From: a virus
Length of the DNA stretch: 64,000 nt
Reading direction: 5' to 3' (one strand)
IMG/VR virus record: IMGVR_UViG_3300003797_000002
The notes beneath the pieces were generated by a model that worked only from the letters and a program-made list of their open reading frames with translations, searched no databases and was not told the DNA's origin. Position 1 is the first letter of the stretch, and each line of letters begins with the position of its first letter. A program made the translations under genes and the position numbers. Of the stretch, positions 1-64,000 are shown one piece after another.

Positions 1-894
1 GGTGCATGTGCAGGCATGTTCTGTCGTAGCACAAACGATCTATCAGCACTAGCCGTTCATTATGGTGTTGAAGTCAAGTATTACTATCTGTTCAACGAAT
101 CACTTATCACCCGCGCTCGTAACTACTGCGTAGATGAGTTCCTTCGGTCAGACTGCACACACTTGATGTTCATCGACTCAGACATTGGCTTTAACTCCAA
201 TGACGTAATGACGATGCTTGCTCTGATGAGTGAAGAATCAGAATACGACATCCTTTGTGGTCCATATCCTAAGAAGTGCATCTCATGGGAAAAGATCAAG
301 ATGGCTGTTGATAAGGGCTTTGCCGATCAGGATGCCAGTGTTCTTGAAAAGTTTGTTGGTGACTATGTTTTCAATCCTGCTAATGGCAAGAACGAAATCA
401 AGATCGCTGAACCAGCCGAAGTTCTAGAATCTGGTACTGGCTTTATGATGATCAAGCGTTCGGCTCTCGAAAAGATGACCACCGAATACCCACATCTGAT
501 GTATCGCCCTGACCACGTTCGCACAGCCGCATTTGATGGTTCGCGTGAAATCCCTTGCTTGTTTGATGCACTTATCGACAACAAGCACGCGCATATCAGC
601 AATGAGATTCGTGAGTTCTACAAGAAGAATCCTAAGGCTACTCAGGAACAAGTTGTCGCGTTCCTTGACGATGCAAAGCATTCTGCTTTTGGTTTTGAAT
701 ACTCGAATCGCTATCTATCAGAAGACTATATGTTCTGCCAGTGGGCACGTAAGATTGGTCTAAAGGTATGGCTTGCTCCATGGATTCAGCTACAGCATGT
801 TGGTTCATACGTGTTTGGTGGTTCACTCGCTGATCTAGCAGCCGTTGGCGCTGCTGCTACTGCTGATCCATCAAAGTTGGGCAAAAAGGGATAA
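1..894 (+). CDS. glycosyltransferase (GT2-like), probably 5'-truncated by window edge
   Basis: Frame open from base 1; DxD-type motif THLMFIDSDIGF; stop 892-894. Confidence 0.55.
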   Translation, partial: GACAGMFCRSTNDLSALAVHYGVEVKYYYLFNESLITRARNYCVDEFLRSDCTHLMFIDSDIGFNSNDVMTMLALMSEESEYDILCGPYPKKCISWEKIKMAVDKGFADQDASVLEKFVGDYVFNPANGKNEIKIAEPAEVLESGTGFMMIKRSALEKMTTEYPHLMYRPDHVRTAAFDGSREIPCLFDALIDNKHAHISNEIREFYKKNPKATQEQVVAFLDDAKHSAFGFEYSNRYLSEDYMFCQWARKIGLKVWLAPWIQLQHVGSYVFGGSLADLAAVGAAATADPSKLGKKG

Positions 895-928
895 AAGTCT
901 AGACTTCTGCCTATAGGTTTGTTATAAC

Positions 929-958
929 GGTGTTTCCAAGGTGATCTTTGGAAACACC
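929..958 (+). other. 11-bp perfect hairpin in intergenic spacer
   Basis: GGTGTTTCCAA (929-939) pairs with TTGGAAACACC (948-958), 8-nt loop; no U-tract follows. Confidence 0.5.
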
Positions 959-978
959 ACATTGAAAAGGATGATACT

Positions 979-1635
979 ATGAAGCTAAGTGAAAATACCC
1001 TTACTGTCCTCAAGAACTTTTCGTCAATCAATCACGGCATTCTGTTTCGCTCTGGTAATATGATTCGCACTATCTCACCACAAAAGACTGTGATGGCGAG
1101 TGCAGAAGTTCAAGAAACCTTTGACCGTGACTTTGCAATCTATGATCTATCAAAGTTTCTTGGTGCGCTATTGCTGTTTGATCAGCCAGAAATCCACTTC
1201 GGTGAAACACAGGCTACTATTGCCTCAGACAAGCGTAAGCTAGTATACACCTACGCTGATCCATCAACGTTCGTTACTTCACCCGCAAAGGATCTAAACT
1301 TCCCTGCTGCTGAAATCAATCTATCTATCACCCAAGAAGACCTCACTAAGGTTCAAAAGGCTGCTGGTGTTCTTGGTCTTCCAGAAACAATCATCTCTGG
1401 TGATGGTGAAAACATCTATCTATCGGCTGATGATAGCAAGAATCCTTCGAAGGACAAGTACAGCATCGTGGTAGGTTCTACCAATCTTGTATTCAATGCT
1501 ATCTTTAAGAATGAAAATCTTAAGCTTCTTCCTAATGACTATGATGTATCAATCTCAAAGGCGGGCATCTCAAAGTTTACTGCGACTGGTGTTACATACT
1601 TCATTGCGACAGAGAAAGATTCTTCCTTCAGTTAA
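979..1635 (+). CDS. 45: DNA polymerase sliding clamp (T4 gp45 family)
   Basis: N-terminus MKLSENTLTVLKNFSSINHGI..FAIYDLSKFLG closely parallels T4 gp45 MKLSKDTTALLKNFATINSGI..VAIYDLNGFLG. Confidence 0.9.
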   Translation: MKLSENTLTVLKNFSSINHGILFRSGNMIRTISPQKTVMASAEVQETFDRDFAIYDLSKFLGALLLFDQPEIHFGETQATIASDKRKLVYTYADPSTFVTSPAKDLNFPAAEINLSITQEDLTKVQKAAGVLGLPETIISGDGENIYLSADDSKNPSKDKYSIVVGSTNLVFNAIFKNENLKLLPNDYDVSISKAGISKFTATGVTYFIATEKDSSFS

Positions 1636-2180
1636 CCTCTTCTGGTTCTTTCTCGCAAACGATAGAAATGTGGATATTTTGGGTTGTCCAATCTTTTTCT
1701 TAGATTGATACCAGGATAAGCTTTTTCTGCTTCACCTACAGAAGAATATTGGACACCTTCACACATTACTGGACAACTGTTAGATTTCTTGATCGATTCG
1801 AAGAACTTCTGTGATTGTTTTTTACCTAGCATTCCATATGTAGCATAAGATTCTTTAGATTTGTTTTTATGATACACTTCTATTGATTTTATGAAAGTGA
1901 GAGATTTAGATGAATCGCCACCATCTCCACCTTTAGTCATATTATATTCGGGCTGAAGTTCTTTGATCCAGAATATCTCCCTCTCATTTAGTTGAGAAGT
2001 TTCTTCGATCATTGCTACAGAAAAACTATCGAATCCATATTTTCTCATGGCTCTATATAGATGTGTATTTCCTGTTTTGTGATGATAGAAGTGTCTACGA
2101 AATCTCTCTTCGATAGACTTTGATGTTTTGCCAATGTATGTTTTACCATTGACTTTGTTCGTGATCTTATATATAAACAT
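1632..2180 (-). mobile_element. free-standing GIY-YIG homing endonuclease (Seg/I-TevI-like)
   Basis: MFIYKITNKVNGKTYIGKT..RFRRH..YNMTKGG GIY-YIG motifs; opposite strand between clamp and clamp-loader genes; 3' end overlaps gp45 stop (TTAA). Confidence 0.85.
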
Positions 2181-2247
2181 AGCTGATGCTCCGTAAAAGC
2201 GTTAGAGTAGGTAGATGCTGTTACATCGTGACCTACATCTACTTATA
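2181..2247 (-). promoter_or_regulatory. conserved homing-endonuclease leader (TATAAGTA late-promoter-like box, hairpin, TCTAACGCT, GGAGCATCAGCTATG)
   Basis: Minus-strand TATAAGTA at 2240-2247. Hairpin GTAGGT(2207-2212)/ACCTAC(2231-2236). About 70 nt alignable with 16512-16581 and 43821-43889. Confidence 0.55.
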
Positions 2248-2274
2248 ATGAATCTTGTTTGAAAGGAATATATT

Positions 2275-3213
2275 ATGCTTGAAGACTTTTTGTGGGTGGA
2301 GCGATATCGGCCAAAGTCGATTGAAGATTGTATTCTTCCTGCTGATCTAAAAGAAACGTTTCAACAGTTTGTTGATCAAAAGAACATCCCAAATCTACTA
2401 CTCACGGGTGGTCCTGGTGTAGGCAAGACCACCGTTGCTCGTGCAATGCTAGAGCAACTGGACTGTGATTATATCATCATCAACGGTTCGTTGAATGCTG
2501 GTATCGATGTTCTTCGAAATGAAATCACTGGTTTTGCATCGTCTGTCTCGTTCAAGGGTGGTCGTAAATACGTCATCATTGACGAGGCAGATTATCTGTC
2601 TGCTGACAAAGTGCAGCCAGCGTTTCGTAACTTCATGGAAGAGTTTAGCCGTAACTGTGGTTTCATTCTGACATGCAACTTTAAGAATCGGCTTATCGCA
2701 CCTCTACATTCTCGGTGTTCTGTTGTTGAGTTTAACATTGCCAAGAAAGATAAGCCCGTTCTTGCGGTTCAGTTTATGAAGCGTATCTCTGGTATCCTAG
2801 ATGCTGAAGGCGTTACGTATGATAAGCCTGTAATCGCTGAGTTGATCAATCGTCACTTTCCAGATTGGAGGAGGGTTCTAAATGAACTTCAGAGGCATTC
2901 CGCGACAGGCAATATCGACAAGAGTATTCTTGGTAATAGTGGGTCTGATAGTTATAAGACACTTCTTGTTGCACTGAAAGCAAAGAACTTCTTTGCTGCT
3001 CGTAAGTGGGTAGGAGAGAACACTGACATTGATAGCACCACACTGTTTCGTGATATGTACGATAACATTGCAGATATTGTTAAAGACAACTCTATTGGTC
3101 AACTGATCCTTCACCTAGCTGAGTTTCAATACAAGTCTGCATTTGTCGCCAATCAGGAAATCAATACCGCTGCGTTCGTTCTATCGATCATGGCAGATTG
3201 CGATTTCAAGTGA
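2275..3213 (+). CDS. 44: clamp loader large subunit (T4 gp44 family, AAA+)
   Basis: YRPKSIEDCILP, Walker A GGPGVGKTT, DEAD-like IIDEAD, SRC motif HSRCSVV; collinear with T4 gp44. Confidence 0.9.
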   Translation: MLEDFLWVERYRPKSIEDCILPADLKETFQQFVDQKNIPNLLLTGGPGVGKTTVARAMLEQLDCDYIIINGSLNAGIDVLRNEITGFASSVSFKGGRKYVIIDEADYLSADKVQPAFRNFMEEFSRNCGFILTCNFKNRLIAPLHSRCSVVEFNIAKKDKPVLAVQFMKRISGILDAEGVTYDKPVIAELINRHFPDWRRVLNELQRHSATGNIDKSILGNSGSDSYKTLLVALKAKNFFAARKWVGENTDIDSTTLFRDMYDNIADIVKDNSIGQLILHLAEFQYKSAFVANQEINTAAFVLSIMADCDFK

Positions 3214-3677
3214 ACAGTGTATTCGATGTAATGAATCTTGCCAGTGATATTGTAGAGGTTGAAGAAGAGGACTTTAGGCCTAAAGCGATCTACAGCCCCT
3301 TCGATTTCATCGACAGTATCAATACACATAAGAACCTATTCAACGGACCACACGATCCAGCGCAAGTGGAGAAAGAATACAATCCTTGGATTGTCAACCG
3401 CGGGCTATCTTTGTTTCATGATACCGCAACATTAGCAAACCTTGTTAACCAATACTATCACCTAGACAAGAAACTTCAATACGATTTTTTACTAAATACT
3501 GTTAGACCAAAGTTTCGGAAGTCGAAATGGCCTAAGAAAGAAAAAGATGCCGATCTAGACATCATCAAAGAAGCATTCGGTTACTCGGACCGAAAAGCTG
3601 AAGTTGCGTTGTCTGTATTGTCATCCGAACAGGTAAAAAATATAAAGAAAAGATTAAGTAAGGGTGGAACAAAATGA
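3210..3677 (+). CDS. 62: clamp loader small subunit (T4 gp62 family)
   Basis: Position after gp44 with GTGA start/stop overlap (alternative ATG 3231); weak similarity to the gp62 pattern (RPKFRKSKWPKK region). Confidence 0.65.
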   Translation: MNSVFDVMNLASDIVEVEEEDFRPKAIYSPFDFIDSINTHKNLFNGPHDPAQVEKEYNPWIVNRGLSLFHDTATLANLVNQYYHLDKKLQYDFLLNTVRPKFRKSKWPKKEKDADLDIIKEAFGYSDRKAEVALSVLSSEQVKNIKKRLSKGGTK

Positions 3678-4069
3678 AACTGACAGTAGAGGCTCTAGTA
3701 GAGGTAACCCTAAAAGAGCCAGACGATTTCTTGAAGATTAAAGAAACGTTGACTCGCATTGGGATCGCTTCACGTAAGGACAAGATCCTGTATCAGTCCT
3801 GTCATATTCTGCATAAGCAGAAGAAATACTATATCGTTCACTTCAAAGAGTTGTTTGCTCTTGATGGCAAACCAACTGATTTCTCGGATACAGATGAAGG
3901 TCGTAGAAACACAATCATCAATCTTTTGGCAGAGTGGGGTTTACTCACTATTGTTGAACCAAAGAAAACAGAAGAACCAATCACTCCACTAAATCAAATC
4001 AAGATTTTATCATACAAAGAAAAGCATGATTGGAATCTTGTAACAAAATATAATATAGGAAAACGTTAG
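3674..4069 (+). CDS. regA: translational repressor RegA
   Basis: TLKEPDDFLKIKETLTRIGIASRKDKILYQSCHILHK..YYIVHFKE near-identical pattern to T4 RegA. Confidence 0.9.
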   Translation: MKLTVEALVEVTLKEPDDFLKIKETLTRIGIASRKDKILYQSCHILHKQKKYYIVHFKELFALDGKPTDFSDTDEGRRNTIINLLAEWGLLTIVEPKKTEEPITPLNQIKILSYKEKHDWNLVTKYNIGKR

Positions 4070-4103
4070 ATTATACAAAGACAAACTTTCAGGATGATAC
4101 ATT

Positions 4104-4277
4104 ATGCAACCATGGGAACCAGTATGGACGCCTACACCGAAGCTACCACCCTTCATATGGGAGTGGGTTGTATTTGGTGATCCTAATGCAATCGTGTTAA
4201 AGTTTAGAGAAGAGAAATCCTGGTGGTTCAGAATGAAGACCAGGATTCTTCTCGGCAGTAAGTGGAAACGTTTATAA
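4104..4277 (+). CDS. small Trp-rich hypothetical protein (57 aa, below ORF-track cutoff)
   Basis: ATG 4104 after AGGA; translated by eye MQPWEPVWTPTPKLPPFIWEWVVFG..; stop 4275-4277. Confidence 0.3.
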   Translation: MQPWEPVWTPTPKLPPFIWEWVVFGDPNAIVLKFREEKSWWFRMKTRILLGSKWKRL

Positions 4278-4280
4278 ATA
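4273..4280 (+). promoter_or_regulatory. T4-type late promoter motif TATAAATA
   Basis: Exact TATAAATA upstream of the sHSP gene. Confidence 0.45.
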
Positions 4281-4340
4281 ACTCGTCTATGCCAAATGGG
4301 TAGACATTACATCAACTCTCGCTTAAATAGGAGAACTAAT

Positions 4341-4886
4341 ATGGCTAACACTTTTTACGGCTCAAGCTTTGCTTTTACCCCAGAAATAGATAAGTTTTTT
4401 GTTGGCTTTGATCCTCTAGTACAGAAACTAGCATCAGCGGCAGAGCAGACAGCAAAGCTTTCTACGAACTACCCACCATACAACATCAAAAAGATTGATG
4501 AAAACAAGTATGTCATTGAAGTGGCAGTTGCGGGTTTCGCGCGCGAAGATATTGACGTTGAACTCTCTGATGGTAAACTAACTATTAAGGGCAATGTCAA
4601 GTCAGGTGAATCTTCTGAGAAAGATTCAGAAGGCGAATGGACTTGGCCACTATTTCTACATCAAGGATTGGCAATGCGTCCATTTACGCGCCAGTTCACA
4701 CTTGCTGATCATGTTGAAATCACTGGCGCAGAACTTCTAAAAGGGATTCTTCGCGTTGGTCTGGAGTATGTCATTCCAGAACATAAGAAACCGAAGAAGA
4801 TTGACATTCAAGACAAACATGATATCCATACAACAAAAAAATCTTCTTCTACCGCAGAATATCTGGCTGAAAGAGAAGGAAAATAA
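4341..4886 (+). CDS. small heat-shock protein (Hsp20/IbpA-like, alpha-crystallin domain)
   Basis: NYPPYNIKKIDENKYVIEVAVAGFAREDIDVEL..LTIKG parallels E. coli IbpA; start at ATG 4341 after AGGAG. Confidence 0.85.
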   Translation: MANTFYGSSFAFTPEIDKFFVGFDPLVQKLASAAEQTAKLSTNYPPYNIKKIDENKYVIEVAVAGFAREDIDVELSDGKLTIKGNVKSGESSEKDSEGEWTWPLFLHQGLAMRPFTRQFTLADHVEITGAELLKGILRVGLEYVIPEHKKPKKIDIQDKHDIHTTKKSSSTAEYLAEREGK

Positions 4887-4982
4887 ATGCTAGAAAAATA
4901 CATCGTCCCTGTATCAAGAGTTGCAGGGTTTACCATTGCAGGTCTATGTTTGATCACTATGTATAATCTTCTTGCACTATAA
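4887..4982 (+). CDS. small hydrophobic peptide (31 aa)
   Basis: TAAATG junction with the sHSP stop; MLEKYIVPVSRVAGFTIAGLCLITMYNLLAL. Confidence 0.3.
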   Translation: MLEKYIVPVSRVAGFTIAGLCLITMYNLLAL

Positions 4983-5037
4983 GGAGATTGTCTATGTGGC
5001 CATATACTGAGGACGAATGGGATTATCTAGGATAATC

Positions 5038-5045
5038 TATAAATA
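5038..5045 (+). promoter_or_regulatory. T4-type late promoter motif TATAAATA
   Basis: Exact TATAAATA, abuts the terminator hairpin, upstream of the M15 peptidase gene. Confidence 0.4.
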
Positions 5046-5077
5046 GAGAGGGGCATATTGTCCCTCTCTTTTTGTTT
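5046..5077 (+). terminator. rho-independent terminator
   Basis: GAGAGGG(5046-5052)/CCCTCTC(5062-5068), 9-nt loop, then TTTTTGTTT. Confidence 0.65.
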
Positions 5078-5091
5078 CAAGGACTATAGCG

Positions 5092-5574
5092 ATGAGTTTC
5101 TACACAGATGTAATCCAAAAGAGCCCATTGTTTCATACAACAAACATGGTAAACTCTTTAGACTTGTTATTCCCAGCGTTCAAAGCCAAAGTCGAGGCAC
5201 TTATGGCAGAATCTGCTGCTGCTGGTCAACCACTAAAGATCCTAGAAACTTATCGCTCAGATGAACGCCAGGTACAACTCTTCAATCAACATGCCACGAA
5301 GCTGAAGAATGTTGGTGTACATCACTATGGGCTTGCTTGTGATATCGTAAAGCTGGTCAATGGTCAACCTTCATTTGAAGGCGACTATACGTTCCTTTGC
5401 AGACTAGCAACAAAGCACGGTCTTATCTCTGGTGCAGATTGGGGCACTCCTAAAGCAGTACATACATTCAAGGACATGGATCATGTCCAGTTTGTTTCTG
5501 TAAAAGATCAAAACAAACTCTTCAATGGTTCATGGTACCCAGATGCCAACTATGATCCTTATCAAAATCTATAA
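5092..5574 (+). CDS. peptidase M15 (VanY / L-alanyl-D-glutamate peptidase-like), candidate endolysin
   Basis: YRSDERQ..HHYGLACDIV..MDHVQF metal-binding pattern typical of M15 cell-wall peptidases. Confidence 0.7.
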   Translation: MSFYTDVIQKSPLFHTTNMVNSLDLLFPAFKAKVEALMAESAAAGQPLKILETYRSDERQVQLFNQHATKLKNVGVHHYGLACDIVKLVNGQPSFEGDYTFLCRLATKHGLISGADWGTPKAVHTFKDMDHVQFVSVKDQNKLFNGSWYPDANYDPYQNL

Positions 5575-5577
5575 GGA

Positions 5578-6330
5578 ATGTCAATGCACAAGTTTGGTCA
5601 CTTTCTAAGAGAAGATATCTCTCTTACGTTTCAGTATCATGATGAGTTGAATCCTCTTATCTGGGATGGTGATGAACTAAAGCAGAACATCAAAGAACGT
5701 CTTCTATTGATTGGTAGAATGTTTGCTGTGTTTGCCAATATTCCAGAAGATGCTATCAAAGACATCGTGTTCACTGGTGGCAATGCAAACTATAACTATA
5801 CACCACATTCCGATCTAGACGTTCATCTACTGATCAACATTTCAAAGATTCCAGGTATCAACCGCGTGTATCTTGATGATTATCTTTATGATAAGAAACT
5901 TTTATGGGGATACAAACATCCATCGCTGACTGTCATGGGATATCCTGTTGAACTATATGCGCAGAGTTATAGAGAGAAGTTGGTGTCACCTAAAGCAAAT
6001 CGTGGTGTCTACTCTCTAATGCAAGACAAGTGGCTGTTCAAGCCAAGAAAAGAGAAGCCAGGTGACTTTCACAATGACACAGGCTTTAAGAATAGACTTG
6101 AACATCTAATCAAACAGATCGAAGATGTTCTCACAAAGACTGGTGACCATAGCGAGGACATTAAGCGCCTCAAGATCAAGATCCGCAATATGCGTTCTTC
6201 TGGTATTCACAAATCTGGTGAACTTTCTGTTGAGAACCTCCTCTTTAAGGAGTTACGTAATATGGGCTACATTGATAAGCTAAACGAATATCTGATAAAA
6301 ATGCAAGATCGACATTTATCTGTTTACTAA
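5578..6330 (+). CDS. putative Pol-beta-superfamily nucleotidyltransferase
   Basis: FTGGNANYNYTPHSDLDVHLL resembles the GS-x(n)-DxD NTase signature; otherwise unrecognised. Confidence 0.35.
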   Translation: MSMHKFGHFLREDISLTFQYHDELNPLIWDGDELKQNIKERLLLIGRMFAVFANIPEDAIKDIVFTGGNANYNYTPHSDLDVHLLINISKIPGINRVYLDDYLYDKKLLWGYKHPSLTVMGYPVELYAQSYREKLVSPKANRGVYSLMQDKWLFKPRKEKPGDFHNDTGFKNRLEHLIKQIEDVLTKTGDHSEDIKRLKIKIRNMRSSGIHKSGELSVENLLFKELRNMGYIDKLNEYLIKMQDRHLSVY

Positions 6331-6385
6331 TCTCTCGCTTTGGTGTAAGATGAGCCATTGAGAGATTCTAAACAGTTGAGGTGAT

Positions 6386-8893
6386 ATGGATTATTATACA
6401 AACACATTCATGCAGCGCGGCAAGATGTATGTACGCGGCATTCAAAACGGCAAACAAGTAAAGCAAGTTGTCAACTATAAGCCATATCTGTTTATTCCTA
6501 CAACAGAACATACGAAGTATAAAAACATCCATGGTTCTCCTGTGGGTAAGATCGACTTCGATTCGGTTGATGATGCAAAAGAGTTTCAGAAAAAATATGA
6601 AAACATCGATGGAATGCCAATCTATGGCATGACTCATTTCATCTATCCATTCATGTATGACACATTTCCAGGTGAAATCAAGTACGATCCTTCTGCAATC
6701 TCTGTTGTCAGTCTTGATATCGAAACTGTGGTTGGCGATGTAGATATTGCTACTGCCATTCAAACAACTCCAAATGAAGTGACTGCTATTACCATTTCGC
6801 GCAATGGTAAGAAAGCGGTGTTTGGTTGTGGAGATTATACACCACACGAAGACAACATCACCTACTACAAATGCAAAAATGAATACCAACTGTTTCAGAA
6901 GTTTCTAGATATCTGGAACTCCTATGATTATAGCCCAGATGTGCTGACTGGTTGGAACGTAGAGTTTTTTGACGTTCCCTATCTTGTTGGTCGCATTCGG
7001 ATGGTTCTAGGAGAAGATGCTGCGAAGCGTCTTAGCCCATGGCAAATGCTTCGCGAGTATGATGTTGAAATCAAGGGACGTAAGATGACATCATACTACA
7101 TGATGGGCATCACTGTACTTGACTGGATGGCACTTTACAAGAAGTTTACATACACATCACAGGAATCCTATCGTTTGGATCATATTGCCAAGGTCGAACT
7201 TGGTGATCAGAAGCTAGACTATAAAGCACAAGGTTACACAAGTCTACAAGATTTGTATGAAAGAAACTTTCAGCTTTACGTTGAATACAACATTCATGAC
7301 GTTCATATCGTTGATCGGCTAGAAGATAAGATGAAACTGATTGAACTGGTGTTTGCTATTGCTTATGACGCAAAGGTAAACTATCAGGATACACTAGCAT
7401 CTGTGCGCCAGTGGGACGTAATCATCCACAACTATCTGATGCAACGAAATATCGTTGTAGGCAATCAGAAGAAATCTGGTCGTAGTGATGATAGTCTTGT
7501 TGGTGGTTATGTTAAAGATCCAAAAACAGGTATGCATCGTTGGATGGTTTCATTCGACCTTAACTCTCTGTACCCACATTTGATTCAACAATACAACATC
7601 TCACCCGAGACGTTTGTTGAAAAGATGTGGGACTTCTTAAGCATCGATCAACTGTTGAGAGTTAGAGACACTGGGTTGCAAGGCTCTGAATACTCTTATG
7701 CAGCCAATGGTTGTGTATATCGCAAAGACAAGCAGGGCTTTCTTGGTGCTATCATGGCCAAGATGTATGATGATCGTGTTGTCTATAAGAAGCAGATGAT
7801 CGAAGCCAAGAAGATGTATGAAAAGACCAAAGATCCTAAGCTTGCTAAAGAGATTGCACGGCTCAACAACCTACAGATGGCGAAGAAGATTCAGCTAAAC
7901 TCCGCTTATGGCGCACTTGGCAACAAATACTTCCGTTGGTATGACATCAACCACGCTGAAGCTATTACTATGTCTGGCCAGCTTTCCATCCGCTGGATTG
8001 CTGATCGTATGAATGAATACTTGAACAAGCTATGTGGTACGACAGACTATGATTATATCATTGCATCAGATACAGATTCTATCTATGTGACACTAGCACC
8101 TCTGGTCGACAAGATCATGCCAGATGAAACGGACACAAAGAAGATCGTTGAAGTTCTAGATAAGTTTTGCCTTAGTAAGATTGAACCATTCATCGATAAA
8201 GCATATCTGGAACTATCTGTTCGGATGAATGCATATGCACAAAAGATGTTCATGAAGCGTGAAGCTATTGCCGATAAAGCCATCTGGACAGCAAAGAAGC
8301 GATACATCCTAAACGTCTGGAATCAAGAAGGGGTTGCATACGATTCGGCAAAGCTAAAGATGTCTGGCATTGAAGCGGTCAAATCATCAACACCACAATC
8401 TTGTCGTGATAACATTAAGAAGGCATTAAATCTTGTCATGAACGAAAGTGAAACGACACTGCAAACGTTCATCGCAGATTTTCGTAAAATGTTTACACAG
8501 TTGCCTTTTGAGGAAGTGGCATTCCCTCGTGGTGTCAGTGATCTAGACAAGTATGAAACCAAAGACATTGAAACGTATGCTTCTGGTACTCCTATTCATG
8601 TTCGTGGCAGTATTCTGTACAATCGTATGCTAGAGCGTCATGGACTAGGTAATAAATACGAGCAGATAACAAACGGTGATAAGGTGAAGTTCTGTTACAT
8701 GAAAACACCTAATCCCGCTAGAACAAATGTCATCTCCTGTCCATCTGAGTTGCCATCAGAGTTTGATTTGGAGAAGTACATCGACTATCCAATGCAGTTT
8801 GATAAAGCGTTCATTGCACCACTACAGGGCATTCTGGATGTGATTGGTTGGAAGTCAGAGAAGATCGCAACACTAGAGGACTTTTTCAGCTAA
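6386..8893 (+). CDS. 43: family B DNA polymerase (T4 gp43 family)
   Basis: Exo motifs (SLDIET, YNIHDV), pol motifs DLNSLYPH, KIQLNSAYGALG, IASDTDS. Confidence 0.95.
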   Translation: MDYYTNTFMQRGKMYVRGIQNGKQVKQVVNYKPYLFIPTTEHTKYKNIHGSPVGKIDFDSVDDAKEFQKKYENIDGMPIYGMTHFIYPFMYDTFPGEIKYDPSAISVVSLDIETVVGDVDIATAIQTTPNEVTAITISRNGKKAVFGCGDYTPHEDNITYYKCKNEYQLFQKFLDIWNSYDYSPDVLTGWNVEFFDVPYLVGRIRMVLGEDAAKRLSPWQMLREYDVEIKGRKMTSYYMMGITVLDWMALYKKFTYTSQESYRLDHIAKVELGDQKLDYKAQGYTSLQDLYERNFQLYVEYNIHDVHIVDRLEDKMKLIELVFAIAYDAKVNYQDTLASVRQWDVIIHNYLMQRNIVVGNQKKSGRSDDSLVGGYVKDPKTGMHRWMVSFDLNSLYPHLIQQYNISPETFVEKMWDFLSIDQLLRVRDTGLQGSEYSYAANGCVYRKDKQGFLGAIMAKMYDDRVVYKKQMIEAKKMYEKTKDPKLAKEIARLNNLQMAKKIQLNSAYGALGNKYFRWYDINHAEAITMSGQLSIRWIADRMNEYLNKLCGTTDYDYIIASDTDSIYVTLAPLVDKIMPDETDTKKIVEVLDKFCLSKIEPFIDKAYLELSVRMNAYAQKMFMKREAIADKAIWTAKKRYILNVWNQEGVAYDSAKLKMSGIEAVKSSTPQSCRDNIKKALNLVMNESETTLQTFIADFRKMFTQLPFEEVAFPRGVSDLDKYETKDIETYASGTPIHVRGSILYNRMLERHGLGNKYEQITNGDKVKFCYMKTPNPARTNVISCPSELPSEFDLEKYIDYPMQFDKAFIAPLQGILDVIGWKSEKIATLEDFFS

Positions 8894-9144
8894 TGGACGA
8901 AGATTTTGATTTTGGCTTCACATCGACCACATCGGAAGATATTGCAGCACCGATTATTGTCTCTAAGACAACAAAGAACGATCAAACGATTGACAAGCTA
9001 CTCAAAGCTATCACACCACTACTAGACAATCTAGCCAAGGATGCAGACAAAGATGTCATCCATTGGCCAAATCGTGCTGCAAAGATTGAAGAGTTTCGCA
9101 AGAAACTATACAAGATCGCTGGAAAAACATTGCCTAAGAAGTGA
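8893..9144 (+). CDS. hypothetical acidic protein
   Basis: TAATG overlap with the polymerase stop; no recognised motif. Confidence 0.45.
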   Translation: MDEDFDFGFTSTTSEDIAAPIIVSKTTKNDQTIDKLLKAITPLLDNLAKDADKDVIHWPNRAAKIEEFRKKLYKIAGKTLPKK

Positions 9145-9186
9145 TTTTGTGATACAGTGAATACTGGTTTAAACCAAGGAGATTAT

Positions 9187-10248
9187 ATGAGCATTCTAGA
9201 CAAACTACGTAAAGCAAGCACAATCAAGGAAGCAGATGTGCTATCGGATTCCAAGTTCTTTAATAAGAAGGACATGATTCAGACTTCCATTCCCATGCTC
9301 AATGTTGCACTATCAGGTAGTCTAGACGGTGGTATTACACCAGGTCTAACTCTCTGGTGTGGTCCATCAAAGCACTTCAAGTCATTCTTCTGTCTTCTAG
9401 AAGTCAAAGCGTACCTTGACAAATATCCTGAAGCTATCTGCCTCTTTTACGACTCGGAGTTTGGTGCTGGTAAGAAGTATTTTGAAACCATTGGCATTGA
9501 TACTACTCGTGTTATTCATAGTCCAATCACCGACGTTGAACAGTTCAAGTTTGATGTTATGCAGCAACTTGAAGTGATTTCTCGTGGCGACAAGGTAATC
9601 ATCTTTGTTGACTCTGTTGGTAACTTGGCTTCTAAGAAAGAAGTTGATGATGCCAAGGATGGCAAGTCTGTTGCAGATATGTCACGGGCGAAGCAGATCA
9701 AGTCTGTGTTTCGTATGATTACGCCACATCTAAACATCAAAGACATTCCAATGGTCGTTGTGAATCACACATATCAGACACAAGAAATGTACTCAAAGGC
9801 CGTCGTATCTGGTGGTACTGGTATCTATTATTCTGCTGATACAATCTTCATCATTGGTCGTCAACAAGAGAAAGATGGCACCGAAGTCACTGGTTACAAC
9901 TTCATCATCAATGTTGAAAAGTCACGCCATGTTCGTGAAAAGTCCAAGATTCCTATTGAAGTTCGTTTTGAAGGTGGTATCTCAACATGGTCTGGTCTAC
10001 TAGATGTTGCTCTAGATTCTGGTCATGTGATTAAGCCAAAGAACGGTTGGTATCAGCAAGTTGACATGGAAACTGGCGAAGTTCTACCAAAGAACTATCG
10101 CCGTGCAGATACAGACATCAAAGATTTCTGGCTTCCTGTTTTGAAATCAAAATCTTTCCGCAAGTATATTGAGGATAACTATAGACTTGCACAGGAAGAT
10201 ATGGTATCTAATGAAGATATCTCGGACATCTACGGAGAAGCGGATTGA
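9187..10248 (+). CDS. uvsX: RecA-like recombinase UvsX
   Basis: GPSKHFKS Walker A, LFYDSEFG, VDSVGNLASKKE, VNHTYQTQEM collinear with T4 UvsX; ATG 9187 after AGGAG. Confidence 0.9.
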   Translation: MSILDKLRKASTIKEADVLSDSKFFNKKDMIQTSIPMLNVALSGSLDGGITPGLTLWCGPSKHFKSFFCLLEVKAYLDKYPEAICLFYDSEFGAGKKYFETIGIDTTRVIHSPITDVEQFKFDVMQQLEVISRGDKVIIFVDSVGNLASKKEVDDAKDGKSVADMSRAKQIKSVFRMITPHLNIKDIPMVVVNHTYQTQEMYSKAVVSGGTGIYYSADTIFIIGRQQEKDGTEVTGYNFIINVEKSRHVREKSKIPIEVRFEGGISTWSGLLDVALDSGHVIKPKNGWYQQVDMETGEVLPKNYRRADTDIKDFWLPVLKSKSFRKYIEDNYRLAQEDMVSNEDISDIYGEAD

Positions 10249-10397
10249 CTAAAGAAGAGTTTGAAGTTAAGTTCAAAGAATATTTGAATGAACAAGGATC
10301 TAATCCAGGCACTGGTTGGATTAGCAAGATGGGTTGGCACTATAAAAAGCGTCAAGAGTTCGTGAGACTTATTGACTATAAGGAGGATGTTAAGTGA
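10245..10397 (+). CDS. small hypothetical protein (50 aa)
   Basis: TTG start overlapping the uvsX stop; its stop overlaps the gp41 GTG start (GTGA); coupling-type junctions only. Confidence 0.3.
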   Translation: MTKEEFEVKFKEYLNEQGSNPGTGWISKMGWHYKKRQEFVRLIDYKEDVK

Positions 10398-11839
10398 TTG
10401 AAGAACAGGTAATCTTTTCACATCTACTTTATAATGAAGAATATTGCAGAAAGGTGATCCCATTCCTGAAGACCGAATACTTCCAAACACGGCCTAACAA
10501 GATCGTGTTTGGACTTATTGACAAGTATGTCAAGACTTATTACAGGGTGCCTACAAAGGAAGCTTTGCAGTCTGAAATCTTGTCTCTCACAAATATTAGT
10601 GAAGATGAGTATTCAATCTGCAAAGATACTGTACAGACATTCAATGCAGACTTGGCTACGTCCATTGATTGGTTGTTTAACGAAACGGAGAAGTTCTGTC
10701 AAGAACGAGCCGTCTATAATGCAATCATGGACTCCATCAAGATCATTGATGGCAAAGATGACAAACGCGGTAAAGGAGCATTGCCAGAGATTCTAACTGA
10801 GGCTCTGGCAGTCTCTTTTGATACAAACATCGGGCATGACTTTCTTGGTGATGCTGAACAGAGGTATGACTTCTACCATCTGAAGGAAGAGAAGCTAGAG
10901 TTTGACCTGAAGTATTTCAATAAGATTACTAAGGGTGGTGTATCTAAGAAAACGTTGTCTTGTATTCTAGCGTCCACAGGCGTTGGTAAGACGATGTTTA
11001 TGACGCACTGTGCAGCGAATCATCTGGACATGGGCAAGAACGTTCTCTATATCACCATGGAAATGTCCGAAGAGCGGATTGCAGAACGTATTGACGCCAA
11101 CTTGATGAATATCACGATGGACGAACTTCGTGATCTACCGAAAGATTCTTTCAACAAGAAGATCAATCGAATCAAGTCATCAACACAAGGCAAGTTGATT
11201 ATCAAGGAGTATCCAACATCATCTGCTGGTGCTGCACACTTCCGGCATCTATTGCAAGAACTTCGTATTAAGAAGAACTTCAAACCAGATGTAATCTACG
11301 TTGACTATCTAAACATTTGTGCTTCTACACGTATGAAGATGGGTGGTTCTGTAAATAGTTATATGTACATCAAGTCGATTGCCGAAGAACTACGTGGTCT
11401 TGCGGTTGAGTTTGATCTACCAATCATCACGGCTACACAGTCAAATCGTGATGGTTATAACTCTTCTGATCTTGGGCTAGACAACACCTCTGAATCATTT
11501 GGCTTGCCTGCAACAGTAGACTTCATGTTTGCTCTGATGGTAACAGATGAACTGGCTGAAATGAACCAGATCCTTGTCAAGCAGTTGAAGAACCGCTATA
11601 GCGATATCAATGAAAACAAGAGGTTCGTTATCGGTGTAAACAAGTCTAAGATGCGTTTTCATGATGTGGATGATTCTGAGCAAGAGAATATTCTAGAAGG
11701 TCCTAAGAAAGATAAGTATCAGGACAAGCCGGTAATGGACAACACTCAGGTCGGTATTCGTGCCAACGAAGAAGACAATATGAAGTGGATGACTAAGGCT
11801 GCCGGCCGTAAAGATTTTAGCGGATTGAGAATGACTTGA
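10394..11839 (+). CDS. 41: replicative DNA helicase (T4 gp41 / DnaB family)
   Basis: STGVGKT Walker A, YITMEM, RIDANLMN, AEELRGLAVE collinear with T4 gp41. Confidence 0.9.
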   Translation: MIEEQVIFSHLLYNEEYCRKVIPFLKTEYFQTRPNKIVFGLIDKYVKTYYRVPTKEALQSEILSLTNISEDEYSICKDTVQTFNADLATSIDWLFNETEKFCQERAVYNAIMDSIKIIDGKDDKRGKGALPEILTEALAVSFDTNIGHDFLGDAEQRYDFYHLKEEKLEFDLKYFNKITKGGVSKKTLSCILASTGVGKTMFMTHCAANHLDMGKNVLYITMEMSEERIAERIDANLMNITMDELRDLPKDSFNKKINRIKSSTQGKLIIKEYPTSSAGAAHFRHLLQELRIKKNFKPDVIYVDYLNICASTRMKMGGSVNSYMYIKSIAEELRGLAVEFDLPIITATQSNRDGYNSSDLGLDNTSESFGLPATVDFMFALMVTDELAEMNQILVKQLKNRYSDINENKRFVIGVNKSKMRFHDVDDSEQENILEGPKKDKYQDKPVMDNTQVGIRANEEDNMKWMTKAAGRKDFSGLRMT

Positions 11840-12021
11840 TATACAGAATCAGAACGTTCGATGGTAAGTACCACATTTTTGAGACAACCACTGGGTTTAC
11901 CATCTATTCCTCAGCCGAGGAAGACAAGGTGAAATCTATCTGTCGTTTCTTAAACTCAGGAGGTGGTTTCAATGGAGCCACCCCTGCATTTTTTTGCCAC
12001 AAAGTTGACATTACCGATTGA
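11836..12021 (+). CDS. hypothetical protein
   Basis: TTG start overlapping the gp41 stop; TGA stop lies inside the next TTGACA. Confidence 0.4.
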   Translation: MIYRIRTFDGKYHIFETTTGFTIYSSAEEDKVKSICRFLNSGGGFNGATPAFFCHKVDITD

Positions 12022-12080
12022 CATTTTTTCAGAATCAGCTACATTGAGAATGTAGTTAGTGAGAAAGGTGATTCGTTATG
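12018..12080 (+). promoter_or_regulatory. early sigma70-type promoter + conserved leader cassette (copy 1)
   Basis: TTGACA 12018-23, 16 nt, TACATT 12040-45, leader GAGAATGTAGTTAGTGAGAAAGGTGATTCGTTATG; 63 bp identical to 12276-12338. Confidence 0.7.
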
Positions 12081-12269
12081 ATTAAGATTTTTGCTATTGC
12101 ATTCGCTCTGGTTGCCCTAGAACTCTTTGGGTTCAAGGAACTCGTTAGTTTTATGCATCCCATTGCGTTGATTAAGTTTTTCATCGCTATTCCGTTCGTT
12201 GCCATTGCTGCGATTACCGCTTGGTATCCCTTTGCGGTAGGCATCTGTGGCGGTCCTGAACGCTTCTGA
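12078..12269 (+). CDS. small membrane protein
   Basis: Two hydrophobic helices; cassette-driven. Confidence 0.55.
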   Translation: MIKIFAIAFALVALELFGFKELVSFMHPIALIKFFIAIPFVAIAAITAWYPFAVGICGGPERF

Positions 12270-12275
12270 TATCTC

Positions 12276-12338
12276 TTGACATTTTTTCAGAATCAGCTAC
12301 ATTGAGAATGTAGTTAGTGAGAAAGGTGATTCGTTATG
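12276..12338 (+). promoter_or_regulatory. early promoter + leader cassette (copy 2)
   Basis: Perfect 63-bp repeat of 12018-12080. Confidence 0.7.
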
Positions 12339-12572
12339 GCAAAGGCAATCGAAGCGTTCATGGGGCATGACTCCTACGGCCGTCACATTCATGCTGCTGT
12401 CCGCGAGGATGGTCAGTGGTTCTCTCGCCACTGGGGGTTCAACGGTTACGGAAACGGTTGGCTCAAGTGGAAGAAAGATCAAGAACTTCCTCGCCTCGAA
12501 GATGGTCGTGTCGAATGGGGGTTCAAGACCCTTGAGCCTATCAATCCTGAAGGCCTTCGGTTGCCAAATTAA
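12336..12572 (+). CDS. hypothetical protein
   Basis: Cassette-driven ORF; overlapping frame 12367-12615 judged a shadow. Confidence 0.5.
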   Translation: MAKAIEAFMGHDSYGRHIHAAVREDGQWFSRHWGFNGYGNGWLKWKKDQELPRLEDGRVEWGFKTLEPINPEGLRLPN

Positions 12573-12576
12573 CCAC

Positions 12577-12632
12577 TTGACATTCATCGCGAATCATGAT
12601 AGGTTCAGATCATAGACGATGGAGATGAAATG
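12577..12632 (+). promoter_or_regulatory. early promoter (copy 3, divergent leader)
   Basis: TTGACA 12577-82, 17 nt containing GCGAATC, TAGGTT 12600-05, GGAG, ATG 12630. Confidence 0.55.
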
Positions 12633-13100
12633 GAAGTTCACGTATCAGGTATCAATGCGACCAAAGCTGAGGAACTCACCGAGGCAGCAGAGTTTTTTGC
12701 GCGCCAGTTGATGGATCCTCGTATGGTTCGCAATCTATCCATTGATCTGGAGATTGAAACAAATCTAGACGCCGAAGGCGAATGTGTTGATGAGCAGGGC
12801 ACTAGGAATCCTCGGTGGTTCACGATTCGTCTCAAGCGCCAGAAGATCGACGGTATGATTAAAACTCTAGCGCACGAAATGGTCCATGTTAAGCAACACG
12901 CTAAGAATGAACTTCAACGCGGTATCGTGATCCCTACGAGGGGTGGTCTAAAGATCAGCAGCAAGTGGCAAGGCGAAATCTGGAAGCCCAAGCGGCATGA
13001 AGATAACTATTTTGATTCGCCTTGGGAGGTAGAAGCTTACGGCAAAGAAGTCGGGCTCTATCACAAGTGGTTTGCATTCATCAACGAGCGTTATAAGTAG
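12630..13100 (+). CDS. putative Zn-metallopeptidase (HExxH)
   Basis: LAHEMVHVKQH motif. Confidence 0.45.
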   Translation: MEVHVSGINATKAEELTEAAEFFARQLMDPRMVRNLSIDLEIETNLDAEGECVDEQGTRNPRWFTIRLKRQKIDGMIKTLAHEMVHVKQHAKNELQRGIVIPTRGGLKISSKWQGEIWKPKRHEDNYFDSPWEVEAYGKEVGLYHKWFAFINERYK

Positions 13101-13108
13101 AGTTATAT

Positions 13109-13185
13109 TCCCTAGGGGCCCTATCGGTAGGGGCACAAGACTGTTAATCTTGTCGTTATAGGTTCGAATCCTATCTAGGGAGCCA
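13109..13185 (+). tRNA. tRNA-Asn (GTT)
   Basis: Acceptor TCCCTAG/CTAGGGA, D stem GCCC/GGGC, anticodon stem CAAGA/TCTTG with loop CTGTTAA, T arm ATAGG-TTCGAAT-CCTAT, encoded CCA. Confidence 0.85.
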
Positions 13186-13203
13186 TTTAAAAAGGAAACT
13201 ACC

Positions 13204-13365
13204 ATGTTTCACGTATACGCATTGAACGCAGATTACGAAATGGTTGTTGAATGTCTGGTCGAAGATTATAAAGCTGCTTTAAAGCTTGCTGAAAGTCTGG
13301 ACCTAATCTATGGCAGAGATAATGTCTGTCTTGAAGTGGTGATTGATGACACTGAAAAGGTCTAA
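13204..13365 (+). CDS. small acidic hypothetical protein (53 aa)
   Basis: ATG after AAGGAA; below ORF-track cutoff. Confidence 0.45.
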   Translation: MFHVYALNADYEMVVECLVEDYKAALKLAESLDLIYGRDNVCLEVVIDDTEKV

Positions 13366-13383
13366 GTGAAATAAAGGATTGTT

Positions 13384-13782
13384 ATGAAGATTGGTATTAC
13401 ATGTTCCTGCTTTGATCTGTTTCATTCGGGTCATGTTCTTATGCTTGAAGAAGCTAAAGAACACTGTGATTTTCTTATCGCAGCACTTCAGACTGATCCT
13501 ACGATTGATCGTCCAGAAAAGAATAAGCCAGTTCAAGATGTATATGAACGTTGGTCACAGTTAAATGCCTGTAAATATGTAGACAAAATCATTCCATACT
13601 CCACTGAAGGTGACCTATATAATCTTCTACTCACCCAGAAGATTGATATTCGGTTTGTAGGAGAAGAGTATGAGTCTAAAACTTTTACTGGCAAATATAT
13701 GCCAGGCATTGAGATTTATTATAACAGACGCGAACATAACTATAGTTCTTCTGGGCTACGTGAACGTATTATGAAAGGATAA
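13384..13782 (+). CDS. cytidylyltransferase-family nucleotidyltransferase (TagD / RfaE domain II-like)
   Basis: CFDLFHSGHV (HxGH) near the N-terminus, about 130 aa. Confidence 0.7.
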   Translation: MKIGITCSCFDLFHSGHVLMLEEAKEHCDFLIAALQTDPTIDRPEKNKPVQDVYERWSQLNACKYVDKIIPYSTEGDLYNLLLTQKIDIRFVGEEYESKTFTGKYMPGIEIYYNRREHNYSSSGLRERIMKG

Positions 13783-13785
13783 AAT

Positions 13786-14346
13786 ATGTACCAGACACAT
13801 CAGTATGATCCCGAAGAGTATCTACCAGAAGTCGTTCCAAACGTAGTATTCAAGACTCGTGTGCGTGACGATTCGATTGAAGGACCAAATCCTTATCGTT
13901 GGGAAAAAAGGACTTCGTTTGACTATTTTGCAAACAAGCGCGTAGTTCTATTTTCTCTTCCTGGTGCCTTTACACCTACTTGTTCGACATATCAGCTTCC
14001 TGGTTTCGAAGAAAACTATAAAGACTTCAAGGCACTAGGCATTGATGATGTATATTGCATCTCAGTCAATGATGCCTTTGTAATGAATGCTTGGGCCAAG
14101 TCACAACAGCTTCAGAAGGTCAAGGTCATTCCAGACGGTTCTGGTACATTTACCAGTGGTATGTCGATGCTAGTGAATAAGGAAAATCTTGGCTTTGGCA
14201 CACGTTCCTGGCGTTATGCTGTAGTGGTAAACAACGGCAAGATCGAAAAGTGGTTCATTGAACCTGGCTTTGGTCACAATGTCGATGATGATCCATACGG
14301 CGAGACTGCACCTGAAAACATTATGAAATGGCTCAAAACTGCTTGA
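13786..14346 (+). CDS. peroxiredoxin (Prx5-type)
   Basis: LFSLPGAFTPTCS peroxidatic Cys motif; DAFVMNAW. Confidence 0.85.
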   Translation: MYQTHQYDPEEYLPEVVPNVVFKTRVRDDSIEGPNPYRWEKRTSFDYFANKRVVLFSLPGAFTPTCSTYQLPGFEENYKDFKALGIDDVYCISVNDAFVMNAWAKSQQLQKVKVIPDGSGTFTSGMSMLVNKENLGFGTRSWRYAVVVNNGKIEKWFIEPGFGHNVDDDPYGETAPENIMKWLKTA

Positions 14347-14423
14347 CTTATTCCACGAATCAGCTATGATGGGAATATAGAGAGACAAAGCTTCTCTCTG
14401 ATACAAAATGGAGATTGATTATG
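14343..14423 (+). promoter_or_regulatory. early promoter + leader cassette (variant -35 TTGACT)
   Basis: TTGACT 14343-48 containing the Prx TGA stop, spacer ..ACGAATCAGC, TATGAT 14365-70, leader hairpin AGAGAGA(14379-85)/TCTCTCT(14393-99), GGAG, ATG 14421. Confidence 0.55.
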
Positions 14424-14771
14424 TTTAATGTTGGTGATCGAGTTAAGCTTACCAGTTCGGCAACGGGCTATATTGACGAACCTGATAATGGACTTGATGT
14501 CGGTAGTCTGGGTACTGTCACTGAAAAAATCGATCCATATGGACAAACTGATGGGATATATTATCGGGTAAAGTTTGATTCTGGTTATTTTGGTCATCAT
14601 GACCTTTCGGTTTATATCTACAAAGATGAAATCGAGTTGGTAAAAGAGACAGTGCAAGATGACATTATCAAACTTCTAAAGCTTGCACAGGCTGCTATTA
14701 TTCATTATTCTCAAGATCCAGATGAAGCAATCGCCTTGCGTATTGAAAAGTTTCTTGCAAGCAATACTTGA
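14421..14771 (+). CDS. hypothetical protein with N-terminal MFNVGDRV SH3-like module
   Basis: N-terminus paralogous to the ORFs at 30859 and 31214. Confidence 0.5.
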   Translation: MFNVGDRVKLTSSATGYIDEPDNGLDVGSLGTVTEKIDPYGQTDGIYYRVKFDSGYFGHHDLSVYIYKDEIELVKETVQDDIIKLLKLAQAAIIHYSQDPDEAIALRIEKFLASNT

Positions 14772-14798
14772 TACATGAACATGTTTTATAAGTAGAAC

Positions 14799-15425
14799 AT
14801 GAACAACGTAACGAACTTTAAAAACTTCATTGTCGAGTCACAAAACACACTCCATGCCTTTGACATGGATGAAACTTTGTTTACTCACGATCCAGGTTCA
14901 CTCGCTATTCATGTAAACGATGAACATGGCAAGCGAGTGAAGTCTTTAAGTAATCAACAGTTCAATACGCATAAGTTAGATCCAGGTCATTCATATGACT
15001 TCTCTGACTTTAGATCATCTAGCAAGTTGCATCAAACGGGTAAACCTATTCGTAAGATGCTTGCTAAGATGAAAGCCATTCATAATAATGGCGGTAAGGT
15101 TGAGATACTAACTGCTCGGGCAGACTTTGACGATCAGCCAAAGTTTGCCGAGTTTATGAAGAAGTATGGAGTAGATATAAATAAAGTGCATGTTCGCAGG
15201 GCTGGTAATAAGCCTGGTGATCCTGCCGTAAGAAAACGTGATATTGTACACAATCTCATTAATCAGAATGGATATAAAAACGTCCATCTCTATGATGATT
15301 CTAAAGACAATCTAGCACAGTTTCTTTCATTGAAGCAACATCATCCTGGTGTTAACTTCAATGCTCATCACGTAAGTCATAACGATGACACTGGTGAGAC
15401 TACGGTACGCACAACGAAAGTTTAA
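14799..15425 (+). CDS. HAD-superfamily phosphatase (DxDxT)
   Basis: AFDMDETLF motif I, ILTAR motif II, YDDSKDN motif IV-like; same chemistry as the T4 Pnkp phosphatase domain and 5'-nucleotidases. Confidence 0.6.
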   Translation: MNNVTNFKNFIVESQNTLHAFDMDETLFTHDPGSLAIHVNDEHGKRVKSLSNQQFNTHKLDPGHSYDFSDFRSSSKLHQTGKPIRKMLAKMKAIHNNGGKVEILTARADFDDQPKFAEFMKKYGVDINKVHVRRAGNKPGDPAVRKRDIVHNLINQNGYKNVHLYDDSKDNLAQFLSLKQHHPGVNFNAHHVSHNDDTGETTVRTTKV

Positions 15426-15426
15426 T

Positions 15427-15500
15427 GCCGATATAGTATAGTGGTAATACAGTGGATTTGTAACCCTCTGACAGGAGTTCGATTCTTCTTATCGGCACCA
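15427..15500 (+). tRNA. tRNA, probably Thr (TGT)
   Basis: Acceptor GCCGATA/TATCGGC, D arm GTAT-AGTGGTA-ATAC, T arm AGGAG-TTCGATT-CTTCT, CCA encoded. Anticodon loop TTTGTAA, but its stem has two mismatches. Confidence 0.65.
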
Positions 15501-15509
15501 GACTATTTT

Positions 15510-15595
15510 GATGAACAATGATCTATTACGAACTAGACGTAAGGCGCTAGATGGTATGAAAATCAGGACCAGAACTTGAACGTTCATTGTTCATC
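15510..15595 (+). ncRNA. candidate small structured RNA between tRNA genes
   Basis: 12-bp perfect stem GATGAACAATGA(15510-21)/TCATTGTTCATC(15584-95) enclosing 62 nt; no ORF. Confidence 0.3.
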
Positions 15596-15610
15596 TAAAT
15601 AGATTATTGT

Positions 15611-15687
15611 CTACCATTAGGAAAGTCTGGTAATCCGCCTGGTTTGGGGCCAGGAGATCGGGAGTTCAAATCTCTCATGGTAGACCA
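15611..15687 (+). tRNA. tRNA-Pro (TGG)
   Basis: Acceptor CTACCAT/ATGGTAG, anticodon stem CCTGG/CCAGG with loop TTTGGGG, T arm GGGAG-TTCAAAT-CTCTC, discriminator A + CCA. Confidence 0.85.
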
Positions 15688-15692
15688 TTCCA

Positions 15693-15700
15693 TATAAATA
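15693..15700 (+). promoter_or_regulatory. T4-type late promoter motif TATAAATA
   Basis: Exact motif 6 nt before ATG 15706. Confidence 0.35.
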
Positions 15701-15705
15701 AGAGC

Positions 15706-15936
15706 ATGAAAATGAAAATATTCAAAGCTTTCAAAGAATCGACAACAGAGACACCAGAGAACATTCAGATTGAAGTTCTAGGTGTTGATGATAGCTGGCG
15801 TAGAGTTGAAGGCGGTGTTCCTAATCGTGCGCAGTCTATTGCTCGTGCATTAGAGTATACCAAAAAGAGATATCCTAAGAACCGAGTTCGTGCTGTTGGA
15901 CAGAAAACGGGCAGGTTCTACGATCTTTTGCCTTGA
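15706..15936 (+). CDS. hypothetical protein
   Basis: ORF only; 3' end overlapped convergently by the endonuclease gene. Confidence 0.5.
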   Translation: MKMKIFKAFKESTTETPENIQIEVLGVDDSWRRVEGGVPNRAQSIARALEYTKKRYPKNRVRAVGQKTGRFYDLLP

Positions 15937-16511
15937 TGTTTATTTTTTAATGTTTCGCTTATTTTTTTCTTAGTCTCTTCACTTGGAACTTTACCAAGTT
16001 GAGCAAGTCTCATTTTTTCTTTTGTTTCAGTTGATCTTTTTTTACCTACATTTTTCTTGTGTAGACTAGTTAAACGATCTATTTCTAGTTGAGTTTTGTT
16101 TCTGTTTTTGTGTGAATCTGAAAGTTTTTTTATAGTATCAGATGATCGTTTCTTCCCCTTGTTCGCAAGTCCCATTTTGATTCTCGATTCTTCAGTTAAC
16201 CCCGATCTTGGTCCTGTGTGATATTTACATCCCACATTTCCAGGTTTAGCGTCTTCCTGTACAAGATTTGCCCAAGATTTAGATTCGACAATATCATTTT
16301 CTTGTGAGAACGAAATAGCATATGCCGTAGCGTCTTCTTGGTTATAGAAGGTGTGTACTTCTAAAGTTATAGGTGTTATGTTATGCGATTTTATGTGTCT
16401 GATCCAATACTGACCAGATCCTTTATATCTGAAAGGATTTTTTGTTTTAGTGTAACCAAAATATTTCATATCACAATGACCACATTGCTTCACGTATAGA
16501 TAAATAACCAT
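15918..16511 (-). mobile_element. free-standing GIY-YIG-type homing endonuclease with NUMOD3-like repeats
   Basis: IYLYVKQC..KYFGYT..YKGSG N-terminal module. C-terminal repeats SEESRIKMGLANKGK / STETKEKMRLAQLGK / SEETKKKISETLK. Sits inside the tRNA cluster as segB does in T4. Confidence 0.75.
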
Positions 16512-16581
16512 AGCTGATGCTCCTGTTTAGCGTTAGAGTCTGTGGATATTAGTAGTATCGTGACAGACAATATTACTTATA
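16512..16581 (-). promoter_or_regulatory. conserved homing-endonuclease leader
   Basis: Minus-strand TATAAGTA at 16574-81, hairpin GTCTGT(16538-43)/ACAGAC(16563-68), TCTAACGCT, GGAGCATCAGCTATG. Confidence 0.55.
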
Positions 16582-16594
16582 TAAAACACCCTTT

Positions 16595-16668
16595 GCCTCA
16601 TTAGCATAGAATCAATGCATCTGGCTTCCACCCAGAGGAAAACGGGGAGGTACCGTTATGAGGCTCCA
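16595..16668 (+). tRNA. non-canonical tRNA-Gly(TCC)-like cloverleaf
   Basis: All four stems are perfect: acceptor GCCTCAT/ATGAGGC, D GCAT/ATGC, anticodon TCTGG/CCAGA (loop CTTCCAC), T AACGG/CCGTT. U8, A14, U33, A37 and T+CCA are present. D loop AGAATCA lacks GG, and T loop is GGAGGTA instead of TTCRANY. Confidence 0.6.
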
Positions 16669-16687
16669 ACATCATGAAAGGTAAATA

Positions 16688-16957
16688 ATGGCAGTTAGTA
16701 CACGTAAGACTAAGGTCTCAAAAGGTATTCACTCAAACGTTTCAAAAGCAACTTCAAAGCTTGTGAAGCGTGATCGTTGCACACTAACACATGAACTTGA
16801 TCTTGTTAAAGCATGGCGTGCTGGTCGTAATCCTTGGATTACCATTGTCAATCCTAATAAGAACCAGACAAACATGCTGAATATCCGTGTTCGTGCCAAT
16901 GAATATTGGGGCAACTACAAGCGTAGTTCGAACGTAACACAGGCTCAAGAAGACTAA
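16688..16957 (+). CDS. hypothetical basic protein
   Basis: ORF with AAAGG SD. Confidence 0.5.
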   Translation: MAVSTRKTKVSKGIHSNVSKATSKLVKRDRCTLTHELDLVKAWRAGRNPWITIVNPNKNQTNMLNIRVRANEYWGNYKRSSNVTQAQED

Positions 16958-16994
16958 ATAATAAATAGAGTGTAATCTAACACTCAAGGAAATA

Positions 16995-17669
16995 ATGATG
17001 CAGCGGTTGCTATCTATCCCTAGGATGTTAGCTTCCGCTGCATTTTCTTTTCTAGCAAAGCGGAAGCTGCCTCCATCGTTACCTGCAAATCAAGTCTGGC
17101 CTTACGGTCAGGCTATTGTCGTGCCTGGTACCACAGTGCTTTGTAACTCGTTCTATCTCGTTCTTTATGATGAAAAGAATATGAGAACGATTCTATCTGC
17201 TGAAGTGACACAGCCACCACATGACCACGTGGAAAGAGACGACGCATTCTGCTCTGATCCTCGCCTGAAACGGTCACCAACACCAGATGACTATACAGAC
17301 AGTGGATATGATCGCGGGCATCTAACACCCGCTGCTGACGCTGGAAACGAAGTCCAGATGCGCGACACATTTCTAATGACCAACATGACACCACAACTAC
17401 CAGATGTAAACAGGATTATCTGGAAAGAACTGGAAGCGATGGTGAGAGGGATGGAGACGCAATACGTGGTGACTGGTGCAATCTATACTGATCCATCTAC
17501 TTGTATTGGAGAACGTAGGATTCCCGTTCCATCGGCGTATTACAAAGTTGTCTATCTCAAAGATCGCTCTATCAAAGTTTATATGGCTGACAACGTTGAA
17601 GGATCTGCTCTGATAGAAAAATCTTTATCAGAGTTAGAATCTTTGGTGGGATACACATTTCCCTCTTGA
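16995..17669 (+). CDS. DNA/RNA non-specific endonuclease (Serratia NucA family), probably exported
   Basis: GYDRGHLTPAADA..NMTPQ active-site pattern; hydrophobic N-terminus. Confidence 0.8.
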   Translation: MMQRLLSIPRMLASAAFSFLAKRKLPPSLPANQVWPYGQAIVVPGTTVLCNSFYLVLYDEKNMRTILSAEVTQPPHDHVERDDAFCSDPRLKRSPTPDDYTDSGYDRGHLTPAADAGNEVQMRDTFLMTNMTPQLPDVNRIIWKELEAMVRGMETQYVVTGAIYTDPSTCIGERRIPVPSAYYKVVYLKDRSIKVYMADNVEGSALIEKSLSELESLVGYTFPS

Positions 17670-17732
17670 CATTATTCCCGAGTCGTGTATTATCAGTAAT
17701 GTAGTCAGTGAGATATAAGGTGATTCGTTATG
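17666..17732 (+). promoter_or_regulatory. early promoter + leader cassette
   Basis: TTGACA 17666-71 (contains the nuclease TGA stop), 16 nt, TATTAT 17688-93, AATGTAGTCAGTGAGA..AAGGTGATTCGTTATG. Confidence 0.7.
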
Positions 17733-17909
17733 TTTAGTTTATCTGCTTCTATCTCTGTGATTCGTAGCTACGGTATCAATATCGACGGTGTGAGCGATAT
17801 TCTCAATGTTTTGGATGATCTAGGTCAAGTTCGTAAAGATGGTTACATCGACCAAAAGAATCTTGATCGCCAGATTCAAAAATATCGCAAAGCACAAAAG
17901 GCTGCTTGA
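17730..17909 (+). CDS. small hypothetical protein (59 aa, below ORF-track cutoff)
   Basis: MFSLSASISVIRSYGINIDGV..; cassette-driven; TGA stop inside the next TTGACA. Confidence 0.6.
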   Translation: MFSLSASISVIRSYGINIDGVSDILNVLDDLGQVRKDGYIDQKNLDRQIQKYRKAQKAA

Positions 17910-17971
17910 CATATAACTCGAATCTGTTATGGTAAGAATGTAGTCAGTGAGTTTGTGGAGCAATCAATATG
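17906..17971 (+). promoter_or_regulatory. early promoter + leader cassette
   Basis: TTGACA 17906-11, 16 nt with CGAATC, TATGGT 17928-33, AGAATGTAGTCAGTGAG, GGAG, ATG 17969. Confidence 0.7.
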
Positions 17972-18163
17972 AATCTTAAGCAACTCTTTGCCCCCATCGT
18001 GATTCGTTTTCAGTCATCGGATGATCTTGAAGCGGCTCTCTTTTTCCTCTCCGAATGCAACCGTGACAAGCTGAGTGATCGCCTTGTCAAACAGGTTGAT
18101 CGAATGGAAAAGTTGATCGCAAAGGAACTGATTCGTCGTGGCGTCAAGATTTGGGAGTTTTGA
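17969..18163 (+). CDS. hypothetical protein
   Basis: Cassette-driven; ends ..WEF* in junction GGAGTTTTGATTATG. Confidence 0.55.
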   Translation: MNLKQLFAPIVIRFQSSDDLEAALFFLSECNRDKLSDRLVKQVDRMEKLIAKELIRRGVKIWEF

Positions 18164-18165
18164 TT

Positions 18166-18402
18166 ATGTTTTTCTGCAAAAATCGTGTGCATCAGTATAT
18201 TGTGACACTGGAAGTAAACGGTCGTCATCCCTATCTTGTCGATCATGATCTGGATTATTTTGAAGGCAAGAAAGATGTCCAAGTTAAAGTGACCGCAACT
18301 TCTTGGAAAAAAGCAGATCAAGCAGCGCTTGATGTTGGTCCTTGCATAAAAGCTTGGTCCTGGCGTGTTAAGTCTATTGAAAAGGTATTTAAGGAGTTTT
18401 GA
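18166..18402 (+). CDS. hypothetical protein
   Basis: ATG 18166 in the conserved junction; ends ..KEF*. Confidence 0.55.
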   Translation: MFFCKNRVHQYIVTLEVNGRHPYLVDHDLDYFEGKKDVQVKVTATSWKKADQAALDVGPCIKAWSWRVKSIEKVFKEF

Positions 18403-18404
18403 TT

Positions 18405-18617
18405 ATGTTTACTGCTGTTGTGACTATTAGTACGGTGCCTGATCATGATGGAGACACGTATTTTCTGTTTGATGGAGTTGTGCATGATGAAGAAGAATAT
18501 GCTGATCTTCTGTTTGAACTTGAACAGCGCACTCATTACAAAATAGCAGGGCATAAAGGAAAGATTACTGTCCTCTCTGAAATCACTCGTCGTACCTCTA
18601 ATGTTTTGGAGTTTTGA
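18405..18617 (+). CDS. hypothetical protein
   Basis: ATG 18405 in the conserved junction; ends ..LEF*. Confidence 0.55.
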   Translation: MFTAVVTISTVPDHDGDTYFLFDGVVHDEEEYADLLFELEQRTHYKIAGHKGKITVLSEITRRTSNVLEF

Positions 18618-18619
18618 TT

Positions 18620-18724
18620 ATGAATACGTTTTATAAAATGGTGCTGTTTACGTTTCTCGCGAATGTTGCATTCTGGGGCATCATTATCGGTGTTATCTGG
18701 CACTTTGTTGCCAAGTTTTGGTGA
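18620..18724 (+). CDS. small membrane peptide (34 aa)
   Basis: MNTFYKMVLFTFLANVAFWGIIIGVIWHFVAKFW; ATG in the third copy of the junction. Confidence 0.45.
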   Translation: MNTFYKMVLFTFLANVAFWGIIIGVIWHFVAKFW

Positions 18725-18726
18725 GA

Positions 18727-18900
18727 ATGAATATGAAAGTATTTTGGGTACTAGGCTGGGATCGTTATTATCCTGCAGAAGATAACTTCCTTAAGTCGTT
18801 TGAGACTTTGGAAGAGGCACAAAAGTATATTGATGTGTGTCTGCAAGAGGCACACCATTATGATCGCTATGACATCATTGATATCAGTGGAAGGCTGTAA
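18727..18900 (+). CDS. hypothetical protein
   Basis: ORF; ATG 18727. Confidence 0.45.
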   Translation: MNMKVFWVLGWDRYYPAEDNFLKSFETLEEAQKYIDVCLQEAHHYDRYDIIDISGRL

Positions 18901-18902
18901 TC

Positions 18903-19208
18903 ATGGCCGCAATATATCTAGATTGCACAGATGAAGAGTTTCATGGTATTCACGAATCTGTGGACAAGTATCTGAAGCGCAAGGCTCCTAATGCTCCTGT
19001 TGATAAGGAAGCACTTAACAAGCTTCTAATGGATCATGGTAAGATTATTCGTGAACTGCGATCTAAGGGTATCATCATTCTACATCGCAGCAAGCAGCCA
19101 GATAAGCCCAAGCCACCGCGTAAGCCTAGGGCACCAAAGGTAGCACCAGAGCCATCTGCACCTGCTGCTCCAAAAAAGACTAGACAACCACGTAAAACTA
19201 GTGTATAA
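18903..19208 (+). CDS. hypothetical protein with Pro/Lys-rich C-terminal tail
   Basis: KQPDKPKPPRKPRAPKVAPEPSAPAAPKKTRQPRK tail. Confidence 0.55.
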   Translation: MAAIYLDCTDEEFHGIHESVDKYLKRKAPNAPVDKEALNKLLMDHGKIIRELRSKGIIILHRSKQPDKPKPPRKPRAPKVAPEPSAPAAPKKTRQPRKTSV

Positions 19209-19223
19209 GTAAAGACAATATGA

Positions 19224-19254
19224 CCCATACCTCTGTTACATATGTATGGGTTTT
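19224..19254 (+). terminator. rho-independent terminator
   Basis: CCCATAC(19224-30)/GTATGGG(19244-50) followed by TTTT. Confidence 0.6.
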
Positions 19255-19689
19255 CTGAGCCTCTTACGCCTCTGGATGGAATCCACCATAAGCGCACCAA
19301 AGAGGACTATCCGATAACTGCTCCAGGGATGAGGAGTAAGTGTCAATCTGCGCCGAGATGGAAGCGCAGACGTATTCGCGATCAACCTAGGCACGGTCTA
19401 GAATATGTCTCATATAAATACCATTGGAAGTTCTACTTCCATTGTACTCTTACAACGCTTCAAGTCTGCGATGGCTAGTAAGCATTATATCTACAGTATC
19501 ACGTTATACTATCGATATGATTCAAACGAAACAACGACGATCTTGCATTTCCAGTAAGAGGGAAATGGATGTAGAAGATACCATATACATTTACTTTGTA
19601 TCTTCTCATAGCATAGCTGTCTGTACGGGTTGAGATACCCTATAAGACTTTCAGTTGTCGCCTAGGTCTTCGAACCTAAGAGGGAAGAA
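19255..19689 (+). other. long structured non-coding region
   Basis: No credible ORF. Hairpins: TGGAT/ATCCA 19273-85, TCTGCGC/GCGCAGA 19347-70, TGGAAGT/ACTTCCA 19425-41, ATTTCC/GGAAAT 19548-67, GAAGATAC/GTATCTTC 19574-605. Confidence 0.5.
19413..19420 (+). promoter_or_regulatory. T4-type late promoter motif TATAAATA
   Basis: Exact motif inside the non-coding region, 270 nt upstream of the SleB-like gene. Confidence 0.4.
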
Positions 19690-20139
19690 ATGTCTTACCT
19701 AAATAAAATCTTCAAGGCGATTGCCACTCTCGCACTGTTGGTTGTAATACCACAAGCAATGGCACAAACACCAAAACACGATCAAGCGCAACTAGAATGC
19801 GTAGCACAGACAATCTATTTTGAAGCCCGTGGTGAGCCACTAAATGGTCAGGTTGCAGTTGCAAATGTAATAATGAATCGTGTAAAACAAGGCTATGCTA
19901 AAACTCCATGTGAAGTTATTGCTATGAAACACCAGTTTAGCTGGATTCATCACCATCCTAAGATTGTATATCAAGACCTATATGAAAAGAATAAGCAAGT
20001 TGCTCGTTCTGTTTACTACGGACATGTAGGAGACAACATTAATGGCGCAATCTTCTATCATGCAAACTATGTAAATCCACATTGGAAGTACAAGAGAGTT
20101 GTGACGATAGGTCATCACATATTCTATAAAATCGCATAA
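19690..20139 (+). CDS. SleB-family cell-wall hydrolase with signal peptide
   Basis: LALLVVIPQAMA signal; ECVAQTIYFEARGEP..GQVAVANVIMNRV hydrolase_2 signature. Confidence 0.8.
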   Translation: MSYLNKIFKAIATLALLVVIPQAMAQTPKHDQAQLECVAQTIYFEARGEPLNGQVAVANVIMNRVKQGYAKTPCEVIAMKHQFSWIHHHPKIVYQDLYEKNKQVARSVYYGHVGDNINGAIFYHANYVNPHWKYKRVVTIGHHIFYKIA

Positions 20140-20148
20140 ATAGATTTA

Positions 20149-20171
20149 GGGGTGGCTTCGGCTGCCCCTTT
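20149..20171 (+). terminator. rho-independent terminator
   Basis: GGGGTGGC-TTCG-GCTGCCCC (two G.U pairs) followed by TTTATCTCTT. Confidence 0.6.
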
Positions 20172-20200
20172 ATCTCTTGACAAAACATACAGGATCGACT

Positions 20201-20446
20201 ATGTATAAAGTATACTCAAAGCCAGGATGCTCAAACTGTACAGCAGCCAAAAATCTTCTCACATCAAAGTCCATTCCATTCGTTGAAATGGATATCACAG
20301 ACGAAGAAACAAAGAATCGTCTACTAACTGAAGTGCCACATGCGCGCACAGTACCACAGATTTTTTATAATGAAACATACATTGGAGGGTATAATGAACT
20401 CAATGAACGAATCAAAAACGAATCTACCAACGTCCTTCTTGGATGA
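20201..20446 (+). CDS. glutaredoxin
   Basis: MYKVYSKPGCSNCTAAK (CxxC), TVPQIF, GGYNEL. Confidence 0.8.
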   Translation: MYKVYSKPGCSNCTAAKNLLTSKSIPFVEMDITDEETKNRLLTEVPHARTVPQIFYNETYIGGYNELNERIKNESTNVLLG

Positions 20447-20675
20447 TCTAAAGCATAACATCTGTCAAGTCAACTTCACAAAGAAGGACGGAACAGTACG
20501 TAAAATGCTTTGCACTCTTTCTCCAGAGATTCTACCAGAACAGAATCTTGATGAACAATCTCAAACTCGTAAATCAAATCCAGATGTCATTTCAGTATGG
20601 GATCTAGAGAACAGTGGCTGGCGATCATTCCGCAAAGATTCTGTTGTTGATTTCAGTGTAGGGTTTTTTGTATAA
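20394..20675 (+). CDS. hypothetical protein (conserved phage small-domain type)
   Basis: VNFTKKDGTVRKMLCTL..VWDLENSGWRSF pattern; overlaps the end of the glutaredoxin gene. Confidence 0.4.
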   Translation: MNSMNESKTNLPTSFLDDLKHNICQVNFTKKDGTVRKMLCTLSPEILPEQNLDEQSQTRKSNPDVISVWDLENSGWRSFRKDSVVDFSVGFFV

Positions 20676-20854
20676 TGAACGAACTAACACGCTGGGAATA
20701 TATCCGAGCATTTATTGCTAAGTGGATCGTGATCAACATTGCAGCACGTATTAGCAGCCTCGCAGTGGCGTCACTGATGATAGAAACCTATGAACTTTAT
20801 CATCAAAAACTAACAGAAGAAATGGAAGCGGTGGAACCAAATGAGCAATCATGA
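20675..20854 (+). CDS. small membrane-associated hypothetical protein (59 aa)
   Basis: TAATG junction; below ORF-track cutoff. Confidence 0.4.
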   Translation: MNELTRWEYIRAFIAKWIVINIAARISSLAVASLMIETYELYHQKLTEEMEAVEPNEQS

Positions 20855-21800
20855 CCTAATGGAACGTAATGAGTTAAACAAGAACTCAAAGGGTGGTACA
20901 GAACTACTACAAGAACGTCTATATGCGGGTGGTGTTCCTCGTGAACTTCTAGAAGACACACAGATTGTTTTCTCACGCGCTCGTGAACTAGACGAAACCA
21001 AGACGAAGATTTACTACTGTCACGATCTACCAGAAGATCCAGAGTCGTCGCGACTTTCTGATCCCATGTACCGTAAGAAGTTTGATAAGTTTGTTTTCGT
21101 TTCAAACTGGCAGATGGAACAATACAACAACGTTCGTGGTGTACCATATAGCGATTCTGTTGTCATTAAAAACTCTATTGAACCTATCGACACTACAGCA
21201 AAGACTGTAGATGATAAAAAGATCCGATTGATCTACACACCTACTCCACATCGTGGTCTAGATATTCTGGTACCAGTCTTCATCAAGCTAGCCGAGAACG
21301 ATCCTAACATCACATTGGATGTCTATTCATCATTCAAGTTGTATGGTTGGGAACAACGCGATCAACAGTATGAAGACCTGTTTGAAGTCTGTCGCCAGCA
21401 TCCACAGATTAACTATCACGGCTCTGTAAGCAACGAAGATTTGCGCAGCGCATTGTTGAACGCAGACATCTTTGCATATCCTTCAATCTGGAAAGAAACC
21501 TCCTGTCTCTGTTTGATCGAAGCTATGTCTGCTGGTCTACTCTGCATTCATCCTAATCTAGCAGCACTACCAGAAACTTCTATGGGCTTGACATGGATGT
21601 ATCAGTGGAGCGAAGATAAGAATCATCATGCAAACTCATTCTATCAGGTTCTTTCACAGGGTATCAACGTTATGCGTAATCAAAGAGACTTGATTGCACA
21701 GGATCTTTATCTACAGAAAATCCAAGCAGATCGTACATACAACTGGAACACTAAAGCAATGGAATGGTCGGGTCTTCTAGAATCTCTAAAAAATAAGTAA
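20841..21800 (+). CDS. glycosyltransferase (GT-B, GT1/GT4-like)
   Basis: YPSIWKETSCLCLIEAMSAGL resembles the E..G..EAMA.G motif. Confidence 0.65.
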   Translation: MSNHDLMERNELNKNSKGGTELLQERLYAGGVPRELLEDTQIVFSRARELDETKTKIYYCHDLPEDPESSRLSDPMYRKKFDKFVFVSNWQMEQYNNVRGVPYSDSVVIKNSIEPIDTTAKTVDDKKIRLIYTPTPHRGLDILVPVFIKLAENDPNITLDVYSSFKLYGWEQRDQQYEDLFEVCRQHPQINYHGSVSNEDLRSALLNADIFAYPSIWKETSCLCLIEAMSAGLLCIHPNLAALPETSMGLTWMYQWSEDKNHHANSFYQVLSQGINVMRNQRDLIAQDLYLQKIQADRTYNWNTKAMEWSGLLESLKNK

Positions 21801-21819
21801 TGGTAGAGAGGAGACTTGT

Positions 21820-22188
21820 GTGAATACCAACACAGCTATTTCTACTAATGTTTCTGTTGAGATACGTTCAAACATCATTCAGTTCCCGTTGAAAAATAGA
21901 ACAAACTTTACCCAAGATCATCTTGAAGAGATGAGAGAGCAGGCTCTTCTAAACAAAATAGAGTTTGTTCATTTCGTGACGGATGAGATGACCGAAGAGT
22001 TGTTCTATAAGATTGGTATGCTAGGGTTCAACTTTGATGACGATGACTTCAGCAAAGATGTTGCACTAGTCATCGAATCCCTACGGTCATTGATCCTCAA
22101 GAGTATGGGAGTCAATCATGGGCTGCAACAAGCAGCAGAACAGTTGATTGACTTTCCAGACATCGATGAAGAATATTTTGACGAATAA
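21820..22188 (+). CDS. hypothetical acidic protein
   Basis: GTG start after GGAGA. Confidence 0.45.
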   Translation: MNTNTAISTNVSVEIRSNIIQFPLKNRTNFTQDHLEEMREQALLNKIEFVHFVTDEMTEELFYKIGMLGFNFDDDDFSKDVALVIESLRSLILKSMGVNHGLQQAAEQLIDFPDIDEEYFDE

Positions 22189-22250
22189 CTCTTTACAATG
22201 ATCTAAAAATGTTGTATATATAGATCATAACAACGTGAGAACAACCTAAC

Positions 22251-23096
22251 ATGATTATCCTAGATTTGTCACAAGTCATGATTTCGACTCTTATGGTCCA
22301 GATCGGTAACCATAAAAATGTCAAGATCGAAGAAGATATCATTCGGCATATGGTGTTGAACGCTCTACGCGCACACAAGGTAAAGTTTACTGCCGAGTTT
22401 GGTGAGATGGTCATTGCTTGTGATGACAAGAACTACTGGCGCAAGCAAGTTTATCCTTATTACAAAGCTAATCGCAAGAAGGAACGCGATGCTTCTGAAC
22501 TTGACTGGAATGCAGTGTTTGAAACACTCAACAAGATTCGTCAAGAAATCAAGGACTTCTTTCCTTACAAAGTCATTCAGGTAGAACACGCTGAAGCTGA
22601 TGATGTTATCGCTACTCTTGTCAAAGAGTATCATTTGCGTGAAAACATTTTGGTGCTGTCTGGCGATAAAGACTTTGGTCAGTTGCAGAAGTATCCTAAC
22701 GTCAAGCAATATAGCCCTGTCCTCAAGAAGTACATTACTTGTACCAATCCTGACTTGTTCCTCAAAGAACATATCATGAAGGGCGATGCATCTGATGGCA
22801 TTCCCAACTTTCTATCGGCTGATAATGTGTTCGTTATGGGCATTCGGCAGTCTCCTGTGTCTGCTAAGAAGCTGTCTTCTTGGATTCTTCAAGAACCTGA
22901 ACAGTTCTGCAATGAAACCATGCTGCGTAACTATAAGCGCAATCAACAGTTGATCGATCTTGATTGTATTCCTACTGAAATCTCAGAGCAAGTTCTGGAA
23001 CAGTACAATACTCAGAAGAAAGATCGTAGCAAACTGTTCAACTATTTTGTAGAAAATCGTTTGAAGAACCTTTTGGAATGTGTAGGTGATTTTTAA
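22251..23096 (+). CDS. rnh: RNase H / 5'-3' flap endonuclease (T4 rnh family)
   Basis: ILDLSQV.., YYKANRKK, EADDVIATLVK, SGDKDFGQLQKYPNVKQYSP collinear with T4 Rnh. Confidence 0.9.
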   Translation: MIILDLSQVMISTLMVQIGNHKNVKIEEDIIRHMVLNALRAHKVKFTAEFGEMVIACDDKNYWRKQVYPYYKANRKKERDASELDWNAVFETLNKIRQEIKDFFPYKVIQVEHAEADDVIATLVKEYHLRENILVLSGDKDFGQLQKYPNVKQYSPVLKKYITCTNPDLFLKEHIMKGDASDGIPNFLSADNVFVMGIRQSPVSAKKLSSWILQEPEQFCNETMLRNYKRNQQLIDLDCIPTEISEQVLEQYNTQKKDRSKLFNYFVENRLKNLLECVGDF

Positions 23097-23248
23097 TGGT
23101 AAGAAAAAGAGTTGGGCCACCAAAGATCAGTAAAGTTAAAACAACAAAAAGCGGCTCAACTCGCACATACACAAAAAGTTTGAGCGGTAAATGGTCTATA
23201 CAGGTTGGAGTGGAAAGACTCCTCGAAGAAAGAAATGATAGGGAATAA
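23096..23248 (+). CDS. small basic hypothetical protein (50 aa)
   Basis: TAATG junction with rnh. Confidence 0.35.
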   Translation: MVRKRVGPPKISKVKTTKSGSTRTYTKSLSGKWSIQVGVERLLEERNDRE

Positions 23249-23251
23249 ACA

Positions 23252-23752
23252 ATGTTAGGTATCTCAGAGATTTTGAATAAGATTGACGCTGAACCAGATT
23301 ACGAAAAGCGTCGTAGTATGCTAGCCGCAAACGTAAACAATCCTACGTTTATGGAAATCCTAAAGATGACATATCATCCTGGTGTTCGCTGGCTTCTACC
23401 AGAAGGTGCACCTCCATACAAGCCATGTCAGTTTCTAGATCAGCAAGCAATGCTCTATAACACTTTCCGCAAGATGTATCTTTGGGTTGGGCCAGAAAAT
23501 CCAAACATCTCGAAGGCAAAGCGTGAAGCATTGTTCGTAAACTTTTTGGAAGCACTTGATCCTGCTGATGCTAAACTTATCTTGGCAGTCAAGGATCGCA
23601 ATCTTCCATATGTAAACATCGATGAACAACTCGTTCGTAGTGTATTCACACTTTTGCTTCCACCTAAGCAGGAAGCAGATACAACAGTAGCAGAACCAGC
23701 CCCAGTCAAACGAGGTCGCGGGCGCCCTAAGAAAGAAACGGTAAATGCATAA
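23252..23752 (+). CDS. hypothetical protein with C-terminal AT-hook
   Basis: PVKRGRGRPKKE at the C-terminus. Confidence 0.55.
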   Translation: MLGISEILNKIDAEPDYEKRRSMLAANVNNPTFMEILKMTYHPGVRWLLPEGAPPYKPCQFLDQQAMLYNTFRKMYLWVGPENPNISKAKREALFVNFLEALDPADAKLILAVKDRNLPYVNIDEQLVRSVFTLLLPPKQEADTTVAEPAPVKRGRGRPKKETVNA

Positions 23753-23762
23753 GAAGAAGGTC

Positions 23763-23912
23763 ATGAAGTTCAAGGACTGGTACGAAGAAGACGAAGTGAA
23801 CAATACTTCTCAGTTGCGAGAGTATCGGGAACACAAGAAACAAAAACGTCTAAATAGAGCGATCAGGACACTTGATATTGACCAACTATTAGAAATGGAA
23901 GACGATGAGTAA
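23763..23912 (+). CDS. small charged hypothetical protein (49 aa)
   Basis: ATG after GAAGG; abuts the next ATG. Confidence 0.4.
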   Translation: MKFKDWYEEDEVNNTSQLREYREHKKQKRLNRAIRTLDIDQLLEMEDDE

Positions 23913-24275
23913 ATGAGTTATTGGGGTTATCACCTACTTTTGGATTGCGGCGGATGTGATATCGCTTCAATCACAAATCCAGAAAAACTAGAGCATTGGG
24001 TAAAGGAACTTGTCAAACGTATTGACATGATTCCTTATGGTGAGCCTCAGATTCTACATTTCGGTCACAATGAAGTCCATCTAGAAGGATGGACAGTGAT
24101 TCAACTCATAGAGACAAGCAACATCATTGCACACTTCAACGATCATACAGGAGAAGGTTATATTGACATCTTCTCCTGCCGTGAATATGACATCGATGAT
24201 GCTATCAATGTTGTCAATGAGTTTTTCAGCCCAGCTAGAATCCGCAAGACTTTTATCACGCGGCAAGCAGACTGA
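23913..24275 (+). CDS. speD: S-adenosylmethionine decarboxylase proenzyme-like (SpeD)
   Basis: WGYHLLLDCGGCD and LIETSNIIAHF (pyruvoyl-forming ES-type site). Confidence 0.65.
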   Translation: MSYWGYHLLLDCGGCDIASITNPEKLEHWVKELVKRIDMIPYGEPQILHFGHNEVHLEGWTVIQLIETSNIIAHFNDHTGEGYIDIFSCREYDIDDAINVVNEFFSPARIRKTFITRQAD

Positions 24276-24304
24276 TTTTATAAGTAATCGTAAGGAGTAA
24301 CTAC

Positions 24305-24616
24305 ATGCCAATGTACCAATACCTCATTCCTGAAACACAAGAAACGTGGGACGAGTTGTGGTCTTATGCATCACACAAGCAGTTTCTCCAAGACAATCCA
24401 CACATTCAGCAAGTATTTCATATGCCTATGCTCGTAGGTGGTACTGGTGATCGTGTAAAAACAGACAGTGGAATGAACGATGTTCTAAGTCGAATCGCCG
24501 CTGCTAATCCATTTTCTCCCCTCGCAGAGAAACATGGCTCTAAGAGTGTTAAAGAAACAAAGACCCGCGAAGCTGTCAACAAAGTAAAAAAGAAGCTTGG
24601 TGGTGCTTTGACATAA
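24305..24616 (+). CDS. hypothetical protein
   Basis: ORF with AAGGAG SD. Confidence 0.5.
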   Translation: MPMYQYLIPETQETWDELWSYASHKQFLQDNPHIQQVFHMPMLVGGTGDRVKTDSGMNDVLSRIAAANPFSPLAEKHGSKSVKETKTREAVNKVKKKLGGALT

Positions 24617-24655
24617 TGTGCCGGTGACTTAACGTAAAAACGATTAAGGAGTCTT

Positions 24656-25444
24656 ATGGCTACGACAAGAGCGGAAAAGCGAGACCGTAATAGACAGAGT
24701 AGACAAAGCAAAGAGAGAACCACAGAAGATAAACTGAAACTGCACTTATCTCAAATCACACCTGCTACAGACAATCAACGCAGGTCGTTCGAATACTATG
24801 ATGATGGCAAGAACCTTTTGCTCCACGGAGTTCCTGGTTCTGGCAAATCATTCATCAGTCTTTATCTTGCTCTTGAAGAGGTAATGGAAGACTTAAACAA
24901 ACCTCGTAAAGTAGTCATTATTAGAAGCGCACAATCATCTAAGTCCATCGGCTTCTTGCCTGGCACCGCGGCTCAGAAGATGGAAGTCTTTGAGGCGCCA
25001 TATATCTCCATCTGTGCAAAGTTATTCAAGCGTGGAGACGCATACAGCATCCTAAAACAAAAAGGCATTGTTGAGTTCGAATCAACATCATTCCTTCGTG
25101 GTACAACCATCGACAACGCTATTGTGATTCTAGATGAATGTCAGAATCTAGGTTATAACGAACTTAAAACAGTCTTGACACGTATTGGCGAAAATGCTAA
25201 AGTTATCGTATGCGGTGACATCAATCAAGATGACTTGACAAGTTCTCGTTATAATGAAGAGTCTGGTTTAAAATCTATGATGAGAGTTTTAGATAAGATT
25301 CCTTCTATCCGAAAAGTTGAGTTAGAAGTGGACGATATTGTTCGTTCTGGATTTGTCCGTGAGTTTATTTTAGCAGAACTACAACAGATTGGTTATTTTC
25401 GTGATACAAAAAAAGTTCAAACACAACACGACAACACTGCCTAG
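24656..25444 (+). CDS. phoH: PhoH-like ATPase
   Basis: HGVPGSGKSF Walker A, ILDECQN Walker B. Confidence 0.85.
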   Translation: MATTRAEKRDRNRQSRQSKERTTEDKLKLHLSQITPATDNQRRSFEYYDDGKNLLLHGVPGSGKSFISLYLALEEVMEDLNKPRKVVIIRSAQSSKSIGFLPGTAAQKMEVFEAPYISICAKLFKRGDAYSILKQKGIVEFESTSFLRGTTIDNAIVILDECQNLGYNELKTVLTRIGENAKVIVCGDINQDDLTSSRYNEESGLKSMMRVLDKIPSIRKVELEVDDIVRSGFVREFILAELQQIGYFRDTKKVQTQHDNTA

Positions 25445-26102
25445 TATTGACAGGATTGATGGTGATGAGAACACGGGGAGACTTTATCGTCTCCCCGATG
25501 GTTCTAAAGTTCCTTCTGTAACCACTGTCCTAGGGTGGTATAAGAAGCCTCAACTAGCAGAATGGCGTAAGCGGCTAGGTGAAGAAGAAGTTCAAAAGGT
25601 TTTGAGAAGAACTTCTAGTCGTGGTACCAAAGTTCATGCTATCTGTGAAGATTATCTACACAATAAAGAGATTGACAAAGACAAAGTAGATCCGTTTGCA
25701 TTGTTTTTGTTTACATCCATTCAAAAGTTTATTGATCGTATTGACAATGTTCTTGGTGTTGAGTTGCAGATGTACTCCAATCATCTTGGAGTTGCTGGAA
25801 CTGCTGACGTTATTGCAGACTTTGATGACCGTAGGTCTATCATCGACTTCAAGACATCAGATAAACCTAAGAAAGAGGAGTGGATTGATACATACTTCAT
25901 GCAGATGGCCATCTATGCGGTCATGTATGAAGAACTAACTGGTGTACCTGTGAATAATCTTGTTGTTATCATTGCAGTAGAGAACAGCGAACCTCAGTTG
26001 TTCATCCAAAGAAGAAACCAGTGGATTGGAAAAGCAGTCAATGTCATCAACACATACTACGATTATCACGGATTAACTCGTGGACAAATCACCAAAGTTT
26101 AA
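25389..26102 (+). CDS. PD-(D/E)XK nuclease (Cas4/RecB-like exonuclease)
   Basis: GTADVIADF..IIDFKTS..QMAIYAVMYE; start uncertain (non-ATG, overlaps phoH). Confidence 0.55.
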   Translation: MVIFVIQKKFKHNTTTLPSIDRIDGDENTGRLYRLPDGSKVPSVTTVLGWYKKPQLAEWRKRLGEEEVQKVLRRTSSRGTKVHAICEDYLHNKEIDKDKVDPFALFLFTSIQKFIDRIDNVLGVELQMYSNHLGVAGTADVIADFDDRRSIIDFKTSDKPKKEEWIDTYFMQMAIYAVMYEELTGVPVNNLVVIIAVENSEPQLFIQRRNQWIGKAVNVINTYYDYHGLTRGQITKV

Positions 26103-26268
26103 GAAACGCTATTTTCTGATTTTTATAACAGAAGAATCGGGTCGTGAAACCGATATCGACTATATCGGGCTGAACGCAAAGTCATTCAAAGACGCAAAAC
26201 GAATCGCTAGATGTGTCTATGGTGAGCATGGACCAAATCATATAGTTTACAAAAACGTGGAGATTTAA
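26080..26268 (+). CDS. hypothetical protein
   Basis: GTG start; ORF only. Confidence 0.3.
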   Translation: MDKSPKFKKRYFLIFITEESGRETDIDYIGLNAKSFKDAKRIARCVYGEHGPNHIVYKNVEI

Positions 26269-26269
26269 T

Positions 26270-26680
26270 ATGAAAGTTGGTGTAACGGGAACTCGCTCAG
26301 GAATGACCGAATCTCAATATGATGCCGTTAAGTTTTGGTTAAAAAGTCTAGATGCTAAAGAACTTCATCACGGCGATTGTGTTGGTGTAGACGTTGAAGT
26401 AGCAATCTTGGCCTCTAGTCTTGGTTACTATATTGTTAATCATCCGCCTATTAAAGATGATCTTCGTGCTTATCATCATTCGCACCAGCATCGCAATCCA
26501 CTGTCTTATTTTGCTCGAAACCGTAACATCGTTGATGAGTGTGATATTCTCATGGTGGTACCACATCAGATGGAGTGGCAACCTAATGGCGGCACATGGT
26601 ACACACATGATTATGCTGTCAAAAAACAAAAATATCTTATCATTTTTTATCCTGACGGATCAACTTCCACACGAATCTAG
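26270..26680 (+). CDS. SLOG/DUF2493-like protein
   Basis: VGVTGTRSG..HHGDCVGVDVEVA pattern. Confidence 0.4.
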   Translation: MKVGVTGTRSGMTESQYDAVKFWLKSLDAKELHHGDCVGVDVEVAILASSLGYYIVNHPPIKDDLRAYHHSHQHRNPLSYFARNRNIVDECDILMVVPHQMEWQPNGGTWYTHDYAVKKQKYLIIFYPDGSTSTRI

Positions 26681-26681
26681 C

Positions 26682-26746
26682 TTGACATTTTATCGCGAAT
26701 CGTCTATTGTCAGAAAGTAGACAGAGAGAGAAAGTGATTCGTCATG
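26682..26746 (+). promoter_or_regulatory. early promoter + leader cassette
   Basis: TTGACA 26682-87, 17 nt with GCGAATCG, TATTGT 26705-10, AAAGTAGACAGAGAGAGAAAGTGATTCGTCATG. Confidence 0.7.
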
Positions 26747-27028
26747 GTCAAGTTTGAAAAAGCCAACTTCGAATATCACGGTGGATACCTTCACTACAAC
26801 CACAACGGCGAACGTAAGTTTGTCGCCCGCTTCAAGCATCGTGGTCCAGTCAACAAGGCTAAGTTTGTTGCGGTTCTGAAGAAGCACTACAGCGTTGACG
26901 AATATTTTGCCAAGATTGCTGCTGGTCGCGCTCCTCTTCAGATTTTTGAAGATGATGGTCTTCTGTCGTTTCATTACGGTGAGCATGGCGCTCACAACTA
27001 CTTTGTTCTTGATGGAAAGGTTATCTGA
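26744..27028 (+). CDS. hypothetical protein
   Basis: Cassette-driven ORF. Confidence 0.55.
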   Translation: MVKFEKANFEYHGGYLHYNHNGERKFVARFKHRGPVNKAKFVAVLKKHYSVDEYFAKIAAGRAPLQIFEDDGLLSFHYGEHGAHNYFVLDGKVI

Positions 27029-27234
27029 TGATAAATTTCTATAAGTGGTTGGGTACCGCGTTCGTGTTAATTTCTGTTTTATGTCGAGCATTGGGATATC
27101 GCGATGCTGATATGATGTTTGGAATGGTCGGTGCCTTTATCTGGACTTTTGTTGGCATTTATTTGAAAGATAATGCTTTGGTTACCGTCAATGCTATTAT
27201 CTACCTAGTTCTCTTGTATGGGATTTTGCATTAA
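27028..27234 (+). CDS. small membrane protein
   Basis: Two hydrophobic helices; TGATG junction. Confidence 0.5.
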   Translation: MINFYKWLGTAFVLISVLCRALGYRDADMMFGMVGAFIWTFVGIYLKDNALVTVNAIIYLVLLYGILH

Positions 27235-27235
27235 T

Positions 27236-27589
27236 ATGACTGTTGAAGTACGAAATCGTTCCCCAGAATCATGGGGACCACTAGCTGACACTGATGAAAA
27301 GACTTTTTGTTCTATTATCAATGGTCGTGATGCCAAAGATAATCTGAAGGCACATATCAAGAAGCAGAAGAAACTGAAGACATTTCGGGTGACATACGTC
27401 CGTCAACTGGTGTCGGACTTCTTTGAAGTTCGATCGGTAGACAGTTATGGTGTTGACGCCGCAGCCCGAAAGTTTTATCAAGAAAACAAAGACCAGATTG
27501 TGTTTCGGAAAAAGGTGAAGTCCGATTGGGCGAAAAGGTATAATGATGACGAATACGATTCTATTTCTTTTACACAGGTGAGTAAATGA
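27236..27589 (+). CDS. hypothetical protein
   Basis: ATG 27236 after the upstream TAA. Confidence 0.5.
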   Translation: MTVEVRNRSPESWGPLADTDEKTFCSIINGRDAKDNLKAHIKKQKKLKTFRVTYVRQLVSDFFEVRSVDSYGVDAAARKFYQENKDQIVFRKKVKSDWAKRYNDDEYDSISFTQVSK

Positions 27590-27696
27590 AAACTTTTCTA
27601 TATGCAGCCGGCATTCCTCTGGCTTTATTCACAATCTTTTATGGGCTTCCTCGTCTGGATCGTGACGGCAAACCCATGTGTAATACAGGAAACTGA
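27586..27696 (+). CDS. small membrane peptide (36 aa)
   Basis: ATGA overlap; MKTFLYAAGIPLALFTIFYGL.. Confidence 0.35.
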   Translation: MKTFLYAAGIPLALFTIFYGLPRLDRDGKPMCNTGN

Positions 27697-27697
27697 A

Positions 27698-27844
27698 ATG
27701 ACTGTTACTGAAATCGTTAATGAACTTCTACTAGAAATGGAACTTCTAGAAATGCAAGAATACACGCTAGCCGCTGAAACCATTCGGAAGTTTCTTCGCA
27801 TCGCCACTCCGATTCAGGTCAAGGCTCTCGAAGATTTCGTTTGA
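27698..27844 (+). CDS. small hypothetical protein (48 aa)
   Basis: ATG 27698 after AGGAAA; TGA stop inside the next TTGACA. Confidence 0.45.
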   Translation: MTVTEIVNELLLEMELLEMQEYTLAAETIRKFLRIATPIQVKALEDFV

Positions 27845-27903
27845 CATTATTCACGAATCGTGTATGGTGAGAATGTAGCAAAGAGAAAAGGTGATTCGTT
27901 ATG
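27841..27903 (+). promoter_or_regulatory. early promoter + leader cassette (near-consensus)
   Basis: TTGACA 27841-46, TTATTCACGAATCGTG, TATGGT 27863-68, GAGAATGTAGCAAAGAGAAAAGGTGATTCGTTATG. Confidence 0.75.
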
Positions 27904-28266
27904 GAAGTTCAAGTTCTTCATTTTGATCGCGACGGTCTCGGCAATCGTTGGTTTGAGCATATGGCTACGATTGATCTGTCAAGCTACATGTTTGATAATA
28001 TGGGAGTACAAGACGCTCTGGAATATGCCTATCGTCACACTCAGAACATCGGTGGTTCCTGGTCGATGGAACGAATGATCGATTATAAGGGCGAACTTTA
28101 TGAGAATCCCGATTTCAATCCTCATGTGATTGTTGTAAAGCCTCTTGACTGTTTCGCCGGCGAAAAGTGGGGTCATCGCTCGTCTATGGTCGGTGACCGT
28201 ATGATCATTGATGGTGAAGTTTTTGAGGTTGATACGTTTGGCTTCAAGCTTGTGGAGGGCGAATAA
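27901..28266 (+). CDS. hypothetical protein
   Basis: Cassette-driven ORF. Confidence 0.55.
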   Translation: MEVQVLHFDRDGLGNRWFEHMATIDLSSYMFDNMGVQDALEYAYRHTQNIGGSWSMERMIDYKGELYENPDFNPHVIVVKPLDCFAGEKWGHRSSMVGDRMIIDGEVFEVDTFGFKLVEGE

Positions 28267-28466
28267 TGTCTTTTAATCATCGTCACGGTGGTCCTTATGA
28301 TCGTGGTAGTGCTGATGCCTATTATGGTCGCCCCTACAAGCCACACTTTTATGAAAAAGCTACGTATGCATCACCTCTTGTGGAAAAGTCTGATATGACC
28401 CCAGAGCAGATTAACGAATATGATGCTGGCTTTTATGGTGAGTCAGATCGAAAATCTTTTCGATGA
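28266..28466 (+). CDS. hypothetical protein
   Basis: TAATG junction. Confidence 0.5.
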   Translation: MSFNHRHGGPYDRGSADAYYGRPYKPHFYEKATYASPLVEKSDMTPEQINEYDAGFYGESDRKSFR

Positions 28467-28478
28467 TCGAAAATACGG

Positions 28479-28535
28479 TTGACATTAATCGCGAATCGTG
28501 CTAGGTATACATAATAGAAAACGGAGATTGTCATG
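28479..28535 (+). promoter_or_regulatory. early promoter (divergent leader)
   Basis: TTGACA 28479-84, 17 nt with GCGAATCGTG, TAGGTA 28502-07, GGAG, ATG 28533. Confidence 0.6.
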
Positions 28536-28769
28536 AACGCAGATTATTTTTCAGTTTCAACAGACACATCTTTCATGAACGGTGTCTGCACTGCTTCCAA
28601 GATGATCCTAAACACTCCAGAGAACGTTCGCGATATTCCCTGCGATACATGCCCGAACGCTGACATATGCGCTCTGGCCGTGACTGACTGCGTTGCATCG
28701 CGTGTTTGGTACACTACTGGTGATTTTCTTGACAAAGACGTTGCGCGTCTCATCCGAAAGGCTAAGTGA
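28533..28769 (+). CDS. Cys-rich hypothetical protein
   Basis: Seven Cys, including CDTCPNADIC. Confidence 0.5.
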   Translation: MNADYFSVSTDTSFMNGVCTASKMILNTPENVRDIPCDTCPNADICALAVTDCVASRVWYTTGDFLDKDVARLIRKAK

Positions 28770-28770
28770 A

Positions 28771-29172
28771 ATGACTAAGATTGTTTACAACTCTTCCTAT
28801 GGTGGTTTCGGTCTATCGCATGAGGCTGTTATGCGTTATGCTGAAATCAAGGGAATCACTCTGTACGATCATCGTAGCTGGGGTTATTCGTATACTACTG
28901 TTCCTTTGGAAGAATGGGAACGTATCTATGAGGAATGCCATAAAGAACGTGACTACCGCCGTTCGGATGAACTAACTTTCAGCGACCGTAGTATTAGTCG
29001 TACCGATCCTGCTTTGGTTCAGGTTGTAGAAGAACTTGGTGATGCTGCTAATGATATTTACGCCAAGCTGCTGATCAAAGAACTTCCTGCTGGTACTCTG
29101 TATCGTATTGATGAGTATGATGGTAATGAAACTGTCATGACACAAGATGACTATGATTGGAGTGTTGCTTGA
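28771..29172 (+). CDS. hypothetical protein
   Basis: ATG 28771 right after the upstream TGA. Confidence 0.5.
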   Translation: MTKIVYNSSYGGFGLSHEAVMRYAEIKGITLYDHRSWGYSYTTVPLEEWERIYEECHKERDYRRSDELTFSDRSISRTDPALVQVVEELGDAANDIYAKLLIKELPAGTLYRIDEYDGNETVMTQDDYDWSVA

Positions 29173-29336
29173 TGGAAACGGAAAAATCATTCTCATCCTT
29201 TGAAGCACTAACACACTTCTCAGAAGTATATGATCTACTTGACAATATTACATATTATGATCCTATTCGCGGTTGGGTGTTGATTCTCGATGAAGATTTC
29301 GATGAAGATTATGAAGGTCCTCAGCAAGGTTGCTGA
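29172..29336 (+). CDS. small acidic hypothetical protein (54 aa)
   Basis: TGATG junction; overlaps the deaminase 5' region, so one of the two starts is uncertain. Confidence 0.3.
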   Translation: METEKSFSSFEALTHFSEVYDLLDNITYYDPIRGWVLILDEDFDEDYEGPQQGC

Positions 29337-29700
29337 AGCCTCGGAACCGTTTGCTAGGGCCAAGATAGCCGCTGCTCTCGTTTACAAAAACGAAATCATC
29401 GCGATTGGCACTAACAAGAACAAAACGCATCCACTTCAAGGCAGATATGCAAAACATGAAGAAGCTATATATCTCCATGCAGAAATAGATGCAATCGCTA
29501 ACGCACTGCGTAGGCATGATGCTGATACCGTGGCTAAATCCAAACTCTACATCTATCGGTGTAAGTGGACACATAGCAAGAAACCTATGATCACTCAGGG
29601 ATTGGCTAAGCCGTGTGAAGGCTGTATGCGCGCTATTGCAGCGTTTGATATCAAGCATGTTTGTTATACATTAGAGGACGAAGGTTATGAGTGGTTATAA
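29290..29700 (+). CDS. cd: dCMP deaminase
   Basis: HAEIDAI and PCEGC zinc-binding motifs; true start may be ATG 29311. Confidence 0.85.
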   Translation: MKISMKIMKVLSKVAEASEPFARAKIAAALVYKNEIIAIGTNKNKTHPLQGRYAKHEEAIYLHAEIDAIANALRRHDADTVAKSKLYIYRCKWTHSKKPMITQGLAKPCEGCMRAIAAFDIKHVCYTLEDEGYEWL

Positions 29701-30233
29701 TGGGTAAACGAAGTGACTTTGACAGAGTAGAACGTGACTTCTATCCTACTCCGATGGAAGCCGTTCTGCCTCTGTTGCCACATCTGAAGAAGTATTCTAA
29801 CTTCTATGAACCATGCGCTGGCGATGGCAGATTGATTGATCATCTTGATTATCACAATCATACTTGTATTGAAGCATGGGACATTGAACCACAAGAACAG
29901 TGGATTCTACAGTCAAATGCTCTTGATATTCAGTTCAATCCAGTATATTATGGATGGAATATAGATTACATCATCACCAATCCACCTTGGGATCGCAAGA
30001 TTCTTCATCCCATGATCGAACACTTCAGCAATCAACTTCCCACTTGGCTGCTGTTTGATGCAGACTGGATGCACACCAAGCAATCATCCGCGCTGATGAA
30101 ACGCTGCGAAATGGTTGTATCTGTGGGTCGTGTAAAGTGGATTGAGGGAAGCAAGACAAGCGGGAAAGACAACTGTGCTTGGTATCTGTTTACAAATACA
30201 ACAAACGCTAAAACTGTTTTTTATGGAAGGTAA
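29700..30233 (+). CDS. DNA methyltransferase (N6-adenine/N4-cytosine type)
   Basis: YEPCAGDGRL (motif I) and IITNPPW (motif IV). Confidence 0.75.
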   Translation: MGKRSDFDRVERDFYPTPMEAVLPLLPHLKKYSNFYEPCAGDGRLIDHLDYHNHTCIEAWDIEPQEQWILQSNALDIQFNPVYYGWNIDYIITNPPWDRKILHPMIEHFSNQLPTWLLFDADWMHTKQSSALMKRCEMVVSVGRVKWIEGSKTSGKDNCAWYLFTNTTNAKTVFYGR

Positions 30234-30466
30234 TGATTATGGATAAGTTTATTATTGGTTTGTTTACTGTTTTTGGCACTATCGTTCTCGGTTGTGCTTA
30301 TGGTCTGTTGATGTCATGGCCTGTTATGTGGCTATGGAATGCTGATCTTGTTCCTGCTATGACTATTTTGCGACCTATTGGTTGGATCCAAGCTTGGGGC
30401 ATCTCCATTCTAGTATCGCTTCTTGTTACTCGTGCGAGTGTGAGTAAAGATTGGAGTAAGGATTAA
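30233..30466 (+). CDS. small membrane protein
   Basis: Hydrophobic helices. Confidence 0.5.
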   Translation: MIMDKFIIGLFTVFGTIVLGCAYGLLMSWPVMWLWNADLVPAMTILRPIGWIQAWGISILVSLLVTRASVSKDWSKD

Positions 30467-30468
30467 TC

Positions 30469-30780
30469 ATGGCAATCTTTATTATTGAAACTGTTTCTTC
30501 ACATCGTATGCGTTATGCGGTAGAAGCACATACTCTTGAAGATGCTAAGAATGAAGTAGCGGTAAAGACAGAAATCTATGATGATGACTGGCGTGAAATG
30601 TCACAATATCATATCGGTGAGGTTATCTCTAGTGGACGCGAAGTTTCTCCTGAAGAATATCTTAAGGTCTTCAACGAGGATAACGATTACCTATCTGCAT
30701 GGCCAGATGAACAAAAGTTCCAACAAATCAATCATGTAGAGTATCCAGGCATCAAGGCTATCGATCTGGACGATATCTGA
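30469..30780 (+). CDS. hypothetical acidic protein
   Basis: ORF only. Confidence 0.5.
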   Translation: MAIFIIETVSSHRMRYAVEAHTLEDAKNEVAVKTEIYDDDWREMSQYHIGEVISSGREVSPEEYLKVFNEDNDYLSAWPDEQKFQQINHVEYPGIKAIDLDDI

Positions 30781-30799
30781 TTTTTTCTGAAAAAACTGG

Positions 30800-30861
30800 T
30801 TGACATTTATCTCCCTTTTGATATGATGAGTTATCAGACAGCGAAAGGAAGATTTTTTATG
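30800..30861 (+). promoter_or_regulatory. early promoter (divergent leader)
   Basis: TTGACA 30800-05, 16 nt, TATGAT 30822-27, AAGGAAG, ATG 30859. Confidence 0.6.
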
Positions 30862-31053
30862 ATTAAAGTTGGTGATTCGGTCCGCTCGTGCATTTGGCCC
30901 AACAAGGATCGCGTTGGTGTTGTCGCCGATGTCGATGGCAAGTTGATCAAAGTGTTCTATGGGCGTGAATATGCTCCGCCTTTTCCTGAACCCTTCTGGC
31001 TATATGTCAAAGAAGAACTGACGGTCGTTCATCCTCTTGAACTTTATAAGTGA
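30859..31053 (+). CDS. small protein with MIKVGDSV SH3-like module
   Basis: Paralogous N-terminus to the ORFs at 14421 and 31214. Confidence 0.5.
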   Translation: MIKVGDSVRSCIWPNKDRVGVVADVDGKLIKVFYGREYAPPFPEPFWLYVKEELTVVHPLELYK

Positions 31054-31059
31054 GTCTTT

Positions 31060-31221
31060 ATGATTGATCCTGATGTGTATGAAGATGCGTATGGTCGTCG
31101 TGGCTGCAATCCTATTGATTGTATGGTCTGTGGTGGCAGTGGTGTAGAATATGGTGAAACTTGCGTCGTTTGTGGTGGTGAAGGTTTCTTGATTGAAGAT
31201 GAGGAAGAAGATTATGTTTAA
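31060..31221 (+). CDS. DnaJ-type zinc-finger mini-protein (53 aa)
   Basis: Two CxxCxGxG repeats: CMVCGGSG and CVVCGGEG; below ORF-track cutoff. Confidence 0.5.
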   Translation: MIDPDVYEDAYGRRGCNPIDCMVCGGSGVEYGETCVVCGGEGFLIEDEEEDYV

Positions 31222-31384
31222 GATTGGTGATAGGGTGTATGCCACGCGAGATATTGGACTTGTTAACGAAAATCAAGTAGGAACAGTGGTTGATGTTCTG
31301 GAAGATTATCTTCCCTTTCCTTATATCGTAGATTTTGGTGCGGAAGATATGCCATGCAAAGAAAAGGAGATTGCACTTGATTAG
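31214..31384 (+). CDS. small protein with MFKIGDRV SH3-like module
   Basis: ATG 31214; paralogue of 30859. Confidence 0.5.
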   Translation: MFKIGDRVYATRDIGLVNENQVGTVVDVLEDYLPFPYIVDFGAEDMPCKEKEIALD

Positions 31385-32444
31385 GTTTCCCTCTATTGAA
31401 CAGTTCCGTTCCACGATTCATCATGTCAAGAACCATACGCGGTATGCTGGCAAGGATGCTGATGGCAATGCTGTGTATGATCATTCTCGCCCGCTTCCTA
31501 CGCTGAAGTTTCGTGGTACTGTCAAGCTGCATGGTACCAACGCGGGTATCGTGTATGACGTTGCCACCGACACTATTAGCTATCAGTCGCGTGAACGTGA
31601 ACTGTCGCTGACTTCTGACAATGCTGGCTTCATGCTTTGGGCTAAGAGTCACGAATCAATCTTTATTCAGTATTTTGAAGCATGTTTCCACAACGGTCTT
31701 ATGGAACAGTTTGCTCCGCGCAAGACCAATAAAATGCCAACAAAACTAGTTTTGTTTGGTGAATGGTGCGGTGGTAATATCCAAAAGGGTGTTGCTCTTA
31801 CTGGTCTGGACAAGATGTTTGTTGTGTTTGCATATAAAGAAATGTATGCAGATGATGATTCTGTCTGGGCAAACATGCCAAGTTTCATTGAAGTGAGTCA
31901 ACGGGCTGTCCCTAATATTTACTGGATCAATGAGTTTCCTACCTACGAAATCGACATTGACTTCAACTTTCCTGAAATCGCTCAGAACAAGATGATCGAA
32001 ATCACGGAAGCTGTTGAAGCCGAATGCCCTGTCGGTAAGCACTTTGGTGTTAGCGGCATTGGCGAAGGTGTTGTGTGGACTTGCGTCACTCCTGGTTATA
32101 ACGACTCGGGCACTTGGTTTAAAGTCAAGGGCGAAAAGCATTCTTCTTCGAAGGTCAAGACTCTTGCTGCTGTTGATGTTGAAGCAGTAGAGAACATGAA
32201 GGCTTTCATCGAATCAGTTGTCACTGAATCGCGTCTTGAACAGGGTCTAGACAATCTGGTTCGCGAACAACTGCTGCCCTTTGATATGAAGTCTCTCGGC
32301 GATTTTATCCGTTGGGTCTACAATGATGTCGTCAAGGAAGAAGCTGATACCATCGTTGCGAATCAGATTGATACCAAGAAGCTGGGATCTGCTATTGCGA
32401 ATGTAGCACGCCCATGGTATATCCAGCGGTATAATGCCTCTTGA
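31377..32444 (+). CDS. rnlB: RNA ligase 2-like (Rnl2 family)
   Basis: Motif I KLHGTN (T4 Rnl2 KIHGTN), FGEWCGGNIQKGV (motif III), GEGVVW (IV), WFKVKGEKH (V). TTG 31377 follows AAGGAG. Confidence 0.8.
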   Translation: MIRFPSIEQFRSTIHHVKNHTRYAGKDADGNAVYDHSRPLPTLKFRGTVKLHGTNAGIVYDVATDTISYQSRERELSLTSDNAGFMLWAKSHESIFIQYFEACFHNGLMEQFAPRKTNKMPTKLVLFGEWCGGNIQKGVALTGLDKMFVVFAYKEMYADDDSVWANMPSFIEVSQRAVPNIYWINEFPTYEIDIDFNFPEIAQNKMIEITEAVEAECPVGKHFGVSGIGEGVVWTCVTPGYNDSGTWFKVKGEKHSSSKVKTLAAVDVEAVENMKAFIESVVTESRLEQGLDNLVREQLLPFDMKSLGDFIRWVYNDVVKEEADTIVANQIDTKKLGSAIANVARPWYIQRYNAS

Positions 32445-32500
32445 CATTTAATACGAATCGTGTATGGTGAGAATGTAGCAGAGTGAAAGATTGAACAATG
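32441..32500 (+). promoter_or_regulatory. early promoter + leader cassette
   Basis: TTGACA 32441-46 (contains the Rnl2 TGA), ..ACGAATCGTG, TATGGT 32463-68, GAGAATGTAGCAGAGTGAAAG, ATG 32498. Confidence 0.7.
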
Positions 32501-33751
32501 AACTATGAGTTTCCTCACATCACCAACATCGCTGATGTGCTGCCTGCTATTGAAGGTCGTTACGAGTTCGTTGTGGCTGAGAAGGAAGGCTACACGGTCA
32601 TCAACTACAACGTGATGATGTCCGATACGTTTCCTGATGTGCCAGTTGATATGAAGTGGCAGGAGCCTCTCAATCGTATTGCTTTTGGTGAGTACGATCC
32701 CACCGCAGCAATCCGTCGTGAATGTCGTGGTATCATCTTTGATACTGAAACTGGTTATATCATTCGTCGCCCGTTCCATAAGTTCTTCAATGTGAACGAG
32801 CGTGAGGAGACGCAGGATCATGTCATTGATCTGTCGCGCCCTCATGCTATCCTTGAGAAGCTGGATGGTTCCATGATCGCTCCGTTCATTGTGAATGGTC
32901 AAATGATCTGGGGCACGAAGATGGGTGCTACCGACGTGGCAAAGCCTGTTGAGGAGTTCGTCAAGAACAAACCTCAGTATGAGAAGTTTGCTACTTCCTG
33001 CATTGCCAACGGTGTAACTCCTATCTTTGAATGGTGTTCGCGTAAGCAGCGCATTGTTCTGGACTACAAGGAAGATCAACTGATCCTCACCGCTCTTCGC
33101 GATATGCATACTGGCGAATATATCAAACTGTTCGGTGATGGTCGTATCAACCGATTGCATGTTGAAGATTGGGATATCCCTGTCGTCCGTGCATTTGAGT
33201 TCACTAACTATGGTGAACAGAATGATATGAAGGCTTTCCTTGAATACGTCCACGATCTGGAAGACCTTGAAGGGTTCGTGGTTCGTTTTGATGATGGTCA
33301 TATGTTGAAGTTGAAGTGCCATTGGTATCTCCAGATTCACAAGGCGAAGGAAGCTATCCTGCAAGATCGCAACATCGTTGAACTGATTCTGGAAGAAAAG
33401 CTGGATGACATCAAGGCTCATCTGCCTGCCGAAGATCGTGATCGGCTGACTCAGTTTGAGAGCAATATTCATTTTGATATTGCCCGTCGCGTAAGGCTGA
33501 TTGGTATGAAGCTGGAATATCTCCGTGAGCGTGGTATTGATCGTAAAACGTTTGCAATCGATCCGAAGCACAGTGTTGGTGTTGATGCTTTCATTCGTCC
33601 TATTATTTTCAAGAACTTTGATAACGACATTATCAGTGGTCTGAAGATTGGCGAAGACGTTCGCAAAACGATCCGTAATAACCTTGGTCGCACGGCAAAG
33701 TATGAAGCGATCCGTGATGCTTGGTTTCCGGGAGTGAAGTACAATGACTGA
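32498..33751 (+). CDS. rnlA: RNA ligase 1-like (T4 RnlA family)
   Basis: ECRGIIFD, HKFFNVNE, motif I EKLDGSM, FEWCSRKQRIVLDY, EGFVVRFDDGHMLKLKCHWY, all collinear with T4 Rnl1. Confidence 0.9.
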   Translation: MNYEFPHITNIADVLPAIEGRYEFVVAEKEGYTVINYNVMMSDTFPDVPVDMKWQEPLNRIAFGEYDPTAAIRRECRGIIFDTETGYIIRRPFHKFFNVNEREETQDHVIDLSRPHAILEKLDGSMIAPFIVNGQMIWGTKMGATDVAKPVEEFVKNKPQYEKFATSCIANGVTPIFEWCSRKQRIVLDYKEDQLILTALRDMHTGEYIKLFGDGRINRLHVEDWDIPVVRAFEFTNYGEQNDMKAFLEYVHDLEDLEGFVVRFDDGHMLKLKCHWYLQIHKAKEAILQDRNIVELILEEKLDDIKAHLPAEDRDRLTQFESNIHFDIARRVRLIGMKLEYLRERGIDRKTFAIDPKHSVGVDAFIRPIIFKNFDNDIISGLKIGEDVRKTIRNNLGRTAKYEAIRDAWFPGVKYND

Positions 33752-33887
33752 TCGTGAACTTTTGGAAATGGCGCTTGATGACCTTGATTGGGCAAAGGCC
33801 ATGCTTGAGTTAGACGGCACCGATTCGCACGAATGCCTTGATGATGTGATTGCTGCCATCAAGCAGCGGTTGGAAAATAACGATTGA
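33744..33887 (+). CDS. small acidic hypothetical protein (47 aa)
   Basis: ATGACTGA overlap with the rnlA stop; TGA stop inside the next TTGACA. Confidence 0.45.
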   Translation: MTDRELLEMALDDLDWAKAMLELDGTDSHECLDDVIAAIKQRLENND

Positions 33888-33946
33888 CATTTTTTCATAA
33901 TCAGCTATATTGAAAATGTAGCAGATAGATGGAGTGATTCGAGATG
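33884..33946 (+). promoter_or_regulatory. early promoter + leader cassette
   Basis: TTGACA 33884-89, 16 nt, TATATT 33906-11, GAAAATGTAGCAGATAGATGGAGTGATTCGAGATG. Confidence 0.7.
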
Positions 33947-34429
33947 ACTAAGCGTATTATCATGCTCGTTGGTGTTCCTGCTTCTGGCAAGTCCACTTGG
34001 ATTGAAAAAGAGTTTCAAGGCGAATGTGTTGTTATCTCTACCGATAACATTGTTGAAGAAATCGCAGAAGCCGCAGGCAAGACCTATAATGATGTTTGGG
34101 CTAACAGCATCAAAGCTGCTGAACGTATCATGTGGGAAGAGTTTGATCGTGCTGTGGAAACAAAGCAGTATCCCATTGTTATTGATCGTACCAACCTGAA
34201 CGCTAAGGTTCGTAAGAAGTTCTTTGATCGTCTTAAGAACTTTCATCCTAATCATGGTTATGAGATTGAAGCGGTTGTGTTTCCTACTCCTGAGAAAGAA
34301 GAATGGGAACGTAGGTTGAACAGTCGCCCTGGCAAAAACATTCCCCAAACTGTTCTTGACAGTATGGTACAATCTATGCAACAGCCAACATTGTCTGAGG
34401 GATTTTCTAAAATCGATATTTCTTCTTGA
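33944..34429 (+). CDS. polynucleotide 5'-kinase (kinase domain only, T4 Pnkp N-domain-like)
   Basis: P-loop GVPASGKSTW, VIDRTNL, RLNSRPGKNIP..VLDSM parallel to T4 Pnkp residues 1-150; no phosphatase domain. Confidence 0.75.
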   Translation: MTKRIIMLVGVPASGKSTWIEKEFQGECVVISTDNIVEEIAEAAGKTYNDVWANSIKAAERIMWEEFDRAVETKQYPIVIDRTNLNAKVRKKFFDRLKNFHPNHGYEIEAVVFPTPEKEEWERRLNSRPGKNIPQTVLDSMVQSMQQPTLSEGFSKIDISS

Positions 34430-34481
34430 CATTTTTTCGGATCTGAGTTATAAGGAATGAGTAACAAGGAGACTGACAATG
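34426..34481 (+). promoter_or_regulatory. early promoter (divergent leader)
   Basis: TTGACA 34426-31 (contains the kinase TGA), 17 nt, TATAAG 34449-54, AAGGAG, ATG 34479. Confidence 0.6.
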
Positions 34482-34640
34482 TTTGATTTCTATATTATCG
34501 CCTCAGTTATCGTCAATATTTTTATGTTCATCATTTGGCGTCGAGGAGATTTGTTTAACTTGAGCCTCAAGATTCTGTTTCTGATTCTGTCTGTTTCTGG
34601 CGGACTTGTTGTGATAAACAACTATCACCTTATTCATTGA
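34479..34640 (+). CDS. small membrane protein (53 aa)
   Basis: MFDFYIIASVIVNIFMFIIW..; below ORF-track cutoff. Confidence 0.5.
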   Translation: MFDFYIIASVIVNIFMFIIWRRGDLFNLSLKILFLILSVSGGLVVINNYHLIH

Positions 34641-34649
34641 GTATAAAAT

Positions 34650-35267
34650 ATGTCCAATCGTTTTGTAATCTCTGACACTCACTTTGGGCACACCAACTCG
34701 TGGGAAAAGTTCAAGCTACCAAACGGCGATCCGCTGCGCTCGTTCACTTCCACTGAGGAAATGGATGAAGCGATGGTAGAGCGTTGGAACGCTAAGGTCG
34801 GTCCTAATGACACGGTGTATCATCTGGGCGATGTTGTTATCAATCGCAAGTCGTTGCATCATGTCAAGCGCCTGAACGGTAAGAAGCGTTTGATTCTCGG
34901 CAATCATGATATCTTTAAGAATCAGGATTACCGTGATGTTGGCTTTGATACACTGTATGGTGTTCGGGTGTTTGTGGACCAGTTCATTTTGAGCCATATT
35001 CCGCTGCATCCTGATTGTGTGTCTGGTCGATTCCGTGTCAATGTGCATGGACACCTTCATGCGAATGAGGTGCAGTGGCGTCCACTAAATGCCATGAATA
35101 CGCTGGCGCGTGAACCTGATCCTCGCTACCTGTGTGTCTCTGTTGAACACACCAACTATGAACCGCTGTCTTTTGAAGAAGTGGAAGCACGTATTCAGAA
35201 GCGTTGGGCTGATACTGGTTATGCACCTGTTGCTAGGGCTTGGGGTAATGGAAGTGGACCAAACTAA
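34650..35267 (+). CDS. calcineurin-like metallophosphoesterase
   Basis: ISDTHFGH, HLGDVV, LGNHD, SHIPLH, VHGHLH motif series. Confidence 0.85.
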   Translation: MSNRFVISDTHFGHTNSWEKFKLPNGDPLRSFTSTEEMDEAMVERWNAKVGPNDTVYHLGDVVINRKSLHHVKRLNGKKRLILGNHDIFKNQDYRDVGFDTLYGVRVFVDQFILSHIPLHPDCVSGRFRVNVHGHLHANEVQWRPLNAMNTLAREPDPRYLCVSVEHTNYEPLSFEEVEARIQKRWADTGYAPVARAWGNGSGPN

Positions 35268-35440
35268 TGATTGACTGGTCAGAAATGTTGCATGTGCGTA
35301 AGCCAACCTCACAAGAGAAGGCACTTTATAATCGCTGGCGACTATACTTTAAAACTTGGTGCCCAGAATACGATGAAGAGAAGGTTCACAAATATTGTTC
35401 CCGTAATGCAGAAGTAGGCGAGGAACCACCAGATGCCTGA
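35267..35440 (+). CDS. small hypothetical protein (57 aa)
   Basis: TAATG junction; below ORF-track cutoff. Confidence 0.4.
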   Translation: MIDWSEMLHVRKPTSQEKALYNRWRLYFKTWCPEYDEEKVHKYCSRNAEVGEEPPDA

Positions 35441-35618
35441 TAACTTTTCTGATAAAACACTAGATATCGCTCTTGCGAAAACTGGAGAAGCTGTCGAACT
35501 GGCTTATGCTATCTATTGCTTAATCACCGGTGGTGATCCTGAAGACGCAGCATTTCTGCTTGAACAGTATGGTTACACAGATGAGAACGGTGACTGGAAG
35601 TATGATGAAGATCAATAA
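35433..35618 (+). CDS. small acidic hypothetical protein
   Basis: ATGCCTGA overlap junction. Confidence 0.45.
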   Translation: MPDNFSDKTLDIALAKTGEAVELAYAIYCLITGGDPEDAAFLLEQYGYTDENGDWKYDEDQ

Positions 35619-35784
35619 GAAAGCAGCACTTGCAACCATAAAGTTTTGGTTGTTCATCATTGCTATGGTTCTTGTTTTTTTATTGTGCTTCAAATATCCT
35701 GATATCGCCCTGCCTTTTCTCTTGACAGTTTGGTTTATTTTTGTTACACATTGCGTATACAAGATGTACGAAAGGTCTCTGTAA
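35602..35784 (+). CDS. small membrane protein
   Basis: ATG 35602/35605; two hydrophobic helices. Confidence 0.45.
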   Translation: MMKINKKAALATIKFWLFIIAMVLVFLLCFKYPDIALPFLLTVWFIFVTHCVYKMYERSL

Positions 35785-36321
35785 GTGAATATCTTCTATG
35801 TGGATCAAGATCCCATCATCGCTGCACAATGTCTTGTTGATAAACATTGCGTCAAGATGATCGTTGAGACGGCACAACTGTTGTCTACTGCACATCGCAT
35901 TCTTGACGGTGATGAGTATGTTGGTGAATCTAAAACTGGTCGTAAAGCAAAGCGTTGGCGATTAAATGATGGTCGTCAAGATGTTTTGTATTCTGCTAGT
36001 CATATCAATCACCCTTCTGCTGTGTGGGTGCGACAGTCGGTAGAAAACTACAACTGGCTTGTTGACCACATGTTTGCTCTTGGTGATGAGTACACTTATC
36101 GTTACGGCAAGAAGCATTCGACAATCGAAAAGCTTGGTTATCAGTTGCAGTCTCCACCTTACAAGTTGAAAGAATGGGACTGGACTCCAATGCCTTGCTG
36201 TATGCCAGACGAATACAAAGTGTCAGATGATCCTGTATTGAACTATCGCGAATACTACAAGATTGGTAAAGCAAATCTTCACAAGTGGACTAAGCGTGAT
36301 GCACCAGATTGGATGTCATAA
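35785..36321 (+). CDS. conserved protein of the MNIF..D.DP..AAQ..DKH..KM..E.AQLL family (possibly pyrimidine-dimer glycosylase-like)
   Basis: N-terminal pattern recalled from a widespread phage/bacterial family; function assignment uncertain. Confidence 0.35.
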   Translation: MNIFYVDQDPIIAAQCLVDKHCVKMIVETAQLLSTAHRILDGDEYVGESKTGRKAKRWRLNDGRQDVLYSASHINHPSAVWVRQSVENYNWLVDHMFALGDEYTYRYGKKHSTIEKLGYQLQSPPYKLKEWDWTPMPCCMPDEYKVSDDPVLNYREYYKIGKANLHKWTKRDAPDWMS

Positions 36322-36343
36322 ATACTCCTAAAAGGAGAATGAC

Positions 36344-37087
36344 ATGGTGGCCCAACAGGGATTTCAATACGAAATAAATGCATGTGATCTGTTGAAAAAA
36401 TATGGATTTGTGCCTAGTAACTTCAGACCAGCCGGTGCCGGACACAATCAACCCGATCTAATGCTTCTCTATAAAGGTAAAGAAGCAGGATGTGAGTTGA
36501 AGATTTCTGCTGCATCGGCTGGTTCTTTGGTTTTAAAGTACAACTCAAACAATAAATCAAATCCTTGGGGTTTTTCTGATATATCTGAGCAAGATGAAGA
36601 AAAGATTTTCATAAAAAATCTAGCAAATGATATTAAACTTTTCGATCTAATCAAACAATATTGGAAAGAAGTTCCTTATAAAAGAGACAAAGATGCTCTC
36701 TGGATGGCCACTGCCGGTAAACTATCAAAGAAGCAAGTATACGAAAGAGACCGCGACACCTTCAAAGATATAAGGGGCGAAATACCTGCCAGTAAAATCG
36801 AACAGTATTATAATAAGAAAAACACATACTATGTTAATGTGGGAACACACGGATTTTATCTGATGGGATCTAGAAATCCATTAGGACTAAAAGATGTTCC
36901 AAGATTTGGTTCTTCAGCAAAAGCAACATATAGAGCAAGAGTTCAATATAAGGGATCTGATAACTATCAGTTTACTTTTGAAATGCAGTTCTCTATATCA
37001 TCAAAGTCTACTTACAACATTGCGCCTGTTGATGGTAAGTCAGTAAAGATACAAGAGAACAAACTTAACTTGTCTTGCTTTATATAA
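36344..37087 (+). CDS. PD-(D/E)XK-fold nuclease-like protein
   Basis: QPDLMLLYKGKEAGCELK gives a D..ExK arrangement. Confidence 0.4.
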   Translation: MVAQQGFQYEINACDLLKKYGFVPSNFRPAGAGHNQPDLMLLYKGKEAGCELKISAASAGSLVLKYNSNNKSNPWGFSDISEQDEEKIFIKNLANDIKLFDLIKQYWKEVPYKRDKDALWMATAGKLSKKQVYERDRDTFKDIRGEIPASKIEQYYNKKNTYYVNVGTHGFYLMGSRNPLGLKDVPRFGSSAKATYRARVQYKGSDNYQFTFEMQFSISSKSTYNIAPVDGKSVKIQENKLNLSCFI

Positions 37088-37090
37088 ATA
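37083..37090 (+). promoter_or_regulatory. T4-type late promoter motif TATAAATA
   Basis: Exact motif 27 nt before ATG 37117. Confidence 0.5.
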
Positions 37091-37116
37091 CAACATAATC
37101 CAGCAATCAAGGCATA

Positions 37117-38280
37117 ATGATGATCAACTTCCTATCATTCTTATCAGAAGCAGTAGAACACATCGGTGGTATCCAACATATTGAGCATCCGTCAGACAGA
37201 ACTTTCGATGGACCAGAAGCAGCAAAACATGCGGTAGACACGCTACGTGGTGCAGCAACAGGAACTGCTCCAATCTCACGTAAGATTGACGATAAGATGT
37301 CATACAATGTCATCAAGACTCCTGATGGTCGCGTTGGTGTAAAATACAAGGGCAAAGGTTCGCATTACAACTTCACCAGCGAAGATGTCGATACACAGCA
37401 TGGGCACAAGCCATATCTTGCTCATCCTCTGAAGCTATTACTAGAGCATCTACCAAAAGTCCTACCTGATCGCCCAGGCGAGTGGCAGGGTGGTTATATG
37501 AGCGATCCATCAATGAGAACAATCTCAAATGGTCGTATCTCACATCAACCAAACACAATCGAATATTCTGTACCAACAGACACGAAAGAGGGGCAGAAGC
37601 TTCGCAACTCTAAAGTCTCTACAGTTATTCACAGCGAACTTACAGGTCCGAACAGGGAAGCACATCCTGTTACGGACCTTTCTGAGTTTAAAGAGAATCC
37701 AGACGTTCACATGGTGAGTCATCTAGTATCACACGATGAACAACATGGCATTGATCCTGTTGCAAAGCGTCAAGCATTGACACATCTAGACCGCGCTGAA
37801 AAGCTAATGAAGAACCACACCTATGATCATTTAGCTGGTCACGAGATTCCACTTCGCACTTATATCAACTCAACAGTATCGTCTGGTGAAGAGCCTACGG
37901 TTGAAGGATATAAAGAGCATCTTGGTCGTTCTCATCAAAAGAAAATCGATGCTGTTAAGATGCAAAAGACCAAAGAAGCTAAGACAGCCGAACGCGATGC
38001 TGCAATGAAACACGTTGAAGAGAATGCAAAGTCTTTTGGTAAGTCGCTAAAGATTCATGGGCACGTTCAAAATGCTACCAACATTCTAGCAAGAGCATTG
38101 GCCAAGTCTGCACATGGCGGATATGGGCACGCGATTGAAGGCAAAGAAACTGGACCAGAAGGTTTCGTTTCAAACGGGCTAAAGATCGTTGATCGTGGTG
38201 AAGGTGGCTTCAGTCAAGCGAATCGTGCAAGAAGTGCCATCCTCAAGGCTTCCCCCAAACTCTCAAAGATGGTATCATAA
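37117..38280 (+). CDS. hypothetical protein, possibly nucleotidyltransferase/ligase-like
   Basis: N-terminal IQHIEHPSD..ISRKIDDKMS..GVKYKG resembles the HLED..KxDG-type phage family; weak. Confidence 0.3.
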   Translation: MMINFLSFLSEAVEHIGGIQHIEHPSDRTFDGPEAAKHAVDTLRGAATGTAPISRKIDDKMSYNVIKTPDGRVGVKYKGKGSHYNFTSEDVDTQHGHKPYLAHPLKLLLEHLPKVLPDRPGEWQGGYMSDPSMRTISNGRISHQPNTIEYSVPTDTKEGQKLRNSKVSTVIHSELTGPNREAHPVTDLSEFKENPDVHMVSHLVSHDEQHGIDPVAKRQALTHLDRAEKLMKNHTYDHLAGHEIPLRTYINSTVSSGEEPTVEGYKEHLGRSHQKKIDAVKMQKTKEAKTAERDAAMKHVEENAKSFGKSLKIHGHVQNATNILARALAKSAHGGYGHAIEGKETGPEGFVSNGLKIVDRGEGGFSQANRARSAILKASPKLSKMVS

Positions 38281-38281
38281 C

Positions 38282-39097
38282 ATGGGCGATTTTTACGATA
38301 AGATTACAAAGAGAATCGAAGCTGCCAAGGGCACACAGTCTGCTATTCAAGCTGGTGCAACTATGACTGGTTCTCAGCCAAATCAGATTCTAATCAATCC
38401 AGACGTTCAACTTCGTACCGAAGCTGCTGATCCTGATATGTTTCGCAAGCATCATACACTGTTCTGGGGTCGTGCAAATCCACCACATGCTGGGCATGAA
38501 GCAGCATATGATGTTGTCAAAAAAACAGCAAAGAAGAATGGTGGCACATCATCGATGGTTCTTACACGATCACAAGATCCAAAGAAGAACCCATTGACAC
38601 CAGCACAAAAGGAAGAACATGCTAAGGCTGCTTTCCCTGATGTGAATACTTCTGTAACAGATAAAGAGCATCCTACACTAATGCACCACTTATCAAAACT
38701 ACACGAGAATGGTGTTACTGATCTACATCTAGTTGCTGGTTCTGATCGTATTCCAGAATATCAGAGATTGCTTGGCCAATACAATGGTGTTCATGGCAAT
38801 CATGGATACTACAACTTCAAGACAATCAATATCCATTCGTCTGGTGATCGCGATCCAGACGCTGAAGGCGTTGCTGGTATCTCTGCATCGGTCATGCGCG
38901 CACACGCTGGTGCTGGTCGCCAGAAAGAGTTTGAAGCTGGTGCGCCATCTGCAATGAAGCCAGAACAAAGAACAAAGATGTATAATGACGTTCGCGCTGG
39001 CATGGCTGCTGGTAAGGGCAAGAAGGGTCTGAAAGAAAGCATGGAAGACTGTGATATCTGCGGCAGAACAGGATGCTTGGTTCATAGAAGAAAGTAA
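38282..39097 (+). CDS. nucleotidyltransferase of the HxGH/ISxxxxR (cytidylyl/adenylyltransferase) superfamily
   Basis: FWGRANPPHAGHEAAY and GISASVMRAH motifs; C-terminal CDICGRTGC. Confidence 0.55.
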   Translation: MGDFYDKITKRIEAAKGTQSAIQAGATMTGSQPNQILINPDVQLRTEAADPDMFRKHHTLFWGRANPPHAGHEAAYDVVKKTAKKNGGTSSMVLTRSQDPKKNPLTPAQKEEHAKAAFPDVNTSVTDKEHPTLMHHLSKLHENGVTDLHLVAGSDRIPEYQRLLGQYNGVHGNHGYYNFKTINIHSSGDRDPDAEGVAGISASVMRAHAGAGRQKEFEAGAPSAMKPEQRTKMYNDVRAGMAAGKGKKGLKESMEDCDICGRTGCLVHRRK

Positions 39098-39102
39098 TAA
39101 TC

Positions 39103-40236
39103 ATGGACAAAATGCCGATCAAACCACCTACAAGGGTGAATAAGCCATTAGATAATCGTGCCAAACCAATGCTAAAGACTGGATCTATTGGCAACAATCC
39201 AGGATTTCAAAGTAAACCGGCGGTCAATACATTATCGAGGGCCGTCACATATCAGAATCAGTCTATCCACAAGGACATTGGCGGCAACAAAGATCGAGCA
39301 AAAGTAGCAAAACTTGGCGCAAAGATCGTTGTCGATAATGCAAAACGTGCTGCTGAAGCGGCCGCGAAACGTGCCAAAGCAGAAACTATGCATGACAAGC
39401 AACAGGTTCAAGCTGGACAACTACATCAACGTTCTATTGGTTATGCTAATGCTTCTAGAACCAATCCTGCACGACCAGCAAATCCACAGAATGCAGGTTC
39501 ACGAAATCAATTTGAAGAAGTAAAGCCAAAGAAGTACAAGAAAGCACCAAACTACAAAGATAAGCAGATCATGGGGCTTAATGCCACTTTTGGTGGTAAC
39601 AATCAGAGTCAAGGAGATACAACAGGCGTGACTACAAATCCATACGAAAGTGCCCGATACAACATTCCTTTTGATCGTGCTGACTCAGACGATAAGCCTA
39701 TTGGTCTAGACAAAGACCTCGAATCAAAAGACACCACAAAGCAACTGAAGCGCCGCAAAGCCATGAAGTTGGTGAAAGCTTATGTCGATGAAGAAGGCAT
39801 TGGCGGTGAAGGCACTTCAGGTGGTTGGGGAGCAGAGAATGCTGGTGACCCAGGTGCTTCTGCTAGTGGTGGTCAGAACTATACACTAGCAAAGAATGCA
39901 AACTCTAAAGGCTACAAGAAAGCCAAGACATTCAAGGCGATGAAAGAATCGCTTTTTTCTGAAATGGGTTTCGATGGCATCTCTGGTGCAACTGATGCAA
40001 GCCCAAATCAAGACGAAATAAATACTGGTACTATCGGACAGCCATTGACGATTGACTCAGCCATCAGCAATGAGAAGCGCAAAGCCAAGAAAAAGGCAGT
40101 CAAAGAGGAAATCGAAGTATCACTTGGAACCACAGGGAAACGCAAGAAAGTGTTTTCATCAAAAGTTCCTATTCGTATGGCAGACGGTTCTATTAAATCA
40201 TTACCACCTGGTAAAAGTGGAAGTTCAGGGCATTAA
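39103..40236 (+). CDS. Lys/Ala/Gly/Asn-rich protein (virion-internal or scaffold-like?)
   Basis: Low-complexity basic composition in a late-promoter-driven block. Confidence 0.4.
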   Translation: MDKMPIKPPTRVNKPLDNRAKPMLKTGSIGNNPGFQSKPAVNTLSRAVTYQNQSIHKDIGGNKDRAKVAKLGAKIVVDNAKRAAEAAAKRAKAETMHDKQQVQAGQLHQRSIGYANASRTNPARPANPQNAGSRNQFEEVKPKKYKKAPNYKDKQIMGLNATFGGNNQSQGDTTGVTTNPYESARYNIPFDRADSDDKPIGLDKDLESKDTTKQLKRRKAMKLVKAYVDEEGIGGEGTSGGWGAENAGDPGASASGGQNYTLAKNANSKGYKKAKTFKAMKESLFSEMGFDGISGATDASPNQDEINTGTIGQPLTIDSAISNEKRKAKKKAVKEEIEVSLGTTGKRKKVFSSKVPIRMADGSIKSLPPGKSGSSGH

Positions 40237-40238
40237 TA

Positions 40239-42227
40239 GTGAATGAGAAAGAGAAAAAACTTCTGAATAATCTATCTAGACTTCTGGGCAATCCAGAAGT
40301 TTCAGAAAGTGCATTTAAGCAGATTGAAGAAGCGGCTGCAAAGAAAGAGAAAGAGCGCAAACTATTAGAACAGTTTGAGAATGCTCTACTTGGCATCCAA
40401 ATCAAACCAACGGAAAAGCAAAACGAAACACTTCACAACTCTCTTGTTGATAGCATGGAAGAGTTTGTGGAGCCTATTGTCGTTGAAGATACATTTGCTG
40501 ACATAAAGAACGCTAACTCTAGAGAAGTCACTGTTCCTAACTCTCAGGCTACTCCAGTACAACCACAGCCTGTATTGCCTGATAGTTTCATAAACAAAGT
40601 GGCAGACACAATCACTAAGACTGCAAAGAAGTCTGAAGGACCAGAAGTAGTCAAGGTTGATCCTGTTCGTGCTGAAATCCAGCAAATGAAACAGTCGATC
40701 ACTGATCTACATTCATTTGCATCCCGCATGTCACAAATGGGAGGCGGTGGTGAAGTCAATCTTCGCTATCTAGATGACATCGACAAGTCAACTTTTGTCA
40801 ATAACTATTTTCTAAGTTACAGTTCAAGTACCAATAACTTTTTGTTCGCTAATGTTACAACTGCGGTTGATTGGTTACACATACCTTCAAGTATAAATCC
40901 CGATGTTTCACTAGCCCATTCTCTAGGAAACAACACCAATCGTTGGGAATCTTTGTGGGTTGGTTCTAACTCTATCACTTTCTCTGATACTCTTGGTGGA
41001 CCTGACCAAGTTCTGTCTCTCGCGAATCAAGTATTCTATATCACACAAGGTTCAGGATCTAACACCACATTTAACGCAAACGCTGGCTTCAATGCTGGTG
41101 GTGTTATTCTACAGAACTATACCATCAGACTAGCTGATGCTCAACACGACTTTACTATCGGTTCTCCTGGTGACGGCGGTAGAATCATAATCCAAAGAAC
41201 GCTAGACATCGGTAACTCTGTAGCAAATGCTGCTGTATCTGCATTTGAAGTGGCTAACAACGGATTAACAACAATCCGTAATAATCTACAGATTATCAAT
41301 CCTATCACACAAACCAACGCTGCACCATTCACCATTCAGTCACAGCTAGGAACTCCACAAGGATTTACTGATCCTGGTGTGACGATGTATGCTATCAACT
41401 CTGCGAATGTCAGCAATCGTCTTGTTATGGACACTTATGGTAATGGTGTATACAACTCTATTGCTGGCAGAACATCAAGAGGAACAATCAGCGCACCTAC
41501 TTCTTTAGCATCAAATGATGTTATCTTACGTATTAGCGGTAATGGATATGATGGCGCAGGATTTCCTTCTACTGGAACAGCAAGGATCGACTTTGTTACA
41601 GCGGAAAACTTCTCTGTAGCAAACCAAGGGTCGTCATTAAGATTTTGGACAACACCACTAGGAACTAATACAGTTACTGTAACGATGTTAATGACATCAA
41701 ACGCAACTACAGTAAATGGAGCATTTACAGCAAATAATACGTATGTATATGGCGATCTAAGTGTTACAGGCAATACAACATCTAACAATGCTACATTCTC
41801 AGGCAACGTGGCAATATACGGAAACACGTTAGCAAACAATATTACGCTTGAAGCAAATGCAGGCATTACTTTCCCTGATAACACCACACAAAGTACTGCA
41901 TACAAAGCACCAAATGTACGAATTGATGCCGCTATATCGAATACTGTGTTAATTGACTTTGCTTCTGATAATATTATTTATGTGCATACTAATGGTGCAA
42001 CATTGACTGCTAACATTCAGAATCTAAGTTCAGGTGCTGGTAGATCAATTGAATTATTCATTTTTAATAATATTGGTGGTACTCAACAGTTCAATCATAG
42101 TCTAAGATCAGGAACACAAGCAACTGGTGGGCAGTCATTTTACTTATGTACACACAATTTAATGTATGTAAAGTACTTTTGTTTAGATGGAAATACATAT
42201 AACACATTTGTCACTGCTATTGTTTAA
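40239..42227 (+). CDS. tail-fibre-like structural protein
   Basis: Charged coiled N-terminus, then long Thr/Asn/Gly/Ser-rich beta-type repeats. Confidence 0.5.
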   Translation: MNEKEKKLLNNLSRLLGNPEVSESAFKQIEEAAAKKEKERKLLEQFENALLGIQIKPTEKQNETLHNSLVDSMEEFVEPIVVEDTFADIKNANSREVTVPNSQATPVQPQPVLPDSFINKVADTITKTAKKSEGPEVVKVDPVRAEIQQMKQSITDLHSFASRMSQMGGGGEVNLRYLDDIDKSTFVNNYFLSYSSSTNNFLFANVTTAVDWLHIPSSINPDVSLAHSLGNNTNRWESLWVGSNSITFSDTLGGPDQVLSLANQVFYITQGSGSNTTFNANAGFNAGGVILQNYTIRLADAQHDFTIGSPGDGGRIIIQRTLDIGNSVANAAVSAFEVANNGLTTIRNNLQIINPITQTNAAPFTIQSQLGTPQGFTDPGVTMYAINSANVSNRLVMDTYGNGVYNSIAGRTSRGTISAPTSLASNDVILRISGNGYDGAGFPSTGTARIDFVTAENFSVANQGSSLRFWTTPLGTNTVTVTMLMTSNATTVNGAFTANNTYVYGDLSVTGNTTSNNATFSGNVAIYGNTLANNITLEANAGITFPDNTTQSTAYKAPNVRIDAAISNTVLIDFASDNIIYVHTNGATLTANIQNLSSGAGRSIELFIFNNIGGTQQFNHSLRSGTQATGGQSFYLCTHNLMYVKYFCLDGNTYNTFVTAIV

Positions 42228-42318
42228 TCCAACTATAATCAATCCCAAAGACCAAAGTAGTATTTTGCAAATACGGTATATATTCCTGCTATACGTATTC
42301 AGTATGCCTAACTAGAAG

Positions 42319-42326
42319 TATAAATA
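42319..42326 (+). promoter_or_regulatory. T4-type late promoter motif TATAAATA
   Basis: Exact motif 19 nt before ATG 42345. Confidence 0.5.
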
Positions 42327-42344
42327 ATAGAAACAGGAAATGTA

Positions 42345-42731
42345 ATGAAAACATATCTAGGATACATCATCGAGGAAAGTGAAGTTGCTTCTATTCCTGC
42401 TGGTCCACAAGGCCAGCAAGGGCAACCACAACCTAAACAGGATGTGTTAAAGAATCCTTCTCTTATGTACAATGACAGAAACGGCGCATTCAATGCGGCT
42501 TCGAAGATGGCTTCAGAGCAAACCAATCCAGATGATCGTGCATATGTTCTCTCTTATAGAGACTACCAACAAGCACACGTTAAACAGTTTGTCGTCATAT
42601 ATAATAAGACCCTACTTTCGCAAGCACCCGACTGGAAAGAAAGAGGCTACTCGATTATCGGTTGGGTTTCTATCAAAGATGGTAAAGTAACCAAAACACC
42701 CGACGGCAGATATGTAAAGGAACAACAATGA
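42345..42731 (+). CDS. hypothetical protein
   Basis: ORF after a late-promoter motif. Confidence 0.5.
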   Translation: MKTYLGYIIEESEVASIPAGPQGQQGQPQPKQDVLKNPSLMYNDRNGAFNAASKMASEQTNPDDRAYVLSYRDYQQAHVKQFVVIYNKTLLSQAPDWKERGYSIIGWVSIKDGKVTKTPDGRYVKEQQ

Positions 42732-43168
42732 CAACACTGATAGATTCTTTGAAAGTAGCATTAGCAGATGCTTTTGCGTTTTATTTAAAGTCACACAACT
42801 ATCACTTTAATGTAATAGGAAACAACTTCTATGAATATCACACATTTCTAGAAAAGATATACACTCAAGTATTCGAAGAGTTTGATTCTATCGGTGAAAA
42901 GATCAGAACACTAAACGAATACACACCAGCATCCTTTACTCGGTTTATAGAGTTAACTAATATTGATGATGCACTTACTGTTCCTTCTAGCCAAAGAATG
43001 TTTGAAACACTGCACGAAGATAATCTAATACTTACACAATCTCTAGAAACTGCATATCATGCGGCTGAACTTGCTGGTGAAATAGGAATCAGCAACTTCC
43101 TTCAAGATTTGGTTGACAAACACAATAAACTATCTTGGATGTTAAAGGCAACCATATCTACGATCTGA
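42728..43168 (+). CDS. dps: Dps/ferritin-like DNA-protection protein
   Basis: LADAFAFYLKSHNYHFNVIGNNFYEYHTFLEKIY..EFDSIGEKIR typical Dps ferroxidase-site pattern. Confidence 0.75.
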   Translation: MTTLIDSLKVALADAFAFYLKSHNYHFNVIGNNFYEYHTFLEKIYTQVFEEFDSIGEKIRTLNEYTPASFTRFIELTNIDDALTVPSSQRMFETLHEDNLILTQSLETAYHAAELAGEIGISNFLQDLVDKHNKLSWMLKATISTI

Positions 43169-43820
43169 TCTTCATTTTACACTTATCGCCATGATGTTTT
43201 GCAAAGTTACCAGGATCGAGATAGTTTAAACAATGAGGACATTCTTTTTTCTTCAGAAACGGATGAGTTCCATCTTTGAATCTTTTACGGTTCATTTCAC
43301 CACCCAATAAATGGTGTGTTCCATTTTCTACTCTTTTTTTATTAGATTGTCTCTGTATTTCACCACCTAGAAATGGATGTGTGCCTTCTTCTACTCTTTT
43401 GTTGTTTATATCGCTTCCTAGAAAGTGGTGAGTTCCTTCTTCTATACGTTTTCTTTGAACTTCACCACCTAAAAAGTTGTGTGTTCCATTTTGAATCTTT
43501 TCTTTATTCCATCTTTTATGATTTTCTTTATCCAAAAAAGGATGTGTACCATCTTCAAGCCTTTTTGTTTGAACAAGCTTGGCCAAGTTAGACTTTTCTT
43601 CTGCACTAATGGACATTCTCTGTGAGATACGTAAACAGGCTGCCCAATCGTTTTGAGAATAATGTATGTTATAGTGTTCTTGTATCGTTATGCAAACTAA
43701 GTTGGAAATATCGTTGTTCTTACGATTGCCGTCTATATGATGAATCTCGTATGATCTACCATTCTCATCTTTAGGAATGGGACCGAAATGACGAGTCCAG
43801 ATTCTGCGATAAATATTCAT
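43158..43820 (-). mobile_element. free-standing HNH homing endonuclease with six tandem GTHxFL repeats
   Basis: YEIHHIDGNRKNNDISNL..H HNH core. Repeats DGTHPFL, NGTHNFLGG, EGTHHFLGS, EGTHPFLGG, NGTHHLLGG, DGTHPFL. 3' end overlaps the dps stop. Confidence 0.8.
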
Positions 43821-43889
43821 GCTGATGCTCCTTATAAGCGTTAGAGTCTGTGGATATTTCCAGTATCGTGACAGACATCAATACTTATA
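43821..43889 (-). promoter_or_regulatory. conserved homing-endonuclease leader
   Basis: Minus-strand TATAAGTA at 43882-89, hairpin GTCTGT(43846-51)/ACAGAC(43871-76), TCTAACGCT, GGAGCATCAGCATG. Confidence 0.55.
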
Positions 43890-43909
43890 TAAGTGATGTA
43901 ATCAGTTTT

Positions 43910-43917
43910 TATAAATA
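43910..43917 (+). promoter_or_regulatory. T4-type late promoter motif TATAAATA
   Basis: Exact motif 28 nt before ATG 43945; divergent from the minus-strand motif at 43882-89. Confidence 0.5.
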
Positions 43918-43944
43918 CAGAAAAGAATCCTGTAGGAGCGCCCG

Positions 43945-45570
43945 ATGCCAATCAATAAAGATACACCAACATCTGAAATCATTCATGACTTTGTGAAATC
44001 AAAGAATCCAAAGTTCGCGGGCAAGAGTAAGGCCGAGCGAGTGAAACAGGCTGTTGCTGCATCTTATAAGGTTCATGGTGAAAAAGTTGAAGAATCAAAC
44101 AACACACCATATGTGAGAAAGAGCAAGACAAATCCAAATGCTTGGGATGCAATGAACAAGCACGGTAAGGTAAAGACGTTTGGTGCAGAGTTTAAAGATT
44201 CTGCTATGCGTCATGCTGGCATTTCAGAAGATATTGAGCAGGTCGATGAAGAAAAGCCAAAGAAAGATTTCATGTCTTTATTTCCAGCCAGAACTGATGG
44301 TCCAGGAAAGTTTACAATCTCTGATATTGAAAATATCACAAAAGTGAAATCTTCTAAAAATAACATCAAGAAAGAAGAAACCGAACTAGACGAAGCACGT
44401 GGTCGACCAAAGAAGGATCTTGGCTACACTGTCAATCCTAACAACAAAGAAAAGTTGTATCATGACAATCCAGAGCATATGGATCGCATTCGCAGACTTC
44501 GCAAGAATGGTGTCCTACCGCCAGAGCAACATGCGCCATCAGAACACATCATCAACAGACTAAGACAAGCTTCTACCAATCAGACTGGTGGTCAAGACAT
44601 CAAGTATGAGAATGGTAAGACACATCACGTTTCAGGCTCTATGGCATCAAAGACATTAGATCACTATAATAGTCTACCAAAGCCTGCGGATAAAGAAGCA
44701 TTTCAAGCCAAGATTCGTAAATCACATGAAGAACACAAATCAGCACTAGGAGAACAAGTAATGTCCGAAGAAACAAAAGCGCCACTTTGGGGTGTAAGTT
44801 CATCAAACAAGTTCCGTACACTTGATGAAAAGTTGGATCCTACAAAATGGGGCATTAAAGGCGCACTAGCAGGCGGCGCACTAGGTGCAGTTGCTGGTGG
44901 TATGGCTGCGGCGCCGCATGTACATCATGATCCAATGGCCATCAAAGGCGGAGCAACTCTAGGTGCTGCTGGTGGCGCTGTTGCAGGTGGTACTGCTGGT
45001 ACTGCACTTGCTAAAGGCATCAACAAGATTGGTGAGATTGGCAATAAACTCAAAAAGAAAGTTACCGCCAAAGAAGAAGCCGAACTAGAAGAAAAGAAGC
45101 TAATCGGCAAGCAGAAGAAGCTTGACAAGAATCACAATGATAAGCTAGACGCTGAAGACTTCAAGATGCTTCGTAAAGAAGAGTTGATGGATCATTTCGC
45201 AGATGCACTTGAAGAAGGTATCTTTGACGAGTCAGATATTGATCGTCTAGTTGAAAATGAACTAGAAGAAATGGACAAATCTCCAGAAACCAAGTTTGAT
45301 CGTGCAGGACAAGATCGTGCTAAAGATAAAACAGCAACTCCAATCGGTGCAAAGAAGTTTGCCAAAGATGCCGAAGTTGCAATGAATAAGTCTTTCAGTA
45401 AAGAAGAAGCCATCCGCGAATCAGTAGTAACACCTTATACTGCTGCTTCGCGCTATCATGCTGTCGAATCTGCTGTTCGTGATATCATGTCACAAAATCA
45501 GAATCTAAAGAAGATCGCTGAAGAAGAAACATTTCGTAGAAACAATCCAGGTCTATTCAAGGATAAATAA
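43945..45570 (+). CDS. large charged protein with AT-hook and glycine-zipper segment
   Basis: EARGRPKKD AT-hook; GALAGGALGAVAGGMAAA..GGATLGAAGGAVAGGTAGTA segment. Confidence 0.5.
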   Translation: MPINKDTPTSEIIHDFVKSKNPKFAGKSKAERVKQAVAASYKVHGEKVEESNNTPYVRKSKTNPNAWDAMNKHGKVKTFGAEFKDSAMRHAGISEDIEQVDEEKPKKDFMSLFPARTDGPGKFTISDIENITKVKSSKNNIKKEETELDEARGRPKKDLGYTVNPNNKEKLYHDNPEHMDRIRRLRKNGVLPPEQHAPSEHIINRLRQASTNQTGGQDIKYENGKTHHVSGSMASKTLDHYNSLPKPADKEAFQAKIRKSHEEHKSALGEQVMSEETKAPLWGVSSSNKFRTLDEKLDPTKWGIKGALAGGALGAVAGGMAAAPHVHHDPMAIKGGATLGAAGGAVAGGTAGTALAKGINKIGEIGNKLKKKVTAKEEAELEEKKLIGKQKKLDKNHNDKLDAEDFKMLRKEELMDHFADALEEGIFDESDIDRLVENELEEMDKSPETKFDRAGQDRAKDKTATPIGAKKFAKDAEVAMNKSFSKEEAIRESVVTPYTAASRYHAVESAVRDIMSQNQNLKKIAEEETFRRNNPGLFKDK

Positions 45571-45771
45571 GTGCCTATTATAGCACATAATATTATTATC
45601 ACGAATAAGCAGGAAGCCGTACCTCAGATCAAACACCAAGAAGAGGTGCATCTGAAGGTATCGGCTCCTCCTGTTGTGAAAGTAACGGCTAATGTTGCTG
45701 TGGTGCAAATCCCAGACTTTGTTGAGAAGCCATCTGACTACGTTTCAAGCATGTTTCATTTGCATAAATAG
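45571..45771 (+). CDS. hypothetical protein
   Basis: GTG start abutting the upstream stop. Confidence 0.35.
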   Translation: MPIIAHNIIITNKQEAVPQIKHQEEVHLKVSAPPVVKVTANVAVVQIPDFVEKPSDYVSSMFHLHK

Positions 45772-45809
45772 ATAAATAATCAGAAAAAGAACTCGCAAGG
45801 AGAATACGA

Positions 45810-47852
45810 ATGTCTTTATGGAAATCAACAGATCAAGCTAACTCTGCACCAAAGTTTTATGGCATTACTGCAAAAGATAAAGCTTATGCACAGCAAGCTA
45901 ACGTCACTACAACTGGAACATTTACTCAAGGTAGTAATGTCATCACTTCAATGGCATCAACTGTAGGTGTTACAGTCAATCAGCTAGTCATTTCAAACAC
46001 TGTGCTGGCTAACCTATCATCTGGTGCTATCGTTACAGGTATCATCAACTCAACCGCAGTTCAAATGTCACAGACATTTTCAGGTACAACTGCTGCTAGT
46101 GCAAATATTACTTTTGAATATAACCACGTAACTGGTTATAACCTATACAACAACACTACACCAAATGCATTCCAGAACAATCAAGCACTTGGCGTATTCA
46201 ATATGTTGAATATTCCAAACTATGTTACTGTAACTGCAAACACCATTGCTGGCAATAACGTTCTAACCAACCCAACTCCAGCATTTGCAAATACACAGAC
46301 AGGCACCCTTTCACAGGGTAACGCGATCATGACCGGTCTAACATCGACCTCAAACATCGCTCCTGGTATGGCAATCTATGGTACTGCTGCTAATACGACT
46401 GGCGGTTCACCCGTTTGGTCAAATACTGGCGCATACGCTGCTGTTGCTAACGTAATCAACTCATCGGCTGTTCTACTAAGTGGCGTATCACCACTAACAA
46501 ACGCATCAGCAACATTCTTCTTCTCAAAGATTGCACCAGGTATGGTTGCTTCTGGTAATAACTTACCAACACTACCAACACTTTATGGTACAACTTCAAC
46601 AAACACCGCAACAATCACTGGCACCATTTCAAATGGTACAATCGGTTCAAATGGTAACATTCTAAACGTTACATCATTTACTGGTCCAGTTCTTTGCATT
46701 GGTCAAGAACTACTTGCTAACGCAACTCTCGGTATCGCAAACGGCACTTATGTTGTTTCATCAACTGCCACAAACGGTATCGGTAACTACGTTCTAAGCG
46801 GTAACTCAATCTCAAACGGCGCTTCTGGTGCTACTGTTACAATGTCAACTGTTCTTCCTAAGGTTGTTGCAGTCAACGCTACTACAGTTACACTATCATC
46901 AAACGCTTATGCGACTGGTTCTTCTACTGGCAACACTGTAAACTTCTCAACATATGAACAAACAGTATTTGGCCACAGCCAACATGCTGGTTGGACAGAA
47001 GTTCGTTACGGTTCAGGTCCAGTTGCTACATTCACTGTTAACTCAACTTCAACTTCAGGTTATGCTAACGGCGAAACAGTCATCGTATCTGGTGGTTCTG
47101 CTAATGCTCTCGGCATTATCACAACTAACGCTGGTGCTGCTGGTTCAGGCGCTAACATCGCTTCTGTTGCACTTGCTTATCCAGGTGCTGGTTTCACCAA
47201 CACTTCAGTTGCTTCACTAACCTATCAGCATCAGCTACACGTTGCTAACGTTACAGCAACCGGTACGCCTTCAGGCTATGTTGCTGGTGATATTGTTACT
47301 GTCACTGCTACTTTTGCTCTCGCATCATTCACTGGTGTTATTGCTAATGGTATCCTAACTGCATCATCAGTAACAGGTACGATCACAGTCGGCAATATCA
47401 TCACTGGTACAGGCGTTGCTACAGGTACACAGATCCTTGCACAGCTATCAGGTACTGCTGGTGGTGCTGGAACATATGTCGTAACTAAGAGTGTTAACGT
47501 TGCTAGTGCTTCTATGGCATCATCTGGTCAGATTGTTGCTGCTACTGCAAACCTAACATCAACTTCAGTTGCAAACTCAAACATCACGATCACAAACCCA
47601 GGATTGTTCACAAACGGTCTAACAACTGCTAACCTAGTATTCACTTACTCAAATTCGAGCGGTGGTACAGGTACAGGTACAGGCATTACGTTTGCTGGTT
47701 CATTTGGTGCAGCATCTTCAGGTGCACCAGTCAACGTGACACTTGGTGGTCGTTCTGGTCGTACATACGTTGAAACACTAGTTGCTCTAACTGGTACTTC
47801 ACCATATGTATCTGAAAACGCTGCTGATAATGGTACATTCCCTAACTCATAA
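45810..47852 (+). CDS. Thr/Ala/Gly/Ser/Asn/Val-rich structural (fibre or decoration-like) protein
   Basis: 680 aa with very few charged residues; AAGGAG SD; ATAAATA motifs at 45764-70 and 45772-78. Confidence 0.5.
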   Translation: MSLWKSTDQANSAPKFYGITAKDKAYAQQANVTTTGTFTQGSNVITSMASTVGVTVNQLVISNTVLANLSSGAIVTGIINSTAVQMSQTFSGTTAASANITFEYNHVTGYNLYNNTTPNAFQNNQALGVFNMLNIPNYVTVTANTIAGNNVLTNPTPAFANTQTGTLSQGNAIMTGLTSTSNIAPGMAIYGTAANTTGGSPVWSNTGAYAAVANVINSSAVLLSGVSPLTNASATFFFSKIAPGMVASGNNLPTLPTLYGTTSTNTATITGTISNGTIGSNGNILNVTSFTGPVLCIGQELLANATLGIANGTYVVSSTATNGIGNYVLSGNSISNGASGATVTMSTVLPKVVAVNATTVTLSSNAYATGSSTGNTVNFSTYEQTVFGHSQHAGWTEVRYGSGPVATFTVNSTSTSGYANGETVIVSGGSANALGIITTNAGAAGSGANIASVALAYPGAGFTNTSVASLTYQHQLHVANVTATGTPSGYVAGDIVTVTATFALASFTGVIANGILTASSVTGTITVGNIITGTGVATGTQILAQLSGTAGGAGTYVVTKSVNVASASMASSGQIVAATANLTSTSVANSNITITNPGLFTNGLTTANLVFTYSNSSGGTGTGTGITFAGSFGAASSGAPVNVTLGGRSGRTYVETLVALTGTSPYVSENAADNGTFPNS

Positions 47853-47888
47853 GTAATAGTATAACAACAACACACTAGGGTTTTGAAT

Positions 47889-48797
47889 ATGTCAAATGGT
47901 CCGATTAAGATTACACAACTACCTGTTGCAACGACAACAAATCCTACACAGGACTTGATGATCATTGTACAGAATACTGCCGGTACCAATACGACATATT
48001 CTATTACTCCTAGTGTGTTGTTAGCACAAACTGCTTTCTATACTGCAAACAACGCAAACTATCTAGGTGGAGTTGCTGCTGCTTCTTATCAGCTAAACTC
48101 CACCCTTGGTGCAAATATCGCATCATATCTACCAACATATGCTGGCGTAGTCAATGCATCCTCTTATACTGTTGGTTCTTTCTTCTTAGCAAACTCAACC
48201 GCAACTTACATTGGCAACACTTCTGCAAACGTACAGATCGGTGGGCTAAACGTTGCTGGTACACCATCCTCACTTGCTGGTTTTGGTAGTTCTAATAGTT
48301 CTGTTGATATCGTCATCAACAATGCCAACAATGGTGTCAATGCATCATCCGACTTTGCTGCTTATGATAATAACGGTCTAGTTGGTAACAACTTTATTGA
48401 CATGGGTATCAGTTCTTCTGGTTATTCAAATACATTTTGGACTATCAATGGTCCATCTGATGGATATCTATATACAGGCAATACAAATCTTTCAATCGGT
48501 ACAGCATCTTATGGTGGTGGCACAAACTACATCAACTTCTTTACTGGTGGTACTCTAGCCGCCAATGAACGTATGCGTATCACATCGACGGGTAAAGTTG
48601 CCATTGGAACAACAACACCAGGCACAAGCACTATTCTTGATGTGCAATCAACCACTGCTGGCGTTCGCTTCCCAAATATGACAACAACACAAAAGACTGC
48701 ACTAACACCTGCTGCGGGTACTATTGTTTTTGATACAACATTATCAAAACTATGTCTGTATACTGGAGCAGCTTGGCAAACGATTACCTCGGCTTAA
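47889..48797 (+). CDS. tail-fibre-like protein
   Basis: Gly/Asn/Ser/Thr-rich. C-terminal FPNMTTTQKTALTPAAGTIVFDTTLSKLCLYTGAAWQTI motif, common at fibre C-termini. Confidence 0.55.
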   Translation: MSNGPIKITQLPVATTTNPTQDLMIIVQNTAGTNTTYSITPSVLLAQTAFYTANNANYLGGVAAASYQLNSTLGANIASYLPTYAGVVNASSYTVGSFFLANSTATYIGNTSANVQIGGLNVAGTPSSLAGFGSSNSSVDIVINNANNGVNASSDFAAYDNNGLVGNNFIDMGISSSGYSNTFWTINGPSDGYLYTGNTNLSIGTASYGGGTNYINFFTGGTLAANERMRITSTGKVAIGTTTPGTSTILDVQSTTAGVRFPNMTTTQKTALTPAAGTIVFDTTLSKLCLYTGAAWQTITSA

Positions 48798-48809
48798 TGA
48801 TTTTTTATA

Positions 48810-49202
48810 ATGCATGAAAAACTTGATGAAACAAACTTTTTATTATATTCAGCTAAACATTATGAAAATGCACAATGTTATGACACTGTGGAGTTTTATG
48901 ATGACTTGAAGAGATTCAAGTATCTGAAAAGACTATTCAACATCTATTCTGAAAATGGTGATTTGAGGGAGCGGCTGATACTGAATCATATTATCGTCAT
49001 CTATAATGTGTTCGGTTTAGTACCAGCCACTCGTATGTTGTTCTTCAAGTTATACGAATACAAAGAAATGTTGAAGCCCTTCCTTGAACTTCTAAACTAT
49101 ATGCCAGATCATGTTGTGAATATCGGGCTACAAGGTATAAACATTAAAAACACAGACATTGAGTCTGATATATACATCAAGAAGAGGCTAGAGTCAATAT
49201 GA
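48810..49202 (+). CDS. hypothetical protein
   Basis: ORF only. Confidence 0.5.
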   Translation: MHEKLDETNFLLYSAKHYENAQCYDTVEFYDDLKRFKYLKRLFNIYSENGDLRERLILNHIIVIYNVFGLVPATRMLFFKLYEYKEMLKPFLELLNYMPDHVVNIGLQGINIKNTDIESDIYIKKRLESI

Positions 49203-49483
49203 AAAGCTTAAGAGAACTTCAAGAAGAAGTCAAAAAGAAGCCATGCAAAGCATGTCAAGAAATGAAGTGTGGTTGCAGTAAAGAAGTCAAGGAAGATGTT
49301 GAGTACCAAATGGCTCGTACAGAACTTGAAACAGCAAAGCGCGCTTGTGAAAATCTATTGAAGATGCTCAAAGGCGAAGGTGATCTTCCTGCTTGGGTAC
49401 AAACAAAGATTGCTAAAGGCTCTGGCATGTTAGACGCTGCTGCTGACTATATGATGTCAGGCAAAGAAACAGGCGACGAATAA
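49199..49483 (+). CDS. hypothetical protein
   Basis: ATGA overlap junction. Confidence 0.5.
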   Translation: MKSLRELQEEVKKKPCKACQEMKCGCSKEVKEDVEYQMARTELETAKRACENLLKMLKGEGDLPAWVQTKIAKGSGMLDAAADYMMSGKETGDE

Positions 49484-49866
49484 TGGAAAGCTTTGCTTCT
49501 TTTTGTGAAATGAAAGATGATCCTTGCTGGAAGGGTTATCAGATGGTGGGCAAAAAGAAAAAGAATGGCAAAGAAGTTCCTAACTGTGTCCCCGTCAAGG
49601 AAGATGTTCTTGTAGAGCGCGGCGCAGACTCTAAGGGATACTATCGCTCTACCGAATCTGGTGCTGGATTGACAGCAAAGGGCGCTAAACATTTTGGCAT
49701 TCATACTGCTGTTACAAAGAAGCCTAGCGAACTCAATCCAGAAGGTAAAGCAGCCAAGCGCAGAAAATCATTTTGTGCTAGAATGAAGGGCAATCCAGGT
49801 CCTATGAAAGACGACAAGGGGCGCCCAACACGCAAAGCAATGTCTCTAAGAAGGTGGCACTGCTAA
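49483..49866 (+). CDS. hypothetical basic protein
   Basis: DPCWKGYQMVGKKKKNGKEVPNCVP motif seen in many small phage proteins. Confidence 0.5.
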   Translation: MESFASFCEMKDDPCWKGYQMVGKKKKNGKEVPNCVPVKEDVLVERGADSKGYYRSTESGAGLTAKGAKHFGIHTAVTKKPSELNPEGKAAKRRKSFCARMKGNPGPMKDDKGRPTRKAMSLRRWHC

Positions 49867-50117
49867 TGAAAAAGTTTAGAGATTTCAGAAGCGATCTAAA
49901 CGAGACTTCTGGTGCGGCACCAGCGGTGGTGGACGCAGGTCTTGCTAGTGTGATAGATCCCAACACAGGAAAGCCAGCATCGCCTCCAGTGTACAGGAAA
50001 AAGCAAAAAACCTACCAAGAAAAAGAAGCTGATCGCCAGAAAGAATACGCTAAAGGTCCATCACAGATGCAAAGACGTGTAATGGGTGGCGTAAATATGG
50101 GCGGATTCGGTGCTTAA
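49866..50117 (+). CDS. hypothetical protein
   Basis: TAATG junction. Confidence 0.45.
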   Translation: MKKFRDFRSDLNETSGAAPAVVDAGLASVIDPNTGKPASPPVYRKKQKTYQEKEADRQKEYAKGPSQMQRRVMGGVNMGGFGA

Positions 50118-50517
50118 CTTTGTGTCAAATCTTTGGAGTACAGTTAAGGGATTTTCACCTTCTGGTATTCTTACGTCTTTGGCCCCATATGGCATTGCAC
50201 TATTGATTGGTGTACTTGGATACAACTATGTTTATGATAAAGGTTACAATGCAGCTAAGTCACAATGCAATGCTGCTGTGATCCAATCGACGGTAGATGC
50301 TCAAACGATACAAATAAATAACTTGAAGAAACAACTTTCAGACGAACAAACTGCTTTAGCGGCCGCACAGACCAAGAAGCAGATTATCGTTCAAAAAGTT
50401 ATACAGGCAAAACAGGTGATCGACCATGAAGTACAAGACATTCCTAGCTGCGATGTTGATGCTACCGTTATCGGCGTGCTTAACGGCGCCCGCACGACCA
50501 CCAGTAATAGTAACTAA
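50110..50517 (+). CDS. i-spanin (Rz-like)
   Basis: N-terminal TM (LAPYGIALLIGVLGY), then a coiled-coil region; contains the start of a lipoprotein ORF in another frame. Confidence 0.55.
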   Translation: MLNFVSNLWSTVKGFSPSGILTSLAPYGIALLIGVLGYNYVYDKGYNAAKSQCNAAVIQSTVDAQTIQINNLKKQLSDEQTALAAAQTKKQIIVQKVIQAKQVIDHEVQDIPSCDVDATVIGVLNGARTTTSNSN

Positions 50518-50695
50518 TCCTTGCAATCCACCTGTTGCTTTCACAGCAAAACACGGTGACTTGCCAAAGGTAACACAAACAAAGTTAACAGAAAAACAAG
50601 TGATCGATTTGTGGTTAGATGATATCCAAGCATATAATGACCTTAATGTTGATCATTCGTCATTGATAGACTGGGTTCAGACTCACTGCAAATAA
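50426..50695 (+). CDS. o-spanin (Rz1-like lipoprotein)
   Basis: Signal + lipobox MLMLPLSAC; Pro-rich mature part; overlaps the 3' end of the i-spanin gene. Confidence 0.7.
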   Translation: MKYKTFLAAMLMLPLSACLTAPARPPVIVTNPCNPPVAFTAKHGDLPKVTQTKLTEKQVIDLWLDDIQAYNDLNVDHSSLIDWVQTHCK

Positions 50696-50705
50696 GAGGA
50701 ATACA

Positions 50706-51056
50706 ATGTCAGACTTAGAAACTAAAGTTGCCATACTAGAACGTGATGTGTCGCAAGTGTCAAGCTATTGCGATAAGATCGATGTTACTATGGAAAAACT
50801 CACAGATATTTCTATTTCATTAAAAGAAATGCTTGCTGTACATGAACATAAACTTGGTCAACATGCACTAGCAGACGAAGACCTTTATTCTCTTCACCAA
50901 GAAACCAACAAACGAATCGATACTCTGCATTCTGAGTTAAACGGAATCAAGACCAAGCAAGACCTACACAAGTGGTACTTTACTGCCACAGGCGTTATAG
51001 CTTGCTTTATTCTTTTCAAAATGGGACTCATTCCATTTATGGCACCTTTTCTCTAA
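50706..51056 (+). CDS. coiled-coil protein with C-terminal TM anchor
   Basis: WYFTATGVIACFILFKMGLIPFMAPFL tail. Confidence 0.5.
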   Translation: MSDLETKVAILERDVSQVSSYCDKIDVTMEKLTDISISLKEMLAVHEHKLGQHALADEDLYSLHQETNKRIDTLHSELNGIKTKQDLHKWYFTATGVIACFILFKMGLIPFMAPFL

Positions 51057-51063
51057 AAAACCC

Positions 51064-51111
51064 TTGACATTGGTCTACGGTTGGCGTATTATACAACTGT
51101 AGATTCAGATG
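51064..51111 (+). promoter_or_regulatory. early promoter
   Basis: TTGACA 51064-69, 17 nt, TATTAT 51087-92, ..CTGTAGATTCAG, ATG 51109. Confidence 0.6.
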
Positions 51112-52146
51112 TATAGGATGAATATGAGTGACTTGTACCTAGATGTTATGTATTGTAATCTTCTATCCAACAGGCTAGAACGATTCAAAGTAAAGAAGTC
51201 ATCGCCATACGTATCTAACTTTAGATGCCCATTCTGTGGTGATTCGCAGAAGAACAAATACAAAGCCCGTGCATATCTGTTTCAGCACAAGGGCAAGACA
51301 TACTTCAAGTGTTACAACTGTGGTCTTGCCCATGGCTTCTCCAACTTTCTAAAGCAAATCGATACTACTCTACACCAAGAGTATGTCGTAGAGAAGTTCA
51401 AAGACAGCGCGAAGATGCGCCCTAAAGAACCACCAAAACAAGATATCGCTAGGTTTACACCACCAGCTTTTCTAAAGTCTGGTTCACCTCTACGTAAGTT
51501 GAAGAAGATATCTCAACTGACATACGATCATCCTGCTAAGAAGTATATACTCTCTAGGAAGATCGAAAACAAACATCATGCAAAGTTGTTCTACTGCACC
51601 AAGTTTGCGGAGTGGACTAACAGCATGATTCCAGATAAGCTGGATACGAAACAAGATGAGCCTAGACTGATCATTCCGTTTCTTGATGAAGACGGAAACA
51701 TGTTTGGCTATCAGGGTAGAAGTTTTAATCCAAAGTCAAATCTACGCTATATAACTATCATGCTGGATGACAGGCCAAAAATCTTTGGTCTTGACACTGT
51801 TGATAAAAACAAAAGGGTATACTGCTTTGAAGGACCACTCGACTCACTTTTTGTGGCAAATAGTCTTGCTATGGGCGGTGCTGATGTTACTCTGGATCAA
51901 TCCTTTGTGGACGTTGTTTACGTTCTTGATAATGAGCCTCGCAATAAAGAAATCGTAAAACGTCTTGACAAAATGATCGATAAGGGTTATAGTGTAATGA
52001 TATGGGACGATACGTTCAAGGGCAAAGATATCAATGACATGATTCTGAATGGAGCAGATGTTGAACATATCACAATCGTCCTAGAGAAGCGAACATTTAG
52101 CGGTCTAGAGGCTCGTGTTGAACTTATGAAATGGAAGAAAGTATGA
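51109..52146 (+). CDS. 61: DNA primase (T4 gp61 family)
   Basis: Zn finger FRCPFCGDS..CYNC, EPRLIIPF, YQGR, YITI, EGPLDSLF, VLDNEPRN collinear with T4 gp61. Start may be ATG 51124. Confidence 0.88.
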   Translation: MYRMNMSDLYLDVMYCNLLSNRLERFKVKKSSPYVSNFRCPFCGDSQKNKYKARAYLFQHKGKTYFKCYNCGLAHGFSNFLKQIDTTLHQEYVVEKFKDSAKMRPKEPPKQDIARFTPPAFLKSGSPLRKLKKISQLTYDHPAKKYILSRKIENKHHAKLFYCTKFAEWTNSMIPDKLDTKQDEPRLIIPFLDEDGNMFGYQGRSFNPKSNLRYITIMLDDRPKIFGLDTVDKNKRVYCFEGPLDSLFVANSLAMGGADVTLDQSFVDVVYVLDNEPRNKEIVKRLDKMIDKGYSVMIWDDTFKGKDINDMILNGADVEHITIVLEKRTFSGLEARVELMKWKKV

Positions 52147-52292
52147 GTGTGTATCCAGGACTTTACAATGACGGTAAAGTCATAGTTGATGATAATGGTC
52201 GCATTTCGTTCGCAAGCATGGAAGCAGTAGTAGAATACTACTCATTGCCTGATGCATATTACAAGAACATTATGGAGGATGATAAGGAATGA
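52143..52292 (+). CDS. small hypothetical protein (49 aa)
   Basis: ATGA overlap with the primase stop. Confidence 0.35.
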   Translation: MSVYPGLYNDGKVIVDDNGRISFASMEAVVEYYSLPDAYYKNIMEDDKE

Positions 52293-52414
52293 CTATTACT
52301 ATTCCTATTTGGTTGATGTGGCTTATTGGTGTTCCTCTCGGAATGATTGGGGGTTTTTTTACAGTGTTTGGCGCTATTATGATGTATGCTTTAAAGGATG
52401 GGATTTATAAATGA
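52289..52414 (+). CDS. small membrane peptide (41 aa)
   Basis: ATGA overlap; MTITIPIWLMWLIGVPLGMIGGFF.. Confidence 0.35.
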   Translation: MTITIPIWLMWLIGVPLGMIGGFFTVFGAIMMYALKDGIYK

Positions 52415-52539
52415 GCAGCGTTAATCTTGTAGGCATTACTCAGCCTGATTATGAGTATACTGGTTGTACAGATGCATCCGAACTAGTTCGAGTCGTTCAG
52501 GAAGAAAATAATGAATGGGATTGGGTTTCAAATGACTGA
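52411..52539 (+). pseudogene. thyX 5' remnant fused to unrelated tail (42-aa ORF)
   Basis: MSSVNLVGITQPDYEYTGCTDASELV versus intact ThyX MSTVNLIGITQPDYEYTGCIDAQELV; most nucleotide differences are synonymous. Confidence 0.6.
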
Positions 52540-52711
52540 TTCTACTGCTTTAGATGAAGCAATTGAAGGTATAGCAGATTCCTATTGGCGCATTATGCAC
52601 ATAGCTGTAGCTGCCAGAGATGTTGATACCATATTTGACACTGCTATCTCTTTGAAGGCTATTGAAGAAACTAGGATCAATATGAAGAAAAGGATTGAAA
52701 GTGGTGTTTGA
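52511..52711 (+). CDS. hypothetical protein
   Basis: ORF only. Confidence 0.4.
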   Translation: MNGIGFQMTDSTALDEAIEGIADSYWRIMHIAVAARDVDTIFDTAISLKAIEETRINMKKRIESGV

Positions 52712-52877
52712 ATATAATATCAAGACCGTGTTCAGCCAAACGATGACCACGAAAGAATTGAATGTGTTTGGTTTGGAGGGATGGGAACTTGTGCTGATAC
52801 TACCTGATAATCGTCACATTCCCGCTGCTAATCATTATCATTTTAAGCGACAGATTCACGGTGTTACAAATGACTGA
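52695..52877 (+). CDS. hypothetical protein (DUF4177-like)
   Basis: ELNVFGLEGWELVLI pattern; non-ATG start. Confidence 0.4.
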   Translation: MKVVFEYNIKTVFSQTMTTKELNVFGLEGWELVLILPDNRHIPAANHYHFKRQIHGVTND

Positions 52878-53061
52878 AATAGTTCCAAAAACATCTAAGC
52901 ATTCTTTCTGGGATCGTGGTAAAGAATACCAGTACACAAAGGTTACTTTTTCCGAATCGACACCAACAAGTGATGCATATGCAGAATCATTAGCCAAGAG
53001 TTTGGTAGTTGAAACTTATGAGATCCATAGTGGTCCAAATCTATTGAAGGATAAAGAATGA
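52870..53061 (+). CDS. hypothetical protein
   Basis: ATGACTGA overlap junction. Confidence 0.4.
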   Translation: MTEIVPKTSKHSFWDRGKEYQYTKVTFSESTPTSDAYAESLAKSLVVETYEIHSGPNLLKDKE

Positions 53062-53726
53062 GTACCGTAAATCTAATCGGAATCACACAGCCTGATTATG
53101 AATACACTGGTTGCATTGATGCACAAGAACTGGTGGCATGGTGTGCTAGAATCAGCAACCCAAGCAATCAGAATAACACACAAACAGCACCTAAGTTGTT
53201 GAAGTATCTGATTACACATAAGCACTTTAGCCCACTCGAAATGGTAGATGTGTCGCTAGAGATTCGCACAACTAGGGATATTGCCCGTCAGATGCTTCGC
53301 CATCGTTCGTTTGTATTTCAGGAATACAGTCAGCGTTATGCTGATCCCACTAAGGACTTGAAGTTCGTTACTCGTGAAGCGCGTTTGCAGGATCCAAAGA
53401 ACCGTCAGAATAGTGTTGATGTTGATGATGAAGACTTACATGATTCTTGGTTGGATTTACAAGCAGAAGTATTGGAAGTTACGAAAAGAGCATATCGTTT
53501 TGCTATTGAGGAAGGCATCGCTAAAGAACAGGCTCGTGCCGTTCTTCCAGAAGGTCTAACTGAATCTGTAATCATTATGAAAGGTAGCCTTCGTAGCTGG
53601 GTACATTATTGTCAGATTCGCATGGACAAAGCAACGCAGAAGGAACATCGTATCTTAGCAGAACAGTGCTGGGAAATCATTGGTGAGCGATTCCCTGCTA
53701 TTTTGGAAGCATTGAAAGATGACTGA
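53058..53726 (+). CDS. thyX: flavin-dependent thymidylate synthase ThyX
   Basis: RHRSFVFQEYSQRY ThyX signature. Confidence 0.9.
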   Translation: MSTVNLIGITQPDYEYTGCIDAQELVAWCARISNPSNQNNTQTAPKLLKYLITHKHFSPLEMVDVSLEIRTTRDIARQMLRHRSFVFQEYSQRYADPTKDLKFVTREARLQDPKNRQNSVDVDDEDLHDSWLDLQAEVLEVTKRAYRFAIEEGIAKEQARAVLPEGLTESVIIMKGSLRSWVHYCQIRMDKATQKEHRILAEQCWEIIGERFPAILEALKDD

Positions 53727-53973
53727 ATGGAACACGTTTGCAGAATCTCGCCCAGAAAATGGACGCAGATTTATTGCTTTATACTCTGATGGTTCTGGAT
53801 CGCAAATGTTCTATCGTTGTGATAGTGTTTGTGTTGATCAAGATGGAGATGATCATCACATTGATGATATAGATAATGGATATTTTTTCTTTTGGTATTA
53901 TCTACCAGATAACTTCAAGATGTGGTGTGAAACGCGATCAGATGATCCTGTTATCTTTCCAGATGTTAAATAA
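53719..53973 (+). CDS. hypothetical protein
   Basis: ATGA overlap junction. Confidence 0.5.
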   Translation: MTEWNTFAESRPENGRRFIALYSDGSGSQMFYRCDSVCVDQDGDDHHIDDIDNGYFFFWYYLPDNFKMWCETRSDDPVIFPDVK

Positions 53974-54028
53974 GAAACTTTACTAGAATACCATTTACAT
54001 GATGACGGTTCTGTGATACTAAGGAAGA

Positions 54029-54499
54029 ATGATGACACATAATGAACGAATCGTAATACTAGGCAAGATTGGTGAAAATATTGTTTCTAACTGGTTGAGT
54101 CGTACTGGTCATGTGGTTGAGTTGTCTCTAGACAACTATGATCGTCAAAAAGATATGACAGTCGATGGTGAACGTCTAGTAGAAGTTAAGACAGAGCAGC
54201 CATACGTAATGCGCAACTGTGTTTCTTTCCGACCAAGTCAGTTAAAGAAATGTAGTTCTGTTGATGACCTCTATGTTGTCACATCACCTGCATTGATCAA
54301 TACGAGTTATAAACACAACGGCAAAATCTTCAGGATTGATCCAAAAAACTTTAATAGTTTCAGGTATACAACCAAGTTTGGTGTTGATATGATTGGTATT
54401 CCATTTGATCAACCTGCGGTGGAAGAAGTATACATACTCAGTGAAAAAGAAAAGCGTGAGTTGATGAAATACTCACATTCTGAATACAAGCGTATGTAG
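54029..54499 (+). CDS. PD-(D/E)XK-fold nuclease-like protein
   Basis: GENIVSNWL..DMTVDGERLVEVKTE arrangement. Confidence 0.45.
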   Translation: MMTHNERIVILGKIGENIVSNWLSRTGHVVELSLDNYDRQKDMTVDGERLVEVKTEQPYVMRNCVSFRPSQLKKCSSVDDLYVVTSPALINTSYKHNGKIFRIDPKNFNSFRYTTKFGVDMIGIPFDQPAVEEVYILSEKEKRELMKYSHSEYKRM

Positions 54500-54510
54500 G
54501 AGAATAAGTA

Positions 54511-54723
54511 ATGTCAGTAAGTTACTCAGCAGTATTTCTAGCGAATGGTACACAGATAGGTACTACTACAGGTCAAACATCAGGCATTGACATTCAAGAA
54601 GAAATGAATGATGTTGCCAACTACTTCAGAGGTAATACTCTTGGAGTTTCGACTCTAGGAGTACAAAACTGGGACACTTTGAACATTACAGCGAACAGTC
54701 AACAATATTCATTTAATAGGTAA
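54511..54723 (+). CDS. hypothetical protein
   Basis: ORF with GGAG SD. Confidence 0.45.
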   Translation: MSVSYSAVFLANGTQIGTTTGQTSGIDIQEEMNDVANYFRGNTLGVSTLGVQNWDTLNITANSQQYSFNR

Positions 54724-54729
54724 TAATGC

Positions 54730-56997
54730 ATGATCCATGTTTCTAAACGCGATGGTAGTAAAGAACCTCTAGACCTAAACAAGTTCCATCGTGTATGTCA
54801 GTTTGCGTGTGAAGGGCTTTCTGGTGTATCTGTATCAGAACTTGAAATCAAAACAAAGATTCAGTTTCACAATGGCATCACGTCCAAGGACATTCAAGAA
54901 ACGCTGATCAAAGCCGCGGCTGATCTTATCTCTGAAGAAACACCTAACTACCAATACGTTGCTGGTCGTCTAATCAACTATCAGTTGCGTAAGGAAGTTT
55001 ATGGTCGATATGATCCCAAGCCTTTATTGCAACATCATGATAGAGTTGAAAGTCTAGGTTATTATGATAGAAATCTTTCAAAGGTGTATTCTTGGGATGA
55101 ATGGGCAGAACTTGGTGATTATATCGACCATGACCGTGACAATCTGCTTACCTATGCTGCAATGGAGCAGTTTCGTGGTAAGTATCTGATTCGCAATCGT
55201 GTCACAGGAAAGTTCTACGAAACGCCTCAGATGGCATTCATGTTGATCGCCATGACATTGTTTCAAAACTATAAAACAGACCGTATCAAGTGGGTAAAGG
55301 AACTATACGATGCTATCTCTACATTTGACATTAGCTTGCCTACTCCTATTATGGCTGGAGTTCGTTCTCCTCAGCGTCAGTTTAGTTCTTGCGTGCTTAT
55401 TGAGTCGGATGATTCTCTCGATTCTATCAACGCTACTTCCTCTGCAATCGTTAAGTACGTTTCTCAGAAGGCTGGAATCGGAATTGGTGGTGGCCTCATT
55501 AGGGCTATTGGCTCTCCCATTCGCGGTGGCGACGCTGTTCATACTGGCGTTGTGTCATTTTGGAAGCATTTTCAAAGCGCTGTTAAGTCGTGTTCGCAAG
55601 GCGGCGTAAGAGGTGGTGCAGCAACCATCTACTATCCTCTTTGGCATCTTGAAGTAGAAGACCTTTTAGTTCTTAAAAATAACAAGGGCACAGAAGACAA
55701 TCGCATTCGGCATATGGACTATGGTGTCCAGTTCAACAAGGTGATGTATGAAAGACTTCTATCTGGTGGTAACATCACCCTCTTCTCGCCTTCTGATGTG
55801 CCGGATCTCTACAAATGTTTCTTCACAAACACCGACGAGTTCCGAACCCTCTATGAGAAGTATGAACGAAACACCAAAATCAGAAAGAAAACTGTATCTG
55901 CAATTGACCTTTTTTCGTCCTTCATGCAAGAGCGAAAAGATACAGGACGAATCTATCTGATGAACGTTGACCATGCCAATGATCATGGTTCGTTTGTCAA
56001 GGAAAAAGCACCAATCAAAATGAGCAATCTCTGCTGTGAGATTACTTTGCCAACAATACCACTAAAGGACATCAATGATGAAGAAGGTGAGATTTCTCTC
56101 TGCACTCTTGCGGCTATCAATTGGGGCAAAATCAAAAAGCCTAGCGATTTTGAGAAGCCTTGTACAATTGCTGTTAGATGCCTTGACGCTCTTCTGGATT
56201 ATCAGTCTTATCCCGTTCGTGCTGCCTATTTGGGGACTATGGCACGTAGGCCGTTGGGTGTGGGCATCATCAATTTCGCTTATTGGTTGGCTCGTAATGA
56301 TAGCACTTATTCCAGCCCTAATCTTGGTCTTATTCATAGTTACGCTGAAGCGTGGTCTTACTATCTTATTAAGGCATCTGTCGATCTTGCAGAAGAGTTT
56401 GGCAAGTGTGGTAAGTCGGATGAGACAAAATATGGTCTAGGCATTATGCCAGTTGATACATACAAGAAAGATGTTGACGATCTAGTAGAACCATGCTATA
56501 ATATGGATTGGGATCTACTAAAAGATAGATCCGAAATGTATGGCATTCGCAACTCAACTTTGATGGCTCTTATGCCTGCTGAAACTTCTGCACAGATTAG
56601 CAACTCTACTAATGGTATCGAACCGCCTCGTGCATTGGTATCAATCAAGCAGAGTAAAGATGGTGTTCTAAAGCAGGTTGTTCCTGATATCAAGAAACTA
56701 AAGAATAAGTATGAGTTGCTATGGGACCAGAAGTCACCAGAGGGTTATCTGAAGATCATGGCAGTTCTACAGAAGTTTGTCGATCAAGCTATCTCCGTGA
56801 ACACCTCCTACAATCCAGCCCACTATCCAGAGGGTAAGATTCCTCTATCAGAGATGATCGGGCACTTGCTGATGTTTTATAAACTCGGAGGCAAAAACCT
56901 ATACTATTTCAACACCAATGATCAGTCTGGTGAGATTGAAGATACACTAGCACCAGGTGAAGTTGATCAGGAAGATTGTGATAGTTGTAAAATCTGA
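54730..56997 (+). CDS. nrdA: ribonucleotide reductase class Ia alpha subunit
   Basis: ATP-cone start VSKRDGSKEPLDLNKF, SSCVLI, NLCCEI active-site motifs. Confidence 0.95.
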   Translation: MIHVSKRDGSKEPLDLNKFHRVCQFACEGLSGVSVSELEIKTKIQFHNGITSKDIQETLIKAAADLISEETPNYQYVAGRLINYQLRKEVYGRYDPKPLLQHHDRVESLGYYDRNLSKVYSWDEWAELGDYIDHDRDNLLTYAAMEQFRGKYLIRNRVTGKFYETPQMAFMLIAMTLFQNYKTDRIKWVKELYDAISTFDISLPTPIMAGVRSPQRQFSSCVLIESDDSLDSINATSSAIVKYVSQKAGIGIGGGLIRAIGSPIRGGDAVHTGVVSFWKHFQSAVKSCSQGGVRGGAATIYYPLWHLEVEDLLVLKNNKGTEDNRIRHMDYGVQFNKVMYERLLSGGNITLFSPSDVPDLYKCFFTNTDEFRTLYEKYERNTKIRKKTVSAIDLFSSFMQERKDTGRIYLMNVDHANDHGSFVKEKAPIKMSNLCCEITLPTIPLKDINDEEGEISLCTLAAINWGKIKKPSDFEKPCTIAVRCLDALLDYQSYPVRAAYLGTMARRPLGVGIINFAYWLARNDSTYSSPNLGLIHSYAEAWSYYLIKASVDLAEEFGKCGKSDETKYGLGIMPVDTYKKDVDDLVEPCYNMDWDLLKDRSEMYGIRNSTLMALMPAETSAQISNSTNGIEPPRALVSIKQSKDGVLKQVVPDIKKLKNKYELLWDQKSPEGYLKIMAVLQKFVDQAISVNTSYNPAHYPEGKIPLSEMIGHLLMFYKLGGKNLYYFNTNDQSGEIEDTLAPGEVDQEDCDSCKI

Positions 56998-57052
56998 TGT
57001 TGGATACTGGAATATCGCGAGTCACATCTTATTTATATAAAGGAGTTTTGTT

Positions 57053-57505
57053 ATGAAGTATTTCATGGATTGTGAATATAACGGCTTCGGAGGGCAGCTA
57101 CTTAGTCTAGCTTTGGTACGTGAAGACGGGCATAGCCTATATATCAAATATGAGACAATCCAAGAGATTGATCCATGGGTTGCTATAAATGTTATGCCCG
57201 TCATTATTAATGTACCCAAAGGCGTTAAGATGCAAGTTGCTTCTCTATTGGACAATCGCGGCGCACATATGATCCAAGAGTTCTTCGGTGATGATCCATG
57301 CCCTGTGATTACTACAGATTGGCCAGATGACATCAAGTATCTTTGTCAGGCAATGATTACTGGTCCAGGTGAGATGATTGCCGTTCCTAGGATCATCTTT
57401 GATATGGTGCGCGTTGATGCTTATCCAACTACACTACCTGGTGCTATTCGACACAATGCTTGGTGGGATGCTTCTGCACTAAAGCACATGTTTGAAAGTG
57501 TCTAG
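57053..57505 (+). CDS. DEDD 3'-5' exo(ribo)nuclease, Rv2179c-like
   Basis: MKYFMDCEYNGFGGQLLSLALVREDG matches the M.YF.DTEF..G....LISIG.V.EDG family N-terminus. Confidence 0.55.
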   Translation: MKYFMDCEYNGFGGQLLSLALVREDGHSLYIKYETIQEIDPWVAINVMPVIINVPKGVKMQVASLLDNRGAHMIQEFFGDDPCPVITTDWPDDIKYLCQAMITGPGEMIAVPRIIFDMVRVDAYPTTLPGAIRHNAWWDASALKHMFESV

Positions 57506-57507
57506 TT

Positions 57508-57696
57508 ATGCGATATATTCGAATAAATAATAACAAATGGGAAGAGAACGGCAAAGTCTACGAGGTGGTTGAAGCTAAGAACTATTCAAACTCCACCAAG
57601 ATTGACTTTGTTTTAAAAGATGAAACTCATGTTTGGCGACAAACTTTTCCTGCAAATCAAGTAGAATGGATAGACGAAAGCGATGTCAGTTTTTAA
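57508..57696 (+). CDS. hypothetical protein
   Basis: ORF only. Confidence 0.45.
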   Translation: MRYIRINNNKWEENGKVYEVVEAKNYSNSTKIDFVLKDETHVWRQTFPANQVEWIDESDVSF

Positions 57697-58780
57697 TAAC
57701 AACAGATTTGACGCAACACAACAGACTTGCTTCTTTGGTGAGAATGTAAACATCGCTAGATATGACAAACAACGCTATCCAATCTTTGAAAAACTAACTG
57801 ATAAACAACTCGGTTTCTTCTGGCGACCAGAAGAAGTTGATCTGTCTCGCGATGGCAAAGACTTCAAGGCACTAAATGACCATGAGAAACACATTTTTAC
57901 CTCGAACCTTAAGCGTCAGATTCTACTTGATTCTGTACAAGGTCGGGCTCCTTCGCTTGCTTTCCTCCCTGTGTGTTCGCTACCAGAGTTGGAGACCTGG
58001 ATCCAAACTTGGGCTTTCAGTGAGACGATTCATAGTAGATCGTACACTCACATCATTCGCAATGTATACAGTGATCCAAGTAGAGTATTCGATGAGATGC
58101 TCGACATCCCAGAAATCTTAGACTGTGCCGAGGATATCAGCAAGTATTATGATGATTTGATTACTCTAAACAATACACTTGGTTGTCCAGAATCGGAATA
58201 TGGTTATACGCCAAAGTATCGATATGATCACAAGAAAGCATTATGGTTATGTCTCAATGCTGTCAATGCTCTAGAAGGAGTTAGATTCTATGTATCATTC
58301 GCCTGCTCTTGGGCATTTGCTGAAGTCAAGAAAATGGAAGGCAATGCTAAGATCATTAAACTCATTGCCAGAGACGAGAACGTTCATCTTGCCTCAACTC
58401 AAAATCTCCTCAAGATACTACCGAAAGAGGATGAAGACTTTGCGAGAATACGGGAAGAGACACGGGATGAATGTGCTGCTATCTTTCACCGAGTCATCGA
58501 TCAAGAAAAGGGGTGGGCACGCTATCTCTTTCATCAGGGGTCGATGATTGGTCTAAATGAACAACTGCTGTGTGACTATGTAGATCACATTGCAGCAAAG
58601 CGTATGAGCAATATCGGTCTTCCAGGTAAGTCAGGACCTAATCCTCTACCATGGACTGCTAAATGGATTAGTGGTTCTGATGTACAAGTAGCACCCCAGG
58701 AAACAGAGATTACCAGTTATGTTTCTGGTGGCGTGAAAAAAGATATCACGGACACGACATTTTCTAACTTTACCCTATGA
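57683..58780 (+). CDS. nrdB: ribonucleotide reductase class Ia beta subunit
   Basis: FFWRPEEVD, WAFSETIHSRSYTHI, LEGVRFY, RDENVHL diiron/tyrosyl motifs. Confidence 0.95.
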   Translation: MSVFNNNRFDATQQTCFFGENVNIARYDKQRYPIFEKLTDKQLGFFWRPEEVDLSRDGKDFKALNDHEKHIFTSNLKRQILLDSVQGRAPSLAFLPVCSLPELETWIQTWAFSETIHSRSYTHIIRNVYSDPSRVFDEMLDIPEILDCAEDISKYYDDLITLNNTLGCPESEYGYTPKYRYDHKKALWLCLNAVNALEGVRFYVSFACSWAFAEVKKMEGNAKIIKLIARDENVHLASTQNLLKILPKEDEDFARIREETRDECAAIFHRVIDQEKGWARYLFHQGSMIGLNEQLLCDYVDHIAAKRMSNIGLPGKSGPNPLPWTAKWISGSDVQVAPQETEITSYVSGGVKKDITDTTFSNFTL

Positions 58781-59226
58781 CAACTTATATAAGTATACGT
58801 GAAGCAACCGAGGTTGACTATCCTAGAATGATAGAGATAGAGAAAGCCTCATTTGAAACAGACACGATTACGATTGATGAACTTGAAGACTACCAATCAT
58901 TTGGTTGTAATGTCAATGTTCTTCAGATCAATGATGATATAGCAGGCTTCTATATAAGTTATGTCTATGATGACGATCAAGATCAATCTGAATATCTAGA
59001 AACTTTAGAGATTGACCCACAATACCGCGGGCAAGGATACTCTAAACTGCTTTTACAACACTATATCGATAATAAGACTATACCATGGTCCCCTCTCACT
59101 TTACACTGTAGAGTAGAGAACGATGTGGCTCTGTCTTTATATAATGCATACGGTTTTACTATTATTGAGTTGGTCCTTGGCTTTTACGATGATGGAGGTA
59201 ATGCATACAAACTCGTAAGGAGCTAA
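58777..59226 (+). CDS. GNAT-family N-acetyltransferase (RimI-like)
   Basis: LEIDPQYRGQGYSKLLL (motif A), NDVALSLYNAYGF. Confidence 0.75.
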   Translation: MTTYISIREATEVDYPRMIEIEKASFETDTITIDELEDYQSFGCNVNVLQINDDIAGFYISYVYDDDQDQSEYLETLEIDPQYRGQGYSKLLLQHYIDNKTIPWSPLTLHCRVENDVALSLYNAYGFTIIELVLGFYDDGGNAYKLVRS

Positions 59227-59235
59227 TACCCAGAA

Positions 59236-59922
59236 ATGAAGACCAAGATACACCCTATCTTTGGTAATGTTTCGCAATACGATTTACAAGTTTACGATTT
59301 AGAACTAGACCTGGAAAACTCGCGTGAAGTGGACGCCCTCGAACAAGGTTGGTTGATTAACGATAGAAAGTGGTATAACTCACGTTCTGTCCGCATCGAC
59401 TGCAATCTATTCGATAAGAAAACTAAACCACTAAAGGGTTATAAAGTAACCCACGTTGAATCGATTGAGGATATGTCAGACGTTGGTACCGTATTCGGTA
59501 TGTTTACAGCAAGACGTAACCTCGATGACATTTATACAATAGAAATCGATCTAGATCGTGCAACATGGATTCTTGTGCATAACAATGCAGGAGACTTGGT
59601 TGCATTTTCTAAGATGACAACTTATGACGGTGGGCTTGAAACACAGTTTACCGCATGGGACTATTCAGAACCAAAAGCTTCTATCTCACGCCACTTAGTG
59701 GCATATGAAGTAGAGTTAGCCAAGAAGATGGGATATTATCATCTTTACATTGGTTCTGGCTATGGAAATATTGGTATCTACAAGTCACAGTTCAAAGGTT
59801 TTGAATGGTGGGATGGAAAACAGTGGTCTACCGACATTGATAAGTATGTCGAAGTCTGCCACAGAGATGACTCCATCAAAACCCTTCAAGACTTATCTGG
59901 ATTGATTAATGGCCCTACCTAA
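59236..59922 (+). CDS. aminoacyl-tRNA-protein transferase-like protein (ATE/Bpt C-terminal-domain-like)
   Basis: FTAWDYSEP..ISRHLVAYEVELAKKMGYYHLYIGSGY..IYKSQFKGFEWWDGKQW parallels the Bpt pattern FYTFFEP..SLG..YLYLGY..NYK..F...E......W. Confidence 0.45.
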   Translation: MKTKIHPIFGNVSQYDLQVYDLELDLENSREVDALEQGWLINDRKWYNSRSVRIDCNLFDKKTKPLKGYKVTHVESIEDMSDVGTVFGMFTARRNLDDIYTIEIDLDRATWILVHNNAGDLVAFSKMTTYDGGLETQFTAWDYSEPKASISRHLVAYEVELAKKMGYYHLYIGSGYGNIGIYKSQFKGFEWWDGKQWSTDIDKYVEVCHRDDSIKTLQDLSGLINGPT

Positions 59923-60382
59923 AGTTCATAGTTTTCGTGTCCATACAATGCTTCACGATCCTGCCTTTCAAAAAGAGATTGGTAGGACCGTGAAGATCAT
60001 TAACAAGTATGATGTTCCTTATGTTGCTGGTTATTCCAAAGACAGTAAAGACATCTACATTGATAGACACATGAACGTTGACTTTAATGGTACAGATATC
60101 ACAAAATACCTCCTTGTTCACGAAAGAGTGGAGAAGGCCTTGATAGATGTGTTTGGGCTTCGATACCAAGAAGCCCATCACATTGCGTTAGCAGTAGAGC
60201 ATGATGCAGTTGTTGGGGATGGGCTAAACTGGAGAGCATACGATAAGTTTGTTGATAAATACGTCAAGAAACTTGATCATGAAAACCTCAAGTTATCACC
60301 ACCAAATCTAGACCTCACGCCCTACGAAGACGAAAAGGACTTCTCCAAGTTCGTGAAAAAACGGAGTAAACAAAATGATTGA
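59909..60382 (+). CDS. hypothetical protein
   Basis: ORF overlapping the upstream gene end. Confidence 0.5.
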   Translation: MALPKVHSFRVHTMLHDPAFQKEIGRTVKIINKYDVPYVAGYSKDSKDIYIDRHMNVDFNGTDITKYLLVHERVEKALIDVFGLRYQEAHHIALAVEHDAVVGDGLNWRAYDKFVDKYVKKLDHENLKLSPPNLDLTPYEDEKDFSKFVKKRSKQND

Positions 60383-60536
60383 TTGGATCGAATGTTCTGT
60401 CTGTGAAACAGAATACAAGTTGATTAGTAAAGAACCAGGCATACAAGTTGAGTTTTGTCCATTTTGTGGCGTTGATGCTGATAGCCAGTTCACACCAGAA
60501 GAAGTAGACGACGAAGATGAAGAGTTCGATAGTTAA
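60375..60536 (+). CDS. zinc-ribbon mini-protein (53 aa)
   Basis: CSVC..17 aa..CPFC followed by an acidic tail; below ORF-track cutoff. Confidence 0.45.
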   Translation: MIDWIECSVCETEYKLISKEPGIQVEFCPFCGVDADSQFTPEEVDDEDEEFDS

Positions 60537-60956
60537 ATGGATTATGAAAATCCATGGATCTACGATGGGGAACCCTTTACTGATGCACAGGCTGATGGTC
60601 ATTTTGCATTTGTTTACTTGATAACAAACAAAGTTACTGGTCGAAAATATCTTGGCAAAAAACTCTTTACAATGGCTGGCTATAAGACTATAAAGGGTAA
60701 GAAGAAGAAGATTCGCAAGCCTAGCGATTGGAAGACCTATTATGGTTCTTCTCCAAGTCTGAAAGCAGATGTTGAAGACTTAGGCAAAGAAAACTTTTCT
60801 CGCCAGATACTAAAAGTTGTTGACAATAGATCATCCGCCAGTTATTATGAAGCGAAAGAGATGTTTGCTGTGGATGCGATTCTCTCAGATGAGTATTATA
60901 ATGATTGGTGTACTATAAAGATTTCATCGATGCATGTGAAAGCAATCTATAAATGA
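60537..60956 (+). CDS. GIY-YIG domain protein (short, no DNA-binding extension)
   Basis: FAFVYLITNKVTGRKYLGKK..YYGSS..R.IL..YEAKE. Confidence 0.55.
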   Translation: MDYENPWIYDGEPFTDAQADGHFAFVYLITNKVTGRKYLGKKLFTMAGYKTIKGKKKKIRKPSDWKTYYGSSPSLKADVEDLGKENFSRQILKVVDNRSSASYYEAKEMFAVDAILSDEYYNDWCTIKISSMHVKAIYK

Positions 60957-61031
60957 GATAGGTTCTGTCAGTTGTACCTTAAACGACTGTCAAATGTTAT
61001 AACATTGTTTTATTTTAATGGAGAATACTGA

Positions 61032-61505
61032 ATGAAGAATCTTATGTTTGCCCTCGCGGCTCTTACCGCTGTTGCTGCTACTCCTGCAATGGCAGACAGC
61101 TTTGTCGGCCCTCGTGTAACTGGCGTTGTCGGCTATCAGGACATCACTGCAATCCCATCAAACCGTTCATTCACTTATGGTGTTGAAGCTGGTTATGACA
61201 GCAAGCTTGTTGGTCCTGTTACCGTAGGCGTTGAAGCTGGTCTAGACAACGTATTTGACCGCACCGATGTTAACGTTGGTGGTCGTCTTGGCTATGAAGT
61301 AACTCCACATACTCTAGTGTATGCTGGTCTAGGTTATGACAACCTCCGTGATCTAGAAGCACACAATCTCCAGGGTCTTCGCGCTACCGCAGGTCTTGAC
61401 GTTAACGTCATTGGTCATGTTTCGGTTGGTGCTCAGTACACCCACACCGATCTTGGCGCAGTCAAGAACAATGGTGCGGCTGGTACGGTGACCTTCCGCT
61501 TCTGA
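61032..61505 (+). CDS. outer-membrane beta-barrel protein (OmpA-like/OMP_b-brl porin family) with signal peptide
   Basis: Signal MKNLMFALAALTAVAATPAMA. Alternating amphipathic strands with YxxGxGY patterns. C-terminal ..GTVTFRF. Visibly more GC-rich than its neighbours. Confidence 0.75.
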   Translation: MKNLMFALAALTAVAATPAMADSFVGPRVTGVVGYQDITAIPSNRSFTYGVEAGYDSKLVGPVTVGVEAGLDNVFDRTDVNVGGRLGYEVTPHTLVYAGLGYDNLRDLEAHNLQGLRATAGLDVNVIGHVSVGAQYTHTDLGAVKNNGAAGTVTFRF

Positions 61506-61533
61506 TAAATAGAAGTACCACACCCCAGTGAGA

Positions 61534-61569
61534 ATGCCCTCGGAGTTTCGGCTTCGGGGGCATTTTTTG
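61534..61569 (+). terminator. rho-independent terminator
   Basis: AATGCCCTCG/CGGGGGCATT stem (one G.U pair) followed by TTTTTT. Confidence 0.75.
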
Positions 61570-61572
61570 TGG

Positions 61573-61636
61573 TTGACATTTTTGGCGAATCGTGTACATT
61601 GAGAAAGTAGTCAATGAGAAAAGGTGATTCGCAATG
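61573..61636 (+). promoter_or_regulatory. early promoter + leader cassette
   Basis: TTGACA 61573-78, TTTTTGGCGAATCGTG, TACATT 61595-600, GAGAAAGTAGTCAATGAGAAAAGGTGATTCGCAATG. Confidence 0.75.
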
Positions 61637-61918
61637 AGCATCGCAGTTATCATTCGTGACCAGATCAAAGCCATTGATCCTCGCGCACTGTGGGCTTGGG
61701 GTGCTAAAGACCTCGTGAACATGGGCGATGGGCTGAAGTTCAAATCCAGCGGGATGGCCAAGTGGAAGGGCTATGTTTACGTCAAGTACAACGAAGGCAA
61801 AGACCTTTACGACATTGACTTCTTCAAGATTCGTGGCATTGATGTAAAGTATGTCAAGAAACTCGAAGGCATCTATGTCGAAGATTTGGTCAGTGTGATT
61901 GATGAAGTTGTCGGTTAA
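61634..61918 (+). CDS. hypothetical protein
   Basis: Cassette-driven ORF. Confidence 0.55.
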   Translation: MSIAVIIRDQIKAIDPRALWAWGAKDLVNMGDGLKFKSSGMAKWKGYVYVKYNEGKDLYDIDFFKIRGIDVKYVKKLEGIYVEDLVSVIDEVVG

Positions 61919-61929
61919 GGAGATTTGTT

Positions 61930-62130
61930 ATGATCACGAAGCTTTCAGGTGGTGCATTCGAACTTCAAACAGGTCGCCCATGGACTTGGGGTATCTCGCC
62001 ATTTCGTGAAGGTGAAGCACTGAAACTGAAACGAGAAGAGTCTGGTCGCTGGTTCTTTGAAATCAACGAGGTGCAATATTCTGCCAAGCAGATCGCGCCA
62101 CACCTCAAAGATATCCAAATGCACTCTTGA
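61930..62130 (+). CDS. hypothetical protein
   Basis: AAGGAG SD; TGA stop inside the next TTGACA. Confidence 0.55.
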   Translation: MITKLSGGAFELQTGRPWTWGISPFREGEALKLKREESGRWFFEINEVQYSAKQIAPHLKDIQMHS

Positions 62131-62190
62131 CATTTATCCAGAATCGTCTATGGTAAGAATGTAGTCATTGAGAAAGGTTGATTCGCTATG
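62127..62190 (+). promoter_or_regulatory. early promoter + leader cassette
   Basis: TTGACA 62127-32, 16 nt, TATGGT 62149-54, AAGAATGTAGTCATTGAGAAAGGTTGATTCGCTATG. Confidence 0.75.
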
Positions 62191-62610
62191 GGACGTTCAG
62201 TTGATTATGCCAGTGGCGCCGGCGCTGTGGTCTATGTTGATGTTTCGTACATTCAGGACTCCTGGGAATGGGATGACTTTGTAGATGATGTGCAGAGCAT
62301 CGTCAAGGATGCCTACAAATCGTTTGACAACGAAGACAAGTGGATTGGGCGTGAACTTCGTGCCATTCTGGAAAACAGGTTCGCTCAAGTTGTAGTTTCG
62401 GAATACTGTGGGCTGGCCAGCATTTCTCTGGTCGCCAAAGAGTACGATTGCTACTACAGCGATGAGATTTCTTTGCAGAATCTTGCCCATGCTTGGGTCA
62501 ATCGGATTGCACCCAACTTTGAAAAGGTGTTGAACAAGGCTTTCAACTGCTATGCCAAGATCGGCAGTTTCAGCAACGGCGAAGGTGTTTACGAAAAAAT
62601 CGCTGCTTGA
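62188..62610 (+). CDS. hypothetical protein
   Basis: Cassette-driven ORF; the 156-aa antisense ORF is judged a shadow. Confidence 0.55.
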   Translation: MGRSVDYASGAGAVVYVDVSYIQDSWEWDDFVDDVQSIVKDAYKSFDNEDKWIGRELRAILENRFAQVVVSEYCGLASISLVAKEYDCYYSDEISLQNLAHAWVNRIAPNFEKVLNKAFNCYAKIGSFSNGEGVYEKIAA

Positions 62611-62668
62611 CATTATTCCTGATTCTGTTATGATGAAAAAGTAGTCAGTGAGAGAGATTCGAATCATG
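62607..62668 (+). promoter_or_regulatory. early promoter + leader cassette
   Basis: TTGACA 62607-12, 16 nt, TATGAT 62629-34, GAAAAAGTAGTCAGTGAGAGAGATTCGAATCATG. Confidence 0.7.
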
Positions 62669-62833
62669 AAAATGTTTGTTGCTCGTAATCACAATGGGAC
62701 TTTCATTGCTAAAGGTGTTGACCTTGGAAATCTGATGGAAGAAGTCATGATCTATGAAGAAGTGACTGGCAATCGGTGCACCGTCGGCCGAGAAGAGTTT
62801 GAAGTTGAACTCAAGCGCAACATTTATCGCTGA
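62666..62833 (+). CDS. small hypothetical protein
   Basis: ATG 62666 at the cassette end. Confidence 0.5.
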   Translation: MKMFVARNHNGTFIAKGVDLGNLMEEVMIYEEVTGNRCTVGREEFEVELKRNIYR

Positions 62834-62844
62834 GGAGAAGTTAA

Positions 62845-63051
62845 ATGAAAATCCTAAAAGTAACCGTAACCGACAAGAACGCAGTTTATGTGAATGACAC
62901 TCGTATCACTGGACGCGGATCAAAGTGGGGGATTCATTACACTGTTGACGAGTTTCGATGCGCTGCAAAAAATGTCCGAAATAGGTTGATTCAACGTGGT
63001 TATGGGAATATTCGGCTAGATGCAGATTATGCCGCTGAATTCGGAATTTAA
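62845..63051 (+). CDS. hypothetical protein
   Basis: GGAGAAG SD. Confidence 0.5.
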   Translation: MKILKVTVTDKNAVYVNDTRITGRGSKWGIHYTVDEFRCAAKNVRNRLIQRGYGNIRLDADYAAEFGI

Positions 63052-63062
63052 GGAGAGTTAAA

Positions 63063-63233
63063 ATGTTGTCTCGTATCCTGTTCGCACTAGGTATTGCACT
63101 GTTCTGTGGAATTGGTTTTTATATTCCTGACTATGTTAAGGGAACACTTGACCGAGCCGACATCGCTGTCCCGATGATGGCATATATTGCTTCATACATC
63201 ACGTTGTCTATCAGGGATCGCCATGACTACTAA
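63063..63233 (+). CDS. small membrane protein (56 aa)
   Basis: GGAGAG SD; MLSRILFALGIALFCGIGFY.. Confidence 0.4.
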   Translation: MLSRILFALGIALFCGIGFYIPDYVKGTLDRADIAVPMMAYIASYITLSIRDRHDY

Positions 63234-63283
63234 ATCCTATCTTTACATTCTGGCAACTTGTTTCATTCTGATGGCTGCTTAAT

Positions 63284-63682
63284 ATGACAATGCATCTCCT
63301 AGGTCCTGCTTATACCACAAACTCAACTAAGAAACGCAAGCCGCAACTAAACACGGCGAAGTATGCTCAAGATTGGGTAGACTATAACAAGCAGATGAAG
63401 CGGCTTGGATCAAAAACCAAGACGTTCCAAGAGTATGTTGCATATCGACAAGGCAATGCCGCATACAAAACAAAGACCGTTAAGACTGGTATGGAAGCTT
63501 CCACATACGTTCGCAATGCGCCCAAGTATGAGACTGGTGATGGCATCGGTGTGACGTTTGCCAAAGCGCCTAACACATATACGGGCGACAAGCTGCTCGG
63601 CATCGCCACGATGCATAAGAGCAATCTGGTACCTGTCTTCAGTCAGGAAGACGCGGAAGATATTTCTAAAATGAGGCGATGA
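63284..63682 (+). CDS. hypothetical basic protein
   Basis: ORF only. Confidence 0.5.
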   Translation: MTMHLLGPAYTTNSTKKRKPQLNTAKYAQDWVDYNKQMKRLGSKTKTFQEYVAYRQGNAAYKTKTVKTGMEASTYVRNAPKYETGDGIGVTFAKAPNTYTGDKLLGIATMHKSNLVPVFSQEDAEDISKMRR

Positions 63683-63686
63683 CCGC

Positions 63687-63750
63687 TTGACATTTATCCC
63701 GAATCGTGTATGGTAAGAATATAGACAGAGAGAAGGGTTGATTCGTTATG
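63687..63750 (+). promoter_or_regulatory. early promoter + leader cassette
   Basis: TTGACA 63687-92, TTTATCCCGAATCGTG, TATGGT 63709-14, AAGAATATAGACAGAGAGAAGGGTTGATTCGTTATG. Confidence 0.75.
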
Positions 63751-64000
63751 GCTTACATGTCTCAGGAAAAGAAAGCTGCTATCGCTCCCAAGGTCAAAGC
63801 GATCCTCAAGAAGTACAATATGAAGGGTAGTCTGTCGGTTCGCCATCACAGCACTCTGATTCTGACCTTGAAAGAAGGTCCTCTGAAGTTCGCTCAGAAC
63901 GAAAACGGTTATAGTCAGATGCACTTTTATCATCTGGAAAGCAACTATCAGGGCAAGGAACTTCAGTTCTTGAAGGAACTTCGTGTTGCTATGAACGACG
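63748..64000 (+). CDS. hypothetical protein, 3'-truncated by window edge
   Basis: MAYMSQEKKAAIAPKVKAILKKYNMKGSLSVRHHSTLILTLKEG..; frame open to the window end. Confidence 0.55.
   Translation, partial: MAYMSQEKKAAIAPKVKAILKKYNMKGSLSVRHHSTLILTLKEGPLKFAQNENGYSQMHFYHLESNYQGKELQFLKELRVAMND

Follow-up and report, generated by a model that had tools for sequence, protein, structure and literature searches.

The window, by which we mean the whole stretch of 64,000 nucleotides that was analysed (IMG/VR record IMGVR_UViG_3300003797_000002), belongs to a T4-like phage with a DNA polymerase about 50% identical to those of cyanomyoviruses. A megablast search with 8 kb of the window returned no close cultured relative. 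Three homing endonuclease genes lie on the minus strand, and their neighbours are the gp45 clamp and gp44 clamp loader genes, a small ORF and a ferritin/Dps gene. An earlier note on this DNA, made from the sequence alone, had described the three as the only minus-strand genes in the window. This is plausible, because the other large ORFs on the minus strand shadow real genes of the plus strand. Overlaps of the endonuclease 3′ ends with the convergent neighbours, also described there, were found at all three genes and measured 4 nt (TTAA) with gp45, 19 nt with the ORF 15706-15936 and 11 nt with the ferritin/Dps gene. Regarding gene identities, the assignments of 1632-2180 to GIY-YIG and of 43158-43820 to HNH held, the latter as HNH_3. 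For 15918-16511, which had likewise been called GIY-YIG, Pfam gave NUMOD3 only, but the protein matched the homing-endonuclease family phrog_314. The genes, the leader cassettes in front of them and a remnant are located as follows.

1632..2180, minus strand: GIY-YIG homing endonuclease gene, between gp45 and gp44
2169..2247, minus strand: third full cassette (box 2240-2247; P1 2207-2236; P2 region 2183-2205; degenerate backward box ATATATA 2169-2175)
15918..16511, minus strand: homing endonuclease gene (Pfam NUMOD3 only; phrog_314; N-terminus like GIY-YIG Seg-type proteins)
16500..16581, minus strand: second full cassette (box 16574-16581; P1 16538-16568; P2 region 16514-16536; backward box 16500-16506)
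43158..43820, minus strand: HNH_3 homing endonuclease gene (Pfam)
43809..43815, plus strand: backward late-promoter-like box ATAAATA, inside codons 2-4 of the HNH gene
43821..43831, minus strand: Shine-Dalgarno GGAG with the conserved spacer CATCAGC of the HNH gene; the complement GCUG is the predicted 5′ end of an antisense RNA
43822..43844, plus strand: hairpin P2′, in which an 8-bp helix CUGAUGCU/AGCGUUAG that includes two conserved G·U pairs closes a 7-nt loop, CCUUAUA; complement of TCTAACGCT-N5-GGAGCATCAG
43846..43876, plus strand: hairpin P1/P1′, with a 6-bp outer stem, one G-C or G·U pair between two bulged G that never vary (and read C on the gene strand), an inner stem of 4-5 bp and a variable loop
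43882..43889, minus strand: forward late-promoter-like box TATAAGTA of the HNH cassette; ATAAATA at the homologous position in 73/92 relatives
56977..57046, minus strand: degenerate solo remnant between nrdA (just after) and an RNase H gene, found as a covariance-model match

The same leader precedes all three genes, as the earlier note had stated, and its copies end at the ATG at 43820, 16511 and 2180. On the gene strand the order is TATAAGTA, a spacer of 3-5 nt, a hairpin (P1), TCTAACGCT, 5 variable nt, GGAGCATCAGC, 0-1 nt and the ATG. The 25-nt core TCTAACGCT-N5-GGAGCATCAGC was found exactly three times in the window, compared with 0 expected from 100 shuffles, and the window copies are pairwise 83% identical over 96 columns. 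TATAAGTA stands upstream of each copy (43882-43889, 16574-16581 and 2240-2247) and occurs 8 times in the window against 1.8 expected. The hairpin arms are those given before: two copies have GTCTGT/ACAGAC and the third has GTAGGT/ACCTAC, so that two pairs are compensatory. On the other hand, the CACGAT that had been taken as the beginning of the loop does not belong to a loop: CAC is a conserved internal bulge region, and GATA/TATC (GATG/CATC in the third copy) forms a further inner stem of 4 bp. The plus-strand TATAAATA reported next to the HNH element was located at 43910-43917; it is the canonical box of the gene at 43945 and lies beyond the structure.

The leader is shared by unrelated nucleases of many phages

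The exact core was present in at least 118 IMG/VR contigs, with at least 126 copies including those of the window. A covariance model was built from 90 distinct leaders with the exact core. With it, 22 additional copies, whose cores are altered, were recovered from the first 100 of the 118 contigs, and 2 lower-scoring ones from the remaining 18. Among the matches listed, 86 distinct downstream ORFs were complete and at least 100 aa long, and nearly all of them are of nuclease types. Pfam assigned NUMOD3 to 30 of these ORFs, HNH to 11, GIY-YIG to 7, HNH_3 to 5, SegE-type GIY-YIG to 4, HNH_5 to 4 and a TnsA-like domain to 2, while phrog_314 was matched by 49 and phrog_655 by 24, with several more PHROG families besides. 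The leader heads at least four nuclease families, including GIY-YIG, HNH, HNH_3 and TnsA/PD-(D/E)XK-like ORFs, in agreement with the earlier proposal that unrelated endonuclease families have one leader in common.

Proteins in common with the window were found at only 43/118 loci, and their median identity was 47%. The leader is far better conserved than the phages that carry it, because the core is exact despite the few shared proteins and their low identity. Moreover, leader and ORF were separable. In near-identical loci (L010, L033 and L042, 98-99% identical to L009), the missing stretch is precisely the ORF, beginning at codon 3 and ending about 10 nt short of the stop, and the leader was kept. 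Several leaders stand before decayed ORFs of 4-56 codons. The leader had been proposed to be a transferable unit; its exact recurrence across phages whose shared proteins are about 47% identical, before at least four nuclease families, and its survival of a precise ORF loss bear this out.

Among bacterial and archaeal genomes, the core was detected on four contigs only, all of them from freshwater MAGs and probably mis-binned phage DNA, so that the naming of a host from these matches was rejected. Rfam 15 gave three tRNAs only for the whole window at the gathering threshold, and chance-level matches only for a 301-nt leader region at E values up to 10. When the consensus leader was compared by blastn with 50,697 phage records, no real match appeared. 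The carriers form a clade of uncultured T4-like phages, apparently of fresh water.

Two helices covary in the leader

P1 is bipartite, with a 6-bp outer stem, one more pair between two single-base bulges, an inner stem of 4-5 bp and a variable loop. On the gene strand, the pair between the bulges is G-C in 64, A-U in 8 and A·C in 18 of the 90 leaders, and the bulged bases C33 and C35, which the search pattern does not impose, are invariant (90/90). The earlier note had offered to give up the hairpin if its positions did not covary in larger alignments. In the alignment of 90 distinct leaders, compensatory double changes were observed at 11 of the 12 pairs, and the covariation score was 0.475, compared with 0.146 for shuffles (0/500 reached the observed value) and at most 0.066 for slid registers.

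A second helix, P2, was exposed by the copies with altered cores. On the gene strand, CTAACGCT pairs with AGCATCAG, and substitutions occur in pairs, from GCT/AGC to TCT/AGA, GAT/ATC, ATATC/GATAT, TAACT/AGTTA and ACCT/AGGT; A67T is likewise accompanied by T83A. In the variant copies, compensatory changes were found at 5/8 pairs of P2′, the same helix read on the other strand. The conservation of TCTAACGCT and GGAGCATCAGC, two seemingly single-stranded blocks in the earlier list, is explained by this helix (CUGAUGCU/AGCGUUAG). GCTG is invariant in 108/108 copies. The Shine-Dalgarno GGAG begins 21 nt after the end of P1 on the gene strand, and P2 on that strand amounts to 3 contiguous pairs and two C·A mismatches.

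The conserved structure lies on the strand antisense to the endonuclease

In the well-aligned pairs of the gene strand, every non-Watson-Crick pair is A·C or C·A, with zero G·U. Read on the other strand, the P1 exceptions are wobbles: among 1080 cells, the antisense strand has 40 G·U and the sense strand none. The same bias, 9:0, was seen at loci where the endonuclease is co-oriented with both neighbours. The reverse complements of 108 copies, including 18 variants, were then realigned. In this alignment 98.4% of the cells are paired, compared with 81.8% in shuffles (P2′ 99.7%, P1′ 97.6%), and nearly all of the shortfall falls at the loop-closing pair. Double changes were found at 16/19 pairs, and all 11 pairs of P1′ covary, with a score for the whole structure of 0.477 against 0.150 for shuffles (0/500 reached it). 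As for the two wobbles of P2′, one is G·U in 108/108 copies, and the other is U·G in 101/108 and a Watson-Crick pair in the rest.

The folding energies agree in direction. The antisense strand is the stabler one in 92/92 copies, with means of -19.6 versus -14.0 kcal/mol, and the plus strand of the window forms two hairpins in all three copies (-18.4 to -19.1 kcal/mol, z-scores -2.3 to -2.9). Because the exceptions become G·U there, 98.4% of the cells pair and the fold is stabler in every copy, the selected structure is placed on the antisense strand, and we hold with high confidence that this strand carries a conserved two-helix structure. That G·U is tolerated on one strand and not on the other speaks for a single-stranded nucleic acid on the antisense strand, most simply RNA. 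A palindrome of double-stranded DNA or a protein operator was rejected, since symmetry between the strands would be expected of it and G·T confined to one strand would not be tolerated. The P2 helix, the TATTTAT box described below and the strand of the selected structure were absent from the earlier note.

Two late-promoter-like boxes face each other across the leader

The forward box is ATAAATA in 73/92 copies and stands 5 nt before the first G of P1 in 58/92. The box had been called late-promoter-like from its one-base difference in the window; the canonical form in most relatives, at a mostly constant distance ahead of the hairpin, supports this at the sequence level. On the other side, TATTTAT stands at a constant distance from the core, and the start codon falls within the intervening gap, mostly 4-6 nt long. 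The motif occurs in any of three registers, nnT-ATT-TAT (M-x-I-Y), ATA-TTT-ATA (M-I-F-I) and TAT-TTA (M-Y-L), and these vary even within one HNH family. Since the nucleotides of TATTTAT are kept across frames, the first four codons of unrelated nucleases are dictated by the cassette. Its reverse complement matches ATAAATA with at most 1 mismatch in 90/92 copies and lies 5-6 nt before GCUG in 73 of these 90. We therefore consider TATTTAT a putative backward late-promoter box, ATAAATA, inside the coding sequence.

The T4 late promoter TATAAATA spans about -13 to -6, and transcription starts about 6 nt downstream. On this geometry, both strands of the cassette would read box, N5, G(+1), hairpin, with the two boxes separated by about 65-75 bp. 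No sigma-70-like site in the three scanned regions aligned with the cassette promoter box. At the bases flanking the two boxes there was no covariation at five of six positions (p = 0.20-0.78), and the sixth was marginal (p ~0.011); as these bases do not clearly covary, nothing independently separates two promoters from two complementary RNA segments.

After P1′, the antisense strand has 5-7 U in 10 nt in 101/108 copies. The mean energy of P1′ is -10 kcal/mol and the U tract is interrupted. Owing to the TATAAGTA variant of the box, the tails in the window contain few U (4-5 of 10), and a simple terminator scan of the three window copies called no terminator. With this variant box, the U-poor tails and one degenerate backward box (ATATATA), the window copies are weaker examples of the cassette.

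A possible antisense RNA control of the endonuclease and its alternatives

These features suggest that a small antisense RNA may restrain the nucleases of the cassette. Our preferred reading, to which we give about an even chance, is that two convergent late promoters bracket a small two-hairpin antisense RNA that regulates the endonuclease. The cassette would be a portable unit of expression and control for free-standing homing endonuclease genes. Its gene strand would run from ATAAATA through 5 nt to G(+1) and P1, then UCUA, the P2 region with AAGGAG, CAGC, the AUG in a gap of 4-6 nt, and UAUUUAU. The backward box would fire through the leader and the antisense RNA would start at GCUG. The loop of P2′, CCUUNAA, would present the complement of the Shine-Dalgarno region (an anti-Shine-Dalgarno CCUU); the RNA would then fold P1′, with its two invariant bulged G, and reach a U-rich tract complementary to the forward promoter and its A-rich spacer. 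Such an RNA would be about 65-75 nt long and fully complementary to the 5′ end, the Shine-Dalgarno and the AUG of the endonuclease mRNA, which is predicted to be weakly folded across the complementary region. Pairing of the two RNAs, probably begun by a loop-loop contact of P2 with P2′, would block ribosome binding and/or trigger cleavage of the duplex, and convergent transcription would add interference. Together these effects would keep endonuclease synthesis low in late infection. We infer the firing of both boxes, the RNA ends and repression as the direction of regulation. It is conceivable that the antisense RNA protects the endonuclease mRNA instead of repressing it: in a phage-infected cyanobacterial host, an antisense RNA protected its mRNA from RNase E (PMC3113571).

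The leader could also act on the gene strand as a 5′-UTR element. P1 would then sit at the 5′ end of the late mRNA as a stabiliser or protein site, and in read-through RNA the AUAAAUA would pair with the UAUUUAU of codons 2-4 and close the Shine-Dalgarno and the AUG, so that only late transcripts would be translated, as in T4 I-TevI, segB and Aeh1 mobE. In its favour, each box is the exact complement of the other, the two are paired in the minimum-energy folds of 36/92 read-through RNAs, and the predicted late start puts P1 at the extreme 5′ end. The T4 paradigm is documented, and the hairpin predicted for seg43(25) of Aeromonas phage 25 stands just ahead of the RBS without sequestering it (PMC2988022). 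However, P1 makes no contact with the Shine-Dalgarno, P2 on the gene strand is broken by its two C·A mismatches and keeps only 3 contiguous pairs, the wobbles run 40:0 for the antisense strand and the gene strand is the less stable one in 92/92 copies. Moreover, the bases flanking the boxes do not covary at 5/6 positions, with one marginal case (p ~0.011), and most copies are transcribed against their neighbours, where read-through sense transcripts should be rare. We consider this reading unlikely, but the long-range pairing of the box with TATTTAT could be an additional layer. An attractive alternative is a service to the neighbouring phage gene displaced by the backward insertion, since 38/74 classifiable copies oppose both neighbours. 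The opposite-strand promoter and the two 5′ hairpins would provide that gene with a late promoter and a nuclease-resistant 5′ structure, or with an insulator or attenuator, and would lower the cost of insertion. The distance from the cassette to the start of the neighbour is often about 10-50 nt (for gp44 in the window, 27 nt from the box), and the need of invading endonucleases to respect local promoters has been discussed (PMC2988022). On the other hand, the 9:0 wobbles and the backward box persist in co-oriented loci, where a phage gene would lie opposite any backward RNA; a canonical TATAAATA of its own precedes the gene at 43945, and the U-rich tail after P1′ would oppose read-through. 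We consider a service to the neighbour unlikely as well.

The cassette may finally be nothing but a handle for recombination, a homology patch for ORF swaps that resembles the PeSL elements of T4-like phages and is kept alike by gene conversion, with no selected RNA function. This would account for a leader that is exact across phages with about 47% identical proteins, for the cassette-encoded first codons that unrelated proteins share, for the identical P1 stems of two window copies and for the leader retained in the ORF-less allele; PeSL cassettes of promoter and stem-loop, which have been linked to modular shuffling, are a precedent (PMC2839356, PMC4122927). Conversion, however, yields neither compensatory double substitutions in 16/19 pairs nor a 40:0 wobble bias nor invariant bulges amid variable stems, and as the sole explanation it seems to us very improbable. 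It may be true beside an RNA function, not in place of one, and the cassette is probably also a patch for ORF exchange.

Comparison with known systems

In T4 homing endonuclease genes, the RBS is sequestered by a hairpin within which the late start falls (PMC2988022). The earlier note had proposed late, structure-gated expression as in T4 intron endonucleases. The leader described here resembles that of I-TevI, I-TevII, I-TevIII, segB and Aeh1 mobE in having a late promoter immediately upstream, judged by sequence match (TATAAGTA in the window, ATAAATA in 73/92 relatives), an RNA structure in the leader and presumably late expression. It departs from them in the position of the hairpin, which follows the predicted start and precedes the RBS, and in the strand on which structure is selected. 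Gating by P1 was accordingly not upheld, as this hairpin stands between the predicted start and the Shine-Dalgarno and its gene strand has A·C and no G·U. Neither P1 nor the gene-strand P2 forms a stable hairpin that includes the Shine-Dalgarno or the AUG. The start does not fall inside P1 either, as the box lies upstream of the whole of it. A long-range pairing of box and TATTTAT would agree with a start inside the structure; it appeared in 36/92 minimum-energy folds, with flanking bases that do not clearly covary. Of the earlier interpretation, the shared, transferable and late character of the leader stands, and the T4-style gate gives way to a structure selected on the opposite strand.

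The sar RNA of phage P22, reportedly described by Liao, Wu and Susskind in 1987, and RNA-OUT of IS10, reportedly described by Simons and Kleckner in 1983, are said to exert antisense control in cis. Both have a backward promoter inside the 5′ part of the target, an RNA of about 70 nt, rich in stem-loops, that covers the Shine-Dalgarno and the AUG, and converging promoters. In IS10 the target is the enzyme that cuts DNA for the mobile element itself, and a copy can also affect other copies. The cassette would be alike in its inner backward promoter, its structured antisense RNA, the cover of Shine-Dalgarno and AUG and the convergence. At the sequence level, an opposite-strand promoter box occurs in the 5′ region of the target (ATAAATA with at most 1 mismatch in 90/92 copies), and the structure of the predicted antisense RNA is conserved. 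The cassette differs in that both promoters are T4-type late boxes, that many unrelated nuclease families in diverged phages are served and that there is no sequence relationship to sar or RNA-OUT; the RNA here is predicted from the sequence.

The concept of a common leader for different families of free-standing endonucleases has already been published. Dassa et al. (2009; PMC2677866) describe endonucleases of two families in 'fractured genes' of ocean metagenomes, with common leader hairpins, TATAAATA boxes and two conserved motifs. The gp41-1 split-intein loci of that study were fetched by means of an intein sequence, with matches of 94% identity. The covariance model gave zero matches at the 20 loci searched, and their leader has a different architecture, with TATAAATA in the hairpin loop and directly before the RBS. 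Identity of the two motifs was therefore rejected for the gp41-1 loci, to which the comparison was confined.

An antisense RNA opposite a free-standing homing endonuclease gene is also known from a T4-like phage. CfrI of cyanophage S-PM2 was detected experimentally (Millard et al., 2010, via PMC2984593), and in this respect it resembles the RNA predicted here. CfrI is, however, about 225 nt long and links the endonuclease gene to psbA, and that source does not describe it as a short conserved cassette common to endonuclease families. The PeSL elements combine an early promoter with a terminator-type stem-loop and flank diverse small ORFs in the hyperplastic regions of T4-like phages (PMC2839356, PMC4122927). 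Like the cassette, they are short conserved modules of promoter and stem-loop, are repeated in the genome, flank variable genes and have been proposed to serve modular exchange. The cassette differs in its late boxes, two helices, ribosome-binding site and nuclease specificity; in place of an early sigma-70-type promoter and a terminator stem-loop, it has late-type boxes and a stem-loop that follows the promoter on the gene strand. In the literature, a search by sequence string gave unrelated primer matches only, and we found neither the cassette sequence nor an endonuclease leader structured on the antisense strand described. The cassette motif may be contained, unnamed, in a large catalogue of candidate phage RNA structures (PMC10690425).

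Implications for the control of selfish nucleases

How free-standing homing endonucleases stay harmless to their host phage is only partly understood, and the known T4 devices are individual to each gene. The cassette is a single control module, recognisable from sequence, that is used by GIY-YIG, HNH, HNH_3 and PD-(D/E)XK-like nucleases across a large uncultured clade. If the antisense RNA reading is true, homing endonucleases would here have their first conserved family of dedicated antisense regulators, the cassette would be a compact module for late-phase expression and attenuation, and cross-talk or competition between selfish elements would become directly testable.

We also considered whether the invariant P2′, with its anti-Shine-Dalgarno loop on a stem that hardly differs from copy to copy, makes the antisense RNA act in trans. 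Each cassette would then repress every endonuclease mRNA with the canonical leader, including that of a co-infecting phage, and the rare compensated P2 variants would be orthogonal escape classes. We regard this extension as improbable. If it is true, the selfish nucleases of the whole family would form a network of immunity, or of 'multicopy inhibition', and the need to remain in it or to leave it cleanly would explain both the exact 25-nt core across phages with proteins less than 50% identical and the paired substitutions of P2. Matches to GGAGCATCAGC with at most 2 mismatches were found 29 times in the window, compared with 14 expected. As nearly all of them are antisense to coding sequence, the enrichment was read as an effect of codon composition (GCT-GAT-GCT-type codons), and these matches were rejected as trans targets.

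The antisense RNA, if real, would further give a clean metagenomic tag for endonuclease cassettes and for empty or decayed sites. The solo remnant at 56977-57046 in the window retains TATAAATA, GTGACT as the 5′ arm, CGC, and GATAT..TATC as the inner stem; P2, the Shine-Dalgarno and any endonuclease ORF are absent.

Alleles With and Without the Endonuclease ORF

Contigs carrying the cassette, the common leader of the endonuclease genes, were compared. L009 was near-identical (98-99%) to L010, L033, and L042, from which it was distinguished by a precise indel of 648 bp:

L009:3811-4458, stretch of the endonuclease ORF that begins at codon 3 and ends about 10 nt short of the stop

The ORF-less alleles (L010, L033, and L042) have an intact leader together with a mini-ORF of 4 codons. 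No obvious microhomology was observed at the indel junctions between L009 and these three contigs.

A solo copy of the cassette was found in the window, between two genes separated by a gap of 55 nt:

54730-56997, nrdA
56977-57046, minus strand, truncated solo cassette copy
57053-57505, RNase H gene

The canonical TATAAATA, the 5′ arm, the CGC bulge, and the inner stem were kept in this copy, while P2, the SD, and any ORF were absent. The nrd region is a classic endonuclease insertion site, and the solo copy looks like the scar of an endonuclease lost from it. Its putative promoter box is now oriented antisense, into nrdA.

Some cassette-driven ORFs (L028:1725-2660, and others on L025 and L084) encode N-terminal C2H2-type zinc fingers and a TnsA-like/PD-(D/E)XK nuclease domain. 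Hits to PHROG families annotated as "head closure" were also obtained for these ORFs (phrog_218, E = 3e-59), and they may represent a homing-endonuclease lineage descended from a gp4-like head-completion nuclease.

Promoter Boxes and Neighboring Genes

The late-promoter-like boxes in the window were counted. TATAAATA was present eight times on the plus strand. The G variant, TATAAGTA, occurred 8 times versus 1.8 expected, with five of these sites on the plus strand:

13092, 14787, 19204, 24279, and 58788, plus strand, TATAAGTA

This excess and the plus-strand location of 5/8 sites suggest that the G variant is in general use by the phage, beside TATAAATA.

Three tRNA genes are located near the second endonuclease cassette of the window:

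13109-13182, 15427-15497, and 15611-15684, plus strand, tRNA genes

This arrangement is reminiscent of T4 segB, located in a tRNA cluster.

An RNA-repair-like cluster was also present, comprising an RNA ligase (PF09414), a T4 Rnl1-type RNA ligase, and an AAA_33/zeta-toxin-like kinase:

31335-34429, plus strand, RNA-repair-like cluster
32363-33898, strand opposite the Rnl1 gene, open "shadow" frame of 511 codons, without family match

Weak and "Cellular" Copies

One weak copy scored 24.7 bits:

L058:5540-5625, plus strand, partial cassette copy carrying TCTAACGCTTTAAAGGAGC

A full cassette is located about 290 nt away, on the other strand. The partial copy has a 19-codon ORF and is possibly a rearranged fragment. 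Only four "cellular" matches to the core, the conserved cassette stretch, were obtained. One was on L170 (NZ_JBBAKG010000003.1), a 148-kb contig of a Haliscomenobacter sp. MAG (freshwater Bacteroidota), which could be a mis-binned whole phage genome or a hint of the host.
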